Shown: positions 1 through 64,000 of the stretch, one piece after another
How the letters are laid out: every line of letters begins with the position of its first letter
Position numbering within the stretch: position 1 is the stretch's first letter
Origin: a virus
Taxonomy: Duplodnaviria; Caudoviricetes
IMG/VR virus record: IMGVR_UViG_3300009095_000017
Span: 247-64,246 of that record
Reading direction: 5' to 3' (one strand)
DNA length: 64,000 nt
Program-made: the position numbers and the translations under genes
Notes under the pieces: model-generated
Database searches by the model: none
The model's input: only the letters and a program-made list of their open reading frames with translations
What the model was told of the DNA's origin: nothing

Positions 1-23
1 TATTGGAATTGGTTGACTGACGA

Positions 24-59
24 CATACAGGGGGAGGGCTCAAACCCTCCCCCTGTATG
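24..59. terminator. Intergenic hairpin (15-bp stem), phage hairpin family
   Basis: catacagggggaggg-ctcaaa-ccctccccctgtatg, directly downstream of the minus-strand Kelch gene. Confidence 0.75.
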
Positions 60-62
60 CCG

Positions 63-1016
63 CTATTCCAAGTGAACGGCCAGCAGTCGATTGTGCGCGC
101 CAGAAAAACTTCCTGTCGCGCTTCCACCGAAGATGTAGATACTCTTGTCAACTTTACAGCCAGCTGACATATGATGAATCGGAATGGTTGAACTGATCGT
201 TTTAAGAGATCCATTCTCGATGGCCATGGTTTTGGAGTTATACGTTCCACCGTACACGCTAGGGTGGAAGAAGATATTCTCACCAAATCCGATCACTACC
301 CCCGAACGGCTGGATAGGAGCCCATACCGCGTCGAGACATCGACCACTTCCAGTGTATCGAGGTTAACTTCATTCACCGTAGCAACCTCGACAATCGACG
401 AACCGCTGGTAGCATAGCCACCCATGACGAGAAGTTTATCACCGAGGCGCACAAAGTTGCCTTGGTAGACGTTTTTAAGTGGTGACAGTAATTCGGCACT
501 TTCCCATCTGTTAGTTACCGGATCGAATTTGTCGATGTACTGATGACCGTTTCGGCCGCCAACTAACCAAAGTTCTCCATTGCGTTCAAATGCGGTATGT
601 CTCAATCGCGGTCTCGGTAGGGGAGATAGGCTAGTCCATTTATCAGTAAACGGATCGTACCGACAAGCGCTGGTGGTTGGCGTCGGGGTGTTGGAGCCTG
701 TATTCGCACCGCCGGTTAAATAGATTTTCCCGTCCATCACGGCAAGGTGGGTGTGGGCTGTCGTGTTCACCAAACAGCTGGCCAGTTCTGTGGTTATGCC
801 GGTTTCAAGGTGGCGTCTGAAGAAGCGATAGTTAAATGAACCTCCAACGGTCCACCCTGGAAGGATGTAAAGATACCCGTCCAAGTACGCCATGGACGAC
901 CCAAAAGCCGATATCGGTAGCGTCCCTAAATTAACCGTTTCCTTGATAGCAATGGCGATGGTAGGGTTGTTGTCGGTGTTAGTCTTCCCGCTGCCCTGTA
1001 TTAGAGATTCGAGCAT
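63..1016 (-). CDS. Kelch-repeat beta-propeller protein
   Basis: Repeated Kelch signatures (hydrophobic-GG...Y...W), e.g. KIYLTGG...RYDPFTDKW and LWLVGG...KFDPVTNRW. Confidence 0.85.
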   Translation of the reverse strand: MLESLIQGSGKTNTDNNPTIAIAIKETVNLGTLPISAFGSSMAYLDGYLYILPGWTVGGSFNYRFFRRHLETGITTELASCLVNTTAHTHLAVMDGKIYLTGGANTGSNTPTPTTSACRYDPFTDKWTSLSPLPRPRLRHTAFERNGELWLVGGRNGHQYIDKFDPVTNRWESAELLSPLKNVYQGNFVRLGDKLLVMGGYATSGSSIVEVATVNEVNLDTLEVVDVSTRYGLLSSRSGVVIGFGENIFFHPSVYGGTYNSKTMAIENGSLKTISSTIPIHHMSAGCKVDKSIYIFGGSATGSFSGAHNRLLAVHLE

Positions 1017-1044
1017 GAGGTCCCCTGATTATGATTTATCTATA

Positions 1045-1086
1045 GCATAGAGAGGGAGGGAGCCTAGGCTCCCTCCCTCTCTATGC
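1045..1086. terminator. Perfect 42-bp palindrome, copy 1
   Basis: gcatagagagggagggagcctaggctccctccctctctatgc is self-complementary and identical to 2114-2155. Confidence 0.85.
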
Positions 1087-1096
1087 CTCCTATCCA

Positions 1097-2023
1097 CTAC
1101 CCGAGAGTGAACTTATAGATGTCACCGGTCCCAGATGAACTGGTTCCAGTTGGCGATCCACCATAAGCGTATATCACGTTCTTATCCATGGCATAACAGG
1201 CACCGAATCGTACGGTTGGCGTCGTTCCGATCTCCTCAACGACACCCTTCAGTCCACCGAGGGTAATCCTGAAGATTTTTGAAGAAACGACGTTGTTGTA
1301 TTGACCGGGGATGGCGTAAAACAGGTTTCGGTAATGGAAAAGATCCCCTAACCGCATTGCATTAACAAATCCGAATTGCGATGTGTAATCGACCCATTCA
1401 CCCGTTTCAAGATCAAGACGACTACCTTTATTAACAGGCACAGCCCCTGCCTGATAGCCACCGAGCATATAAACATACTTGCCTAGTTGAACGAACAATA
1501 ACTGCGCGTACGGGTGACTCACACCACTTGTGTCAAACGCAGACCATGTTCTAGACACAGGGTTGTAAACATGGACAGTAGTTACACCAAGACCACCCGC
1601 GACATAAATTTTCCCGCCATATACAGCAATTGCATGCTTCGACCTAGCGACGGGCATCGATGGTAACGTTTCCCACGTATTCGTTTCGATGTGGTAACGG
1701 GTGAAGTTTGTAGACGGTGCATCTGACCCGGTTATCGGCGTACCGCCCGATATGTAAATGTATCCTTCGTGGTGCAGTGCAACCGCAGTGAAGGCTGGCG
1801 AAGGTGGAACGGCCAAGGTGTCGATCTTAGAAGTGGTCAACTCCATTCGGTATAGCACACGTTGGGCGACTCCGGAACGATTTCGACCTGGTATTAAATA
1901 CATGTACCCATCGTGGATAACGGATATTCCGCTCAAACTGGTAGCGGGTGTGCTGCCAATGAGTTCAACAGACGTAATATCAGCCGGGGTATCACGCAAA
2001 GTCCCGTTTAGTAACTCAAACAT
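1097..2023 (-). CDS. Kelch-repeat beta-propeller protein
   Basis: YIYISGG...RYHIETNTW; KIYVAGG...VYNPVSRTW; VYMLGG. Paralogue of 63-1016. Confidence 0.85.
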   Translation of the reverse strand: MFELLNGTLRDTPADITSVELIGSTPATSLSGISVIHDGYMYLIPGRNRSGVAQRVLYRMELTTSKIDTLAVPPSPAFTAVALHHEGYIYISGGTPITGSDAPSTNFTRYHIETNTWETLPSMPVARSKHAIAVYGGKIYVAGGLGVTTVHVYNPVSRTWSAFDTSGVSHPYAQLLFVQLGKYVYMLGGYQAGAVPVNKGSRLDLETGEWVDYTSQFGFVNAMRLGDLFHYRNLFYAIPGQYNNVVSSKIFRITLGGLKGVVEEIGTTPTVRFGACYAMDKNVIYAYGGSPTGTSSSGTGDIYKFTLG

Positions 2024-2113
2024 TATAAACCCTCTGGGCAGTAAACTATACCATTTCGAATTTACAATGGTCAGACGAATAAAAATACCATGATCATCGA
2101 GAACGGAACTAAG

Positions 2114-2155
2114 GCATAGAGAGGGAGGGAGCCTAGGCTCCCTCCCTCTCTATGC
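2114..2155. terminator. Perfect 42-bp palindrome, copy 2
   Basis: Identical to 1045-1086. Confidence 0.85.
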
Positions 2156-2159
2156 TGTC

Positions 2160-3410
2160 TTATTCCTCTACTTCAGTACCAATCTCCAGCAAGAAGCCTG
2201 GCGAATAGGTAAAGGGTTTCAGCGAATCGCGGGTGCCGTCGATGCTGATGTTGTCTCGCCAGTTCGAGGTTTCGAACCGGTAGTGGTTGATGGCATTGTC
2301 GGTGATGGCGATGCTGTAACGATCGTGTTCCTTCATCGCTACATAGGCGGGCAATCGACCGCGATCAGTCATCAACGGCCACTCGGGGACACGATGGTAG
2401 ATGTAGCGACCCGGTAGGTAGGCGTATTCCAGCTTATGCGGTTCTACGTACAGGTTACTGGCATTGACCAGGATAACGAAACTGGTGCTCTGGGTCAACC
2501 AGCGTTTTAGCGCCTCGTCACTGTACATGCCGGGTACTTCGACATGTGTTGGGTTGAATTGCCCGATGTCGATCACTTCCAGCAAATGGTCGAGGTTCAG
2601 GAATTTACGCGAATCGAAGAAGCGGTGCATCAGTGAAAGACGCGTGGGATTGATCTTCAGCGTATCGGTACTGCGTACCGTGTACGCCTTGTCGACCACA
2701 TGCAGATATCCACCCAGTACCAGCATCGGAATCCGGTTACCAATCGCCTCCGGCAGTTTGATACAGATGCCGTCCTTGAGTTCCCCGCCGATGGTGTTCG
2801 GGTGGATCATCTCCTCGGTGATGTCGATGAACTGCAACTCGCCGATTTCTTCGAAGCTCAGCAAACCGATCTGGTGATCGTTGGCGTGCTGGACATTCAA
2901 CCCACCGTCACGAACGTAGATGCCCTGTTCATTATAGTCAGTACGGTGAACGTAACCATTGACCGTGACCAGACAGTGTTTATAGAACTGACCGTAGTCG
3001 ACATTGCTGCGGGTCAGGTGCAGATCCGTTAACTCTTCATCCGGGTAAGGCGTCTCTGCCGAGGCCATCCGGTGGATGAGTTCGATGCGGTACCCAGCCT
3101 GAAACGCTTCGGCGTACTTGACGGTGCGTACCACACTCTGCGGCAGCTTGGTTGACAAGGGCAACGAAGTGTTCCCGATCCCCGCGAGCCATTGAGCGAC
3201 CGTGGTAGTGGAATCGGCGCTTTGCAGGTGCAGCTGTGCATCCATCAGATTCAGTACTTGTTCACCTTCCAGCACGGGATGGCTCAGTACCAGATACACG
3301 GAACTATATCGTTCGAATACGTTATGAATGGGCTCTTCTCGAATATCTCGTTCGATCAATCGCCCACGCGACCCTCTGAATTTAACGAGGGCATGATGAA
3401 AGACATACAT
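2160..3410 (-). CDS. phiKZ-like conserved virion structural protein
   Basis: 416-aa ORF with phage codon usage, divergent from the tail-fibre cluster. Resembles conserved phiKZ-like virion proteins (recognition only). Confidence 0.55.
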   Translation of the reverse strand: MYVFHHALVKFRGSRGRLIERDIREEPIHNVFERYSSVYLVLSHPVLEGEQVLNLMDAQLHLQSADSTTTVAQWLAGIGNTSLPLSTKLPQSVVRTVKYAEAFQAGYRIELIHRMASAETPYPDEELTDLHLTRSNVDYGQFYKHCLVTVNGYVHRTDYNEQGIYVRDGGLNVQHANDHQIGLLSFEEIGELQFIDITEEMIHPNTIGGELKDGICIKLPEAIGNRIPMLVLGGYLHVVDKAYTVRSTDTLKINPTRLSLMHRFFDSRKFLNLDHLLEVIDIGQFNPTHVEVPGMYSDEALKRWLTQSTSFVILVNASNLYVEPHKLEYAYLPGRYIYHRVPEWPLMTDRGRLPAYVAMKEHDRYSIAITDNAINHYRFETSNWRDNISIDGTRDSLKPFTYSPGFLLEIGTEVEE

Positions 3411-3488
3411 GGAAGGTCCTCTGCAATCTTATGCCAAGTAGTTTTTTTAAAGGATTTCATACCATCCTCCACCCACTAGGAGTCTGTC

Positions 3489-6008
3489 ATGAGTACTCAA
3501 ATGTACCTGTATCCGTTCGATCCTACGGGGTTGGCGGAAACGAACAAGATAACGAATGAGCGGCACACGATCCTTGCGCCGTCCATGCTCGATTTCTTTT
3601 TTATTGTACCGAAGTGCGCGCCGTACTTTCGTCGTTCGATGAAGGTGCGTCACATCACCACCGGTCGAGTGCTGACGGAAGGCATTGACTTCACCTGCAC
3701 GCACCTCTTCCACGAGGCGTCTCACAGCATCGGTCAGCCGATCTATGGTTCGATCACCTTCTACGACCATACCCTGACGGGTCAAGTGTCGTTGGAGTAC
3801 CAGACCATCGGTGGCGATTGGACCATTGACGAAGCCACCATCGCTCGACTGCTGGCCAACTATACCACCAATCCCCGTGTCACCACATGGGAGCAAGTGG
3901 TCAGTCGACCGTACCAGTTCCCGCCGATCAACCATGAATTCGACATCGACGACTTCTATGGTGCCAGTGACATCGTCGAAGTGCTAAGGACCATCAAAGG
4001 TTCGATCGACCAATCGGGTGCGGCCGGTCTGAATACGCACATTGCGGACATCAATAACCCTCACCAAGTGACGAAGGCACAGGTCGGTCTTGGTCTGGTG
4101 ATGAACTATCCGATTGCCACGCAAGGCGAAGCCCAGAACGCAACCTCTAACGCGGTCTACATGACCCCACTGCGGACCAAACAAGCGATTGAGGCTATCG
4201 CAATCGCTGCACTGGATGTACACCGCAACGATAAATCCAATCCGCACGAAGTCACCAAAGTGCAAGTCGGCCTGGGTAACCTTGAAAACTACCCGGTGGC
4301 TACGCTGGAGCAGGCACGAACTGGTACGTCGGGTTCTGTCTACATGACCGCCGAACGAGTCAAGGATGCGATCACCGCACAAGTGCGCACTGACTTCGAT
4401 GCGTTCGTACGGCGTCGCGACAACCCGCATGTTGTGACCAAAACGCAAGTGGGTTTGGAACTACTGGAGAATTATCCGGTAGCTACCAAACAGCAAGCTG
4501 AAGACGGTAACTCGAACACGGTTTACATGACCGCGCTACGCGTTAAAGAAGCCATCACTGCACAGTTCACCACTGGTATCAACGTGCACTTGGATGACCG
4601 CAATAACCCGCACATGGTCACCAAGGCGCAAGTGGGTTTGGGTAATGTCGAGAACTTTGCCATCGCCACGGAAGACGAGGCCCGTTCGGGTACGTCCAGT
4701 ACGGCTTACATGACCCCCTTGCGGGTACGTCAAGCGATTGACGCGATGGGTGGTTCGGTAGATAGCCACATCGAAAGCCGTGATAATCCACACCAAGTGA
4801 CGAAGGTGCAGGTAGGACTCGGCAATGTCGAGAACTATACAGTTGCCACTCAGGCTGAAGCTGAAAGTGGTTCATCGAATGCCGTATACATGACCCCACT
4901 GCGCGTCAAGCAAGCCATTGCAGTTTTGGGTGGCGGCATGAATGCTCACGCTAGCGATACGGATAACCCTCACAGGGTCACTGCTGAACAGGTGGGTGCC
5001 TACGATAAACCAGCGATCGATCTGCGTTTCGTATCAATCCAATCCTCCATCAATGACCTTGCGTTGAACTTAGCTGAAAAACTTGGCCGGTCGGAAACCG
5101 CCGCCAACTCAAGGCTTCTTGATGGCAAGGCTGAAAATCAGCTAAGTGTGGCAAACGCTGATCGCTTGGGCGGTAAATCTATCGGCGATATCATCTCGGA
5201 AATTGGCTCAAGTCAATCAGCAGTTGTCATTATCCGCGCATACGAGGAGACTATAGACGAACCGATTAACTATATGGAGCTGTTCCGCTACCAGGTACGT
5301 TTGATCGACTCGGCCGATTCCTCGTATCTTTACAACTACGGTACGCTGTCCATCACGGTTGCCGGCTTTGAGCAAATGCCAGCAACCTTGTCCAATAAGT
5401 TCGAACTGACTTTCAGTTTTGAAATGCAGGCAGATGCCGTTAAGGTCAAAGATATCTATTCGTCTGTCGATACCAATTTACTCGATCCGTCGGTAGTACC
5501 GATGTACTACATCGAGACAGATCAAGATGGCAATCAGGAATTTGTATTCGGCTTAAAGACAGCAGGTAATCGTAAAGACGGTTATGTAATAGCGCCAGCG
5601 ATTAGTCTCATCTATGAGCCTTTCGTCGAGCCGGTTAACGTTGTACCGGACGATGCTATTGCTGTCAATGTAGCACCACCTAAAGCGGCGGACAGTGCTC
5701 TGCTTAATGGTAAAACCGAAAATCAGTTGGATGTAGCGAACGCTACTCGACTGGACGGCCATACCTACGCCGAGTTGATTTCTGTTGTAGATACCGCCGT
5801 TCAAGATCTTGTCAGTCAGTCGCAACTGACGAGCGCTCTAGAGGACAAGATCAGTCAAGTCCAGCTGGATAGCGCTCTAGAGGACAAGATCAGTCAAGTC
5901 CAGCTGGATAGCGCAGTAGAAGATCTGGTGGATAATGCGCAACTCGATTCGATAGTTCAGTCACTGACGACTATCTTCACCGAAGCGCTCGGGCAGCTTA
6001 ATTCCTGA
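3489..6008 (+). CDS. Tail fibre-related virion protein with NPHxVTKxQVGLGxxENY repeats (phiKZ gp145/gp146-like)
   Basis: N-terminal YPFDPTG...N.I..E.H domain typical of phiKZ-like tail proteins, followed by about six ~62-aa repeats. Confidence 0.75.
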   Translation: MSTQMYLYPFDPTGLAETNKITNERHTILAPSMLDFFFIVPKCAPYFRRSMKVRHITTGRVLTEGIDFTCTHLFHEASHSIGQPIYGSITFYDHTLTGQVSLEYQTIGGDWTIDEATIARLLANYTTNPRVTTWEQVVSRPYQFPPINHEFDIDDFYGASDIVEVLRTIKGSIDQSGAAGLNTHIADINNPHQVTKAQVGLGLVMNYPIATQGEAQNATSNAVYMTPLRTKQAIEAIAIAALDVHRNDKSNPHEVTKVQVGLGNLENYPVATLEQARTGTSGSVYMTAERVKDAITAQVRTDFDAFVRRRDNPHVVTKTQVGLELLENYPVATKQQAEDGNSNTVYMTALRVKEAITAQFTTGINVHLDDRNNPHMVTKAQVGLGNVENFAIATEDEARSGTSSTAYMTPLRVRQAIDAMGGSVDSHIESRDNPHQVTKVQVGLGNVENYTVATQAEAESGSSNAVYMTPLRVKQAIAVLGGGMNAHASDTDNPHRVTAEQVGAYDKPAIDLRFVSIQSSINDLALNLAEKLGRSETAANSRLLDGKAENQLSVANADRLGGKSIGDIISEIGSSQSAVVIIRAYEETIDEPINYMELFRYQVRLIDSADSSYLYNYGTLSITVAGFEQMPATLSNKFELTFSFEMQADAVKVKDIYSSVDTNLLDPSVVPMYYIETDQDGNQEFVFGLKTAGNRKDGYVIAPAISLIYEPFVEPVNVVPDDAIAVNVAPPKAADSALLNGKTENQLDVANATRLDGHTYAELISVVDTAVQDLVSQSQLTSALEDKISQVQLDSALEDKISQVQLDSAVEDLVDNAQLDSIVQSLTTIFTEALGQLNS
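5832..5914 (+). repeat. Exact 39-bp in-frame tandem repeat x2 (SALEDKISQVQLD)
   Basis: agcgctctagaggacaagatcagtcaagtccagctggat at 5832-5870 and 5871-5909, plus a partial third copy. Confidence 0.9.
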
Positions 6009-6086
6009 TATGGAGGGTACGGATTTTAAAATCCGTACCCTCCATCTTTTAGGGGTAGTTGTATTCAGATTTAAAAGGATACGTTC

Positions 6087-6728
6087 ATGTCCAGACAACA
6101 GATGTTGGTTGAACTACAAACAAAAGTCAGTGCCTATTTAACAGCATTCAAGCAGCACGCCGCCAATCGCGTAGCGTTTGCTGAAAATGCACAAAACGCC
6201 CTCAAGTTTGATGGACGTACCCCGGTTGAATTTCTCAATGACCTCCAGGCGGATATCCTCGCGCATAATACCGATACGGATAACCCGCACAATGACACAG
6301 CGGCTGGACTGGGTCTTCGAACCCGTAGCGAAATCGATGCATTGGTGTCCGGCCTCGGCGGCGGCAATGGGAATACATTTCCCATCCCGGTGACGTGGAT
6401 TCCGAAGCTGACATTGACGTACACTGACTGGACGTTACAGCTTTCGTCCAGTAACAATGTCGTGTTCGATGGGGTCACGTATACCTTGCCACCACAAGTC
6501 GTACCGATTGACCCGGAAAATCATGCCAGTCGGACGATGTTCCTCGGGGTGGCGCTGGATGAAAATACCAATGTGACGTATCTGTACGCCACAGAAATGC
6601 CGATACTCGACGATGCTGTAAACATTTACGTAGGGCAGTTAACCACAGATGACATGGGGATCACTGCTGTGACTACCGCCGAAGTGGTCCGATTGCTGGG
6701 TCGACAACGAATTTCGGAATTGGAGTAA
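6087..6728 (+). CDS. Tail-associated protein, NPH-motif paralogue 1
   Basis: 213 aa; FDG...DNPHNDT motif shared with the two downstream ORFs and the fibre repeats. Confidence 0.65.
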   Translation: MSRQQMLVELQTKVSAYLTAFKQHAANRVAFAENAQNALKFDGRTPVEFLNDLQADILAHNTDTDNPHNDTAAGLGLRTRSEIDALVSGLGGGNGNTFPIPVTWIPKLTLTYTDWTLQLSSSNNVVFDGVTYTLPPQVVPIDPENHASRTMFLGVALDENTNVTYLYATEMPILDDAVNIYVGQLTTDDMGITAVTTAEVVRLLGRQRISELE

Positions 6729-6731
6729 GTC

Positions 6732-7370
6732 ATGAGTGACCTTGTCCCATTGTTGGCCGCGATGCGAAATTTGATGATTGATAACATCGGACCTCAGATC
6801 AAGCAGCAGCTCGAAACAGTACCGACGGCGAAGAACAGCACGTCCCTGAATGGCCAGACCTACGCGGCGGCTTTATCCTCATCGACGTTGGGCGCTGTTG
6901 TCGAACACATCGAAACGAACGGTAGCAATCCACATAACCTCACCCCGGCACTTGTGGACGCCTACACCCCAGAAGAGCAAGATACCCTGTTAGCGAATGT
7001 CGACGACGGTGCTGTTCCGTTAACCGGGATGATCATGGTCGTGTATTACGGCAAAGAAGTCATCCCGCATCAGTACCCGAACGACTTCTCGCTGACCATC
7101 GAGGCTGGCGTACCGTGTTACCTGTACGGCGTTGGCAAATACCTACCCGAATTGTCGATTGATTACACCGGCGAACCGGATGCAATCGGTAAGACGTTTT
7201 CCATCTTCATCGACCTAGACTCTGACAATGACGATATCCGTTACATAGTCGACGTCCCAGAAGCATACAGCGGTGAAGGTATGGAGATCGGGAATTTCAC
7301 GGTGACAGAAGCAGGTATTGAAAACTTGGTCCTCACGCCTATTCGAAACTTCACCATGATTCCTCTGTGA
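6732..7370 (+). CDS. Tail-associated protein, NPH-motif paralogue 2
   Basis: 212 aa; LNG...SNPHNLT motif. Confidence 0.65.
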   Translation: MSDLVPLLAAMRNLMIDNIGPQIKQQLETVPTAKNSTSLNGQTYAAALSSSTLGAVVEHIETNGSNPHNLTPALVDAYTPEEQDTLLANVDDGAVPLTGMIMVVYYGKEVIPHQYPNDFSLTIEAGVPCYLYGVGKYLPELSIDYTGEPDAIGKTFSIFIDLDSDNDDIRYIVDVPEAYSGEGMEIGNFTVTEAGIENLVLTPIRNFTMIPL

Positions 7371-7377
7371 GGTTAAC

Positions 7378-8010
7378 ATGAACGAACAGAATGAAAATGC
7401 ATTGGAGATGCTGGAAGTGCTCGATGCATTTTTTACTGAACTGGTGCAGTTGACCAAGACTGTACCGGATACGGTTGAACAAAGCAATGACGCCTCTTTA
7501 TTCGATGGCAAAAGCCTCGACGAATGGATTGACGAAGCACTTCAACTACTCGCCGGTCATTTGGTCGCTGGACAAAACCCCCATCAGGTAACCGCGGCAC
7601 AACTGGATACCTATAGCAAGGCAGAGTTCAATGCCTTGCTGGAAAATTCCGGCAATCCGTCACACGGACTGCCCTGGGTACAATTCGGCATGGGTGTAGG
7701 TAACTTGACGGTGGTTGGCGGAAACATGCATCTCAACATGCCACACGTACCGGTTATCTGGACCAATTGGTCGATGCAGTTTATCCCAGAACAGTCTATC
7801 AGCTGTGAGCCCAATTCCACTACACTGATCTACCTTGAGCACGATAACGGTACGTTCGGTTATCACGCGTCGACAACTGAGCTGGAAGAGACCGAAGATC
7901 GACTCTTTCTTGGCACGGCGATTTCCAATGAAACGGTCTTTACCAGCATTGACATCAGGCAGCTTATCCGCATTGGCTCGACTGTGATCAAGCCTGAACA
8001 TTTCAACTGA
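7378..8010 (+). CDS. Tail-associated protein, NPH-motif paralogue 3
   Basis: 210 aa; FDG...QNPHQVT motif. Confidence 0.65.
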   Translation: MNEQNENALEMLEVLDAFFTELVQLTKTVPDTVEQSNDASLFDGKSLDEWIDEALQLLAGHLVAGQNPHQVTAAQLDTYSKAEFNALLENSGNPSHGLPWVQFGMGVGNLTVVGGNMHLNMPHVPVIWTNWSMQFIPEQSISCEPNSTTLIYLEHDNGTFGYHASTTELEETEDRLFLGTAISNETVFTSIDIRQLIRIGSTVIKPEHFN

Positions 8011-8027
8011 ATATGGATGAGTAACAC

Positions 8028-9929
8028 ATGAGCACAAGACCTTTGCTGATCAAGTACCCGCTTGATCTCATGGGGACGAACCCCAGCAACTTGGTAGTTG
8101 ACGAACCCCACACCTTGGGTGTTGACAAGGACCGTTGCATCGTCACCAATGCTGGCCCGTTCTTCACCGAAAGCGTTATCATCAAGGAAGCCCATACGGG
8201 CCGTATTCTGCAACCCATGCAGAACTACAAGATCCTTCAACCTTACCAGGAAGCATCTCTTCGTTCGGGACAGGATGTCTCGGCTGTCATCTACGTCGAC
8301 GACCTGAATGTCTCGACAGACATCCTCGTGACCTATCGTGCGGTAGGCGGAGAGTTCTCGTGGGCGGTGTACGCCATCCGCGAGATGATCGATCAGCTGA
8401 ACCTTGACGAACGTCCGGTCAACTGGGGTGACATCATCGGTACACCGAATACCTTCACACCGACCCCTCACCTACACGACCTTGGCGATACGTACGGTTG
8501 GGAATACATCGGTTATCAACTGGAAGGTATCCGTGATAGCATTTTGACCGGTGATGCGGCGAGTCACGATGAGTTGCGCCAGCAGTTCATCTATTTGAAT
8601 ACCCAGATGCAGACGTACGTCGACGCGTTCAAGGACGAGTTTAATCGTCACGAAAATGATAAAGCTAACCCGCACCAAGTGACGAAGACGCAGGTCGGAC
8701 TCGGTTTCGTTGAGAACTATCCACCCGCCTCTTCGACCGAAGCGCTGGCTGGCACGGTGAACAACCGCTACATGACGCCGCTTCGTGTCGCTGAACTGTC
8801 TAACCGGATCGCCAGCGAACTGCTCAATGTTCACACTTCCAACAAGAGCAATCCGCATGCGGTCACCAAGGCGCAAGTTGGACTCGGGTCAGTTGAAAAC
8901 TACGGTATTTCGACAGATGCAGAAGCAACGGCAGGTACTAGCAATCTCAAGTACATGACCCCGTTGCGGACCAAACAAGCGATCGAAGCGATTGCAATCG
9001 CTGCACTGAATGGCCATAAAAACGATAAGGCTAACCCACACGGGGTCACTAAGGCGCAAGTCGGTCTGGGCAGTGTGGAAAACTACCCACCGGCATCGAT
9101 TAACGAGGGCTTGGCCGGTACGGCAACCAACCGTTACATGACCCCTCTGCGCACCAAGGAAGCTATTGCGGAGTTTGCCGGCAACAAGTTGAACGCGCAC
9201 CTGAATGACAAGAGCAATCCTCACCAGGTGACCAAAGCCCAAGTGGGTCTGGGATCGGTTGAGAACTTGGCACTGGCTACTGAAGCAGAAGCCAAGGCGG
9301 GGGCTACCTCGGTTAACACCAAGTACATGACCCCGTTGCGGACGTATCAGGCCATTCAGCACTTGGCTCTCACGCCACTGAATACTCACATTAACAACAA
9401 AACCAACCCACATGGCGTGACCAAAGCCCAAGTGGGTCTGGGATCGGTTGAGAATTACCCGATTGCAACTCAGGTTGAGGCCCGAGCAGGTACGGTGAAC
9501 AACCGCTACATGACGCCGCTTCGCGTCGCTGAATTTTTCGCTAATGCGAAGATCAACCTTCCAGTCGGTTATGTTTATATCCAGTTTCCCGGACGTACAT
9601 CCCCATCCGATCTATTCGGTGGCACTTGGCAACTTATCTTCAATACGGAGGGTATATTCTTCCGTACCGAAGGTGGCAACGCTAATGGTTTCGGCGCGGG
9701 CATTCAGGAAGATGGCGGACGACCTATCAATGGTTGGTTCCGGTCATTCGATCGCGGTTACGGCTCCATTTCTGGAGGCAATTTCCGAGATGATGGCAAT
9801 TGGTCGGCTAGCGTAAAAAGCGGTGCGGGCGACAGCTGGGGTTCTCTCGTCGGCATTAATGTGAGCAATGCTGCAAATGAATACCGCCCTCGTAACCGCA
9901 CGTGGCGCATTTGGGTTAAAATCTCATAA
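8028..9929 (+). CDS. Tail fibre protein (phiKZ gp145/gp146-like N-terminus, NPHxVTK repeats, distinct C-terminal tip)
   Basis: KYPLDLMGTNPSN..E.H N-terminus; five repeats; tip PVGYVYIQFPG...GGTW...RPRNRTWRIW. Confidence 0.8.
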   Translation: MSTRPLLIKYPLDLMGTNPSNLVVDEPHTLGVDKDRCIVTNAGPFFTESVIIKEAHTGRILQPMQNYKILQPYQEASLRSGQDVSAVIYVDDLNVSTDILVTYRAVGGEFSWAVYAIREMIDQLNLDERPVNWGDIIGTPNTFTPTPHLHDLGDTYGWEYIGYQLEGIRDSILTGDAASHDELRQQFIYLNTQMQTYVDAFKDEFNRHENDKANPHQVTKTQVGLGFVENYPPASSTEALAGTVNNRYMTPLRVAELSNRIASELLNVHTSNKSNPHAVTKAQVGLGSVENYGISTDAEATAGTSNLKYMTPLRTKQAIEAIAIAALNGHKNDKANPHGVTKAQVGLGSVENYPPASINEGLAGTATNRYMTPLRTKEAIAEFAGNKLNAHLNDKSNPHQVTKAQVGLGSVENLALATEAEAKAGATSVNTKYMTPLRTYQAIQHLALTPLNTHINNKTNPHGVTKAQVGLGSVENYPIATQVEARAGTVNNRYMTPLRVAEFFANAKINLPVGYVYIQFPGRTSPSDLFGGTWQLIFNTEGIFFRTEGGNANGFGAGIQEDGGRPINGWFRSFDRGYGSISGGNFRDDGNWSASVKSGAGDSWGSLVGINVSNAANEYRPRNRTWRIWVKIS

Positions 9930-9937
9930 GGTGAATT

Positions 9938-10507
9938 ATGGAGTTCGCACAAGTAATTGAAAACAAGGTGGTCTGTATTATTGATACGGATCGCAGAGAC
10001 CTTGGTCCCGAATGGGTGGCGGTGCGCGGATTTGATCCTATTCAAGACGGCGACGATTTTCGACATTTCCACACCAATGGAAAACGGAAAAGTTCGAAAG
10101 AACTCGTCGAGGAAGGTTTGATCGAAATCGCGCCCCATCAAATCCTTGACGGCGACGTGATTCGTGACAAGACCCCGTACGAACAAGTTGTCGCTGGGCT
10201 ACGTTCACTCCAGCCTCACGAATACCTCGACGATGAGAAAAAGACCGTTAATACCGGTAGCTTGAAGTATCTTCGCGATACCGGTAAAATAACGGATGCG
10301 CAATATAACGAGATGCTGGCCGAAGACATTCGAGAACTGCGGAACATTCGTCTACAAGAACTCGATCGAATCGTCACCAATCCACTGCGCTGGGAGTCTA
10401 TGTCTGACGAAGACAAGACTAAGCTCAGGACTTATCGTCAAGCGCTACTTGACATCACCAAACAAGAGACATTCCCCTTCCAGGTGGAATGGCCTAGCTT
10501 GCAATAA
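9938..10507 (+). CDS. Tail fibre assembly chaperone
   Basis: C-terminal RN..L..LD...W......YRQALLDITKQETFP..VEWP motif; immediately follows the fibre gene. Confidence 0.75.
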   Translation: MEFAQVIENKVVCIIDTDRRDLGPEWVAVRGFDPIQDGDDFRHFHTNGKRKSSKELVEEGLIEIAPHQILDGDVIRDKTPYEQVVAGLRSLQPHEYLDDEKKTVNTGSLKYLRDTGKITDAQYNEMLAEDIRELRNIRLQELDRIVTNPLRWESMSDEDKTKLRTYRQALLDITKQETFPFQVEWPSLQ

Positions 10508-10512
10508 GCAAC

Positions 10513-10550
10513 GACATAGTAGCGTCGGGAAGTCCCGACGCTACTATGTC
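10513..10550. terminator. Intergenic hairpin (18-bp arms)
   Basis: gacatagtagcgtcggga-ag-tcccgacgctactatgtc. Confidence 0.8.
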
Positions 10551-10571
10551 GCCAAAATGTAAAGGTGTTCC

Positions 10572-11234
10572 ATGGAAAGTGAATTTTACGACGAGTATGA
10601 CAAAGGTTTGTTCAGGATCATTCATTCAGACGGTAGTGACAAGTTTGCACGAATTGCATCAATACAACTGTTAACTGGACCAGAAATTCCCTACCACCTG
10701 ATCTGTTATCGAGTATATACGTGGCCAGAAAAACCTTCAACTGCAGACGAATACGCCGCAGCTGAAACGTATAAAGATCCATTTACCCGATGGACGATGT
10801 TCTCATTCAAGATTAAAGGAGAGCCCGCTACACTGGATCAGATCGAGCACCACTGCATCATCGATTTCCTCAATCGGATAAAGAGTAGTGACCAATCGAA
10901 ACTTGGTTGGATCGTTCCGGAAAAAGCTGTATTTCGCGCCGAAGAGGCTCTGAATGTCACTGTGCGAGATATGGAACAACTGGTAGCCGTCGACTCTTTG
11001 CGTTTCCGTTTGGAGGCACGCTCGTTTGAAGGACTGCCGGTCATTGTTTCCAGCAGCAAGTTGGTCTATCGTGGTTATGACATCGATCCTACGAATCCGA
11101 CTCGATACGTAAGTGGTCAGAACTACACCCGCGATGAATATATCGAGGTTGACAGTGAACTCATCGACCGCTGGCGCATGCCCTCGGTTGCTATCAAACA
11201 TTATCTCCAAGAAGGCCACAAGCGCTTTCAGTAG
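10572..11234 (+). CDS. Hypothetical protein
   Basis: 220-aa ORF with an upstream aaggtg RBS-like sequence. Confidence 0.6.
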   Translation: MESEFYDEYDKGLFRIIHSDGSDKFARIASIQLLTGPEIPYHLICYRVYTWPEKPSTADEYAAAETYKDPFTRWTMFSFKIKGEPATLDQIEHHCIIDFLNRIKSSDQSKLGWIVPEKAVFRAEEALNVTVRDMEQLVAVDSLRFRLEARSFEGLPVIVSSSKLVYRGYDIDPTNPTRYVSGQNYTRDEYIEVDSELIDRWRMPSVAIKHYLQEGHKRFQ

Positions 11235-11237
11235 TGG

Positions 11238-11900
11238 GTGGATATGAACGAAACTCTCATGCGCTTACAGCAGGACCTGAAAGACTTGGGCCTGTATACC
11301 GATGTCGTTGATGGAATCTGGGGTAAACATTCGCAGGCGGCATGGGCCGCTTGCATCGACAAAGTGAAAGGAACTATGAGCCGTAAACCAATCGCTTGGG
11401 GTGCCAAGGTATCGTCGGTGTTTCTCGATAAGGTCGTTCGTATTTGTGAAGACCTCGGGTTGAACGATCCTAGTGATCTGATGGCGTGCATAGCGTGGGA
11501 ATCTGGGCGGTCGTTCTCGCCCAAGATTTACAACGGCGCAGGTTCCGGCGCGGTCGGACTGATCCAATTCATGCCGGCCACGGCAAGGGGTCTAGGAACC
11601 ACTACAACGGCGCTGGCTGCGATGACAGCCGAAGACCAACTGGACTACGTCCACAAGTACTTTCAGCCCTACAAGGGCCGTCTGAAGAACCTGGGCGACC
11701 TGTACATGGCAATCCTCTGGCCGGCGGCCATCGGTAAGCCGGACAGTTACGTCCTGTGGGATGCGTCCAGTCGGCCGACCACCTACCGACAGAACATCGG
11801 ACTGGATGTCAACAAAGATGGTGCGATCACCCGCGCGGAATGCTTGGTCAAGGTCAATGGATTGCTGACCGAAGGTCTGAAACCTGGAAACGTCAAGTAA
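11238..11900 (+). CDS. Modular endolysin: peptidoglycan-binding domain plus SLT-type lytic transglycosylase
   Basis: N-terminal LQQDLKDLGLY...VDGIWG (PG-binding type); WESG catalytic Glu region; GAVGLIQFMPATA (SLT motif). Confidence 0.85.
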   Translation: MDMNETLMRLQQDLKDLGLYTDVVDGIWGKHSQAAWAACIDKVKGTMSRKPIAWGAKVSSVFLDKVVRICEDLGLNDPSDLMACIAWESGRSFSPKIYNGAGSGAVGLIQFMPATARGLGTTTTALAAMTAEDQLDYVHKYFQPYKGRLKNLGDLYMAILWPAAIGKPDSYVLWDASSRPTTYRQNIGLDVNKDGAITRAECLVKVNGLLTEGLKPGNVK

Positions 11901-11912
11901 ACAAAAAAGAAA

Positions 11913-11946
11913 GCATACAGGGGGAGCCGAAGCTCCCCCTGTATGC
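11913..11946 (-). terminator. Rho-independent terminator between convergent genes
   Basis: 15-bp stem, cUUCGg loop and U-tract on the minus strand. Confidence 0.85.
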
Positions 11947-11948
11947 CG

Positions 11949-12236
11949 TCAGTCATTGATGAAGCCTACCAGTAGATGCTTCAGGCGATAGCCGTGATCG
12001 GGGGCGTACCGGCCAATGGCCGTAATGACACAGTCTTCTTTCTGATAGACCATGACCGCTCCGAACTCCTCGGCATCGCTTAGCATCAGCCACTTGTTCT
12101 CTTGCATTTCGTTAACGAACTCCTCGGTAGGATGCTTCAGCTCAAGGTATTTCTCCTTGAGCTTGTCGCACTCACCCAGCAGTAAGGTTCGACGGGTCAT
12201 CATATCGGCTAAGAGTTTGATGCTCATCATTGCCAT
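11949..12236 (-). CDS. Hypothetical protein
   Basis: 95-aa ORF in a tightly packed minus-strand operon. Confidence 0.55.
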   Translation of the reverse strand: MAMMSIKLLADMMTRRTLLLGECDKLKEKYLELKHPTEEFVNEMQENKWLMLSDAEEFGAVMVYQKEDCVITAIGRYAPDHGYRLKHLLVGFIND

Positions 12237-12685
12237 TCCTTGATTGCTTTGAGAAGGTACTCGTTAAACTTCAGGTAGTTACGCAAACGCCCTCGATATC
12301 GAAGGATGTAGACAGGGTACGGTTTGCCCTCCTGTTCGTGAATGTTATCGAATCCCCAGTGCAGGAAGTTCAACAGCAGCTCGAAGTGATGGTAATCGAA
12401 CTCGGGCTCGTCCCAACGCTTCTTTACCGCAATGATCAAAGACTCGAAGATATTCTCGATGGTCTTAACCGCCTCAGCGGTCAGGGCACAGAGAATATAG
12501 TGAGGTTGATCCTCATCCTCGGTATGGCCAACACATGACCAAACCGTCACCAGACCAGGGATGCTATTAAACGCATCCAGGATTTCATGACTCCCTTCGT
12601 CAAGGACTTCAGGGGATTTGGTGCGGACGTTCTTCCAGCGTTTCTTGAGGGTGTTGTATTGCGCTTGGGTGATGCGAAACGTCAT
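12227..12685 (-). CDS. Hypothetical protein (FNSIPGLVTVWSCVGH motif)
   Basis: 152-aa ORF with an N.PG..T..SC.GH motif. Confidence 0.6.
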   Translation of the reverse strand: MTFRITQAQYNTLKKRWKNVRTKSPEVLDEGSHEILDAFNSIPGLVTVWSCVGHTEDEDQPHYILCALTAEAVKTIENIFESLIIAVKKRWDEPEFDYHHFELLLNFLHWGFDNIHEQEGKPYPVYILRYRGRLRNYLKFNEYLLKAIKEWQ

Positions 12686-12687
12686 GG

Positions 12688-12978
12688 TTAACGGCGTCCT
12701 TGCAGGTGGTTGGCAAGATCTTGTTCAAACTGACCCTCATACTGAGGGAAGATACTAGCGAAGCTATCAGAACGATAGTACCCTCCGGTCTGCTCGCAGA
12801 AATACCACGTATCCTTGAGGATGTCCTCGCGGGTGGCCGGTTGCGAGTTCGGGTACAATGCGCGCTGCCAGACAGCGCGTTTCCGATTTCCGTCATGGAT
12901 GTAGTTGAGCAGGAAGAACTTCACACCCTTGTCTTTCAGATCGCCGGTGGTTTCTTCAGCTGTGTATTCGACTTTCAT
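12688..12978 (-). CDS. Hypothetical protein
   Basis: 96-aa ORF, operon packing. Confidence 0.55.
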   Translation of the reverse strand: MKVEYTAEETTGDLKDKGVKFFLLNYIHDGNRKRAVWQRALYPNSQPATREDILKDTWYFCEQTGGYYRSDSFASIFPQYEGQFEQDLANHLQGRR

Positions 12979-13010
12979 TTCAACTTCCTTTTCTTGTATT
13001 TATTATTTGG

Positions 13011-13412
13011 TTATTTGGACCTCAGACCGTAGTAGTCTTCGACTTGCTTGCGCTTACTGGCCACCCATTCTTCACTGGGTGGCGTACGGTTCAGGTTACT
13101 GGCCACATCCCGGCGCTTTTCCTTCGTGGCGAACAGCAGTGCCAAGGGGTAATATCCGCATTTGCCCGGATGCCCGTGGCGAACCAGCGCCACGGAGAAG
13201 ATGTGGTTCTTTTCACCGTCGATACCCTCACGGATAAACTCGACGTTTTCCTTGGAGTATTCGAGCCCCTTATAGATGGTAGTCTTCGTAGCTGTCAATT
13301 CGTCACTCAAGGTGTACTTGATGAAAACAGGAACCGAACCGGTTTCGTGAGCATAATCGCCCCCAATGTATTCATTGAAGACGAAGTTGCCATACTGAGT
13401 AAAAGCATTCAT
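13011..13412 (-). CDS. Hypothetical protein
   Basis: 133-aa ORF downstream of the promoter-like motif at 13474-13487. Confidence 0.6.
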   Translation of the reverse strand: MNAFTQYGNFVFNEYIGGDYAHETGSVPVFIKYTLSDELTATKTTIYKGLEYSKENVEFIREGIDGEKNHIFSVALVRHGHPGKCGYYPLALLFATKEKRRDVASNLNRTPPSEEWVASKRKQVEDYYGLRSK

Positions 13413-13473
13413 GACAATAACTCCACAAGGTTATTTTGATAACATAGATTTTGATGCTGCGCATCGTTGGAAT

Positions 13474-13487
13474 GATGTATGTCTGAA
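13474..13487 (-). promoter_or_regulatory. Putative phage promoter motif (middle-type)
   Basis: Minus strand reads ttcagacatacatcatt; one of eight related copies upstream of minus-strand genes. Confidence 0.55.
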
Positions 13488-13540
13488 ATATTTTTCAGTG
13501 GACAACATAAAGGGGGAGCGATCGCTCCCCCGATATGTCG

Positions 13541-16500
13541 TTACTCGTCGTCCACCTCACCGCGTCGCTCGGCGAAGCGTTTTTCCTTCTCAGCCTTTTC
13601 CTTTTCCTTTTGCTTCTTTTCTTCCTCGGCTTCCTTCTCAGCGCGTTTCTTTTCGCGCTCGGCTTTCCGCTCTTCCTTGGCGGCTTCTTCTTCCTCTATT
13701 TCCTTGCGACGTTCTTCCCGCTGCTGGGCGCGTTCGTCCTTGGCCTTCTGCTCTTCAGCTTCAGCCTGTTCACGCTCCTTCGCGGCGGCTTCCTTTTCCT
13801 TGTCGTTGTCTTCCTGCTCTTCACCGGTGTCTTCGGGTTTCGCTTCTTCCTCATCCGTTGGGGCGGGTTCTTCCTCCTCTTCAGGAGTTTCTTCCTCTAC
13901 CTCTTCGGGTTCAGATTCGGGCTCTTCCTCTACTACCTCGGGTTCGTCCATTTCAGGCGCGGTCTCCGGCTCCGAAGTGTCGGTAGCGGTGTCAGCCGCT
14001 GGTTCGACATCACCAAGGTCAAGGTCGTCACCGCCGGCATCGACAGGTTCACTGTCATCACTTGCATCGGCGTCTGACAGATCGTCACCACTGGTATCCT
14101 CGTCATCACCTTCGCCACCGACGTCATCCTCATCGAGATTCAGGTCATCATCACCGGTGGAACCATCCTCGCCTGCGTCGTCGTCGAGACCCATGTCATC
14201 GCCTTCACCATCGCCGAGATCATCGCCCTCGCCGGCACCTTCGTCACCTCCGGCATCCATACCGTCAGCGTCTTCGTCATCGCCACTGTCGTTCATGGCG
14301 TCGTCGTACTTGGTGTTTTCCTTGTCGAGGCGTTTCTTACGGGCGATAGCTGCCTTGTGGACTTTCTTCATGTACTCTTCGATCGATTTGAGTACACCGT
14401 TGACGTGATCGTCCATCTCTTCCATGAGGTTCAAGGTCGGCGAGTCATCTTCGTCCACCGTGTTGAAGACATCCAGCTCAGGCAGGATGCCGTTCTCACG
14501 CAGGAACTGACGCTGGTACTTGGCGATCAGCGCAGCCTTCACCGAACCGATCGACTCGTGCAGGCTTTGGGCTGCGGTAGAGTCGAACATCTCCTCGATC
14601 ACAAACGCATCGAGGGCTTTGGTGATGGCATCCGTGTACGCATCGTACGCTTGCATCTGTTCGGTCAAACGGTCGGTCGAGGGCGACGGTAGGTCCACCT
14701 CTAAGGCAGCGATGAAGTCTTGAACGAACTTCTTCGGATCGGCCTTGTGTTCCTCTTCCTCTAGGTGCTTCTCGTTATTGGTGACAATCTCCAGAAGTTC
14801 CGCCATCAACGCCCCCGAGTTGAGGATGTAGGTGCGGTGGAAGTCTTCCATGAACGGCTTGAAATCGTCCTGCATCTGGATGACCCGTTTGAGCAGCATC
14901 AGGTTGTTGTTCACGACCTGTGTGGCGAAGTCAGCGCCTGCTGCGGCTTCCATGGTTTCCGGGGTCAGACCAAACATCTGGATGTGGCGCTTACGCAGCA
15001 TCTCGTCCAGATCGGTGTCCACCACCCGATGGGTTTCCCCACGGGATTCCACCGAGAAGTCCACTTCCGGGAACGCGGGGTTGCCGGTGATCTTCACGGT
15101 ACGGCCTGCGTTTTGCAGGTGGCTGATCAGATCTGCCGGATTGGTGTCACCAACCGGGAAGGACTCGCGGTTGACCCGTGCGTACATGTTGAGCATGGAC
15201 TCAACCGTACTGTATGGATCTTGGTCACCTTCCGGTACGTTGATGTTGATGATCTGCGAATCGGTGGCATTGCGTGTAGCTGCCATGATCGACGCAAACA
15301 TCAGAACCGAACGCAGCGACGCGAGGATCTTGCCGTCTTCCAGCATCGACCTACCGACCCCGAATTCGTTGTAGTCGAATGTGATATAGGTCATCAGTTC
15401 TGCGGGGACGAACAAGAACATCGTGTGCTTTTCAGCTAAGGCACGCGAGAGCATCAGGCGGGAGATCTCCTCCCGGTTACCCAGCTCGTACTCACCGCCG
15501 GCTAAGCCGACCCTGAGGCGCTTGAGCAGGTCCTGTTCCACGATCTGGCCGTACTGGCGGGTCAGTTCGTTGATCTCGTTGTCGTTCCAGACATCGCGAC
15601 CGTTCAGACCCCGGTTGGCCATTTGCATCAGGTGCGAGGCCATGTCCGGGTTACCCGTCATCGAACTGCGGATATCGGCGTAGTAATCGTCGCTTTGGGA
15701 GAGCACCACCGGGTTACCGTTGATGTCCAAGAGCACATAGTAGCCGATGTGTTGACGCACGTTACCGGGGATGTGCACCGGAATCACCGCTTCAGCCGGC
15801 AGATGCATGACCAACGGATGACCGACACTGTCCTTATTCAACTGAGACGGGGTGGTCAGCGCGGTCAGGGGCACTTGGGCGTACTGACGACGCTTGAAGA
15901 ACGTGTTGTGAACGTCCGACAAACTCACCTTCTGCCCTGAAGCCGATTCCATCGTGGCCTTGGCACGCATGCCGAACACATCGGTGATGCGTTGCTTGCG
16001 CAGCTTGTCGAGCAGGATCGGGTTCTTCAGCACGTCAGGGTTGTCAGTGACGTAGTAACCCACATTCTTCTCAATCTTGTGCTCGCCGATCTTGAACTCC
16101 AGCTTTTTCTCGGTGCGGTAACTGTCTTTGCTCTGGCGAGGATTGATGCTCAAGGGCGAGAGCAACGACTCGAACGAGAAGCTGGTGTCGCCCCTGCTCT
16201 CCATGGCTTCATTGGAGGCCAGCAGACCCAGTGGACGGTACCACCCATCAGCCATAACCTCACCGTTCAGCGATTCCAGCGACACCCGACCGTTGGAGTT
16301 GATCGTGTGGTCGATGGTCGATTCCGGCAGGATGAGCATCGGGTAGGAGCCCTTCATAAAGAGCGCATCGCTCAGAATTTCGGGCAATAGCTTGTTAATC
16401 CTATAGACTGTCTCAAAGTAGTTCTTGACTACCCTCAACATGGGGCCAGTCAAGTTCGAATCGAGACCGACATCCGCCACCGAATACAGCAGGGTTGACC

Positions 16501-16789
16501 CGGTCAACTCAGTGGGTGACAGGATGGCACTGACCAGAATTTGGCGGGCCAAATCCATGTCGGGCAGTACCTGGAACAGGTTCTTGGCATCGGTCACACC
16601 ACGCGCCGTTTTCGCGGCGATGCGGTTAAACAGACCGAGGTCAGGAATATTCAACTCTTTATTTTTTCCGACCAATCCACCTTTGACCGGATTGTCAGGC
16701 ACCAGCTTATTGATGACCTGTCGATCCTCGGGTGTCAGATTCCTGACGGTAGGGATTCGCGGGAACTGTTTTTCATCACCACTACTCAT
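13541..16789 (-). CDS. Putative portal protein (phiKZ gp129-like) with long acidic/charged C-terminal extension
   Basis: Synteny with the capsid and RNAP genes; about 1080 aa; S/A-x-E protease motifs (SLES, SFES, TMES). Start MSSGDEK chosen for the ggagag RBS. Confidence 0.65.
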   Translation of the reverse strand: MSSGDEKQFPRIPTVRNLTPEDRQVINKLVPDNPVKGGLVGKNKELNIPDLGLFNRIAAKTARGVTDAKNLFQVLPDMDLARQILVSAILSPTELTGSTLLYSVADVGLDSNLTGPMLRVVKNYFETVYRINKLLPEILSDALFMKGSYPMLILPESTIDHTINSNGRVSLESLNGEVMADGWYRPLGLLASNEAMESRGDTSFSFESLLSPLSINPRQSKDSYRTEKKLEFKIGEHKIEKNVGYYVTDNPDVLKNPILLDKLRKQRITDVFGMRAKATMESASGQKVSLSDVHNTFFKRRQYAQVPLTALTTPSQLNKDSVGHPLVMHLPAEAVIPVHIPGNVRQHIGYYVLLDINGNPVVLSQSDDYYADIRSSMTGNPDMASHLMQMANRGLNGRDVWNDNEINELTRQYGQIVEQDLLKRLRVGLAGGEYELGNREEISRLMLSRALAEKHTMFLFVPAELMTYITFDYNEFGVGRSMLEDGKILASLRSVLMFASIMAATRNATDSQIININVPEGDQDPYSTVESMLNMYARVNRESFPVGDTNPADLISHLQNAGRTVKITGNPAFPEVDFSVESRGETHRVVDTDLDEMLRKRHIQMFGLTPETMEAAAGADFATQVVNNNLMLLKRVIQMQDDFKPFMEDFHRTYILNSGALMAELLEIVTNNEKHLEEEEHKADPKKFVQDFIAALEVDLPSPSTDRLTEQMQAYDAYTDAITKALDAFVIEEMFDSTAAQSLHESIGSVKAALIAKYQRQFLRENGILPELDVFNTVDEDDSPTLNLMEEMDDHVNGVLKSIEEYMKKVHKAAIARKKRLDKENTKYDDAMNDSGDDEDADGMDAGGDEGAGEGDDLGDGEGDDMGLDDDAGEDGSTGDDDLNLDEDDVGGEGDDEDTSGDDLSDADASDDSEPVDAGGDDLDLGDVEPAADTATDTSEPETAPEMDEPEVVEEEPESEPEEVEEETPEEEEEPAPTDEEEAKPEDTGEEQEDNDKEKEAAAKEREQAEAEEQKAKDERAQQREERRKEIEEEEAAKEERKAEREKKRAEKEAEEEKKQKEKEKAEKEKRFAERRGEVDDE

Positions 16790-16816
16790 TTCACTCTCCG
16801 AAATAGCGGGGGCTAT

Positions 16817-19048
16817 ATGACCAATGTCTATTACGACCAATACATTAAAGGGATCTTCTCCCTAAGCAGTACGATGGTCATCAAAAGCGAGGCCACCGCC
16901 GAAGCCAATAACAGTTATCTGGAGCTACTCGGTTACACTGTCTCGGAAACCGATCCTCGAACTTGGCGCTATTACCTCAATTTGGCGGGCGAGTACCACC
17001 GGTACGATTTCCCGATGACCGTGGTCTCCATGGACACCATGGAGGAGATCCCCTTTACCAAGGAGACACTCCGACTGCACCGTGGAACAAAACGGGCATA
17101 TTCGTACGGGACTCGTTACTACAAAGAATTGGTTGCAAAATACCCAAAACAGGTTCGTTTGATCGACGGGATATTAAACCCCGTGGATATGGAAAAGGCA
17201 ATTGCTGCCAGTGACCATACTATCCTCTATTACGATGAAAATTTAGTAGAGGACCATGAGGTTACGCTGATCGACGATTTGCAACGGTGGATTTACGCAG
17301 CCTATGATCGGTGGAACGTACCGGACTACCACTTCGGCGAGGAATACTTCTCCGCTGCTCAGATTGCGGTGATCAGTTCCCATCTGCCGAAGACCATCCT
17401 CAACCTGCGGCTGAAGAACTGCAAGACCGAGTACGCCCACACCTTCCACATGCGGCAGTACCTGTCGAGCTTCGGTAACCTTGGTGACTACTTCGATTAC
17501 ATGACCCACGCGCAGCGTTTGTTCTTTTACCGGAACATTCTCTGGCTGAACCTCAATTGCGGTAAGACATCTACCTTTAAGTTGCTGACACAGAAAGTCC
17601 TCACCGACCGCCTGTTCCCGCTGGGTAGTTACGAGCTGCAAAAGAACATCGAGGAGTTGAGCGAGCGGTTGCGGGGCGTTGTGCAGTTCCAGCGCAAGGA
17701 ACTCAATGGTCTGCCCATGGACATCGGCAAGGATATCCTCACTACCGAGGAGATCTTCGCCCTGACCCGTGGGCGGGCCAAGGGGAACGCCAGTAACGAA
17801 CGTGGTGACCTGATCGACATGGAACGTCGGGCGAACCGTTCGCTGCTGGATACCATGAAGACCAAGGTGTTGGAAAGCAGCTTTGTTGACACGTCAAACT
17901 CCGATGGGGTGGATCTGGCGGATGTGGTGCTCAATCACTGGGCATACTTCAGTCACATCGGTTACTACAACACCATGCTCACCACGATCAACCCCACCAG
18001 CAATGAGACGTTGGTGATGTCTGCCAAGGATGCATGGTACCTCTACCTCTACCTTTACAACAAAGCCCGTGGGGTGGAACTGGAAACCCTGCCCGTCTTT
18101 GAATGCAAGAACGTGGTCCGTATCCCGCAGCCGAGTGCTGAAGAGTTGCGCTCGGTAGCCAGTTATCAGTACGTGGACGATGAATTCATCCGCGAAGCAC
18201 TGGACATGGCAGGGGATGTGGAAAACTACATCTCGGTGGAGTCGTTCCGGGAAGCCTGCGTAGCCATCAAGCGACAGATGGAAAACCATCGTCAACTGGC
18301 TGTCTTGCAGATGCACCTGAACACCCGCGCCGAAGTGTTGCAGATGGTGGATCGCTTCTACATGCACTTTGGGATCACGGTCAACGAGACAGTGCCTTAC
18401 AGCACTTGGCTGGAAGAGAAAGGTTTCAAGTTTGCCGACGCTACACCGATGGAACTGGATGCGTTCGCCGCCACGGTGTTGAGCCTGGCCACGGGGTCCA
18501 CACTGTCGGATGACAAATCGGTACGTGAGATTCACACCGCCATGGTGAAGATCATGGAGCAGCTGAGCAGCTATAACGTTCAGTATGTCTCACGGGTAGT
18601 CGACAGTCAGATCTCGGTGATCGAACGCGGTCATCTGCGCTACGGCGATTCCTCAGAAACCAGCCGTGACTTGGTCTACGTCGAGCATAGCTTGGTTAGA
18701 CCGTGGATCGACCTCAGTGGGGTGAGGGACGTCGGCGAATACGCCTTGGTCCGTCACGAAAGTACGTGGTGGCATAGCGAGGTGTACCGGCGTGATCGTT
18801 ACCAGATCGGACTGGAGCACACGTTCAAAGCCAAGTCGTATCAGCTGATGAAAGGCTGGCGACATCAGCTGACCCATGTGGAGCAGGTAGAGCCCGTAGT
18901 TGACCTGTCGACTCTGCAACTGGGCGAGGTTGGGTACCATGTACCGGCTGATACGCCACTGGTTGCACAATTCCATTCCACTCAAACGGCCGCACCGGCC
19001 TTAACCGAAGATGATTATCGGGTCTTCCGGTACCGTCTCACGCAATAA
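16817..19048 (+). CDS. Virion structural protein, likely baseplate (phiKZ gp128-like)
   Basis: Start MTNVYYDQYI; TWRYYLNLAGEYH motif; divergent from the portal gene. Confidence 0.65.
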   Translation: MTNVYYDQYIKGIFSLSSTMVIKSEATAEANNSYLELLGYTVSETDPRTWRYYLNLAGEYHRYDFPMTVVSMDTMEEIPFTKETLRLHRGTKRAYSYGTRYYKELVAKYPKQVRLIDGILNPVDMEKAIAASDHTILYYDENLVEDHEVTLIDDLQRWIYAAYDRWNVPDYHFGEEYFSAAQIAVISSHLPKTILNLRLKNCKTEYAHTFHMRQYLSSFGNLGDYFDYMTHAQRLFFYRNILWLNLNCGKTSTFKLLTQKVLTDRLFPLGSYELQKNIEELSERLRGVVQFQRKELNGLPMDIGKDILTTEEIFALTRGRAKGNASNERGDLIDMERRANRSLLDTMKTKVLESSFVDTSNSDGVDLADVVLNHWAYFSHIGYYNTMLTTINPTSNETLVMSAKDAWYLYLYLYNKARGVELETLPVFECKNVVRIPQPSAEELRSVASYQYVDDEFIREALDMAGDVENYISVESFREACVAIKRQMENHRQLAVLQMHLNTRAEVLQMVDRFYMHFGITVNETVPYSTWLEEKGFKFADATPMELDAFAATVLSLATGSTLSDDKSVREIHTAMVKIMEQLSSYNVQYVSRVVDSQISVIERGHLRYGDSSETSRDLVYVEHSLVRPWIDLSGVRDVGEYALVRHESTWWHSEVYRRDRYQIGLEHTFKAKSYQLMKGWRHQLTHVEQVEPVVDLSTLQLGEVGYHVPADTPLVAQFHSTQTAAPALTEDDYRVFRYRLTQ

Positions 19049-19057
19049 GGGTTAGCC

Positions 19058-20038
19058 ATGGCTGATGTTCTCTCTTTGTTGGCCCTCGATGACGAACGTG
19101 CATTACGGACCCTGATCCAAGAGCAGTTGAAAGACCCGATCTCAGCCCGCTGGCTTGACCTCGGTGCGCCGCAAGGCGGCAGTGACGGGGATACTACGGT
19201 GCCCCTTACGCTGCATAAAGGTCGCACGCCGGTGGGTCAATGGCATCACAGCGGGACAGTTCCATTCCTTTATAAGCGCTACAACCTGCACGACTTCATC
19301 AGCAGCTTGCAATTGGATCTGGAACTGGATTTTCCGATGACCTTGCACCAGATCCTCCGGTTGCTGTTTACCAAGCTGGGGATCGGGTGGCGAGAAGTCG
19401 AGTTCCCCGATCGGATGGTGGAACGCAGTGAAGCCGGGCAGGTGAACTTGACCGCCTCGTCGGACAGCTACCGATGGGTTGGCAGTGCCGAACTCAACCT
19501 GCGTCAGCTGGTGAAGAGCCTGAGTGAACGGATTCGGGAAACCAAACTCCCCGGTTTGAAATTCCCGTTGCGTGGCATCGGTCGTACCGATGCCAAACGG
19601 ACCATTGTCCAATCGGTGGAGTCGTTGAACCAATTCACGTTGTTGAAGGGCTTGCCGGTAAATGAGGTGGACTTGATCAATCCACGTTCGCAAACGAACA
19701 CCGAGTTCAATACCGTGGTCGATGTATACCCGGCTGCGGGATCGCCATGGAAGGATTCTGTTACCCTTCATTATAATCGACTTGATCTGGGTGAAGTCTT
19801 TGATTACCGCTCACCGTTAATCATAGACGATACGGTTCAAACTTCTCGTGATTTAATGCAGCTTGTAATTGATCAATATGGGTTAAATCTCGAACTTGGC
19901 GATATTCTTAACGAACCGCTACCGAGCATTGGGATGCGCGAAGAGCATGTGGTCACCGTGAAGGCCGACCCGTCATCGTTATATCTCAATGGTTTTGTCA
20001 CGGTCCGTTATCGTCGCTTCCCTGAAGGTTATATTTGA
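19058..20038 (+). CDS. Virion structural (tail/baseplate) protein
   Basis: Two Y.R..L...DS..W.G-type modules, also seen in 20049-21510 and 48101-50351. Confidence 0.6.
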   Translation: MADVLSLLALDDERALRTLIQEQLKDPISARWLDLGAPQGGSDGDTTVPLTLHKGRTPVGQWHHSGTVPFLYKRYNLHDFISSLQLDLELDFPMTLHQILRLLFTKLGIGWREVEFPDRMVERSEAGQVNLTASSDSYRWVGSAELNLRQLVKSLSERIRETKLPGLKFPLRGIGRTDAKRTIVQSVESLNQFTLLKGLPVNEVDLINPRSQTNTEFNTVVDVYPAAGSPWKDSVTLHYNRLDLGEVFDYRSPLIIDDTVQTSRDLMQLVIDQYGLNLELGDILNEPLPSIGMREEHVVTVKADPSSLYLNGFVTVRYRRFPEGYI

Positions 20039-20048
20039 GGAGTAACAC

Positions 20049-20510
20049 ATGGCTTTGGACATGGTACGGTTGCTGAACCGACCCCCGTTACACGCCTTGC
20101 TGATCATGGTCAACCAAACCTACGGCTTGCACCTGAATCCCAACCACGTCACCGTCAGTGACGTGGTCGATAAGGGCGACGGGCTGGCGGAGGTAGGACT
20201 CGTTACCTTCAGCCCTCAAGACCCGAATGTCAAAGTGGCCTACACCGGACAGAATCGCATCCAGATCAGACGACTGGATGCGGCACGCTTCTTCGGTGCC
20301 GACTTCAAGGTCGACATGGATGCTCCGGCATCCACTCGGGACATCTTTGCACACCTCAAAGAGGTTGCCAAACTGATGGTTGACGAACACGAGTTCCGCA
20401 TCACAGCGCGTGACGGCAACCGTTACACACTCACCGCCGCCCCTCAGTCGCTGCGCTGGGTGGGCAGCTTCAACCTTACCTTAACCGGACACCGGGTGCT
20501 CGATGAATAA
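20049..20510 (+). CDS. Virion structural protein (same module family)
   Basis: RRLD...SLRWVGS module. Confidence 0.55.
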   Translation: MALDMVRLLNRPPLHALLIMVNQTYGLHLNPNHVTVSDVVDKGDGLAEVGLVTFSPQDPNVKVAYTGQNRIQIRRLDAARFFGADFKVDMDAPASTRDIFAHLKEVAKLMVDEHEFRITARDGNRYTLTAAPQSLRWVGSFNLTLTGHRVLDE

Positions 20511-21510
20511 AGTCATACCCGCTGGCAGTTCACCTGCCCTCCGGTTCAGACGCAGTGAAGAAGCTGTCCTGCTCACCATTCTGAACCGGCAAAACAAAAC
20601 TCGTTACACGATTGAGCAAATCCGATTTCACGAACCGGTAAACGTCCGCAACTCTGATCTGGTTAGCATTCGCTTATCGGTAAAAGGACTGATGCTCCCT
20701 AAGGACCATGCGTCGGTCAAAGTCAGACGAATCGGTCTAGAGGAGATCCTTGCCAACTACCCAATCGTTGTCGATGTTGATAAGCCTGATAAGGAAAAGA
20801 TCCTCAAAGCTCTGTTTCGGCAACACGGGATGGTCTTTCACCCCGACCGGGTTGAGGTTGAACGGATCGATCCGGAGACTCCCATCCCACTGGGCACGTT
20901 GTTCACCCGCGAGGACCTTAATGGGTTCTACCCGGACGACGAAGAGTTCGAGATGGAATGGGACGATGAAGCACTCCCGCCACCGGCACAAATCTGGCGA
21001 CTGACCATGAACGAGAAATCGTTGCTATGGAAAGGCAGCGTCGAGATCCGTATTCACCCGGTGCAAGAACTGATGGACCGTTCCATCGACTGGCACTTGG
21101 ACCTGTCTAGGTTCTTGGTCGGACACCCGCACAGCAAGGTGCCCATCACGTTCCTCTTGGATCAGTGTGACGCCGAGTTGAAGTACGGCAAGTGGTTGAA
21201 ACGGTATTACGCCGAACACCGCCTGTTGCTGGAGGATGAACTGCTGGACGAAATGTCCCGTATCACCAAAGACAAGTGGGTTTGTGTGGATCGCAAGGAA
21301 CGCTTCAACCTCTATGGTGCCCAAGTGCTTTACCACGGACGCAATCGCGGCCAATGGTACACCGGACGGGCGGAGCACTCCCATGTATTGATCCTTCGCC
21401 TGAGCAATTTCTGCGAGAACCTCTATGGGGTTATGGCACTGGGTTATCACGACCCGAATCCCAAATCCGTGGACAACTTTCGCATCGACCGTGAAATCTA
21501 CGACTTTTAA
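20503..21510 (+). CDS. Virion structural protein
   Basis: SLLWKGS module; overlaps the upstream stop codon (operon). Confidence 0.55.
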   Translation: MNKVIPAGSSPALRFRRSEEAVLLTILNRQNKTRYTIEQIRFHEPVNVRNSDLVSIRLSVKGLMLPKDHASVKVRRIGLEEILANYPIVVDVDKPDKEKILKALFRQHGMVFHPDRVEVERIDPETPIPLGTLFTREDLNGFYPDDEEFEMEWDDEALPPPAQIWRLTMNEKSLLWKGSVEIRIHPVQELMDRSIDWHLDLSRFLVGHPHSKVPITFLLDQCDAELKYGKWLKRYYAEHRLLLEDELLDEMSRITKDKWVCVDRKERFNLYGAQVLYHGRNRGQWYTGRAEHSHVLILRLSNFCENLYGVMALGYHDPNPKSVDNFRIDREIYDF

Positions 21511-21519
21511 GGACTTACC

Positions 21520-22386
21520 ATGAGAACCATCGTTCCCACTCTCTGGGGCACCTTCCTGCAAACCTGTGCACACCTGAAGAAACCCTTCGTGGCGCAGGAA
21601 CACACCACACTGAACGAGAAGTTCGATGTGCAGAAGAACGTGACCCTGAACACTGGTGAAATGCCGTCCCTCGGATATTGGACTATCGGTAACGGTGGCC
21701 ACAAGGTGCAGATCGGTGCACAGGGCTTCCCGAAGATCACCCCGATCGATCACCAAGCCGACCACGCTGCACTGTACAGTCACCTGCCATTCGTGCTGCG
21801 GGACCCAACCAACGACCTACCTCCGGCCACCCGTGACAAGTACGCCCTGCGCAAGGAAGTGTCGGTCGAAGGACGCACGTACATCGCCTACTACCTCAAG
21901 CGGTTGGACTTGGGTGAAACCAGTGTGCACCTCAAGCGCACACAAGTGGCCGACGGCGTGCGTACCGTCACCGAATACATCCCGACCTCGGCCAACCTGT
22001 CGCCGATCGCTCCGTCGATCAGCAACGTCGGCACTGTGACCACCAGTGGCGAATACCTGTCCTCCAGTGCCACCATCACCATCGTCTTCGACGAGTTCGA
22101 TGTGCAGGAACTGCTGAACGTCGCCAACATCCTCTATGGGGATGAATCCTACGCCGTGATCTCTGAGATCGGTCTGTGCACCGGGGTGGATCGTACCGTG
22201 GCGGCACAGGGTCAGTCGGGTCAGTTCAACTACCGTGAAGTACTGAGCTGTCAAGTAGCTGCCTTCATCCCGGTCCACTACGAGATGATCTTCCACAGCC
22301 AAGGCTTTACCTACATGTCCGAAGTAGGTGCCGTAGAGCCGCTTCTAGGGGCCGTATCGATGGCCTCTGGCGCTGTCTCGGGGTAA
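21520..22386 (+). CDS. Conserved phiKZ-like virion structural protein (gp139-like)
   Basis: TTLNEKF, IGNGGH, LPFVLR, YIAYYLKRL and ISEIGLCTGVD motifs. Confidence 0.65.
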   Translation: MRTIVPTLWGTFLQTCAHLKKPFVAQEHTTLNEKFDVQKNVTLNTGEMPSLGYWTIGNGGHKVQIGAQGFPKITPIDHQADHAALYSHLPFVLRDPTNDLPPATRDKYALRKEVSVEGRTYIAYYLKRLDLGETSVHLKRTQVADGVRTVTEYIPTSANLSPIAPSISNVGTVTTSGEYLSSSATITIVFDEFDVQELLNVANILYGDESYAVISEIGLCTGVDRTVAAQGQSGQFNYREVLSCQVAAFIPVHYEMIFHSQGFTYMSEVGAVEPLLGAVSMASGAVSG

Positions 22387-22390
22387 GTAG

Positions 22391-22975
22391 GTGATCACAA
22401 TCCCCATGGATGGGTATACGTATCGTATGTTATCCATTGACAACGGTACAAACACCGTGGGGTTTTCGGTATCCGACCTAGACTTGAAGTCCGGTCGGTT
22501 ACTGGTACTCTATAGTGAAACCTGTACCGCTGCTCGGTCGATGACACGATGGCAAACTGTGGCGGATCTTCACGGGGATCGGTTTGCTCGTTTCCGGGTG
22601 ATCCGGGGCTTTATGCGGGAGATACTGGAGGAGTACAATCCACACACAGTGGTGGTTGAATCGCCTTTTATGCATATCCGGCCGGAGTCCTTTGCCACCC
22701 TGCGCGAGGCAATGATGGTCCTCCGCGAAACCGCCATGGACTACTACGAGCTGATGGACTTTGACCTAGCTGCACCCATGGCTGCCAAGAAGGCAGTCGG
22801 GGCAAAGAGCTTTACCAAGGGCAAAGAACCCGTGCGTGACGCAGTGCTGGCGCTGAAAGATGTTGATTATGCGCCGGGGGTTGATCCTCGGGCGCTGGAT
22901 GAACACTGCATCGACAGCATTGCCGTGGCGTATTGGAAAGCTCGGAAAATACTAAACGAAATGCATCGCCGGTAA
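22391..22975 (+). CDS. ruvC: RuvC-like Holliday junction resolvase
   Basis: LSIDNGT (Asp), VVVESPF (Glu), KKAVG, DEHCIDSIAV (two Asp). Confidence 0.85.
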   Translation: MITIPMDGYTYRMLSIDNGTNTVGFSVSDLDLKSGRLLVLYSETCTAARSMTRWQTVADLHGDRFARFRVIRGFMREILEEYNPHTVVVESPFMHIRPESFATLREAMMVLRETAMDYYELMDFDLAAPMAAKKAVGAKSFTKGKEPVRDAVLALKDVDYAPGVDPRALDEHCIDSIAVAYWKARKILNEMHRR

Positions 22976-22980
22976 ACATC

Positions 22981-23403
22981 ATGCGTATCAAGGATATCTT
23001 GCCTGTTGTTCGAGGAAGTACCCTTCGGTCGTTTCCGTGGGGTGATGAAGTTGCGTCTGCGGTTAACGTGTTTGTGGCTCCGCTGCACCGAATCACCCTC
23101 GACTCTACCGGGGAGGACGTGGATGCGGCACTGGCAACCTTGGCTTCTGATCGACGCGATATGGTGGAGTCTATCGAAATCCACCTTGTGTCGCATGCGG
23201 AAACACCCACCGAGGAAGCGCCGGCAAAGGACCCCAAAGGGTCGGTAGCCATCGCCCTATCGGTGGGCCTGCTTATCATCACGGCGCTGCTGGCATGGAC
23301 CATGGTGACCCGTAAAGAAGGTCAGGGTGAGGTGGACGCTGGGGTCATTAGTTCGCTGGTCTCCGGACTGGTGGAAGTGATCAAGGTGTTTGTCACAATG
23401 TAA
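22981..23403 (+). CDS. Membrane protein (two C-terminal hydrophobic segments)
   Basis: VAIALSVGLLIITALLAW and ISSLVSGLVEVIKVF. Confidence 0.55.
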   Translation: MRIKDILPVVRGSTLRSFPWGDEVASAVNVFVAPLHRITLDSTGEDVDAALATLASDRRDMVESIEIHLVSHAETPTEEAPAKDPKGSVAIALSVGLLIITALLAWTMVTRKEGQGEVDAGVISSLVSGLVEVIKVFVTM

Positions 23404-23416
23404 ATCGTTGAGACGG

Positions 23417-23448
23417 CATACAGGGAGGGCTTCGGCCCTCCCTGTATG
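23417..23448. terminator. Terminator between convergent genes
   Basis: 14-bp stem with cUUCGg loop on the + strand. Confidence 0.8.
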
Positions 23449-23452
23449 TTCT

Positions 23453-24079
23453 TTATGCCGTGATGTCGGAGAGGTATTCATTGGGTAGGTTGAAGGTCTC
23501 GAACAGTTCGGAGACAAAGGCCCGGTCTTCGTCCTTCTTACGGCCCGGCGCAATGACACGGATCGAGTCCAGTTGAAGGGGCAGGTCGGGCAGGTCATCG
23601 ATGTTGAAACCCTTCGGCACTTCCAGATCGATCTTCACCCACGGCGACTGCTCGCCGCCGGCTACGGTGAACACGTCCACCTCGTAGACCATGTTGCTGT
23701 CCGGGATATCGAAATAGTAGCGGGTCTTCTTCAGGCCGGTGTCTGCCAGCATCTTGAATTGCTTGAACTGATCGGCGGTGCTTTCCAGTTCCACTTCAAA
23801 GTTACCCTTACTGGATTTGACTTTGGAGGTCAGGATGTAGCGTTCGCCATCGTTGTAACACCGCACGCGGATGTTACCATCGCCTGCGTTCTTTTCCGTT
23901 CGGTTGACTGGAATGCCCCACTGCTCTTGTTGTTCTTTGCGATCGGCCTTCTCCAGTTCACTGGGTTCGACCAGCTTGCCGTAGATCTCGTATTCCATTT
24001 CCAGTTTCATGTTTCCGTCGACTTCGGTGTCAACACTTTCAAGCGCCGCAATAATCTCGGGGCCAAAACGCAGTACCAT
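23453..24079 (-). CDS. CYTH-domain protein
   Basis: EYEIYGK (ExExK-like), IRVR...YILTSK, EVE, KKTRY, EVDVF, DLEV. Confidence 0.75.
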   Translation of the reverse strand: MVLRFGPEIIAALESVDTEVDGNMKLEMEYEIYGKLVEPSELEKADRKEQQEQWGIPVNRTEKNAGDGNIRVRCYNDGERYILTSKVKSSKGNFEVELESTADQFKQFKMLADTGLKKTRYYFDIPDSNMVYEVDVFTVAGGEQSPWVKIDLEVPKGFNIDDLPDLPLQLDSIRVIAPGRKKDEDRAFVSELFETFNLPNEYLSDITA

Positions 24080-24144
24080 TGGTGTATCCTCTTAACAAAA
24101 AAGAAAAGGCACATGGGGGAGCCGAAGCTCCCCCATGTATGCCG

Positions 24145-25983
24145 TTACTGCATCAGACGCAGCAGGTAGGTGTCGTTGTCTTCCACCGACCGAACCACTT
24201 CCACGCGAACTTGATCCTTGGTCAGCAGGTAGATAGTGGTCTGTTCGACCTTATCTACCACGTGCTCGCGGAAGCCCTCGATGAACTCATACAGATGCGA
24301 ATGCGTTTCCGGGTCAAGTTCCTGCAACTCGAAGGTGAGGTTCAGGCCGAGGTCGGTCGCATTGATCGGCAGGTGCGCCACGCCATAGTAATCGCGGTAG
24401 ACAACCACTTCCGGCAGGTACGGTGCATCCGCCGGCAGGCCGACTTGTTCGGTCAGGTACTCGGTCTCGTCATCCTGCACGTTGGCCACATACGAGATCA
24501 CCGAACGGGTCTTCTGGCTGAAGGAACGGGTCCAGGCTTCGCCACGGGAGCTTTTCAGGTAGTCGATCACGTCCTGGTAGTCATTGGCGATGTCGTCGAT
24601 GCTACCTTTGACGCCGAAGATGGTCAGCTGGTTGTTGACCGCTTCGCAGAAGCGCTTGTTCAGGAACGTGAAGGCACCGAAGGCGCCCGAGTTCTTCAGC
24701 TCACGCATGCGTTCGGACACGTCGGTCAGGTTGGTGGCCTCGGAGATGCCCTTGACCTGATCCTTGACGTCCTTGGAGACGATCAGCGGCACAGCCACAG
24801 CGTACATGCCCACCACCGTGGCATCTTCGCCGGAGTTGACCACTTCATGGTTGATCAGCAGCTCGCCTTCAGCCATGGTGCTGACAGCGTTGATCATATC
24901 CAGGTAGACCGGGTCCTTACGCAGGGCCTTTTCAACCGCCGTGGCGCGTTGCACGCGGCCGGGGGCATCGTGGGCGATTTTGCCATCGCTCTTGTACACC
25001 GGTTTTTCAGCCGGAATGGGCAGGGTAGCCTTGCTGGACAGTTCGTGACGAGCGTAATCGTTATCGCGGTTCATTTCGAGGATCTCCTGACGGACTTTGC
25101 CGGATTTGGATAGGACATGGAATGCGACGTACAGGGTCGGGTCATACAGGACCGGGAACCGTTGTTCGTCATCGTCGAGCTTCCAGTTGCTCTTGTGGGC
25201 CAGACGCCACACTTCACCATCTTGGGTGAACTCATCGTACGGTCGGGCCTTGGTAAAGTCAGGACCGTCCACCGTTTCAACCGGTGCGACGTGACGGCCC
25301 CGGATCGTCGGTGCTTGAAACGGCTGCGACGGCGTAGTCGAAGTCAGATTTTGCACCGCCGGAGATTGCACCTGAGCTGGCATCGGCACGGGTTGGATCG
25401 CCGGTTTCGGTGCAGCTACCGACGTGTAACCACCGCTCATTGCAGGGCCTGTTGGTTCCTGCTGACCCGTGAAGGCCGCCCGGAAGCTGTTGGACGCATT
25501 TCCCCCATGCACCACGGCTGCCGCAAGCGGCCGACCCGATGACAGGTTGCGCAGCACGCCGCCCGACTGGTTGGCCAGTTGCTGGACCGGTTGGCCGAGA
25601 GCGGTCCGTTGGGAGGGGTACATGGCTTGCAGGAAGTTGTCACGTTCACGCTTCAGCCCACCGGCCTCGTTGAACGCTTGCTGGTCCAACTGTCGGTTCA
25701 GCTCCGGGACCGCCAGTGCAAAGGCGGCCACGTCCATCTCCACCCAACGATCGGCCACGTCGTAGAAGATGTCTTCCACCGAAGTGTTCTGCGGGTAGCG
25801 GTCAGCCACCATGTTCAGAAAGGCCACCGCGTCCTGGACCAGCTGTTCATACTGCTGGTTCATCCAGTTGTTGTTGCTCATCACCACAGCGTATTCATTA
25901 CGCACGGTGTTGCGGTTGGCATTCTGACTGATGACGTCGGCTACCGTACGAAACATGTACTGGTAGACTTCATTAGCGTTCAT
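24145..25983 (-). CDS. Conserved phiKZ-like hypothetical protein
   Basis: 612-aa ORF with a Pro/Gln-rich linker, co-oriented after the RNAP subunit gene. Confidence 0.6.
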   Translation of the reverse strand: MNANEVYQYMFRTVADVISQNANRNTVRNEYAVVMSNNNWMNQQYEQLVQDAVAFLNMVADRYPQNTSVEDIFYDVADRWVEMDVAAFALAVPELNRQLDQQAFNEAGGLKRERDNFLQAMYPSQRTALGQPVQQLANQSGGVLRNLSSGRPLAAAVVHGGNASNSFRAAFTGQQEPTGPAMSGGYTSVAAPKPAIQPVPMPAQVQSPAVQNLTSTTPSQPFQAPTIRGRHVAPVETVDGPDFTKARPYDEFTQDGEVWRLAHKSNWKLDDDEQRFPVLYDPTLYVAFHVLSKSGKVRQEILEMNRDNDYARHELSSKATLPIPAEKPVYKSDGKIAHDAPGRVQRATAVEKALRKDPVYLDMINAVSTMAEGELLINHEVVNSGEDATVVGMYAVAVPLIVSKDVKDQVKGISEATNLTDVSERMRELKNSGAFGAFTFLNKRFCEAVNNQLTIFGVKGSIDDIANDYQDVIDYLKSSRGEAWTRSFSQKTRSVISYVANVQDDETEYLTEQVGLPADAPYLPEVVVYRDYYGVAHLPINATDLGLNLTFELQELDPETHSHLYEFIEGFREHVVDKVEQTTIYLLTKDQVRVEVVRSVEDNDTYLLRLMQ

Positions 25984-26001
25984 ACAGCTGCTCCTTAAAC
26001 A

Positions 26002-27654
26002 TCATTGCCTCTTAATCTGGTCCTGAACAGGGTCAAGCAACGGAATAAACTCAGGATTCCGAATCAAGTCCCCCGTTACCGGGTCAATTTGTACAAACGG
26101 ACCTACCTTGTTATCACCGATCGGCGACGACTTCGGCAGGATGCAGTAGCCCCCAAACTCTGCAATCGACACATCCAAGTACATGGACGGATCAACCGGA
26201 CGACCATCGCGACCCTTGCCCTTGCCGGCGGTGTCACTTTGACGTACGAGGTTACTGGTGATCTTGAAGAACAAGTTATCGCCAGGGTTGGAGACGCTGG
26301 ATACTTCCCCATGACCCTTACCCGACGTAATCCGGTAGATCAACTTCGGTTTGAAGTGCTCCGACAGGATATCGTTCAGGGTCTCGCGGGTCATCGCTTT
26401 CTTAGTATTGCTGGTGATCTTGAAAAGAAACTCAAAGATCTTGTTGTTGATGTCCCCGAGGATGTAGCGCAGTACCACGAGTTGCTTGCCATACATCGAA
26501 GAGGTCTTGCCGGTCCCCTCCAACAGCATGGTCTTCATGTTCACGATGATGTACATGAAGAGGTCGTAGATGTCTGCACACTTGACCCCGGCTTCTGCCA
26601 GCTTGGTGCGCACATCGAAGTCCACATAGCCGTCCAGTGACTTCAGGTGGGTTTCGATATCTTCGATCAACTTGCTTTGTCCGCTCTCCTCACCCCAGAG
26701 GATGTAGCCCAGCTTGACCTTCCAGTCCCACGTGGAGTACACGTGATCCACTTCGGTGGTGTCCGGGAAATGATCCACGACGTAGAAGAACCCTGCTGCC
26801 AGCTGTTCCATTGCCGGAGTGAACAGGTCGCGCGGGAACAGCATGGTGATCTTGGTGGCTACCGAGCGGTAGTTACCCAAGCGACAGGTCCAAGGCTGGA
26901 TCTTGGTCGACTTCACCTGTACCCACTTGTCACACGGGTACTTCTCTTCCGTGATTTCCCGTTCATCCACGATCACCGGTTCGATACCGGTAAACTTCTG
27001 GAAGGTTTCCACCAGGCCATGCTTGGCAAACAGGTAATGGGCCAAGGTGGTCATCACACTGCCGACCTTGATACTGGCCGAACGGGTATTCTTCGCCCGT
27101 TTGTTGTGCAGCAGCGAATAGGGGATATGTCGGCTGAGTTTCTCACCGTCAATCTCGATCGCGTGCTGGACCTGATGGAAGGTCACCGGGGCACGAGGCA
27201 TGGAGATAAAGATGTTACCTTCACCAATGGAGAAGACCTTATCTGCCAGCACCGGGCTTACCGACCACAGCTTACCCGCAATGTACATCAGTCCACCGCG
27301 ATCCACAAACGGCAGGTACAGGTAGCACGGATACAGGTTCTCGCCGTTGTACTTGAACTGGTACTTCACCAAGTACACGTCGCTGCGCGCCATGTCAAAC
27401 ACCCGCTTGCTCCCCGCACGCCCACCGGAGTTACGTTCGCTGGTGATGACATTGTACTCTTCAATCGGAGAGCACCGATAGGACCCGACGAATTCGAGTC
27501 CCGGCGGGTACTTCTCTTGTGCACAACGAATGATCCGCTCGATATGCGCCATCACTGTCGTGGACCGCAGATGCTCGGTTGCCAGCCCCTCGATGATCGT
27601 CCGGTTAAACGCCGGAAGACGTTTATCGATCGCATCGAACAGTCTCGGTTCCAT
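26002..27654 (-). CDS. Phage RNA polymerase beta-type subunit (non-virion RNAP, phiKZ gp123-like)
   Basis: 550 aa; YLPFV..GG...I.G....SPVLAD and ..AE.G.Y..LPKSSP.G...V.PF motifs; synteny with the capsid gene. Confidence 0.75.
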   Translation of the reverse strand: MEPRLFDAIDKRLPAFNRTIIEGLATEHLRSTTVMAHIERIIRCAQEKYPPGLEFVGSYRCSPIEEYNVITSERNSGGRAGSKRVFDMARSDVYLVKYQFKYNGENLYPCYLYLPFVDRGGLMYIAGKLWSVSPVLADKVFSIGEGNIFISMPRAPVTFHQVQHAIEIDGEKLSRHIPYSLLHNKRAKNTRSASIKVGSVMTTLAHYLFAKHGLVETFQKFTGIEPVIVDEREITEEKYPCDKWVQVKSTKIQPWTCRLGNYRSVATKITMLFPRDLFTPAMEQLAAGFFYVVDHFPDTTEVDHVYSTWDWKVKLGYILWGEESGQSKLIEDIETHLKSLDGYVDFDVRTKLAEAGVKCADIYDLFMYIIVNMKTMLLEGTGKTSSMYGKQLVVLRYILGDINNKIFEFLFKITSNTKKAMTRETLNDILSEHFKPKLIYRITSGKGHGEVSSVSNPGDNLFFKITSNLVRQSDTAGKGKGRDGRPVDPSMYLDVSIAEFGGYCILPKSSPIGDNKVGPFVQIDPVTGDLIRNPEFIPLLDPVQDQIKRQ

Positions 27655-27670
27655 TTTCCACCCTCAACGG

Positions 27671-28735
27671 TTATGCTGACTTCACTTTCCGGAAAGCCGC
27701 CCAGAGTGTCAATCCAGTGGTCACCAAGGTGGCAACAACCTTCAACCACTCCATGAGCATTCTTTGTTGGTTAAGCTTGTAGTCGAGCTGCTCTTTGTTA
27801 GTCTGATGCTCAAGCTTCTCACGTAACATCCGTGCTTCGTGTTCGGTTTGCTCAAGCTTCATCCGAATAGTTCGTTCATTGAGCTGGTCTTTAGCCACCT
27901 CTTCCAAACGACCCCCAAGCCGTGCTTCCTCCACGGTGTGTTGCAAGTTCAGCATCTTGTCGGCTTGCTCGAACGTCAGGTAGAGTTGAGTCAACTCGTT
28001 CGGACGTCGTTCCTTGCCGTCTTCGACCGGTAACCGGGTGGTGATGTGGATGCCCGTACGCAGGCTGTGTACATCCCGTTCCACTGGCACCTCGTAAATT
28101 TTACCCCCTAGGTTAACGTAGCGGTGTGTGTACTGGTTCTTCCCCGTGTTGTCAATTGCACGGATCATGAACAGGAAATTGTTTTCCGCCTTGACCCCGA
28201 ACACTTTATCGATCGAGTGAGTATCTCGATTCCCCCGATCGAACGGATGGCGTAACGGTGCCTGACCGTCCTGTCGTTCAACCAACAGGTCCACTTCCGG
28301 CATATACGCCCGGCCACCCAAACTGTCCAGCTGGGTATCCGAGAGTATATATTCGATCGTGATGCTCATGCTCCGAGTGGGTTGACCGTGCTTCAGGCCA
28401 TAGACCGCATGCTCGATTGCACGGAGCATAGCGAAGTGTTCGTTGGTGCGCTGCGCGGCATCTAATGTGCTGACTATGTTTTTAATTACATCAATCGGAC
28501 CGGTGATTGTCTTGAAGACGCGGAACTCCCCACAAGGACGATGGCCAGGGGCCAGCATGACGCGAAGACGACTGCCGTCCCGGTTAACCACAGTCAGGGG
28601 ATGGCGGGTCAGGTTTTGATAACGATAGGTGTAACTGACATCCGTTTCCGTGTGACTGTAAACATGATTCTCACGGATGTCGCGAAACTGGCCAACGCCA
28701 AATTCCTTGCTCAATTGTTCGGCACTGGGTTGCAT
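27671..28735 (-). CDS. Conserved phiKZ-like protein with C-terminal coiled coil and hydrophobic tail
   Basis: 354 aa; lies between the capsid and RNAP genes and has its own promoter-like motif. Confidence 0.6.
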   Translation of the reverse strand: MQPSAEQLSKEFGVGQFRDIRENHVYSHTETDVSYTYRYQNLTRHPLTVVNRDGSRLRVMLAPGHRPCGEFRVFKTITGPIDVIKNIVSTLDAAQRTNEHFAMLRAIEHAVYGLKHGQPTRSMSITIEYILSDTQLDSLGGRAYMPEVDLLVERQDGQAPLRHPFDRGNRDTHSIDKVFGVKAENNFLFMIRAIDNTGKNQYTHRYVNLGGKIYEVPVERDVHSLRTGIHITTRLPVEDGKERRPNELTQLYLTFEQADKMLNLQHTVEEARLGGRLEEVAKDQLNERTIRMKLEQTEHEARMLREKLEHQTNKEQLDYKLNQQRMLMEWLKVVATLVTTGLTLWAAFRKVKSA

Positions 28736-28770
28736 TTTGGTTCCCCGTAATTGCAGCTAACCTCAGTACC

Positions 28771-28784
28771 ATAATGTAGGCTTG
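28771..28784 (-). promoter_or_regulatory. Putative phage promoter motif
   Basis: Minus strand caagcctacattat, about 35 nt upstream of 28735. Confidence 0.6.
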
Positions 28785-28807
28785 TAATATCTTTTATTAC
28801 GGAGACG

Positions 28808-28844
28808 GCATAAAGCCCCGGTCATTGCGACCGGGACTTTATGC
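28808..28844. terminator. Terminator after the capsid gene
   Basis: gcataaag-ccccggtc...gaccggga-ctttatgc hairpin. Confidence 0.7.
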
Positions 28845-28891
28845 ACTTGCCGTAGCAGAAGCAACCGGGAAGAGTTGCTCTATGCTAACGC

Positions 28892-31096
28892 TTACGGAGC
28901 GTCCGGAGCAGCACCGCCGCTGGTTTCCAGCTGACCGTCGATGGTGATGGCCAGGCCATCCTTGACCACGTCGGACAGACCGGTCACGCGGATGCGACCC
29001 AGGATCGGCAGGTGTACCACGTGACGGGAGCGCGGCTGAACCATCGCTTCGTTGTAGTGGCTGTTGTTGCGGCTCATCGGCAGCTTGGAGATCAGCTCCG
29101 GCATCCACAGGTGGCTACCGAAGTTGAGCGGGTCCAGGCCCTCGCCTTCACGGATGAAGGTGAAGTAGATGTCGCCGTACACGCGCTGGTCTTGAGTGAC
29201 AACCTTGGTGAACTCCAGGCCGTCGGACAGGGTACGGGTGTCACCCGGAACCACGATGTAGCGGTTCAGGATGGAGTCGGTACCGATGATCAGCTTGAAC
29301 TTCTCACCGGTGTAACCGGTGTAGGCGTCCAGCACGGCTTGCAGGTTGGTGTCGCGAATCGCTTCGTAGGACAGGGTACGCAGCACGTTGACCAGAGCAG
29401 CCTGCACATCGGCGATGCGCTCGGAGCTGGTCAGCGAGTTCACCACGTCCGGCAGGTGCAGGTCGTAGTGACGGAACCACGGACGAACCAGGAAGCGAGC
29501 AATGCCTTCGATCTGCGGAACGAGGGATTCTTCGCTGTTGCTCGGGGTGTTGATGAACTGGCTGAGGGTTTCAGCGTAGTTGATCAGCTTGGTCACAGCG
29601 TTGTTGCTGTTGATGATGCGCGAAGCAGTGATCAGAGCGTTCAGCTCGCCACCGTCGCTTTGCTCACCGTGCGGAGTCGGAACGGTCAGCGGGGCGCCGA
29701 TCGGTACCGGGTAGCGTTCGGTGTAGGTGTTCAGGTCCAGTTGCAGGCCGCGTTCACGCTTGTTGCTGTTGGTCAGTCGAGCGTTGGCTTCGTAGCCAAT
29801 GACGGACAGGCCGGCCAGACCGTCGACGATGGTCTTGCCAGTACCGGTGGTCAGGTCCAGCTTCTCGCCAGCGGCGTTGAAGATGGAAGCGACTTCAACC
29901 GGGGTGCCGTGCACTTGGATGTTGCCCAGTTCGACGTCGACGTCACCGGTCAGGGAGAAGCCGATGTTGACGACCAGCTTGTTGGCGATGATTTCGGCCA
30001 GGGCAGCTTGTTGCGGAGCGGAACCGTCAGCCAGCTTGGTGGCTTCGTTCAGTTGCAGACTACGGGTAACGTAGTGCAGCACCATCTCGCGGTTGCGACC
30101 TTCCGGACCCTTCACGAAGAAGGTGCGCGGCAGACCCTTGATGTCGAACTTGACAGCTTCGCCACCGACAGCCATGTAGACGGACTTGATACCGACCATG
30201 CGGTCCAGGGTATCGTGAGCGTCGTGCACGCCGTTCTTGGCGATCTTGCTCGGCTGGGACAGACCGATCAGGTCGAGGCGCTTGCCAACCTTCAGCGGAG
30301 CGGTACGAACGCGACGGTTCGGCAGTTCCAGGTCACGCGGTGCAACCACGGAAGCAGCCACGAACGCATCGGCGTTGGAACCGTCGACCAGAACTTCCGG
30401 CACCAGGGTGGTGCTTTCGTCGGCCAGGATCTTGTGGTCGATGCAGGCTTCGAGCAGGCGGCGCTTGCCGGCGTCGACCGGGGTGCCGTCGGTGCCATGG
30501 ATGAAGTGGTTGAAGACCAGCAGGTTGCGGATCGACAGGTCGACACCACCGTTGTCCGGGGTGATGACCACGGTACGGAAGAAGCCTTCGCCGAACTCGT
30601 CCTGCTTGGAAGCTTGGATGTTGTACACGATGGAGTGGCCGATGAAATCGGACAGGTTCGAGTTGTCGAACGCTTCCATCGCGGGGTGTGCGCGGTCCAT
30701 GTAACCGTAGTTACCGGCCGGGCCGCCAGCGTCGACGCCAACGACGGCGATGCCTTCCTGGGAGACGCTCTGGCTGGTGATAGCGGCACGGGCGTAAGTC
30801 GCCGGGTCCTGCGCAGCCATGGCGGCGATCACGCCAGCGGTGATCTGGGTGGAGTCGGCCTTGATGCCCTCGTCACGCAGCATGTTTTCCAGCTGACTGA
30901 AGTGACTTTCCATGCTGAGTTGCAGGTTCTGCTGCGCGTCAGGTTGCAGGCTTTCGAACGAAGCGATGTTCTGGGCATCGGTGCGGGTAGCGAAACCGTT
31001 GCCTTTCTGACGGATGTCGCTGTTCAGCGACATGGCGACCGAGGCCAGCTTGGCTTGGTCGTTTTTCTGGTTGGAGCCCAGTTGGATGGTGGACAT
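28892..31096 (-). CDS. Major capsid protein (phiKZ gp120-like)
   Basis: 734 aa with strong high-expression codon bias; QDEFGEGFFRTVV motif; AMEAF/SFES maturation sites; adjacent to DnaB as in phiKZ. Confidence 0.85.
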   Translation of the reverse strand: MSTIQLGSNQKNDQAKLASVAMSLNSDIRQKGNGFATRTDAQNIASFESLQPDAQQNLQLSMESHFSQLENMLRDEGIKADSTQITAGVIAAMAAQDPATYARAAITSQSVSQEGIAVVGVDAGGPAGNYGYMDRAHPAMEAFDNSNLSDFIGHSIVYNIQASKQDEFGEGFFRTVVITPDNGGVDLSIRNLLVFNHFIHGTDGTPVDAGKRRLLEACIDHKILADESTTLVPEVLVDGSNADAFVAASVVAPRDLELPNRRVRTAPLKVGKRLDLIGLSQPSKIAKNGVHDAHDTLDRMVGIKSVYMAVGGEAVKFDIKGLPRTFFVKGPEGRNREMVLHYVTRSLQLNEATKLADGSAPQQAALAEIIANKLVVNIGFSLTGDVDVELGNIQVHGTPVEVASIFNAAGEKLDLTTGTGKTIVDGLAGLSVIGYEANARLTNSNKRERGLQLDLNTYTERYPVPIGAPLTVPTPHGEQSDGGELNALITASRIINSNNAVTKLINYAETLSQFINTPSNSEESLVPQIEGIARFLVRPWFRHYDLHLPDVVNSLTSSERIADVQAALVNVLRTLSYEAIRDTNLQAVLDAYTGYTGEKFKLIIGTDSILNRYIVVPGDTRTLSDGLEFTKVVTQDQRVYGDIYFTFIREGEGLDPLNFGSHLWMPELISKLPMSRNNSHYNEAMVQPRSRHVVHLPILGRIRVTGLSDVVKDGLAITIDGQLETSGGAAPDAP

Positions 31097-31200
31097 GTTC
31101 AGATTCCCGGTTGATCTACGTTTGGGGTTTCAACGCAATGCGTGGTAAAACCTAACACTGCAAATTTGCATATGATTCGAGTTTACGGAAGTAGTAGTTT

Positions 31201-31719
31201 TTAACTACCACGTCCGACAAGCTTGAGCCATTCGACGAACAGCGGAACGGTGCTCAGCGTTTGCAGCGGCACTGTTGCGTTCAATTGTTCCAGAAGATCG
31301 TCCATAAGATGATAGAATCCGTCGAACTGTTCGAGGGGTTCATCACTTATAGTAATAACCAGATAATCGTACTGGATTCGATTAACGGTGAATTTGGCGC
31401 CAGCCAGCCCCCTGTCTGCACATTGTGCAGTGGAGCCATATAGATAGAAGCGGATTTTCTGTGCTTCGCTCATTCCCTCTAGGTCATACTCCATTTCTGC
31501 CGGCAAGCAGCCGGTTACCGGCAGACCCGATTGGAAGGAGTTGACCAGCGCCGGCGGGAGGAAATTGCTGAGCCGAGTGTTCACGGCACAGTACAATTCT
31601 AAGTCGCTGGGCGATATTATGCGACTGAGAGATTTCAGATCCACTGCCTTGTCAAGTCCCACATTGGCAGACTTCAAGGCAGTGGACAGCCACTTGGGCA
31701 CAAAGACCAATTTAAGCAC
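31201..31719 (-). CDS. Conserved hypothetical protein (between DnaB and capsid)
   Basis: 172-aa ORF in the phiKZ gp119 syntenic position. Confidence 0.55.
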   Translation of the reverse strand: MLKLVFVPKWLSTALKSANVGLDKAVDLKSLSRIISPSDLELYCAVNTRLSNFLPPALVNSFQSGLPVTGCLPAEMEYDLEGMSEAQKIRFYLYGSTAQCADRGLAGAKFTVNRIQYDYLVITISDEPLEQFDGFYHLMDDLLEQLNATVPLQTLSTVPLFVEWLKLVGRGS

Positions 31720-31764
31720 GTTTGCTTACCTCATTTTGATATTTTGACGTTTGGCGAGAAGTCC

Positions 31765-33309
31765 ATGGACATCAAATTAATGCTGGTTAAATCGATCACC
31801 TTGCTGTTCCACGAGAGCTACCTCGAAGGAAACAAGGCGGACTCGAAGCCCATCATCAAGCAAGCACTGGAATACGTTAAAATGCCCGAGAGCCCCGCAG
31901 GCTCCGGGATAGAACGCAACGCACTCGTGCTTTTGCGAGTCACCCTACTATGGATGATCTCGAATAACGACTCACAACCATATGACCGCGATGACCTGCT
32001 ACAACGCATCAAGGTCAACTGCGCAGATGACGAGAAACTGTACGAGGCGTTCCTTGACGGTCTGATCATCATTGCCGACCCGGAACTGCTGCGCCGCAAA
32101 GTCAATGGCGCCCGTCGGGCACTGCAAGGTTTTATTTCACGAGAGAAAGCCAAGGACATCCTTCGCAAGGCATCGCACCAAGCAGCCTTTAAAGGTGAGG
32201 AGATCGAGGACTGGAGCAGCTTCCTCGCCAAGACCACACAGGAACTGAACAAGATCGACATGGGTGGGGATATTAAGGTCGACCCGGCCTTTACCAGCTC
32301 TATCGACTTCAGCAATGAGAACTCGGTACTGGACGCCTTCCAAGAAATGGAAGACTCCCTGTCCGATGACGGGATCGTCGCCTTTCCCTTCAAGGGACTG
32401 AACCGCATGATGGGCGAGCAGGCAGGGGGTCGTCGGGGCGAGCTGGCTCTATTCCCTGCCCTGCCACACAACTACAAGTCCGGTATCCTCATGGATATCT
32501 TCCTTGGGGCTTGTCTGTTCAATAACCCGTACCTTTTTGACAAGACCAAGAAGCCCACGATCGTCTTCTACTCTACCGAAGACGACGTTCCGGTTATCAT
32601 CAAGAAGATCTACGTGTTGCTGAAACAGATCGAGACTGGTCTGCCGATCAACACCAAGCGCTTGAACATGCAGGAAGCCACCAAGTACGTCATGGAACGG
32701 CTGACGGCACGCGGCTGGCACGTGCACCTATTCAAGGTCCGTCCCAGCTTGATGACTTACCGGAAGCTGTTTGCGCACTTGGATGAATTCAAAGCCAATG
32801 GGCACGAGGTGGCGATTGTGGTGTGTGACTACTTGGGGATGTTCAGTAAGGAAGGATGTAACCAAGGTAGTACGGGCGATGACGTACAGGACCTGTATCG
32901 CCGGGTTCGCGAGTACACCAACTCGGAGAAGATCTTCTTCGCTACCGCGCACCAGCTATCCACGGAAGCCAAGTCTCACTCACGGATGAAGCCAGATGAC
33001 TGGCTACTCGATATGCCGGGTAAAGGTTACTACGAAGGTTGTAAGAAGATCGACACTGAGGTGGACTTTGAGTGCTACGTCAATAAGCGGGTAGTGGCCA
33101 ACGGGACCTTCTTGGAATTCTTGTGGGGCAAACACCGTAAGGTCGGAGCCACTCCGCAAAAGTACAAGTACTTCTGCATGAAGTTCAACGAGGAGCCCAT
33201 GTACGGTCTGCCGTATGACGTGGCCATGGAAGAGGACCTGAGTTACACCGTGGTCGGTGGCAAACGTGCCAGTGACGGTGGCGGTAAAGAATGGTTTGAT
33301 ATCAATTAA
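31765..33309 (+). CDS. dnaB: DnaB-like replicative helicase (phiKZ gp118-like)
   Basis: RRGELALFPALPHNYKSG (variant Walker A), VVCDYL (Walker B), ATAHQL, KIDTEVD. Confidence 0.85.
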   Translation: MDIKLMLVKSITLLFHESYLEGNKADSKPIIKQALEYVKMPESPAGSGIERNALVLLRVTLLWMISNNDSQPYDRDDLLQRIKVNCADDEKLYEAFLDGLIIIADPELLRRKVNGARRALQGFISREKAKDILRKASHQAAFKGEEIEDWSSFLAKTTQELNKIDMGGDIKVDPAFTSSIDFSNENSVLDAFQEMEDSLSDDGIVAFPFKGLNRMMGEQAGGRRGELALFPALPHNYKSGILMDIFLGACLFNNPYLFDKTKKPTIVFYSTEDDVPVIIKKIYVLLKQIETGLPINTKRLNMQEATKYVMERLTARGWHVHLFKVRPSLMTYRKLFAHLDEFKANGHEVAIVVCDYLGMFSKEGCNQGSTGDDVQDLYRRVREYTNSEKIFFATAHQLSTEAKSHSRMKPDDWLLDMPGKGYYEGCKKIDTEVDFECYVNKRVVANGTFLEFLWGKHRKVGATPQKYKYFCMKFNEEPMYGLPYDVAMEEDLSYTVVGGKRASDGGGKEWFDIN

Positions 33310-33323
33310 ACCAAAAAAGAAAA

Positions 33324-33355
33324 CATAGGGAGGGAGCCGAAGCTCCCTCCCTATG
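33324..33355. terminator. Terminator between convergent genes
   Basis: 14-bp stem; cUUCGg loop and U-tract on the minus strand. Confidence 0.8.
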
Positions 33356-33362
33356 CCGCTGC

Positions 33363-33596
33363 TTACGACTTCATCAAGTCGTCGAGCAGCTTTTTCTTCT
33401 TTTGGTATTGCTCGTGTTTTTCGAGCACGCGATTAGCGCGACCTTCAAAGTCGCGGGCGTGCGAGTACACGCCCAGAGCGGCTGCGGCGCAGCCGATCGA
33501 GATTGCTCCGAGTTTGATTACTTCCCACATTTCATTCACCCTTTTTACGCGAGTTGATCTTGGCTTCTTCAACGAGACGCTCATTTTCGGCCCCAC
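33363..33596 (-). CDS. Small membrane protein
   Basis: Hydrophobic VIKLGAISIGCAAAALGVY segment. Confidence 0.45.
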   Translation of the reverse strand: MGPKMSVSLKKPRSTRVKRVNEMWEVIKLGAISIGCAAAALGVYSHARDFEGRANRVLEKHEQYQKKKKLLDDLMKS

Positions 33597-33676
33597 GGCG
33601 ACCGATGATTACGCCGAGAGTCAGACCAACGGCCAGGAATGCGAGTTCTTTCATGATCAATTTCCTCTTCAGTTAG

Positions 33677-33871
33677 TTAAGCGATTTTCGCTCGGTTGAA
33701 AATGTTCCGCCGCTTCGGCGAGCGGTTCAAATCGAACAGACGCTCGTCTACCTTTTTAGTTGCTTCATCGATGTCCGTTTCGACATCGGTCATCTTGTTT
33801 TCGAGGTAAGCCCCGAAAAGAACGCCGCCGACGATTCCGCCGACGATGGAAATGATGGTACTGGTATTCAT
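33677..33871 (-). CDS. Small membrane-anchored protein
   Basis: N-terminal IISIVGGIVGGVLFGAYL segment. Confidence 0.55.
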   Translation of the reverse strand: MNTSTIISIVGGIVGGVLFGAYLENKMTDVETDIDEATKKVDERLFDLNRSPKRRNIFNRAKIA

Positions 33872-33924
33872 GGTAAGCCCTCTAATGGTTAACAGTAGAA
33901 GCCTTTCTGCTTCTGGTCACAACA

Positions 33925-33938
33925 ACAATGTAGGTTTG
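33925..33938 (-). promoter_or_regulatory. Putative phage promoter motif
   Basis: Minus strand caaacctacattgt; near-identical context at 62117. Confidence 0.6.
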
Positions 33939-33980
33939 AAAAAAAATGGAATCGAGTGGGGGCCGAAGCCCCCACCGATA

Positions 33981-34895
33981 TCAGCTCAGGTAGCGGAGCA
34001 TCTCCTCAACCGAGGAGAGTTCCACCACCCCTTTGACGCGGTCAGATGCGTACCAGAAGCCCACGGTATCGTCCGTGTAATCCGTACGAATCATGGCCGA
34101 TACGCCGGCGTCGATCTTGCTGACGACAACGCTGATGGTCGAATCATCATCGCCCACTTGCCCGGCGGTGAAGATACCCTGATCCGGAATCTCGGCCAGG
34201 TTGACCAGACCCTCTTCGGTGTCCACTACCTGTACCGGCAGATGACCCTTGGCACTCCCAGCCAGCTCAGCGAAGATTGCCGCCATACGCTGGGTTTCCG
34301 AGAGGTTCCGCGACGTCTGCGGATTGAACCCTTCGAAGCCAGGGAAGTTGACACTGCCCTTACCAGACGCCACCTTCAGGGACGGTACCTTAGTACCTTT
34401 GGGCGTATTAAACGCTTCCGGAATGTGACCTGTGGCGCGGGTTTCCTGGCGGACGATACCGCGAAAGGGATCGGCCGGCTGTTCCGGGACGCCCCCTTGG
34501 TTATCAGCCAAGAACTCCTTGACCTCGGAGTGGATCGTACCCATCTGGCCGTTGACCATCATGCGCACAGAAGCCAAGGTATCACGCCACGGCGTATCGG
34601 GGTTGTTCAACAGCGCGTCGATTTCGATTTCCCGGTACTCCGTTTCGAATTGCTTGCGCTCTTGGAACTCCAAGTCCGCCTGAGCGTTCTTGGCTACCAG
34701 GGCTTCGACTCGGGTCATGGTGGCTTCGTTCTCAGCAATACCGGCGCTGAGTTCGTTCAACAGCAGCGCTTCCTCTTCTTTCGTGAGGTACTCGCTGCTT
34801 TTCTCCTCTTTCTTATCGTCATCGTCAAAGAACTTGGTGAAGGCGAATGCGCCAGCAGCCAGGGCACCGAGCAGGATAAAGGGATTAAAGGACAT
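33981..34895 (-). CDS. Membrane-anchored hypothetical protein
   Basis: N-terminal hydrophobic anchor followed by a coiled coil. Confidence 0.6.
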   Translation of the reverse strand: MSFNPFILLGALAAGAFAFTKFFDDDDKKEEKSSEYLTKEEEALLLNELSAGIAENEATMTRVEALVAKNAQADLEFQERKQFETEYREIEIDALLNNPDTPWRDTLASVRMMVNGQMGTIHSEVKEFLADNQGGVPEQPADPFRGIVRQETRATGHIPEAFNTPKGTKVPSLKVASGKGSVNFPGFEGFNPQTSRNLSETQRMAAIFAELAGSAKGHLPVQVVDTEEGLVNLAEIPDQGIFTAGQVGDDDSTISVVVSKIDAGVSAMIRTDYTDDTVGFWYASDRVKGVVELSSVEEMLRYLS

Positions 34896-34981
34896 GTTTC
34901 AACTCCTAGAACAAATGGGATTGGGTTGGTGTAACATCGATTGAATGATGTAGATCTGAATTCTTTTCGAACCGACAACGG

Positions 34982-35024
34982 CATAGAGGCAGGAGAGTGT
35001 TTTGAGCACTCTCCTGCCTCTATG
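34982..35024. terminator. Intergenic hairpin (18-bp stem)
   Basis: catagaggcaggagagtg-loop-cactctcctgcctctatg. Confidence 0.8.
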
Positions 35025-35033
35025 TACAGCGGA

Positions 35034-35549
35034 CTAAAGCAACTTCATTGGAACTTCCTGGGCGGGTTCGTCGAGACGGCGATAGCATCCTCTTCGACGC
35101 ATGGGGGTCTTTTGCCATATGGAGGGTGGCGTGATGTGCATATTGACCAATTCCCATTTCTCCGAAGGTAGCTGGGGGAAATGGGTGTCGGCACACATGC
35201 TCTCCTCGGGCTCTACGTCGTTTAGATGAACGCAGTCTGCAACGGCGAGGGCCAGTGCATTGAACATACGCGAGAAGCCCACCATGACCGCGTCGGTATT
35301 CCCCGACTGACGGTGCAACTGGACTGCTTCACGCATGGTCGACACCGCCTCATCGGCTACCATGTGCTCACTGGTGGTGGTTCCCACTACGATAACGTAG
35401 CGGCCTGGTAGACGATTACCAAAGAACAGCGCAGCGCACGATTCGATGATGACCGTTTGTCCCTCCGACAAACTGAGGAACTCGTGGAAATCAATTTCCC
35501 GGACCACTTTCCGTTGTGAATTGACGGTAGCTAATAGGTGAATTGCCAT
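35034..35549 (-). CDS. Dihydrofolate reductase-fold protein, divergent (possibly inactive)
   Basis: RLPGRYVIVVG resembles PLPGRKNIILS; AD.VHL..V...ADTHFP...WELV resembles the DHFR C-terminus. Confidence 0.6.
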   Translation of the reverse strand: MAIHLLATVNSQRKVVREIDFHEFLSLSEGQTVIIESCAALFFGNRLPGRYVIVVGTTTSEHMVADEAVSTMREAVQLHRQSGNTDAVMVGFSRMFNALALAVADCVHLNDVEPEESMCADTHFPQLPSEKWELVNMHITPPSIWQKTPMRRRGCYRRLDEPAQEVPMKLL

Positions 35550-35559
35550 GGAGTGCTTC

Positions 35560-35778
35560 TTATTGTACAGCGTAAGCGGTAAGGTGATCGACAGGAGTTC
35601 GATCTTGTTCTTGGGCGGCGAGTATGAACAGAGGGGGCGTATTCGGTGTAACCGGCGGACCGAGGCGTTGTGCAACTTCCTGGGAGCCTTTATACAACTC
35701 GAAAGATAACGCTCCGCACAGAATTAACTGACTAAGAATCAGCCCTTTCATTGCGGTGGTTGACATAAACGATCTCAT
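35560..35778 (-). CDS. Small hypothetical protein
   Basis: 72-aa ORF ending just upstream of the DHFR-like gene. Confidence 0.4.
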   Translation of the reverse strand: MRSFMSTTAMKGLILSQLILCGALSFELYKGSQEVAQRLGPPVTPNTPPLFILAAQEQDRTPVDHLTAYAVQ

Positions 35779-35925
35779 CCAAGTCTTGCCAACCTAGCCG
35801 TAACCAGATTGGGTTAGTGGGTGGGTGGTTGTTTGTCCGGTATGGGGGCCGGCTCATACAGTTGGCAAAAATAGAGATCGATTGTGAAGCGGCATAGCGG
35901 GAGGGACCGAAGTCCCTCCCTGTGG

Positions 35926-36519
35926 TTAGACCTTGGCGTGGGTCAGACCGGTTTGACCTTGGTACTTCCCGCCGCGATCGGCGTAGCTGACTTCACAGGT
36001 CGAGTCGGCCTTGAAGAACATGAACTGGCAGATACCTACACCCAGATACAGCTTGTTGGGCAGATTGGTCATGTTGGCCACTTCGATCACCACGTGACCG
36101 TGCCATTCCGGTTCGAGCGGGGTCACGGTGACGTTCAGACCGGCGCGAGCAAAGGTCGACTTACCCACACACATGACCATCAGGTCACGCGGGATGCGGA
36201 AGTATTCACGGGTGCGCCCCAGTACGAAACTGTTCGGGGGCATGATGACATACTTGAGGCCATCTTCATCGGTGCGTACATCCAAGCGGACATAGCACTT
36301 CTCGTCGATCTTGCGAGCGTCGACGATGCCACCGTTGATGTCGGTGAACAGGTCGATCTCATCAGCCAAGGTCGCGTCATACCCGTAGCTGGAGACGCCG
36401 AAGGACGGTACGCGATGTCCATTGACGTGCTTGATGGACTCTGCATGGAAGGGAGCGATCATCGCCGTTTCCGGTTGCAGACAGCGGGTGGTAATTTGTA
36501 CATCGGAAAGGATTGACAT
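35926..36519 (-). CDS. dcd: dCTP deaminase
   Basis: MSILSD...SFGVSSYGYDATL...GKSTFARAG...TPLEPEWHG...KYQGQTG. Confidence 0.92.
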   Translation of the reverse strand: MSILSDVQITTRCLQPETAMIAPFHAESIKHVNGHRVPSFGVSSYGYDATLADEIDLFTDINGGIVDARKIDEKCYVRLDVRTDEDGLKYVIMPPNSFVLGRTREYFRIPRDLMVMCVGKSTFARAGLNVTVTPLEPEWHGHVVIEVANMTNLPNKLYLGVGICQFMFFKADSTCEVSYADRGGKYQGQTGLTHAKV

Positions 36520-36580
36520 CAGGTAATACCTTGAGTTATTGGAGCAGCAGCTACATACCAGATGAAAAGGTTGGTAAACC

Positions 36581-36988
36581 TTAACTAGCCGTTGCTTTCT
36601 TCAGGAGTTTGAGTCGTGCCTTCATCGAGAGGTTAATACGCCCTGCGCGCCAGCCGGGCTTATAGAACTCGGCGAGACGGGTCACTTCATCAAAGAAGTG
36701 ATCTTGTTGCGCAGCCATGAAATCCGTGACTACTTCATCCAGCACCTTGACGATCAGTACGATCGGCTCGCTTCCCTTACGGTGCATACGGACGGTGGCT
36801 ACCTTGCCCTTTACACTGACGCCTTCTTCAAAGAAGATGCCCCAGTTGTTTTTCATACAAGCCTTGAACAAATCCTCCTTGGCTACAAACGTCGGCAGAC
36901 TGTCCTTGTCAGTCAGTTGCGGGAAGCGTTTCAGGTCGGAGGGTTTGATAACAGTGTTCTTGGCGGTCATGGTAAAACAAAGCTCCAT
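36581..36988 (-). CDS. Hypothetical protein
   Basis: 135-aa ORF with phage codon usage. Confidence 0.55.
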   Translation of the reverse strand: MELCFTMTAKNTVIKPSDLKRFPQLTDKDSLPTFVAKEDLFKACMKNNWGIFFEEGVSVKGKVATVRMHRKGSEPIVLIVKVLDEVVTDFMAAQQDHFFDEVTRLAEFYKPGWRAGRINLSMKARLKLLKKATAS

Positions 36989-37181
36989 GTTTATTAGTAT
37001 TTTGGGTAAAGGGAATAAAGCAGATTACCGGTTCCCTAGTACTCAGTTGGCACTAGGGAACCGGCTAGGGCGATGTTTAATCGCCGGCATTAACTGCCAT
37101 AACGGGCATCTAACCCGTCTAGTCATTCGAGTTGCCGTTGCAGTACCATCGGGAATATCGGTTGAAGTCAGGTACGCAGCT

Positions 37182-37364
37182 CTATGACAGACGACCCCCC
37201 ATAGGTCGCGTCAATTGACCACTGTACCTGAGTGCCGGGTCCCGCAGTTTACTTTCCGTGAGTACTCGACGTGGAAGCCGTTGGACATTCCGCCCGACCG
37301 GTAAGCCTTCCAGTAAACCTGCGATCATGGACCACAGCAGATCAAGCATGATCAGCAGTGGCAA
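37182..37364 (-). CDS. Small hypothetical protein
   Basis: gaggag RBS upstream of a TTG start; hydrophobic N-terminus. Confidence 0.35.
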   Translation of the reverse strand: MPLLIMLDLLWSMIAGLLEGLPVGRNVQRLPRRVLTESKLRDPALRYSGQLTRPMGGRLS

Positions 37365-37456
37365 AGCAATTGCTCCTCGTTAAGGCTTGGGGCAGAATGC
37401 CCCAAGTAAGTGTTGTTCACCGTCGCCTTTATTGCACTTCATCTCTGCGACGCGTG

Positions 37457-37750
37457 CTAACCGCAGTCCTTCACTGCGTGCGGGTGCGTTAGAGCAGAGA
37501 CCAAAAGCAAATGGGCACGTTGTTCCGTTTCCGTCCACCATAGCCGAGGAGCGAGGACTGGAGCCTCGTATTCCCTCTCTATGGTGACGAACATTTCAGG
37601 TCTACCCCACAGCGGGCACTTATAGTCCTGAATGACAACCATCATCTCAGATGGCACTTTGTCGAACAACGGTTCCCCAGTCGCTTTGGCTGGAGTGAAC
37701 AATAAGGCGAACGATAAGGAGCTGCCAAAGATGGCAATAATCCTAGTCAT
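37457..37750 (-). CDS. Secreted/periplasmic hypothetical protein
   Basis: Signal-peptide-like N-terminus. Confidence 0.45.
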   Translation of the reverse strand: MTRIIAIFGSSLSFALLFTPAKATGEPLFDKVPSEMMVVIQDYKCPLWGRPEMFVTIEREYEAPVLAPRLWWTETEQRAHLLLVSALTHPHAVKDCG

Positions 37751-37847
37751 TTCAATCCCTTACTGCATGGTGTCTCATCAGATTGCCATTGTAGGTATTT
37801 ATTTACGAAACGGCATAGAAGGGAGGTTTCCCTCCCCTCTAGTCGTG

Positions 37848-38165
37848 TTAAACACCGAACGCAATCTTGCCCTTGGTGGTGTGTATCACGCCACCTTTAA
37901 ACATGCCATACTCGTCACACCCCCTATCTGTGACGGAATAGCCTTCACTTTTAAGTTGTTCGAAGTTGTAGTAGTCAGGCTGACCTTCCAAGCGTCCACG
38001 TTGGAATGTCAGGTATTCGTTGGCGAGGACTTCGACGCGATCAAGTAACACCGCCAGCACTGGCAGTCCTTTCTCCGCAGCTCCATCCTCATTGATGACC
38101 GCACCTGCATCAATTGGGAAGTCGACTTCTTCGATCTCCCGCAGTACCTCGATCAAGTCTTGCAT
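37848..38165 (-). CDS. Hypothetical protein
   Basis: 105-aa ORF with gagga RBS. Confidence 0.6.
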   Translation of the reverse strand: MQDLIEVLREIEEVDFPIDAGAVINEDGAAEKGLPVLAVLLDRVEVLANEYLTFQRGRLEGQPDYYNFEQLKSEGYSVTDRGCDEYGMFKGGVIHTTKGKIAFGV

Positions 38166-38240
38166 TGCATACGTCCTCTGAAATCGGTTGAGTCATTCCC
38201 CCCGACACAGCTCCCGTGACAATGCGCAACACCGTACCCC

Positions 38241-38543
38241 TTAACTGAGCTTATACAAAATCCCTGTACGCTCGAAATCAAAAGAAATAGATGTCACCGT
38301 CGTGACGAAACACCCAGACTGGTTAAGCCCAGTCACTACATTTGCCGCCAAAGACTGAGGGTTAAACAACCCCATGTCACCCGGTCTGCATAACGCATTC
38401 ACCACTGTGATCTTCTTTTTAACCCCATCCGAGAGCAGGATGTAGCCATCCGAATCACTGTCGCGAATTTTATAAGCCTCAGATTCGACGATCACCCGGA
38501 AACCGGGTAGGACATCTAACTGAGGTGTCATACCGCTCTTCAT
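38241..38543 (-). CDS. Hypothetical protein
   Basis: 100-aa ORF. Confidence 0.45.
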   Translation of the reverse strand: MKSGMTPQLDVLPGFRVIVESEAYKIRDSDSDGYILLSDGVKKKITVVNALCRPGDMGLFNPQSLAANVVTGLNQSGCFVTTVTSISFDFERTGILYKLS

Positions 38544-38631
38544 TTTCTAAGTGACCTTATTCCTTGGAATATACGGACGCTGTATAAGCCGTCCGTATAT
38601 AAAGGTGTACTTCTGTTAAAAAGTACGAGGA

Positions 38632-39594
38632 TCAGATCAGGTGTTGCGGATAGTTGTCATGGTCGTAACCTTCCTCGGTGGGGAAGCGACCGCGACCGTC
38701 CATCCAAACCAGTTGCACCATGCGTTCCGGTTTCAGACCCGGCAAGCCTTCGAAGGTCATGTCGAACTTCACCGCCAGCGTTTCCATCGGCACATCGATC
38801 ACCAGGATCTCCGTGGACACGATGGAGCCAGCTTCCCCGTCTTCCGGAGTCAGCTCCAGTGTGTACTTCTGACCGACGGTGAAGCGCTCGCCTTTCAGCT
38901 GACGGTCCATGAAGTCGCTAACCATGGTTTGCAGGAACGCCATGGGTACGCCCTCGGCCGCCATGCCAATCGCACAGAGCAGTTCAGGGTGCAGTTCTCG
39001 ACTGGTCATCGAGTAGCAGAAGCGATGGCCATCGGCATCACCCAGAACGCCCATCATGGTGTAGCCATTTTCTGCGATACGCTGGGTGATGATTTCGCGG
39101 ACCTCGTCGACCTTTTCAGACTTGGTAGCAGCGCGCTTGTAGACGAACTGCGGGAAGGTCGACTGGAGGTACTCCACGTCGCCGGGGAATTTCGCCTCGG
39201 CATCCGACCACAGTACTTGCAAGTAAGTGTGGTTGGCTTCGGCGTCTTCCGGGTCAGTGTCGTTGTTCAGCACATCGAATTCCTCGGTGGGCTGGCAACG
39301 CTGTACGACCTTCTTGTTACCGGGGACCACTTCAACCAGCTGGTCGATCGACAGACCCGCTTCACTACCAGCTGCTTCGATCATGATCAACAGCCGCTGG
39401 ATACGAATTTCTTCGTTCATGCCCGTGATGACCATTTCCGGCAGGCCCAGCTCGCTCAGACCCTTGGTGTAGGTCTGTTCCATTTCCATTTCAAGTTCAG
39501 CCGGGACCGGCGTGGTGTGGAACTCGATCACATGACCGGCAATGGTCCTGGTGGTGAATTCAATCAGCTCTTCTTCGCGGTTAATGTCTTGCAT
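38632..39594 (-). CDS. Tandem DUF4262-like domain protein
   Basis: Two related halves: YTKGLSELGLPEMVITG...LQVLWSD...FP and YSMT...HPEL...VQLVWMD..GRFP. Confidence 0.6.
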   Translation of the reverse strand: MQDINREEELIEFTTRTIAGHVIEFHTTPVPAELEMEMEQTYTKGLSELGLPEMVITGMNEEIRIQRLLIMIEAAGSEAGLSIDQLVEVVPGNKKVVQRCQPTEEFDVLNNDTDPEDAEANHTYLQVLWSDAEAKFPGDVEYLQSTFPQFVYKRAATKSEKVDEVREIITQRIAENGYTMMGVLGDADGHRFCYSMTSRELHPELLCAIGMAAEGVPMAFLQTMVSDFMDRQLKGERFTVGQKYTLELTPEDGEAGSIVSTEILVIDVPMETLAVKFDMTFEGLPGLKPERMVQLVWMDGRGRFPTEEGYDHDNYPQHLI

Positions 39595-39616
39595 TACATG
39601 CTCCTAAACTACAGGG

Positions 39617-40357
39617 TTATTGACGCTCGGCAACGGTGATGTCGACGAACGGGAATGCTTCGTTCAGCGCCGACTGGATTTCAGCAACAATGGCCACGGT
39701 ATCGAGATCGATATCGGACTCATTGTAGCTCATCACGTAATCGTTGACAGTGCCATTGATTGCGATGATCAGCTTGAGCCCTTCGCGTCTCTTTGCCATC
39801 CACGGGGCATTCATGTTAGTATAGAATGGCGACGGATGGTGAGTGGAGTTCTCAAGTTCCGAGTACTGGCGCTTTACGGCCCACGAGTACGACTTCAGGT
39901 TCACGCTGTGACCATACTCGGGGGTATGGCTAATCGACAGGGAAAAACCACGCTGGTCTCGGGCACGTGGCGGTTGAGCGATGTACCTCGTCAGAGAGAA
40001 TGCTTCACGGAAGTTTTCATCGCTATCGATGCGGCCATGACGGGGTCCTGGTTGACCGAAGTACACGGCACCGTTAGGAGTGTCGATAAACAGACCCATC
40101 CCGTGAAGCCACTCGTTGAATGCCATGTCAATGGATACGGGGTCCAAATCGTCAAGCTCGAAGCTGCTACGGTCCAGATGGACTGCGAACTTTTCGGTAT
40201 AGACGACTTCGTGACGCATCGCCGAGACAGACAGGGTATGAACATGGATCAGATCTTTGAGAGTCCTGACCGTGATTTTCCGGTTGAAGCTGACCTTGGC
40301 ATCGGTACCGGGGATGGTGAATTCTTGACCGTCAAGAATGGCACGGATGGAAGACAT
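39617..40357 (-). CDS. Hypothetical protein
   Basis: 246-aa ORF with gagg RBS. Confidence 0.6.
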   Translation of the reverse strand: MSSIRAILDGQEFTIPGTDAKVSFNRKITVRTLKDLIHVHTLSVSAMRHEVVYTEKFAVHLDRSSFELDDLDPVSIDMAFNEWLHGMGLFIDTPNGAVYFGQPGPRHGRIDSDENFREAFSLTRYIAQPPRARDQRGFSLSISHTPEYGHSVNLKSYSWAVKRQYSELENSTHHPSPFYTNMNAPWMAKRREGLKLIIAINGTVNDYVMSYNESDIDLDTVAIVAEIQSALNEAFPFVDITVAERQ

Positions 40358-40432
40358 GGCATTACCTCGTTATCTATTTTGGTTGCAGGGTTAAAAGGGA
40401 CAGGAAAACCCGCCCCTGTAAAGGATGGATTG

Positions 40433-41167
40433 TTAGTTGTTTTCGACCGGAATGATTTCGATGGTCAGGCCGAGACGGGAACCATAGTCACGAAGGTCTT
40501 GGTTCATGGCCGGCAGCAGGGCTTCGATATTGGGCTGGAAGGGACGAGGGAACGGGGAGTTCACACCGAAATCCAGCGGCACCGTGCCAGGAACGCCAGA
40601 AATGCGCAGGTGATATTTTTCATTTTCCGGCGATGTACCGAACGCTTTAAGACCGCGATTGATGGTGTTGACTCGAATCGATCCGCGAATGTAATTAAAC
40701 GTCGGGGTGTCCTGTTCGAAGCCGATCGTGAAATACGGTGCGGTCAGGCTGGCGCAACTGTAGGTCAGGGTCCCGAAACGATTGGTGTACTCACTCAGGC
40801 GGAATGCCAGTTTGTCATCGCCATCGTCTTTCCCGGCGTCTTGCGGCACATAACGCATCCCACTGTGACGATTGGGAATGAGCTTCACACCGTGTTCGGC
40901 CAGTTTGGAATTGAACGCCATGTCAAACGCCATCCAACTGTAATTGTAATTGCCTACGAACTTTTTGGATGTATCGGTGATCTCGACCGAGAAGAAAACC
41001 TCCTCGGTGTAAATCGCCCCCTCCCATTCTACCCCGAGTTCCAGAGAAAACAACGGAAACTCAGAGAAGCTGGCCACTTTCGCATCATTGGGGTAGTACT
41101 TGATGGTAAAGTGCTCGCCTTCGACCTTGAAACCTTCCATCAGTTCGAGAACGGTGATTCTGGACAT
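40433..41167 (-). CDS. Hypothetical protein
   Basis: Start MSRITV chosen on RBS grounds; promoter-like motif at 41263-41276. Confidence 0.6.
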   Translation of the reverse strand: MSRITVLELMEGFKVEGEHFTIKYYPNDAKVASFSEFPLFSLELGVEWEGAIYTEEVFFSVEITDTSKKFVGNYNYSWMAFDMAFNSKLAEHGVKLIPNRHSGMRYVPQDAGKDDGDDKLAFRLSEYTNRFGTLTYSCASLTAPYFTIGFEQDTPTFNYIRGSIRVNTINRGLKAFGTSPENEKYHLRISGVPGTVPLDFGVNSPFPRPFQPNIEALLPAMNQDLRDYGSRLGLTIEIIPVENN

Positions 41168-41329
41168 AATTCTAAAGCTCCTAAACAGGACATGGGATGA
41201 ACCTTCTTGCCAAAGGTTCGGTAAGGGAATATTAGCGAGGCAGCCTAGCTGCACTCAAATGTATAATGTGGATTTGTATATTTTTAGGATACGGCATAGA
41301 GGCCCTCCCGTCCTAGGGAGGGCCTTATG

Positions 41330-41818
41330 TCAGAGTAGGGCAGCTTGCTTACGATTGCGGTATTCCATTTCCAGCGTTCGCTTGAGTGGACATACCGTGG
41401 GCTTATCCTTACCAGTGACGATACGATACAGCGACACACCGGTATACAACGCATGTCGCTGACAGTCTTTGACACGGAGTACCTTCATGGCTTCGTCGAA
41501 GATGTCATCTGCTTCCTTACGAGAGATGGAACGGGCGGTACCGTTATCGACCACTTCGAGGTGCTCGCACAGGAAGTCATGCAGTACCACTGCTTGACCG
41601 TAGCGACCCCACGGTGGAAGGAATGGCCACAGGAATGACGGAATGGACGCGCCGTCACTCAGATAGCCTCGGGGCACATGCACCCAGACGTTATCTTCCT
41701 TCTTACCGACATAGTACGAAAACCCCGTGCAGCGCCAATAATCTTTACCCAGCAAGTCACTGGCACGGCGATCGTAAAAAATTCCTACCTCTGAATCGAA
41801 TGAGCTAAATGTAGACAT
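41330..41818 (-). CDS. DUF1353 family protein
   Basis: VP.GY.SDGASIP..LW..LPP.G.Y..A.V.HDFL...R.EAD..F.EAM. Confidence 0.8.
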   Translation of the reverse strand: MSTFSSFDSEVGIFYDRRASDLLGKDYWRCTGFSYYVGKKEDNVWVHVPRGYLSDGASIPSFLWPFLPPWGRYGQAVVLHDFLCEHLEVVDNGTARSISRKEADDIFDEAMKVLRVKDCQRHALYTGVSLYRIVTGKDKPTVCPLKRTLEMEYRNRKQAALL

Positions 41819-41901
41819 GGGCTGTTCCTTTAAACATGATCCCCCACATGATTTCAGAAATGCTATGATATTAACATAGTCGATTCTACTAGGTGGGAAT
41901 C

Positions 41902-42801
41902 ATGATCGAACTACTGACCATAGGGATGAGTGGCGTTCCTAGCCACGACCTGTTGCTGGAAGGCGTATTTGAACCAGTTGCACTTCCCAGTTTCTACCCG
42001 GACGTATCCTTCGGGGCCATTACTGTAGTAGATGGGATTCTTTATATTGGTTACTGGAATTCCTTCATTTCGTACAATCCAGCGTCGGGGGAATGGAAGC
42101 AGCTGGCCGATAACCCGAACGGTGGCATGCGCAGTGGTCTGACGGTCGCCCACGGTGGCTACATTTACGTCATCTCCGGTCAGGTCAGTCCAGCGAACAC
42201 AACGGCGACAGAGCTTGTTTCGCGCTACCACATTGAAACCAACGGGTGGGAAACATTCGGTACATATACTTCCTTACGCCGTAGCGGGGCCGTCGGCGTC
42301 TGGGGCAACGCTATCTATGTCTACGCCGGGATCACCGGGTCAAGCTCTGCCGGGCAGTCGAACAAGCTATTGAAATTGGACCTCTCAACCCGTGAGTTGA
42401 CAGAAGTCGGCACCTACGGGACTGTGCGTCACGGCTTGGCATTTGAACAAGTCGGACAGTACCTCTACGTCTTTGGGGGTGAATCACAGCGGTGGAATAC
42501 CCTTGACCGCCTGGACCTAGAAACGTTGACGTGGAAACGTTTGAGCAACGCACCTGTCGGTCGATCGTACTCGGGTCTAGGGGCTCGTGGTCGGTACCTC
42601 TACCTGGCCGGCGGATGGACGGGAGCAGCCAGTACCCGTGACTTCATAGCGTACGATACTGTCGAAGACACTTGGAAGGTGTTACCTCAGCTCCCTATTG
42701 CGATACATGCCACATTGGTCCGAGTGGTGAACGGACAATTGTTTATCGTTGGCGGGCAAACAGGCAATACCGCATTGAAATCGCTGTACTTAGTTGCTTA
42801 G
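41902..42801 (+). CDS. Kelch-repeat beta-propeller protein
   Basis: YIYVISG...RYHIETNGW; YLYVFGG...DLETLTW; YLYLAGG...YDTVEDTW. Confidence 0.85.
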   Translation: MIELLTIGMSGVPSHDLLLEGVFEPVALPSFYPDVSFGAITVVDGILYIGYWNSFISYNPASGEWKQLADNPNGGMRSGLTVAHGGYIYVISGQVSPANTTATELVSRYHIETNGWETFGTYTSLRRSGAVGVWGNAIYVYAGITGSSSAGQSNKLLKLDLSTRELTEVGTYGTVRHGLAFEQVGQYLYVFGGESQRWNTLDRLDLETLTWKRLSNAPVGRSYSGLGARGRYLYLAGGWTGAASTRDFIAYDTVEDTWKVLPQLPIAIHATLVRVVNGQLFIVGGQTGNTALKSLYLVA

Positions 42802-42802
42802 G

Positions 42803-42836
42803 GCATAGAGGGAGGGCCGAAGCCCTCCCTCTATGC
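42803..42836. terminator. Intergenic hairpin (15-bp stem)
   Basis: gcatagagggagggc-cgaa-gccctccctctatgc. Confidence 0.8.
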
Positions 42837-42969
42837 TCAGTCGGCGTTGCTGTCTTCAAAATAGCGAGGAGGGGTCAACATGACGAATAACAGCGACCCT
42901 ATTCCCGCCAGCATCGAAAAACCAACCACTCCGTAAATGAACATCTGCATGGTGTAACGAATTATCCTC

Positions 42970-43950
42970 TCAAGTCAGTTTGCGCTGTCTCGCCAAGTAT
43001 TCGATAAAGCCCTCGTGGTAATCACGCAGCTCAATGGGATCGTAGTATTCAGTGCCGAACTGCACACAGAATTCAAAGATACCGAAGTTGCCATTGCGGG
43101 TGACGAACAGGTCGATCGACGACATCGGCCCGATCACCGTCGCGGCCAGTTTGCTCAGGAGTGCCAACTGGCGCTTATTCAACTTGATGTCCGTCAGCTC
43201 AACGCGCTCTTCTTCGGCGGCGGCATCTGCGTACGCGTAGCCCTCCACCTCTTCCACCCGCTGACGTTTGTACACGTAACGGATCTCGCCGTTATAGCCC
43301 GTCAGCAAACGGTATTCGGCGGCGATGTCAGGAACGTACTGCTGGATACAAATGCCCTGATTATCCAAGCAATCCAGTCCTTCAACGCCCCCGTCACGCT
43401 CGCGACCCCGGTTGAAGCTGATCCCATCACCAGTCAGTTCAGCAAGCAACTCATCGTAGAGCACTTTACGGTCACCCTGACGGATCTTCACCAGCCGATC
43501 CCGTTGTCTGGAGCAGAAGGTTTCTACGCAGTGCTTGGTGCCGTCGACAATGAACTGTCCAATCGAGCGGGCGCCGTGCATCGGTTTGATGACGACCTTC
43601 TCCCGACGGTAGAACGGGCGATGGGCGTGTTGGTTGGAAAAGTCGATGGTGGCCAACTTGATGAAACTGGGGTAACGGGTCGAATCCACAGCGGCGTTAA
43701 CCAGCTGCGCTTGACTTTTCTTGCTGTAACGGGTCAGATCGAACACATTGGGCATTGGTTTGACCTTATCGCTGTCTTCGCCAATGTGACGCAGATACAG
43801 GTCATAGTTCGCCACCTCCTCGATGGCGTCACCGGCCGCTTGCGGGTCACTGTGAACCACATAGCGAACCCCATCGCGGGTCCACATCGCGCGAGCGTGG
43901 TGGAAGTTGGACATCATGTCCTTATCCAAGGCAACAACTACGGTTTTCAT
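42970..43950 (-). CDS. ATP-grasp (RimK-like) ligase
   Basis: VVIKP.HGARSIG, IQQYV...EYR, SIDLF......IFEF. Confidence 0.7.
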   Translation of the reverse strand: MKTVVVALDKDMMSNFHHARAMWTRDGVRYVVHSDPQAAGDAIEEVANYDLYLRHIGEDSDKVKPMPNVFDLTRYSKKSQAQLVNAAVDSTRYPSFIKLATIDFSNQHAHRPFYRREKVVIKPMHGARSIGQFIVDGTKHCVETFCSRQRDRLVKIRQGDRKVLYDELLAELTGDGISFNRGRERDGGVEGLDCLDNQGICIQQYVPDIAAEYRLLTGYNGEIRYVYKRQRVEEVEGYAYADAAAEEERVELTDIKLNKRQLALLSKLAATVIGPMSSIDLFVTRNGNFGIFEFCVQFGTEYYDPIELRDYHEGFIEYLARQRKLT

Positions 43951-43954
43951 TCTT

Positions 43955-44167
43955 TTACTGCTCCTTGGTTAAACAACTTTTGCACAAACACTGGTCGCCT
44001 TCAAACGCAGAAGGCGCCGTTGCGGATTTCTCAACCGTCATGCACCAACATAAAGACCCCGACTTACCAGCTTCGATAGCGCAGTAAGTCGGAGTTTTAC
44101 ATGACGGGCAGTTATGCGTACCTACCCGTCCACTGATGCGGTTGAGAACGTCTTGATGCGTTCCCAT
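43955..44167 (-). CDS. Cysteine-rich CWC-family small protein
   Basis: CPSC....C......CWCM...CLCKSCL. Confidence 0.75.
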   Translation of the reverse strand: MGTHQDVLNRISGRVGTHNCPSCKTPTYCAIEAGKSGSLCWCMTVEKSATAPSAFEGDQCLCKSCLTKEQ

Positions 44168-44178
44168 ACCGTCTCACC

Positions 44179-44979
44179 CTAGCCGCACTTGGAGCTGCCG
44201 CAATCCAGGCACGTCGGGCAGCCGTCGCGCAGAACCAGATCGCCATCGCAACCCTGCTCCGTGCACTTGCCGACCACCGCACCCTTCGACGCGGATGACT
44301 TGGTTGCGGACGTTTCGCCCTGCTGGTCACCATACGCCTTGACCGGCTCTTTCGCCGCTTCGACCGGTTCCGGTTCGAATTCATCGACCGTGATAGATTC
44401 GATGAACTTTACCGAATTCGGGTTGACTTCGCCGTTTTCATCGAGGAAGCCATACTTGAAAAGGCTCTGTTGGATTTCCCATGCGATAGCCGCAACTTCC
44501 GAATCGTGGTTCATCGGAATGGGCTTACCCATCGGATTGGACTTGATCCCGCAACGCACCAGACCACGATCCCACTTGACCTTACGGGCATCGATCAGAC
44601 CCTTGGCCACGTTGTAACCGTTTTCTCGGGCATTGAGCGACAGCTGACGCATGGCCATGGTGATCCACTGACCATCGCTGGACAGCTGACCGTTCGGGAT
44701 GAAGAACTCGATCGGACGATCGACAAGCACCATCTTACCGTCCTTGCGACCTTCCACGGTTGCAAAGGAGATGATCAGGTAGAGGTTCTTGCGACCTTCC
44801 TGGGTGTGGTAGCTGATCTTCTTCGAGATCGCCGGTAGCTCACCGACCGGGCGAGAGTCCAGACGGACACTGAGCGGATCGATGTCGGACAGTTGGTGTT
44901 CTTCTACCATCGGCGCTTCGATCGCGGCGGCCTTGACGTGCTGGCCAACGATCTTTTCTTTGATTTCAATGACGGACAT
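44179..44979 (-). CDS. nrdJb: Class II ribonucleotide reductase small chain (NrdJb/TSCPD-like)
   Basis: RP.EIF-like motif (RPIEFFI) and C-terminal C..C...L....GC..C.DCG.SKCG; follows nrdJa. Confidence 0.75.
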   Translation of the reverse strand: MSVIEIKEKIVGQHVKAAAIEAPMVEEHQLSDIDPLSVRLDSRPVGELPAISKKISYHTQEGRKNLYLIISFATVEGRKDGKMVLVDRPIEFFIPNGQLSSDGQWITMAMRQLSLNARENGYNVAKGLIDARKVKWDRGLVRCGIKSNPMGKPIPMNHDSEVAAIAWEIQQSLFKYGFLDENGEVNPNSVKFIESITVDEFEPEPVEAAKEPVKAYGDQQGETSATKSSASKGAVVGKCTEQGCDGDLVLRDGCPTCLDCGSSKCG

Positions 44980-45006
44980 GTTAGATCCTAGCTAAACAAC
45001 TGTTGA

Positions 45007-47091
45007 TTAAAACTTGCCGTAGTAACCTTCTTTGAGCGCATCAAAGAGGTTAGCAGCTTTATGCTCTTGGCCTTCGTAGACGATGACATCGCTGCCACGG
45101 GCTTCGATCTTCTCACCGTTCTTCAGCTCGAAGACGTAGACGGTATTGTCCAAGTCCTCTTGTTTGACCAGTACACCTTGGAAGGCTTCCGGGTTGAAGC
45201 GGAACGTGGTGCAACCCTTCAGGCCCTTCTGGTACGCGTACAGATACAGATCCTTGAACTGCTCGTACGGGTAATCGGTGGGGACGTTGATGGTCTTGGA
45301 GATCGAGCTGTCCACCCAGTATTGGGCAGCGGCCTGTACGTCGACGTGCGCTTTCGGGTCAATGGTACTGGCATCGACACAGCTAGCGGGCAGATCGGCC
45401 GGAGTGGCATCCGACTTGATGAAGTGACGGTACGCCAGCAGTTCAAACGAGGTCACTTCGACCTGTTCCTTGGTGTTCTTACCCTTCACGATCACGTTAC
45501 GCATGTAGGAGTGCGCAAAGCTCGGCTCGATGCCATTAGAGGCGTTATTGCCAAGCGACAGGGAGATAGTACCGGTCGGGGCGATCGACGTGTGGTGCGA
45601 GAAACGAGAGCCGTGCTTGGCCAGTTCTTTCACCAGTTCGGGATCGACATCCGCGATGCGCTGCATGTACGGGCTCAGAGTAAACAGAACAGCGCCGAAC
45701 TCGGTATCCCCTGCCTTGTAACCACGGGTTACCAGATAGGGATTTTGACGCAGGTGCTTCTCGGTGATTTCGAACAGTTCGTTCATCACCGGTGCCGGGC
45801 CTTTCTCTTTGGCCAGTTCCAGACCTTCTGCCCAGCCGACCATGGCCATTTCCTTCGTGACCTCAGCGGTGAACTCGACCGACTTCTCATCACCATACGC
45901 CATACCCAGCATGGCCATACTGGAGCCCAGACCCAGGTAACCCATGCCGTGACGACGCTTGTGGAAGATTTCTCGACGTTGACCTTCAAGGGCCAGGCCG
46001 TTGATCTCGACCACGTTGTCGAGCATGCGGGTGAAGATAGCCACGACCTTTCTGAACCGTTCCCAGTCGAAGCGGGCAGACGGGGTGAAGGGGTCAATGA
46101 CGAACTTGGTCAGGTTGACCGAACCCAGCAGGCAGGAACCTTCCGGGGGAAGTGGTTGCTCTCCGCAAGGATTGCTAGCGCGGATGTTCTCGCAGAACCA
46201 CAGGTTGTTCATGTAGTTGACTTGGTCGATCAGGATGAAACCCGGCTCTGCGTAGTCGTAGGTGGAACGCATGATCAGGTTCCACAGTTCATCGGCCTTG
46301 ATGGTGGTAACCACTTCACACTTGACTCGGCCCTGTTCGTCCGTCTCGTACTCGGGCTCAATCACCGGCCAGTCACGGTAGATGACTTCCTTGACCGGGA
46401 TACCCTTGCGTGCCGGGAAGGCCAGCTTCCAGTCACCGCCGGTCTTCACGGCGTCCATAAACTCGTCGGTGATCAGCAGGCTCAGGTTGAACTGACGCAG
46501 ACGGCCATCTTCACGCTTGGCTTCGATGAACTCTTCTACGTCAGGATGGCTGACATCGAACGTACCCATCTGTGCACCACGCCGGCCACCGGCAGAGCTA
46601 ATGGTGAAGCACATCTTGTCAAAGATGTCCATGAAGGCCAGGGGACCATTGGTGCTGGAGCCAGCACCAGAGACGTACGCGCCACGGTGGCGCAGCGTCG
46701 AGAATTCGTAACCGATACCGCAACCGGCCTTCAGGGTCAGGCCAGAATCGTGAACCGACGTGAGGATCTGCGCCATGGAATCACGGATGGTGCGGGAGAC
46801 GGTGCAGTTGATCAGAGAAACAGCGGTCTTGTGATCGCTCGCACCGGCGTTCGAGGTGATGCGACCGGCAGGGATTGCACCATTTTGCAAAGCCCAGAGG
46901 AAAATCGGATAGTAGTGGTCAGGGTCGGCTTCGACGTCAGCGAGGGTGCGTGCAACGCGCTGGTAGGTATCCTCCATGGTCTGGTCGACCGGATTCCCTT
47001 GCGCGTCTTTCAGTCGATATTTGCTGTCCCAAATCTCGATGGACGTAGGCTGAAATGGTACGTCGGCAGCAATTGCCACGGCGGTGGACAT
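45007..47091 (-). CDS. nrdJa: Adenosylcobalamin-dependent (class II) ribonucleotide reductase, large chain
   Basis: IWDSKYRLKD, PAGRI.SNAG, SLINCTVS, NPCGEQPLPP..SCLLGS, SIAPTGTISL, SSISKTINVP, KGCTTFR. Confidence 0.9.
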   Translation of the reverse strand: MSTAVAIAADVPFQPTSIEIWDSKYRLKDAQGNPVDQTMEDTYQRVARTLADVEADPDHYYPIFLWALQNGAIPAGRITSNAGASDHKTAVSLINCTVSRTIRDSMAQILTSVHDSGLTLKAGCGIGYEFSTLRHRGAYVSGAGSSTNGPLAFMDIFDKMCFTISSAGGRRGAQMGTFDVSHPDVEEFIEAKREDGRLRQFNLSLLITDEFMDAVKTGGDWKLAFPARKGIPVKEVIYRDWPVIEPEYETDEQGRVKCEVVTTIKADELWNLIMRSTYDYAEPGFILIDQVNYMNNLWFCENIRASNPCGEQPLPPEGSCLLGSVNLTKFVIDPFTPSARFDWERFRKVVAIFTRMLDNVVEINGLALEGQRREIFHKRRHGMGYLGLGSSMAMLGMAYGDEKSVEFTAEVTKEMAMVGWAEGLELAKEKGPAPVMNELFEITEKHLRQNPYLVTRGYKAGDTEFGAVLFTLSPYMQRIADVDPELVKELAKHGSRFSHHTSIAPTGTISLSLGNNASNGIEPSFAHSYMRNVIVKGKNTKEQVEVTSFELLAYRHFIKSDATPADLPASCVDASTIDPKAHVDVQAAAQYWVDSSISKTINVPTDYPYEQFKDLYLYAYQKGLKGCTTFRFNPEAFQGVLVKQEDLDNTVYVFELKNGEKIEARGSDVIVYEGQEHKAANLFDALKEGYYGKF

Positions 47092-47211
47092 GAGAAACTC
47101 CCTCATGGTTGATCGGATAAAAATAAGAGCCGACGCTCTCGTGCACAGTATTGGAGAACGTCGATAAAAATAAAATGACAGCATATGGAGGAGGGTCGAC
47201 CCTCCTCCTAT

Positions 47212-47811
47212 TTATGCGGTTGGAGCGTTGATGTAAAGGAATTTGGCGTAATTAAAATTGACATGGCTACCGGCGGGACTGGCCTCGGTTTTATTGACAA
47301 AGAACGAACAGCATCGAGTTGCCGCCGGGCCGACCACACCACTTCCGCCGCACGGACCGCCGGAGTTGGCATGGGTCCAGAAGCCTACGTTGCCTTTATA
47401 ACGGCCTCCAGTTCCACCCCAGGCCATTTCATGCGGGTAGATGACCTTATCCCCAAGTGGAGTTTGCACTGGGAATTCCCGAGGGACAACAATCGTCTCA
47501 GCAGGTAGCATTTCTCCTATCTGCCATTCGCCAAACAGTTCGATCCATTTCGGGGTTTCATTCACATGTAACCATTTGGTCGAGCGGTTAATGAGCACCT
47601 CGTTGTCAATGACTGGATAGAGCGATTCATTGATCGTTCCGGAAATCAACGGCTGGCCGTTGACGAGAGACATCCATGGGATGTTACGACTGGTGCCCCC
47701 TTTGGTTACGGCCAATAAATAAAACGTCTCCCCCTCAACTGTTCTCGTGAATACGTCTTGGAATTCCACGGGGGTGGTTTTCCGAAGACACGCGATAAGT
47801 TGTTCGAACAT
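47212..47811 (-). CDS. Hypothetical protein with MFE-L N-terminal motif and Cys/His-rich C-terminus
   Basis: 199-aa ORF bounded by hairpins. Confidence 0.55.
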   Translation of the reverse strand: MFEQLIACLRKTTPVEFQDVFTRTVEGETFYLLAVTKGGTSRNIPWMSLVNGQPLISGTINESLYPVIDNEVLINRSTKWLHVNETPKWIELFGEWQIGEMLPAETIVVPREFPVQTPLGDKVIYPHEMAWGGTGGRYKGNVGFWTHANSGGPCGGSGVVGPAATRCCSFFVNKTEASPAGSHVNFNYAKFLYINAPTA

Positions 47812-48100
47812 GGTAGTCCTTATTGGCTAGGTTATAAGATTTCGGCATAAGAGGGAGGGCTTTGAGCCCTCCCTTTTATGCTTTATCGAATCGGAGAGAC
47901 GCTAGATTGAAGAAACTGTCTCATTCACATGCGATGCACGATCCGGTACGTAGGTTTCTTACAATGAGGGTCAATCCTAGCGGTCAACTGACCGCTGAGG
48001 CGATGGGACTCTAACCCACCGTGTCACGAGCTAGGTTGTTAAAGAGCACCAGCGGGTACATTTCTCATAACATACCCAATAACCGTGTTTTTAGTAACGG

Positions 48101-48682
48101 TTATTCTTGGACAGGCTCTTCTTCACCGCCTTCTTCGTCTCCACCTTCTTCAACTACCGGCAGTTCAAAGCCGTCCAGTTCAGACTTGGTGAACACTTCG
48201 CTCAGCGGGATACGACCGTCGAGGACGATGGTAACCGGAATCGAGCCGACGTAGACGAACGACTCGGCGGTAGCTTGCAGCGTGGCTACGAAGCGACCGT
48301 CAACGACGCCTTCGGTTTCGTCAGTCGGAACTTCGGTGATGTCGAACTCGACATCTTCCGGAAGCAGACCGGCAGCTTGAGCAGCGGCTTCCTTGATGGT
48401 TTCGAGGGTGTCGCCTTCTTGCAGGGTGTAAGAGACGGCCTCGGTGGCAATCGCTTCCAGAGCAAGACGGTTGTACTTGAAGGTGTATTCGCCGACGTAG
48501 GGGCCTTCAGCCACAGCGGTAGCCAGGACGCTGGTGTTAAACAGCGGATCTTCGCTCACTACTGCGGGAGTACCCAGAGTCACTTCGGCTTCGGTTACCG
48601 GAGCCAGATCGCTGCGAGTGGAATCGCGGTTGATCAGGGCGTACAGGTTTTCGAGGCCGGATTTGAGAATGTCAATATGCAT
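48101..48682 (-). CDS. Virion structural protein (acidic)
   Basis: IDI.KS.LENLYALIN...NT.V...Y.R..L module; paralogue of 49773-50351. Confidence 0.65.
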   Translation of the reverse strand: MHIDILKSGLENLYALINRDSTRSDLAPVTEAEVTLGTPAVVSEDPLFNTSVLATAVAEGPYVGEYTFKYNRLALEAIATEAVSYTLQEGDTLETIKEAAAQAAGLLPEDVEFDITEVPTDETEGVVDGRFVATLQATAESFVYVGSIPVTIVLDGRIPLSEVFTKSELDGFELPVVEEGGDEEGGEEEPVQE

Positions 48683-48685
48683 CTT

Positions 48686-49351
48686 TTACTGTCCCGTGGT
48701 TTCGAATAGGGTGGCCGGGAGAACGGGAAGTTCATCCTGACTCATAGCATTGTTGATTTGATCCAGCAATTCCCAGCCAAGCTGGTATGCTTTCTCGCCT
48801 TCGGCCAGTGCCGTATCGGTGAGATCAGCCATCTGCTGAGGGGTAACTGACACACTGATGTTCTCATAGGGGCGGAACTTCAGAGTGATTTCCGTCCCAT
48901 CGGCAATTGCTTCCTTGGCCAGCGTACGCAGAATGAGCAGGTTGGTGCGGTCTTCAGGACGCAGCTGGATATGGATCAACTGACCGTTGACGGTGTACGG
49001 GAAACCCTTAGCCAGTACGTTGTCACGCAAACGCATCAGGTCGCTGATCGAACGGGTACGCGCTTGTTCCAGCTTCTCTGCCAGTTCATCGGCATTAAAG
49101 GGACGGACGTTGTAGCGCTTGAACCACTGGCCATCGATCAGCTCCGGGGCGGCCTCAGTGACCACATCACCGGCGGGGAGTTCCACGGGTTGTACCGGAG
49201 CCACGCCAAGAGCAGCCAGCAGCGATGCCGGGATCTGCTCGGGGAACGAGATGCGGGGGAACTTCTGGCGCAGCTGGTAAAAGCTGACCGGGTATTCGCC
49301 CGACTCGATGATAACGAACGTCGAATTCTTACTGATCAGTTCACCGGACAT
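48686..49351 (-). CDS. Tail fibre chaperone-like (DUF4376-type) protein
   Basis: EYPVS...LR...P..SFP N-terminus; C-terminal LR...L..G..Y...IQ.R..DR.NL domain. Confidence 0.6.
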   Translation of the reverse strand: MSGELISKNSTFVIIESGEYPVSFYQLRQKFPRISFPEQIPASLLAALGVAPVQPVELPAGDVVTEAAPELIDGQWFKRYNVRPFNADELAEKLEQARTRSISDLMRLRDNVLAKGFPYTVNGQLIHIQLRPEDRTNLLILRTLAKEAIADGTEITLKFRPYENISVSVTPQQMADLTDTALAEGEKAYQLGWELLDQINNAMSQDELPVLPATLFETTGQ

Positions 49352-49361
49352 CTTCTTCTCC

Positions 49362-49769
49362 TTACTGCTTGAAGCTGACGTTACCGAGGAACTTGTCGCC
49401 AACCCACAGTAGCGTAACTACGGTCAGGTTGGTAGCCAGCACCGGAGCGATGTCTTCGTTCCAGGTGATGTTTTCCGGCCAGGTCACGGAACCGGCGGAA
49501 CCCTCGAAGATGATGACCGCAGTCATTGCGCGATCAGCAGCGGGAGGATTGGCGATGGTCAGTTCGATGTTACCGGTTACGCTGTACCGGTAGACCTGGG
49601 TTGCAGCCAAGTCGATCTCGGTGGAATCCGAGAACGGCAGGTCGTACCGCTTCATCTGCTTGGCAACATCACCCACGGGGATGCGAGAGACTTTGCCGGC
49701 AACGATACCGACCACATGGTCGGCCGTTTGCAGATCGCCGTTTTCAACTACTTCGGTAAGCTTGGGCAT
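49362..49769 (-). CDS. Short tail-fibre tip-like protein
   Basis: IDL.....Y.....GN..LT..N.P...VTWP..I.W....P.L. Confidence 0.55.
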   Translation of the reverse strand: MPKLTEVVENGDLQTADHVVGIVAGKVSRIPVGDVAKQMKRYDLPFSDSTEIDLAATQVYRYSVTGNIELTIANPPAADRAMTAVIIFEGSAGSVTWPENITWNEDIAPVLATNLTVVTLLWVGDKFLGNVSFKQ

Positions 49770-49772
49770 GAT

Positions 49773-50351
49773 TTACTCCATCAGAAGCACTTCGGAATTC
49801 TCGTCGGTCAGCGGGGCGCCGGAATCGTCGAGAATGTATTCAACAGGGTAGAAGCCGTTCAATCCTTCCTGGGTAAAGACTGCCTCAAGGTCGAGCTTGC
49901 GGCGGTCGATCAGGTTGAATTCGCGCTCGCCTACATAGGCGAAAGAGCCTTCAATGGCGCGCAGGCTGACCGGGATCACGGTACCGTAAGAGTAGTCCGG
50001 CAGTTCGGAGATACTCAGTTCAACCTCATCTACCAGCACGCCCAGTTCTTGGGCAGCCAGCTCTTTGATAAGGTCGAGGGTGTCGGATTCCGACAGTTCG
50101 AATGTGATAGCGGTGGCAATCGCATTCAGAGGTACCCGGTTGTAACGGAATTCGAAGTTACCGAGGTAATTAAGGCTGTCCGGGGTAGCGGACGCCGTCA
50201 CTACGGTATTGGTCCTTTCCTGCTCATCCGCCAAGGGGGCAGAAAGGACCACATCGACCTCAGTCACATCGGGCAAGTCAGGACGTTTGGCGTCCTGGTT
50301 GATCAGTGCATATAGGTTCTCCAATGCACTTTTAGCCAGATCAATGCGCAT
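49773..50351 (-). CDS. Virion structural protein
   Basis: Paralogue of 48101-48682. Confidence 0.65.
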   Translation of the reverse strand: MRIDLAKSALENLYALINQDAKRPDLPDVTEVDVVLSAPLADEQERTNTVVTASATPDSLNYLGNFEFRYNRVPLNAIATAITFELSESDTLDLIKELAAQELGVLVDEVELSISELPDYSYGTVIPVSLRAIEGSFAYVGEREFNLIDRRKLDLEAVFTQEGLNGFYPVEYILDDSGAPLTDENSEVLLME

Positions 50352-50503
50352 GTAATGGACCTCGTCGTTGGGACGTTGTGTATTATCCTCATTTAAAGGA
50401 AACCACACATGATTAGGTTAAGTCCATACTTAGTTTTACTGGTACAAAAATAAAAGAAAGCAGACAGAGGGGGCGGATTACCGCCCCCTCTGTCTATTAG
50501 GCA

Positions 50504-52486
50504 TTACAAGCCGGTGAAGTTTGGGTCGTCGATGATCACACACTTGTTCTTCAGGGCTTTGTCGAGCTTGCTGCCAGGATCGCTGCCAATCAACAAATGC
50601 GTGGTCTTCTTGCTTACACTCCCCACAACCGTTGCCCCACGGTCCAGAAAGTACTGGAGGATCTCGCTGCGCTTCATTCGATTGAATGAACCACTGACAC
50701 ACCAGACTTGACCGGACAATGGTCCGGTTTTCAGTTCAGTGGCTTTACCCGAGGTAACCCCGAGTTCCAACAAGGAATCCAGTTCCTTACGGTTGACCGG
50801 ATCTCGGATAAAGTCATAGAACGCCCGTGCGGTGGTTTCCCCGATATCGTCGATAGCCCAGATGTCTTTGGGTTCTGCCGCCGATAGGGCATCGATTTCA
50901 CCGAAGGTTACCGCGATGGCCGCCGCCGTGCTTTTACCAATACCCGGAATGCCTAAGACTTGAATGAACTTTTCAAGGTTCATGCCCTTAGACTTCTGGA
51001 TGGATTCGTAAACCTTGGTCCCGTTCGCCTTACCGATGACCTCTACGCAGTCTTCCAGCGTCAGACGATACAAATCACTGGGTTTACGAACCACCTTCTT
51101 ATCCCACAGTTCATCGATGCTCTTCGACCCTAGCGATACCACATTGGCACATTCCCGGCTGACGTAGTACACCAAGTTCTGTTTGAGCTGGTCAACACAA
51201 CCGTGGACATTCGGGCAGTAGACCTCAACCTCTTTGCGTTGCAGTTCTGTTCCGCAACACGGGCAGTGCGTGGGAGTCTTGAAGGCTTCACCGATCCCTT
51301 TCTTGGTAACCGACACGACATCCGGAATCACATCCCCGGCACGAACCAGTTCGACAGTGTCGCCAATCGAGACCCCGAGAGTTTCGATCTTGTCGAAGTT
51401 GGCTAGGTTTACCGAGGTGATCTGTACGCCGCCGATCTTCACCGGGGTAACCTTCCCGACAGGGGTCAGTACGCCGGTTCGACCCACCGTGATCTCGATG
51501 TCCTCCAAGGTACTTAGCCCTGACATCGGCGGATACTTGAACGCCACCGCCCAACGCGGATGATGACTGGTGTCACCCAGTAACTGACGAATCCCGTAAG
51601 AGGAGACTTTCAGCACTGCTCCGTCGATGTCACAAAAGAACACAGACCCTTTCTTTTCACGCAGTTTCCTGAAGTGTTCTACTGCTTCTTCCAGCTGCTT
51701 ATGCGTTTTCACTTGTCGACCCACGACACAATCGAAGCCGAAGCTGCGGATCGAAGTCATGGCAAGTGAATGATCTTCGGCCAGTTCCCCACCAGTGGCT
51801 ACTTCGTAGGCATAGAAGCGAATCACTTCACCGAAGACATTCTCCGGCTTCAGTTGACGCATGTTCCCAGCCACGAAGTTCCGGGCATTGGCGTACGGCT
51901 TTTGTCCCGAGGCGATCAGGCGTTCGTTCAGTTGCCCGAACAGTTCCAGATCGGCCACCAGCTCCCCACGCACTTCCAGCTCATAAGGCTTACGGCGACC
52001 TTGCAGCAGGTATGGGATGTTGCTGACCATCTGGACGTTGTTGATGATATTCTCCCCTTCCGAGCCGTCACCACGGGTCGTGGCCTCCACCAGCTTGCCA
52101 TCCCGGTAGAACAACCGACAGGCCAAGCCATCGAGCTTCGGCTCCATGACATAGGTCAAATCCATCCCCGCTTCTCGGTTGGCTCCATCCATGAACCGTA
52201 CGAGGTCTGGCAAGGTGAAGACCTTATCCAGTGATTTCATAGGCATGCGGAATTGGATCTTAGGCAGGTAGCCTTTTACGACTGGAGCCACCCGTTTGGT
52301 CGGACTGTCCGGCTGTGCCAAGTGCGGATGCAGGCGCTCCAGTTCTTTCAAACGCTCCAAGAGCTTGTCGTATTCGGCGTCGCTGATCAGAGAGGTGTTG
52401 CGGTTGTGGTAATAGTCGTCATACTTTCGAATCGCTGCGGTGAGTTCCGCGATCTCCGATTCAAGATTGGGTGTTACACTGGACAT
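50504..52486 (-). CDS. ligA: NAD+-dependent DNA ligase
   Basis: ISDAEYD, EPKLDGL (KxDG), TRGDGSEGE, EVRGE, DIDGAVLK, PRWAVAFK, Cys4 zinc finger, C-terminal BRCT. Confidence 0.93.
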   Translation of the reverse strand: MSSVTPNLESEIAELTAAIRKYDDYYHNRNTSLISDAEYDKLLERLKELERLHPHLAQPDSPTKRVAPVVKGYLPKIQFRMPMKSLDKVFTLPDLVRFMDGANREAGMDLTYVMEPKLDGLACRLFYRDGKLVEATTRGDGSEGENIINNVQMVSNIPYLLQGRRKPYELEVRGELVADLELFGQLNERLIASGQKPYANARNFVAGNMRQLKPENVFGEVIRFYAYEVATGGELAEDHSLAMTSIRSFGFDCVVGRQVKTHKQLEEAVEHFRKLREKKGSVFFCDIDGAVLKVSSYGIRQLLGDTSHHPRWAVAFKYPPMSGLSTLEDIEITVGRTGVLTPVGKVTPVKIGGVQITSVNLANFDKIETLGVSIGDTVELVRAGDVIPDVVSVTKKGIGEAFKTPTHCPCCGTELQRKEVEVYCPNVHGCVDQLKQNLVYYVSRECANVVSLGSKSIDELWDKKVVRKPSDLYRLTLEDCVEVIGKANGTKVYESIQKSKGMNLEKFIQVLGIPGIGKSTAAAIAVTFGEIDALSAAEPKDIWAIDDIGETTARAFYDFIRDPVNRKELDSLLELGVTSGKATELKTGPLSGQVWCVSGSFNRMKRSEILQYFLDRGATVVGSVSKKTTHLLIGSDPGSKLDKALKNKCVIIDDPNFTGL

Positions 52487-52519
52487 GAACATGCTCCATA
52501 GGGTAATGCTGTCACAGCC

Positions 52520-52533
52520 ATAATGTACAATTG
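52520..52533 (-). promoter_or_regulatory. Putative phage promoter motif upstream of ligA
   Basis: Minus strand caattgtacattat. Confidence 0.55.
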
Positions 52534-52555
52534 AAATCCAATCGGAGACGACATA

Positions 52556-52579
52556 GACGGGGGACCGAAGTCCCCCGTC
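52556..52579 (-). terminator. Hairpin with cUUCGg loop on the minus strand
   Basis: gacgggggac-cgaa-gtcccccgtc. Confidence 0.7.
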
Positions 52580-52593
52580 CACGGCGCTTGCGC

Positions 52594-53540
52594 GCATTCC
52601 CCTACCTAGCACTTCCCATGCCTAGAAAGCACCCTGCTGGACACTCGATCGGGCTGGTACCGGCCTTGGATGAATGTCACAGTGGCTGCCAACTAGAAGA
52701 TCAACTACTCTGCACTGTAAGGCAGTCGTAAAGATCGTTTGACAACTTACCTGCCAAGCGTCACCTTAACAGGTCGTACCGTTTGCGTTCGCCAATTGAC
52801 GGTCGGCTACCAGCGCTTAATTCATCCCCTCTACGGTAACAGCAAGGGATGCCGGCGTTCGATGACGCCGGGCTATGACCTGCCCGTGCGGCAGGTTTCT
52901 GACTATTTAACGTCGGTCTTTTTCGAATAGTGCGACGGTATTAGGACGTCAGCGGCGCTTTGGGGGACATGGCAATCCGAAGGAGGTGACATCGGAGCCG
53001 CTGACGTGTTAGGTGTAAAACCAACCGTCCGGGGGTTATCGCAGGACCCTTGGATGATTGTGGTTGGTTTTACATTTGGAACGGGAGAGTGGCGATAGGG
53101 TAACGTTGAGGTCACTGCGGAGGGTAGCCACTCTCCCGTATTCGTAGAAATCGTTCCTGACTCGCCAACCCTTTCGGATTCGCCTAAGGGTGGCTGGGGG
53201 CTTGGTCGGTACCGCCAGGAGGAATACCGATTGCCAGCGCTTATACTCTCGTCCCTCTATCGGCATGCCTTATCCGTCGTTGGACTGGAGGTAGGTCGAG
53301 GGACTCGGTGGTGCACCCCCCAACATCCTCGAAAAGGAGCGATTCCGAAGATGTTGGAGGCTACGAACTCCGAACTGAACAAGAGTCATAACTTGCAGGC
53401 GTTGGCCGGACGTCTGCCAGACCGGTTTACGAGCGCTCAGCAGCGGGCAAGATGAGAGCGCTACCAGCGGTCAGCTGGTCGAAGTGCAACCGGTGAACAC
53501 TTCCGGGGCGTCGAGGAACGACGATTGCTTAGGGGGCTGC
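52594..53540 (+). ncRNA. Candidate large highly structured non-coding RNA (~950 nt), class not recognised
   Basis: No credible ORF. Many helices, including 11-, 13- and 13-bp perfect stems. The 5' and 3' ends pair, and G-U wobbles mostly work on the + strand. Confidence 0.72.
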
Positions 53541-53560
53541 ATCATTCCTCAGATCATGGA

Positions 53561-54160
53561 TCAATCGTGTAAAAAATTACGATTTTCCAATTCGATCGCC
53601 CGGTCGATGAGGGCAAGGGTTTGCTCAAAGGGGTCACCTTCACGGGAGAGCATGCTCGCAGCGATGCCGGAACCGCCATTGAGCACCGCACTCAGTAGGC
53701 CGGTGGTAAGCTCCCAAGCGAGGCTGGGACCTGACGTGGCGCCGGTGTTGTGTGCTTCGCGGCGCTGCTCCTCTCGGATCTGCGCTTCCTGCTCTGCCGT
53801 CAGGTAACTGGTGTATTCACGCAGTGCCTCCACGGTCGCTCGGAACTTCATCAGCTCTTGCACAGCTGGGGCTTGGTAGTGTTCGGGGCTGTAGACGGCG
53901 TCTTCACCCACCTTATCGATGATGTCCGACAGCGCTTCAAGGGTCAGCTCCATATCGGTGGTTTCATCGGTGTCACTTTCGGTGTCCGTACCGACGAGGC
54001 TGTGTTCCGTACCGGAGAGCAGGGTTTCGCCGACATCCTTGAAGGATTGCAGCTCTTCAAACGACACATTGCCACGGGCCAGCAGACCCTTGCCTTGGAC
54101 CATCAGGGATTCCAGCGTGGATTTGAGTCGGGTACGATACCCGTCGTTATTTACACTCAT
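53561..54160 (-). CDS. Putative head protein with x-x-E maturation-like motifs
   Basis: TLES, SFEE and TLEA motifs resemble prohead-protease sites; acidic linker. Confidence 0.5.
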   Translation of the reverse strand: MSVNNDGYRTRLKSTLESLMVQGKGLLARGNVSFEELQSFKDVGETLLSGTEHSLVGTDTESDTDETTDMELTLEALSDIIDKVGEDAVYSPEHYQAPAVQELMKFRATVEALREYTSYLTAEQEAQIREEQRREAHNTGATSGPSLAWELTTGLLSAVLNGGSGIAASMLSREGDPFEQTLALIDRAIELENRNFLHD

Positions 54161-54218
54161 GATGAGCACCTTTCGGTAAGATTCTATAGGTTTACCCGTC
54201 CTTATTAGGAGTCAAGTA

Positions 54219-56246
54219 ATGTTTGCTGCCATCTCGCGGGTCTTGGGGATCATTCAGGTGAATGAAACCTCTACCCACATCATAATTGAAGGAATTGATG
54301 CATGGAAGATCAGTCGGGACATTGGTAGCCACTGGCAGACCAGCAAAGTCGTGAACTTTATGTTCAATCTGATGACACGTCACAAGCTGGTGTTTCCGAA
54401 GTTCTTTGCCATTGATGTCCTGTATATTTTCGAAACCTTGGCGGCACCAGGACCGCGCTGCATGTACCCCAAACGGGGTTATCGGAAGATTGCCGACATC
54501 CTCAAACAGGAAACGTGGCTGGCCAATATTGACAATGAGCAAGTTAAAGGCCCGTGTGACTTTTCCAAACTGAAAGAGATTGGGTTGTCCTTGATGCCTC
54601 ACCAGCGCGAGTTCTTGGAGATGTACGACAAGACCACGGTGACCTACAACCTCAATGGCATGTTGCTGGCCGCTGCGCCAGGTTCCGGGAAGACCCTGAC
54701 CGGGCTGGCGCTGGCGTCTGTGGTCGGCGGGGATGTAGTGTTTATCATCTCCCCTAAGAACGCAGTGGATCGGGTATGGTCAGCAACCTTGCAGGAACAC
54801 ATGACCCAGAAACCCAGTTTCTGGGATTCGCTCTCCGGTGAACGCGTACCGGAGCCAGGTCATAGGTACTACGTGTTCCACTACGAGGCCCTGGATCGGG
54901 CGGTGGAGCTGGCCAAGCGCATCCGGTGCAAGAATGCGGTCATCATCTTGGATGAATGTCACAACTTCAACGATGTGAAGTCGCAGCGCACCCAGCTCTT
55001 TATCGAACTGTGTCGGCACACCCGATCTCGTCACGTTCTCTGGTCGTCTGGTACGCCGGTGAAGGCCATGGGTTCGGAGATGATCCCGTTCCTCACCACC
55101 GTGGACCCCTTCTTCAGCAAACATGCCGAAGAGCGCTTTCGCAAGATCTTTGGTCGCGATGCTAAGAAGGCCAACGACATCCTCTGTAACCGGATCGGTC
55201 TGGTATCCTTCAAGGTGGACAAAGCCACCATCGTCGAGAACAAGCTTGAGGAGCACACGATCAAGGTGTCGATCAAGAACGGTGCCGACTACACCTTGGA
55301 AGCCATCCGGGATCGAATGGTTGCCTTCATCAACGAACGGATTCGATACTACGAAAAGAACATGAAGGAGTTCACCGAACTGTACGAGAAGTGCTTGGCA
55401 ATCCACGCATCCACGCTGCGCAGTCATGAACTGAAGGACTTCCAGTACTACAAGGATTGCGTGGCCATGATCCGTAAAGGGTACGATCCGGTGGTACACA
55501 AGGAAGAGGCCATGTTCTGCAACCGTTACGAGTTGAAGAACATCATGCCCAGCCTACCGCAAGAGTTGCGCAAGCCGTTCAAGGGCGTCCGATCGGTCAT
55601 CAAATACCTGAAGCTCAAGGTGCTGGGTGAAGCCCTCGGCGGTATTCTGGGTAAGGCGCGCGTGCAGTGTCACTTGGACATGATCGAGAACATGGGAATT
55701 CCACAGATCGTCGATGGTGCGATCAAGAAGACCCTGATTTTCTCCTCGTATGTGGAAGTGGTCGACAAGATCGCCGAACACATGTCAGGCAAGCGGTACA
55801 TGCCGCTGGTGGTGCACGGGGGAACCAACAAGGACTTGGCCAACATCGTTGATCGGTTCTACAAGGACGAGGACGTCAACCCCTTGGTGGCGACCTATCA
55901 ATCCTTGAGCACCGCTGTACCGATCACCGCCGCCAACTGCATCATCCTGACTAACCAGCCGTTCAGGGATCATGAGCGGGAACAGGCGATCAGTCGTGCA
56001 TTGCGCATCGGTCAAGATCAGACCGTGCACGTCTACAACATGATTCTGGACACCGGTGAGAAACCCAACATCTCCACCCGTGCCAAGGATATCATGGAGT
56101 GGAGTAAGGCCAGTGTGGCAGCCATCATGGGTATCGAGGTTCCGCAGGATATCGAAGCGACCCTTGAGAACTTTGCGGAAGGGATTCCCGAGCAGTGGGC
56201 CACACAAATGGAATCGCTCAATCAGCAGATTGAACAGTTCCTTTAG
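54219..56246 (+). CDS. SF2/SNF2-type helicase
   Basis: AAAPGSGKT, IILDECHN, WSSGTP, SRALRIGQ. Confidence 0.88.
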   Translation: MFAAISRVLGIIQVNETSTHIIIEGIDAWKISRDIGSHWQTSKVVNFMFNLMTRHKLVFPKFFAIDVLYIFETLAAPGPRCMYPKRGYRKIADILKQETWLANIDNEQVKGPCDFSKLKEIGLSLMPHQREFLEMYDKTTVTYNLNGMLLAAAPGSGKTLTGLALASVVGGDVVFIISPKNAVDRVWSATLQEHMTQKPSFWDSLSGERVPEPGHRYYVFHYEALDRAVELAKRIRCKNAVIILDECHNFNDVKSQRTQLFIELCRHTRSRHVLWSSGTPVKAMGSEMIPFLTTVDPFFSKHAEERFRKIFGRDAKKANDILCNRIGLVSFKVDKATIVENKLEEHTIKVSIKNGADYTLEAIRDRMVAFINERIRYYEKNMKEFTELYEKCLAIHASTLRSHELKDFQYYKDCVAMIRKGYDPVVHKEEAMFCNRYELKNIMPSLPQELRKPFKGVRSVIKYLKLKVLGEALGGILGKARVQCHLDMIENMGIPQIVDGAIKKTLIFSSYVEVVDKIAEHMSGKRYMPLVVHGGTNKDLANIVDRFYKDEDVNPLVATYQSLSTAVPITAANCIILTNQPFRDHEREQAISRALRIGQDQTVHVYNMILDTGEKPNISTRAKDIMEWSKASVAAIMGIEVPQDIEATLENFAEGIPEQWATQMESLNQQIEQFL

Positions 56247-56259
56247 GCAAAAAAGAAAA

Positions 56260-56292
56260 CATACAGAGGGAGGCGCTGGCCTCCCTCTGTAT
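56260..56292. terminator. Terminator between convergent genes
   Basis: 15-bp stem with an A-tract on the + strand. Confidence 0.8.
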
Positions 56293-56296
56293 GCCG

Positions 56297-56845
56297 TCAC
56301 TCCGCGTTGCGCGGATAGCGATGATTGAGTTCTTTCACGATGGTGCTAATGTCCACCCATTCGACCCCGGCACCATTACCGATCCTGAATCGATCGCAGG
56401 CCCGCTCTACCCCTTTGGGGGTATTGTCGACCGAGACATACCCCTCGACCAGCTCACGGGCGCTGATGGTGTTACAAACCACACTGGTCAGTTCATTGCC
56501 GATCGGAATCTGATGAACTACATGATAGAGTCGATTTTCCGATCCGACCAAAACATGCTTGACAATGTAGTCAAATACATTGCCCCGATGATCCACCAAT
56601 ATCCAGCCATAGCAGTTGGGGTCGTGAATGGTCTTTTCGGAGGTCAAGTGAATCGGTAGGGTTTGTTTCTTGTCGGCGAACAGGGTGAAATCCATTGGAA
56701 AATTGGAGTAGGGTAGCGCCCAGCCATATTCCGACAGGTACTCTTTCCAACTCCGCTGACCCAAGGTGCGTACGGCGCGCGACAGCAATCGCTGAATCGG
56801 GTGTTGAAACCCGATTGACCGACCATGAATGACAGCGAGGTTCAT
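56297..56845 (-). CDS. Hypothetical protein
   Basis: 182-aa ORF overlapping the stop codon of the upstream gene. Confidence 0.55.
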   Translation of the reverse strand: MNLAVIHGRSIGFQHPIQRLLSRAVRTLGQRSWKEYLSEYGWALPYSNFPMDFTLFADKKQTLPIHLTSEKTIHDPNCYGWILVDHRGNVFDYIVKHVLVGSENRLYHVVHQIPIGNELTSVVCNTISARELVEGYVSVDNTPKGVERACDRFRIGNGAGVEWVDISTIVKELNHRYPRNAE

Positions 56846-57369
56846 TTGATTTCCTCGGTAAAGAAAGGTTTCAAATCTTCAGCTTTAATTGCGGTAATGT
56901 CTTTACCGGTTAGGTGATCGAGTTCGTGGACTCCTTGCATAGCTTTCAGTGGATCGATACCGGTCGCCAGACGCCCCAAGGCGTAGTGCGATCCGGTACC
57001 TACGGCAGCGGTAACGTGAGTGACCTCAAACTGGTCGTCGGCAGTAATCTTCCAAGCCCTGTCATGGGTCATCCAAAGCATGGAAGGGAAATCATCAATA
57101 CCTTGCTCCCTGAGACGTTTGTACATCTGCTGGTACACTTTGTCCAACGAGATGGTGGTCAGGTACATGGCATCCAGGTAATGGCGGATGGTGCGTTCGA
57201 GGAACGCACGGCGTTTGCCGATCATTTCTTCGCCGGATACCCCATAGGCAAAGCGTTTGTCACGCGAGATGAAAACCTTGCGACCACTATATTTGCGGTA
57301 CTTGTCTTCGGGAATGATGAACAGGTCATCGGCGTACAATACGCGTTGATGGTGCACGATGCAAGTCAC
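56842..57369 (-). CDS. HslV-like (Ntn-hydrolase) peptidase
   Basis: MTCIV...YAD (Thr2 nucleophile); AAVGTGSHYALG...DP..A....D..TG. Confidence 0.65.
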   Translation of the reverse strand: MTCIVHHQRVLYADDLFIIPEDKYRKYSGRKVFISRDKRFAYGVSGEEMIGKRRAFLERTIRHYLDAMYLTTISLDKVYQQMYKRLREQGIDDFPSMLWMTHDRAWKITADDQFEVTHVTAAVGTGSHYALGRLATGIDPLKAMQGVHELDHLTGKDITAIKAEDLKPFFTEEIK

Positions 57370-57425
57370 GAGGGGAACTCCTCAAAACGTCATAGGGAGG
57401 GGAGCTTCGGCTCCCCTCTGTACAA

Positions 57426-57767
57426 TCAGCTCCAGGCGTCGAAGCGACGGTTGCAACCAACACCGCCGGTGGGTTTCTTGACCTTAGCCTGCTTTTCGGG
57501 CTCGACCGCTTCGGTGGACACGGCTTCCATGACGGACTCCACGGCGATCTCGCCGCTGTCCAGCGAAATACCGATGGACTTGACGAGGGCCAGGTTTTCC
57601 ACCGGTTCTTCCACTTCGATCACCAGCGAGATCGTTTTATCACTGTTGGTCACGGTGAGAGCGTTGTCAGCGCTGACCTTGGTGACCTGCATCGATACCA
57701 CCTTGTTTTCTTCTTGAGCAAAGAAAGCCAGCAGGGGCAGGAACTTTTCCGGGGACTTCAGTTTCAT
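57426..57767 (-). CDS. Hypothetical protein
   Basis: 113 aa with high-expression codon bias; promoter-like motif at 57821-57834. Confidence 0.6.
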   Translation of the reverse strand: MKLKSPEKFLPLLAFFAQEENKVVSMQVTKVSADNALTVTNSDKTISLVIEVEEPVENLALVKSIGISLDSGEIAVESVMEAVSTEAVEPEKQAKVKKPTGGVGCNRRFDAWS

Positions 57768-57846
57768 GATGGAACAACTCCGAATGTTAATGTTAGGGAC
57801 AGTGAATCCACTGTCCCTTTATAATGTATATTTGTTTTATTTTTTA

Positions 57847-58743
57847 TTACGGTAACAGCTCAAGTACCGGGAGGAGATACGCTACGACGTCCCATGTAGC
57901 AGAGCTTATTTGAGTTGCAGGGTTCGAATTGATGTTAAACGCAGCGGCTGAATTGTTCAGGGCCATGCCCTGTGCAGGGACCTTTAGATTCGTCACCAGA
58001 GTATCCCAGTGATCCAGTGGCGGTGTCCCGGCTTCACGATAGGTCGGTGCAGCACAACGGTACAGGGTTCGACGAACTTCGCCGCCGTTGGCCAGCTCGG
58101 ACTTTAAGTAAACGCTCAGATCACCGTTGTCGATTCGCGGTGCGCGGACCTTATACTGCTGACCCCCGACTTCTATAATGCGCAGCTGATTGGTAGGGAC
58201 GAGGCCAGAGTGAAACAAATGACTAGGGCCTACGTCATCAATTCCATAGATCAAGCCAGCATGGTAATACGAGTAGTATCTTGCTGAGAGGATGGATGAC
58301 GAAGGGATGAACAGGATCTTCTGGTCGAGAACAAATTTCAACCACTTCCAGCTAGTTTCCTTATGCACCGTGATGTCCGCGGGATTTCCGAGCAACGACA
58401 GCAGTGTCGCCGCGTTAATGAAATCGGAAGGGCTCACTTGGCCGAAATATCCTTCTTCCCACGTACCCCCGATCAACGTGTTGCTGCCGGGTCCCGTGGT
58501 CGGGTACCAAGCAAAGATCTGATCTTGGGTCAGGTAGCGATCTTCGCCATTGAAGAACCCAAGGCGATAATGGTAACTCACTCTCGCCAGCGCTGTCTCG
58601 TCCAGATACTGCGTGCTGTCCGGGGACAGGATCGCTATCGGCTCTGGCAACTCTACCGGGTTTATGTATTGCGTGGATCGAAACACACGAATCGAAGTGC
58701 ACCGGGCCTTATTCGCATCAGGCCAATCGAGTCGGATCGCCAT
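57847..58743 (-). CDS. Virion structural protein (FN3-like N-terminus plus GP..L..G...GYFG domain)
   Basis: Paralogue of the two adjacent ORFs. Confidence 0.65.
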   Translation of the reverse strand: MAIRLDWPDANKARCTSIRVFRSTQYINPVELPEPIAILSPDSTQYLDETALARVSYHYRLGFFNGEDRYLTQDQIFAWYPTTGPGSNTLIGGTWEEGYFGQVSPSDFINAATLLSLLGNPADITVHKETSWKWLKFVLDQKILFIPSSSILSARYYSYYHAGLIYGIDDVGPSHLFHSGLVPTNQLRIIEVGGQQYKVRAPRIDNGDLSVYLKSELANGGEVRRTLYRCAAPTYREAGTPPLDHWDTLVTNLKVPAQGMALNNSAAAFNINSNPATQISSATWDVVAYLLPVLELLP

Positions 58744-58744
58744 G

Positions 58745-59662
58745 TCAGTTACCTCCCTCTATGAGTTCTAATACGGGACGCCAGATATACGAGGCAGTAC
58801 CTACATTAATGCTGACGTTGGCGTATCCGGTTGGCAGAGTGCTTGCACCGCGCCGAACTACTGTGGTAGAGCTGTATAACTCTTGCACTGCGGTGTAGCC
58901 AAACACTTCCATAAGTGCCACTTTGGGCATGCGCTGCTTCACGGGGGTCTGTTTGGATGACATGGGGTACATGAAGTCATCCCATTCATTGCTGGGCCAG
59001 GTCGCACTATTGTCCTCTGTACCGTTAGCCGCCGGTTCAACAGTAACATCATCACTGAACCCGCGCATCAACCGGACAATATAGCGGTCACCCTCGATGG
59101 TCACTGTTTTCAATTGATTAACGGGAGCAGGGTTGGGAATGTATGGTTGCCCTTCGTGATAAGGTGCATCAATACCGTACACCAGCCCTGCGTTATAAAG
59201 CGTAGTCCAGCTGATGCTGTTGACCAAGGTATTGTCTGGAACGAAAATCACTTTGTTATTGCGAATGAACTTGTGCCAGATAGGGGTTTCGACGTTAACG
59301 ATACCGGCATTGAGGCCCACTTCATTCATCAACCGACGAGTGTCGATAAAATCCATCGATGTACAGGAACCAAAATATCCGTAATCAAAATTTCCATATT
59401 GTAGTTTGTTTGGTCCAGTACCGCGACGAGGGGCGTCCTCGATGACATATACCTTGGATATTGCTTGATGTTCACCCTTACGCGCTACGATGACGTAGTA
59501 ATAGGTCAAACCAAATAGCGTCCCAGTGTCAACGTATTCTATCGCTCCGGCTGGGAGGCGGGCAACCGGTTCACCCAGCGCAGCACGATCCAGTGGCTCC
59601 GTTGAGCGATAAACATCGATCTCAGCGTTGCTTGGATTTATCCAGCGTAACGTAGTGGCCAT
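58745..59662 (-). CDS. Virion structural protein (FN3-like N-terminus plus GYFG domain)
   Basis: GTGPNKLQYGNFDYGYFG...WHKF...IFVP...W..LYNAGLVYG. Confidence 0.65.
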   Translation of the reverse strand: MATTLRWINPSNAEIDVYRSTEPLDRAALGEPVARLPAGAIEYVDTGTLFGLTYYYVIVARKGEHQAISKVYVIEDAPRRGTGPNKLQYGNFDYGYFGSCTSMDFIDTRRLMNEVGLNAGIVNVETPIWHKFIRNNKVIFVPDNTLVNSISWTTLYNAGLVYGIDAPYHEGQPYIPNPAPVNQLKTVTIEGDRYIVRLMRGFSDDVTVEPAANGTEDNSATWPSNEWDDFMYPMSSKQTPVKQRMPKVALMEVFGYTAVQELYSSTTVVRRGASTLPTGYANVSINVGTASYIWRPVLELIEGGN

Positions 59663-60483
59663 TATTCAACTCCTTGGAAGGAAGGTAGTACGGGGGTAAA
59701 TTCGCTGTTGACGTAGGACATTTGACGGATGACCTGCGGTCCGGTATTCGCAAAGTTGGGCGCAATCATTTCCCAATCGGTGTTTACTCTATCGAGGATG
59801 ACAGGTGCAGGGAATCCTTCCATTGGCGATTCGATGTATTCGAGCACCGGGAACCAAAGACCATTAACGGTGGTAGAAAGCCCTGTAGCCGTACTACCAT
59901 TAATGTAAACGACCAGACGGTTAGCCAACGTAGCCGCCCACGCTTCCTTGGTTAGAATTCTGCTGGTGATGCCGCTGGAATTGAAGTTCCAAATAGCGCT
60001 AGGAGAAGATGAATACAACCTATAAAACAATCGATCCCATTCGGACCCAGTCGTATCGGCGGTAGCCGGATCGGTCAATGAACCCGATATCAACCGAATA
60101 CGGAATTGCTCGTATCGCCCATTAATTTTTGAAAGAAAGGTTTTTCCTTGATCCACCATTGGGGTCAGGGGATACGCGCCCGGACCCGGTTCACCGTACA
60201 CCAGTCCACACGAATACAAGGCTTTCCACGTGGCTTCGGTGGCCAGAGGTTTCTCGGGGAAATAAAGGATCTTTCCCTGATAGGCCAGTTTGACCCAGCG
60301 TACATTCGTATCGACAGTGATATCGGGTAGGGTCAAGTAAGTCTTAACGATATCTTCGACTTGGATGAATGGTCCCTCGACATCGCCGAAGATACCCAAA
60401 TCCATGGTACCGTAAACCAACTCGCTCGGGCCGGGAGCACTGGGTATTCGTCCCCCAGTACTATTTAAAATAAGTTCAAACAT
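59662..60483 (-). CDS. Virion structural protein (GYFG-type domain, MFELIL start)
   Basis: ggagg RBS; PGPSELVYG...WVKL...LYFP...W.ALY..GLVYG. Confidence 0.65.
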   Translation of the reverse strand: MFELILNSTGGRIPSAPGPSELVYGTMDLGIFGDVEGPFIQVEDIVKTYLTLPDITVDTNVRWVKLAYQGKILYFPEKPLATEATWKALYSCGLVYGEPGPGAYPLTPMVDQGKTFLSKINGRYEQFRIRLISGSLTDPATADTTGSEWDRLFYRLYSSSPSAIWNFNSSGITSRILTKEAWAATLANRLVVYINGSTATGLSTTVNGLWFPVLEYIESPMEGFPAPVILDRVNTDWEMIAPNFANTGPQVIRQMSYVNSEFTPVLPSFQGVE

Positions 60484-60702
60484 GTAACCTCCTAAATGGC
60501 CTACATAGGATTTAACCCATTGTATGTACAGGCAATGTTCGCATTGCACCTAAGGAGGTGATCCGGCCATTCTCTCTCGACTGGTGGTCACGCTGGGAAG
60601 CGTTATCCGTCAGTCACAGCTGCCTGTACAGGGAGGGCTTCGGCCCTCCCTTTTATGCCGTCTCCAAAGAAAAAAAGAAAGGAGGGCCGAAGCCCTCCCT
60701 CA

Positions 60703-61170
60703 TTAACTCCAATTCTGGACCACGAGTCCATTGACCAAATCACTCATGGACTCATGGTCCATGCAATTCGGGAAATGGGAAATGGTGGAGTTGGCGCAGA
60801 ATGGACGGGTGCGTCCGGCATACCGTTCGAACCCCACGGTGAGATGCTCCTCCGTCTTGTGGATCAGAGCGGCGCGGCCCTGGTCGCAAAAGAATGCGGA
60901 GAATCCCAGTGGGATGTCAGAGTCCTCGTGCATTGCGGCTGCTTTGAAGTACCCAGTGCCGTTGGCCCAGGATTCTTTGTAGGGAATCTTCTTGACCGTC
61001 TGAACCCGTTCAAAGAAATCACCGATGCACTCGGCAGACGGTGATTTTATTTCACGACCCAGGTGGTCGATGTTGTCATTGAGCCTGAGTTCGCTCAGGT
61101 CAAGATTTAGGTTCATGGTGAGCAGTCGCATCGTGCCGTTGATACGGTTGATAAGATTAGATACAAACAT
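60703..61170 (-). CDS. Hypothetical protein
   Basis: Start MFVSNL with ggag RBS. Confidence 0.55.
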   Translation of the reverse strand: MFVSNLINRINGTMRLLTMNLNLDLSELRLNDNIDHLGREIKSPSAECIGDFFERVQTVKKIPYKESWANGTGYFKAAAMHEDSDIPLGFSAFFCDQGRAALIHKTEEHLTVGFERYAGRTRPFCANSTISHFPNCMDHESMSDLVNGLVVQNWS

Positions 61171-61219
61171 GATGTTTCTCCTAGAGGAATAAGAGGGGGA
61201 CCGAAGTCCCCCAAAATGG

Positions 61220-61702
61220 TTAAAGGTTGACTTGACGCTGGTCGAATTCTTCCAGCGATTGGTCCAGTTGCATGTAACTCTTTTCGCGGACGATCCAATC
61301 TGCCCATGCCTTGATGTGGGCATTGACCTTTCTGATCACTGGTTTTCCCCTGAACGCATCGTCCAAGGCTTCTAGGAGACGTTCCAGTTTGACCCCATAA
61401 AGGACCGCTTCGGTGAGGAACCCGATGTACTTCGGACGCAGCAACACTTCAAGCTTCACCCAGTTGACGCTCACCTGGATGCCGCCGTACTCGTAGAACG
61501 CGATGTAGCCGGTGGAACCGGCTACGAAGATGGCCTTGCGGCCATTGACGGTGCAGGCGATACGCCGACCGAAGTACCCGTGCAGACGGGCCCACTGCTG
61601 GATCTCATGCCCAGCCTTGTGGAATTCTTCGGTGAATACCCCACTGAACGGGGCATCGGAGAATTGCTTCAAGAATGCATACTGGCTAACGTCCATTTGC
61701 AT
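61220..61702 (-). CDS. Hypothetical protein
   Basis: Start MQMDVS with aggag RBS. Confidence 0.55.
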   Translation of the reverse strand: MQMDVSQYAFLKQFSDAPFSGVFTEEFHKAGHEIQQWARLHGYFGRRIACTVNGRKAIFVAGSTGYIAFYEYGGIQVSVNWVKLEVLLRPKYIGFLTEAVLYGVKLERLLEALDDAFRGKPVIRKVNAHIKAWADWIVREKSYMQLDQSLEEFDQRQVNL

Positions 61703-61713
61703 TTTCTTTCTCC

Positions 61714-62064
61714 TTAGCGGCGAATGTCGTTGAAGGTCGATGCGCGGCGCATCGACAGTAGTTTGATTGCACCAAAGCCAGCCGCCAGCTGACTGAAGAG
61801 CAATGCAGCTGTCAGGAAGCCCTCCTGCGCAACGATAGTCTGCACCATCGCGATCATCGCGATCAAGGCCAGCGAACTGGCAGCGGCGCAGTACACTGTC
61901 AGTATCCATTCACCCCGGTGGCGATTGACGGCACTGTAGTACACTGCATAGGCACAAAGACCCAGCAGCGCAATGATCACCATTGCTTCACGCACATAAG
62001 GGATCTGGGCCAGAAGGCCCACTATGGTAAACAGACCCGAGAGAATCATCAATACTGCTTTCAT
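61714..62064 (-). CDS. Multi-pass membrane protein
   Basis: Four hydrophobic segments. Confidence 0.65.
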   Translation of the reverse strand: MKAVLMILSGLFTIVGLLAQIPYVREAMVIIALLGLCAYAVYYSAVNRHRGEWILTVYCAAASSLALIAMIAMVQTIVAQEGFLTAALLFSQLAAGFGAIKLLSMRRASTFNDIRR

Positions 62065-62116
62065 GATAGTTCCTTAGCGGTTAACGACAGCAACACCATT
62101 GTCGACTGTCAAAAGA

Positions 62117-62130
62117 ACAATGTAGGTTTG
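62117..62130 (-). promoter_or_regulatory. Putative phage promoter motif
   Basis: Minus strand caaacctacattgt. Confidence 0.6.
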
Positions 62131-62146
62131 AAAAAACATGGAATCA

Positions 62147-62182
62147 GCATACAGGGAGGTGGATATCCACCTCCCTGTATGC
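62147..62182. terminator. Perfect 36-bp palindrome, hairpin family
   Basis: gcatacagggaggtggat|atccacctccctgtatgc. Confidence 0.8.
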
Positions 62183-62191
62183 CTCTCCTTT

Positions 62192-63073
62192 TTATTCAGC
62201 CAAGATTGTCAGATGCCAAACTTCCGGGCTAACGACGAACCCGGCGGCACTCGGGTGACCGCCACCGCCCAAACGTTCAGCCAGTTTGCGCACGTCCACG
62301 GTACCGGCGCGAGCGCGCAACGAAACCTGGTACTGGCCATCCGACCGGATGTAATAGAGCACTGCAAAGGGCGCGCTTTGTGCGGCGCGGTCACCGATAA
62401 CCGAGGTCAGGTACTTGGGTGCGTTGATCACCGGTACTCGGTAGCCAAAGACGGAACAGATCTGCGTGGCGTGTTCCAGGTGCCATTGGACGTCCAGTTG
62501 CTCTTTGGCCAGCAGTTCATTGCCGGCCCTTGCCACATTTTCAATACCTGCCAAATGTTCCAAGTTACGGTAAAGCTGAGTCCAATTGTCGAAGGTCATC
62601 TCCGACGCATACAGCGCCGCACAGATCGCTTTGGTGTGGTTGAATTGAAACTTCCACAGGTCTCTATCTTCGACAAAATAGATCAACCCCGGAATGCGCT
62701 TCGCATCGGGATAGAAATACTCCCATGTCAACCGACAACCCGACTTACTGGTGTCGAGAATCAGCTCTAGGTTATCCGGGCGCGGGTGTTTGCTGTAATA
62801 CTCGTTAAGACGGTCGACAGCACTTTGGTGATGGTCCAACACGGTGACACGGGCCGCTTTGGCGCAGAGCGCGTCGAGTTCGGCGCCGGGTAGGCTGAAA
62901 TCAACAATGTAAACCGTGTCACCGTCGAAGTCACTGGTGTCGAGCGGGACATTGTACACCGCTGGAACCGCACGCAGCTTATTTTGATAGTGGTGACTTA
63001 CGACCCAGGCAGCGGTGAAGCCATCCAGGCAATCAGCATGATAAATACAGCTAACCTTGTTAGGGGTGGACAT
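62192..63073 (-). CDS. DHH/DHHA1 family phosphoesterase
   Basis: YHADCLDG, IVDFS, VLDHH, DRDLW, GGGGHPSAAGF. Confidence 0.88.
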   Translation of the reverse strand: MSTPNKVSCIYHADCLDGFTAAWVVSHHYQNKLRAVPAVYNVPLDTSDFDGDTVYIVDFSLPGAELDALCAKAARVTVLDHHQSAVDRLNEYYSKHPRPDNLELILDTSKSGCRLTWEYFYPDAKRIPGLIYFVEDRDLWKFQFNHTKAICAALYASEMTFDNWTQLYRNLEHLAGIENVARAGNELLAKEQLDVQWHLEHATQICSVFGYRVPVINAPKYLTSVIGDRAAQSAPFAVLYYIRSDGQYQVSLRARAGTVDVRKLAERLGGGGHPSAAGFVVSPEVWHLTILAE

Positions 63074-63365
63074 CGAACTCATCCTCAGTAGTCTCTCTGT
63101 ACAAGTACCAATAGCCAATGCAAATGGACAGGGTCGAGATGACGAAAATGGAAAAGGCAAACAGGAATCCGAATTGGTCGTTATTGTACGACCAGCCGAT
63201 CAGGAATCCCGAAAGCAGTAGGTTCAGGTAACCGCGCTTGCCGCTGTACGCATTTACCACGCGGGCCGCTTGATCGCCGGTGTAGCGCAGGCTGAGAAGG
63301 ATACGCAGGTTGAGAACAGTAACCAAAGAGATCACTGCGATACAACTGATTTCAAACACGACCAC
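63060..63365 (-). CDS. Membrane protein
   Basis: Three hydrophobic segments. Confidence 0.55.
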   Translation of the reverse strand: MVVFEISCIAVISLVTVLNLRILLSLRYTGDQAARVVNAYSGKRGYLNLLLSGFLIGWSYNNDQFGFLFAFSIFVISTLSICIGYWYLYRETTEDEFDVHP

Positions 63366-63374
63366 AACTGTTCC

Positions 63375-63797
63375 TCAATGTCGCTTGGTTAGGATACGGG
63401 TAGCCAAGTCGCGCTTCGGGTCATCCCGGTAGTCGTAGGTTATCGTAACGGTGTCATTGACGACGACGTCGTACACATCGCCGTTTAACTCACCGCTGTG
63501 CTCACGTAACATATCGAGTACTTCTCGGACCATCGCCGGGGTGATGTCCGCCGGGGGTTTACGGATCACGAAGTGTATCGCTGCGAGATTGTGCTGGAAA
63601 CGGTGGTAGATGTCACCGCCAGATGCAGACCGGTAACGCTGCCGGTGGGTATATCGGTACACGCTATACAAGTTGCGGCGACCGGATTTACTGGTGGTAA
63701 ACGGCATCAGTTCGCGTTTGTTGCGACCGATGGTCACTTCCAAGGTTTTATTGTCGTTGTACAGATGGGTAGTCCCCGCGATCACATCGGCACGCAT
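63375..63797 (-). CDS. Hypothetical protein
   Basis: 140-aa ORF with ggag RBS. Confidence 0.55.
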   Translation of the reverse strand: MRADVIAGTTHLYNDNKTLEVTIGRNKRELMPFTTSKSGRRNLYSVYRYTHRQRYRSASGGDIYHRFQHNLAAIHFVIRKPPADITPAMVREVLDMLREHSGELNGDVYDVVVNDTVTITYDYRDDPKRDLATRILTKRH

Positions 63798-63918
63798 GAA
63801 TGCTCTCCTAACACGTGTTTAAATGTCAAGCTATACCAGAGGGGCTAATAGTTAGAATTAACGGTTTAAAGTTAGCGATTTTATACTATGCCCCTCAGTT
63901 TCTTTAAAAGGTTTCACT

Positions 63919-64000
63919 ATGTTCGAAACGATATTCAATGCTAGTGACGATCGGCCTAGACCATTTAGTCAGTTGACCGAGTTGTATGGCATCGATGCCA
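63919..64000 (+). CDS. 5' fragment of a gene starting MFETIFN (runs off the window)
   Basis: aaggt RBS; open frame MFETIFNASDDRPRPFSQLTELYGIDA. Confidence 0.5.
   Translation, partial: MFETIFNASDDRPRPFSQLTELYGIDA

Follow-up and report, generated by a model that had tools for sequence, protein, structure and literature searches.

A non-coding, stem-loop-bearing gap upstream of ligA in a phiKZ-type jumbo phage: a candidate non-coding RNA or structured spacer

The early transcripts of T7-type phages carry RNase III processing hairpins between genes; these are irregular structures of ~60 nt in which an internal loop separates a lower from an upper stem. Among the large ornate RNAs known from phages and prophages are GOLLD (RF02032) and ROOL (RF03087) (10.1101/2024.12.08.627333; PMC5737381), and both of them often adjoin tRNA islands in these genomes (10.1101/2024.12.08.627333). 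In phiKZ and 201phi2-1, conserved G-rich stem-loops act as terminators, and intergenic as well as UTR-derived non-coding RNAs have been described, with the sRNAs of 201phi2-1 being drawn from transcription units of <250 nt (PMC11512511, PMC10914365).

The locus analyzed here is like GOLLD and ROOL in being phage-borne, ORF-free, in the size range of several hundred to ~1,000 nt and of unknown function. It is also like the phiKZ and 201phi2-1 loci in coming from the same phage group and in being bordered by a hairpin (52556-52579) that falls into a gene-end stem-loop class. The window, by which we mean the whole stretch of DNA analyzed, comprises 64,000 nt of a 64,246-nt IMG/VR virus contig with a completeness estimate of 23%, and its origin from a phiKZ-type jumbo phage, as proposed in the initial annotation, was confirmed by a Pfam PhiKZ_MCP match at 7e-195. 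At present, the gap is a candidate known from a single sequence, and the evidence weakly suggests that it represents a lineage-specific non-coding RNA or structured spacer.

Extent, coding status and occurrence of the gap

The gap and its gene neighbourhood are as follows:

50504-52486, minus strand: ligA, NAD-dependent DNA ligase (Pfam DNA_ligase_aden at 1.8e-62; OB, HHH_2 and BRCT domains)
52487-53560, no strand assigned: ORF-free gap of 1,074 nt between ligA and hyp202, defined by the ORF list, six-frame codon scores and family searches
53561-54169, minus strand: hyp202, an orphan 202-aa gene with gene-like codon usage (total LLR 97)
54219-56246, plus strand: helicase gene, divergent from hyp202

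The gap reaches from the ATG of ligA (52486) to the stop codon of hyp202 (53561) and is slightly longer than the stretch of 52594-53540 described initially. It is flanked by minus-strand genes on both sides, with ligA downstream and hyp202 upstream. The ligA gene is complete and has its own start and its own promoter-like motif. The hyp202 gene is an ORFan, its sole match among 5.8 billion proteins being itself, with no match by tblastn against phages and no usable lead from the Atlas.

The longest ORFs inside the gap are 63-76 aa in length and their translations are random-looking. When scored with a log-likelihood model of codon usage, for which 52 long genes of the window served as the training set, these ORFs gave per-codon LLRs of -0.33 to 0.00, compared with 0.28 +/- 0.14 for genes and a mean of -0.25 for spurious ORFs within genes, and no gene-like codon score was detected in any of the six frames in 50-codon sliding windows. 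The gap had no matches in PHROG or Pfam and no similarity to the ORFs of the related loci that were fetched. A protein-coding gene is ruled out by the ORF list, the codon scores and the absence of protein similarity, and a decayed gene or pseudogene was rejected as well, with no frame retaining leftover codon bias and no similarity to the ORFs of relatives. The gap is non-coding, and the earlier statement that the stretch holds no credible ORF is upheld by both the codon scores and the PHROG and Pfam searches. It had also been called the only ORF-less stretch of ~1 kb; the stretch is real, but it is not the only one, as the window holds a second ORF-poor gap at 36989-37847 (859 nt). This second gap lies between two minus-strand genes, follows directly on the upstream gene's terminator hairpin, carries ORFs that score as non-coding and holds a perfect 13-bp hairpin (37028-37064), with no sequence similarity to the ligA/hyp202 gap. 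In comparison with the other gaps of the window, the ligA/hyp202 gap has nothing in common with them except the terminator hairpin core.

No homologue of the gap was obtained by blastn against 50,697 phage records, by exact-pattern scans of IMG/VR, JGI metagenomes and GTDB genomes, or by BLAST against 20 related jumbo-phage records, and the sole 19-nt matches in related jumbo-phage records are located within the coding sequence of the relatives. The nearest LigA proteins share 47-48% identity and are found in a different gene order, and the relatives of the helicase share 30-45% identity with no neighbouring genes in common. In 14 related phage records, ligA is directly preceded by open reading frames of ~110-200 aa with no gap, and an apparent 1-kb gap in one relative (L009, IMGVR_UViG_3300024312_000003) was rejected as a counterpart because it is filled with small ORFs. 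Among the records searched, the gap looks lineage-specific. A mobile element was also considered and rejected, as no direct repeat flanks the imperfect terminal inverted repeat.

In the source soil run, the whole stretch was recovered in an independent contig with even depth, and the sequence is therefore no assembly artefact. In addition, two runs from one bovine-metagenome study yielded contigs with 99-100% identity, which cover 53221-53454 and not the rest of the 2.3-kb query:

53221-53443, no strand assigned: bovine-metagenome contig of 223 nt, with three differences
53304-53454, no strand assigned: bovine-metagenome contig of 151 nt, with no differences

This coverage may reflect the presence of the phage at low coverage or chance, or else a segment that is more widely shared. 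RNA runs were absent from those in which the stretch was detected, which speaks neither for nor against its transcription.

Stem-loops, folding and sequence motifs

The structural features and the motif on which the analysis centred are listed below:

52946-53007, no strand assigned: stem-loop H1, a perfect 11-bp stem (52946-52956/52997-53007) with a 40-nt loop
53009-53079, no strand assigned: stem-loop H2, a perfect 13-bp stem (53014-53026/53062-53074) with a 35-nt loop
53081-53139, no strand assigned: stem-loop H3, a perfect 13-bp stem (53081-53093/53127-53139) with a 33-nt loop
53317-53360, minus strand: 18-bp hairpin of 15 Watson-Crick and 3 G-U pairs, complete on the minus strand only
53512-53551, minus strand: 12-bp hairpin with 3 G-U pairs, directly 3' of the hyp202 stop codon
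52980-52989, plus strand: perfect 10-nt Shine-Dalgarno (SD)-like sequence that lacks a suitably spaced start codon

The stem-loops H1-H3 stand side by side within 194 nt and are separated by 6-nt spacers. Perfect inverted repeats of at least 10 bp number 33 in the 64-kb window, compared with 1-4 in block shuffles, and H1-H3 are the only long stems (≥11 bp) of the window with loops >30 nt, the remaining long stems being intergenic hairpins with loops of 3-7 nt. No cluster of the H1-H3 type was observed in a complete 254-kb relative, which contains just scattered long-loop repeats of 10-12 bp, and a covariance model built from H1-H3 had no match in the 20 related records, its single match in the window being H1-H3 themselves. 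H1-H3 are non-random, far beyond what chance explains, and they are the sole statistically solid part of the hairpin signal. All of the helices listed in the initial annotation were found again to within 1 nt.

The details of these helices differ between the strands. On the plus strand only, H2 is extended by five weak pairs (four G-U) and by an inner 11-bp stem at 53027-53037/53045-53055 (four G-U), which together make a composite hairpin of 29 bp through eight G-U pairs. On the same strand, the three G-U pairs of the 53317-53360 hairpin turn into C-A mismatches. The sole variant listed in the bovine-metagenome contigs, 53289 A>G, changes a U-A to a U-G pair in the plus-strand stem 53266-53271/53288-53293, where the pairing is retained on the plus strand only, and it is a weak single pointer to that strand. 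Within the H1 loop, an inner 5-bp hairpin (52976-52980/52992-52996) displays AAGGAGGTGA. The segment 52974-52983 of this loop, which includes part of the SD-like motif, is complementary to 53170-53180 just past H3 over 10 contiguous pairs, a possible long-range or pseudoknot contact for which the match taken by itself is not significant.

Folding of the 947-nt piece against 20 shuffles per strand gave z-scores of -2.7 on the plus strand and -10 on the minus strand, and local folding (span ≤120 nt) against 100 shuffles gave -2.4 and -5.4, respectively. Seven coding control segments lay between +0.3 and -2.6 except for one at -4.6, and an analysis of 150-nt windows with composition regressed revealed that the gap is no outlier and does not rank with the most stable kilobases in the window. 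The native folding energies of the two strands are about equal; the difference in z-scores arises because the plus strand is G+U-rich and its shuffles fold better, and it therefore carries little information on the strand.

Several of the structural arguments made earlier for an ornate RNA on the plus strand did not hold against these results. The plus-strand folding energies (z of -2.4 to -2.7 against shuffled controls) lie inside the range of the coding controls. The pairing of the ends (52594-52611/53526-53540), which had been thought to close one discrete domain, is near-certain only if the exact 947-nt piece is folded and falls to 0.21 (plus) and 0.00 (minus) expected pairs when the flanks are added (52440-53700); the closing helix is an artefact of where the boundaries were set. 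The claim that G-U pairs occur mainly on the plus strand failed likewise, since the local MFE structures are balanced between the strands (39/307 pairs on plus and 32/299 on minus). On either strand, the predicted architecture is a chain of ~15 local hairpins, and the predicted fold supports no multi-way junctions or pseudoknots.

Read on the minus strand, the SD-like sequence at 52980-52989 becomes UCACCUCCUU, which looks like an anti-SD and resembles the 3' end of the 16S rRNA. The plus strand of the gap contains five copies of GGAGG, this sequence among them, compared with a window-wide density of 0.7 per kb; most of the five are located in predicted loops, and CCTCC does not occur in the gap. 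The triplet GGA occurs 23 times, compared with 15.8 +/- 4.6 per 981 nt in the window, and just ~5-6 of the copies are unpaired; GGA as such is not enriched, so that a CsrB/RsmZ-like sponge RNA, which would expose many GGA motifs in hairpin loops, does not appear to be supported, and the Csr/Rsm families of Rfam had no match in the region. The SD-like and GGAGG motifs were noticed post hoc and are leads only.

Elsewhere in the window, at 60551-60563 on the plus strand, a perfect 13-nt TAAGGAGGTGATC was observed, which is complementary over its full length to the 16S rRNA 3' end, with ATG, GTG and TTG absent within 12 nt. Some 65 nt downstream lies a UUCG hairpin of the plus strand, whose tail is U-rich (60630-60652), and on the minus strand the site abuts the called GTG start of the gene at 59662-60549. 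The site may mark a short RNA made from the plus strand, or else a small ORF that starts in an unusual way.

Transcription signals and competing explanations

The signals that bound the gap on the ligA side, together with the other sites of the same promoter-like motif, are as follows:

52556-52579, minus strand: UUCG-loop hairpin of 10 bp, G/C-rich, of the gene-end hairpin class
52520-52541, minus strand: ligA promoter-like motif of the TTCAAnnnTACATTAT type, 41 nt upstream of the ligA ATG
13479, 28778, 33932, 34952, 41270, 52527, 57828 and 62124, minus strand: sites of the promoter-like motif

A conserved class of perfect hairpins was detected at ~20 intergenic sites of the window (for example 1045-1086, 11913-11946, 24111-24138, 33324-33355 and 56260-56293), with a G-rich stem, often a CATA...TATG base, a UUCG/CGAA loop in many of them, and often runs of A and of T on opposite sides. 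The class resembles the conserved terminator motif of phiKZ and 201phi2-1 (PMC11512511), and in ~8/10 assessable cases the strand that reads UUCG agrees with the direction of the gene whose end immediately precedes the hairpin. The member at 52556-52579 shares an identical 18-nt core with 61195-61212 and has no U-tract. After the stop codon of hyp202, the usual gene-end hairpin of the phage is absent; the first minus-strand hairpin of the class past hyp202 is the one at 52579-52556, which lies on the opposite side of the gap; the ligA promoter-like motif comes directly after it. This motif, with the form (A/T-rich)-TTCAnAnn-TACAT[TC][AG]T, occurs at eight sites, all of them intergenic, upstream of minus-strand genes and in the same orientation, and none was found on either strand inside the gap proper. 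A sigma-70 scan was empty, and matches to a terminator-like consensus were obtained on the plus strand only and were no commoner than in shuffles.

The positions and orientations of the bounding hairpin and of the ligA promoter-like motif are direct observations. As hyp202 lacks a terminator and the UUCG hairpin stands at the far end, transcription of the minus strand through the gap is the simplest account, and the hairpin at 52556-52579 likely marks where it ends. We infer from the signals that the gap is transcribed, on which strand, and that its hairpins might have a role at the RNA level. The reading that we put forward, tentatively and as a possibility short of an even chance, is that the gap is the untranslated, structured part of a minus-strand unit which extends from hyp202 to the UUCG hairpin and whose hairpins work on the RNA. 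Transcription, co-directional with both flanking genes, would run from hyp202 through the gap, and the product would be either a ~1-kb 3' continuation of the hyp202 mRNA or a co-oriented non-coding RNA, with the UUCG hairpin (52579-52556), immediately ahead of the ligA promoter-like motif, as its end point. In this RNA, the tandem stem-loops might then affect processing or stability, or bind a protein. Besides the arrangement of the gene-end hairpins, the minus-strand reading is supported by the 18-bp and 12-bp helices, which depend on the G-U pairs of the minus strand, and by the larger excess over shuffles on that strand (z of -5.4 vs -2.4). Counting against it are the missing U-tract of the bounding hairpin, the origin of the z-score difference in the G+U-rich shuffles of the plus strand, and the features that favour the plus strand, namely the G-U-rich extension of H2, the five GGAGG without CCTCC and the variant 53289 A>G. 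The perfect stems, free of G-U, could equally fit DNA-level selection or template-switch mutation.

The latter possibility leads to the view that the gap is a spacer without function, left over from gene loss or an insertion, in which the hairpins would be by-products of template switching (quasi-palindrome correction) in unconstrained DNA. We consider this rather unlikely. The restriction of the stretch to this phage, with no gap before ligA in the 14 related records, the ORFan next to it and the plus-strand folding, not above the coding background, all speak for such a spacer, and the second ORF-poor gap of the window suggests some slack in the genome. However, residual coding signal and similarity to proteins of relatives are both absent, three adjacent perfect stems with 6-nt spacers are hard to obtain without selection, 1 kb of useless DNA is seldom retained by phage genomes, and runs from a different habitat contain part of the stretch at 99-100% identity.

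The proposal of the initial annotation, a stand-alone large structured RNA transcribed from the plus strand, antisense to both flanking genes, is unlikely. The 29-bp composite hairpin of H2, the excess of GGAGG, mostly in loops, and the bovine-contig variant all speak for that strand, and the absence of an Rfam match would make the RNA new if it were real. On the other hand, neither a plus-strand promoter-like motif nor a plus-strand terminator bounding the gap was found, the G-U asymmetry on which the strand assignment had been built is missing, and the transcript would run antisense across hyp202 and then into the helicase gene. Together with folding energies inside the coding-control range and a chain of local hairpins in place of a robust closing helix, this leaves the ornate-RNA reading on the plus strand not backed by the evidence. 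That the gap forms a stand-alone structured RNA of ~1 kb and of an undescribed class, whichever the strand, is likewise unlikely. If true, this would be the first case of a large non-coding RNA in a nucleus-forming (phiKZ-like) phage, and the SD-like motifs displayed in its loops (anti-SD-like on the other strand) would hint at an interaction with ribosomes or mRNA. Should the gap prove to encode a stable RNA, long structured RNAs would be shown to exist in nucleus-forming jumbo phages, and studies of RNA localisation or ribosome interaction would gain a defined object.

It is also unlikely that the gap works at the DNA level, whether as a site of replication, priming or recombination or as a cluster of protein-binding palindromes among replication genes: the stems of H1-H3 consist of 37 bp of pure Watson-Crick pairs, as if both strands must pair, and lie between ligA and the helicase gene, but iterons and other direct-repeat families, an AT-rich segment and a GC-skew inflection are all missing, which also rejects a replication origin, loops of 33-40 nt are unfavourable to cruciforms, and the gene-end RNA hairpins of the same phage are perfect palindromes too, so that stem perfection does not discriminate between DNA and RNA. 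For the preferred minus-strand reading, the hairpin and promoter signals of the phage itself yield a concrete transcript model, which would lead from hyp202 through the gap to the UUCG hairpin.

Comparison with known RNA families and systems

No match was obtained when the whole window was compared with Rfam 15 at gathering scores, and only weak, meaningless matches appeared in the region at E≤10. The Rfam search, which the initial annotation had named as a check, thus assigned the gap to no known family. Its statement that core motifs of group I/II introns and of tmRNA are lacking also held in Rfam at E≤10 and in ARAGORN, which detected no tRNA or tmRNA in the 64-kb window. A group I/II intron is rejected, with no Rfam match at E≤10, an empty dedicated search for a group II domain and a complete ligA. 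In the related jumbo phage L009, the group I model (RF00028) detects an intron at 4700-4996 with 94 bits, and therefore the Rfam library works on this phage group; this intron is located ~1 kb upstream of a helicase gene. Dedicated searches gave no match to GOLLD at E≤10 and none to ROOL, the ROOL search being of unverified sensitivity and empty in every control genome as well.

The comparison with GOLLD and ROOL made in the initial annotation is not sustained by these results. Unlike those classes, the gap is matched by neither covariance model at E≤10, adjoins no tRNA island and is predicted to form a string of local hairpins instead of multi-way junctions; GOLLD and ROOL are defined by covariation, whereas the gap is known from a single sequence. 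The likeness appears to lie in size and phage origin only. As for the RNAs of phiKZ and 201phi2-1, no sequence similarity to them was found, and unlike the gap, none of those described is ~1 kb long or contains an array of perfect hairpins with long loops (PMC11512511, PMC10914365). The stem-loops of the gap differ from the T7 RNase III hairpins in that three of them occur in tandem with no genes in between, and may be likened to them in their size of ~60 nt, in their lower and upper stems separated by an internal loop, and in their position within a putative co-directional transcript.
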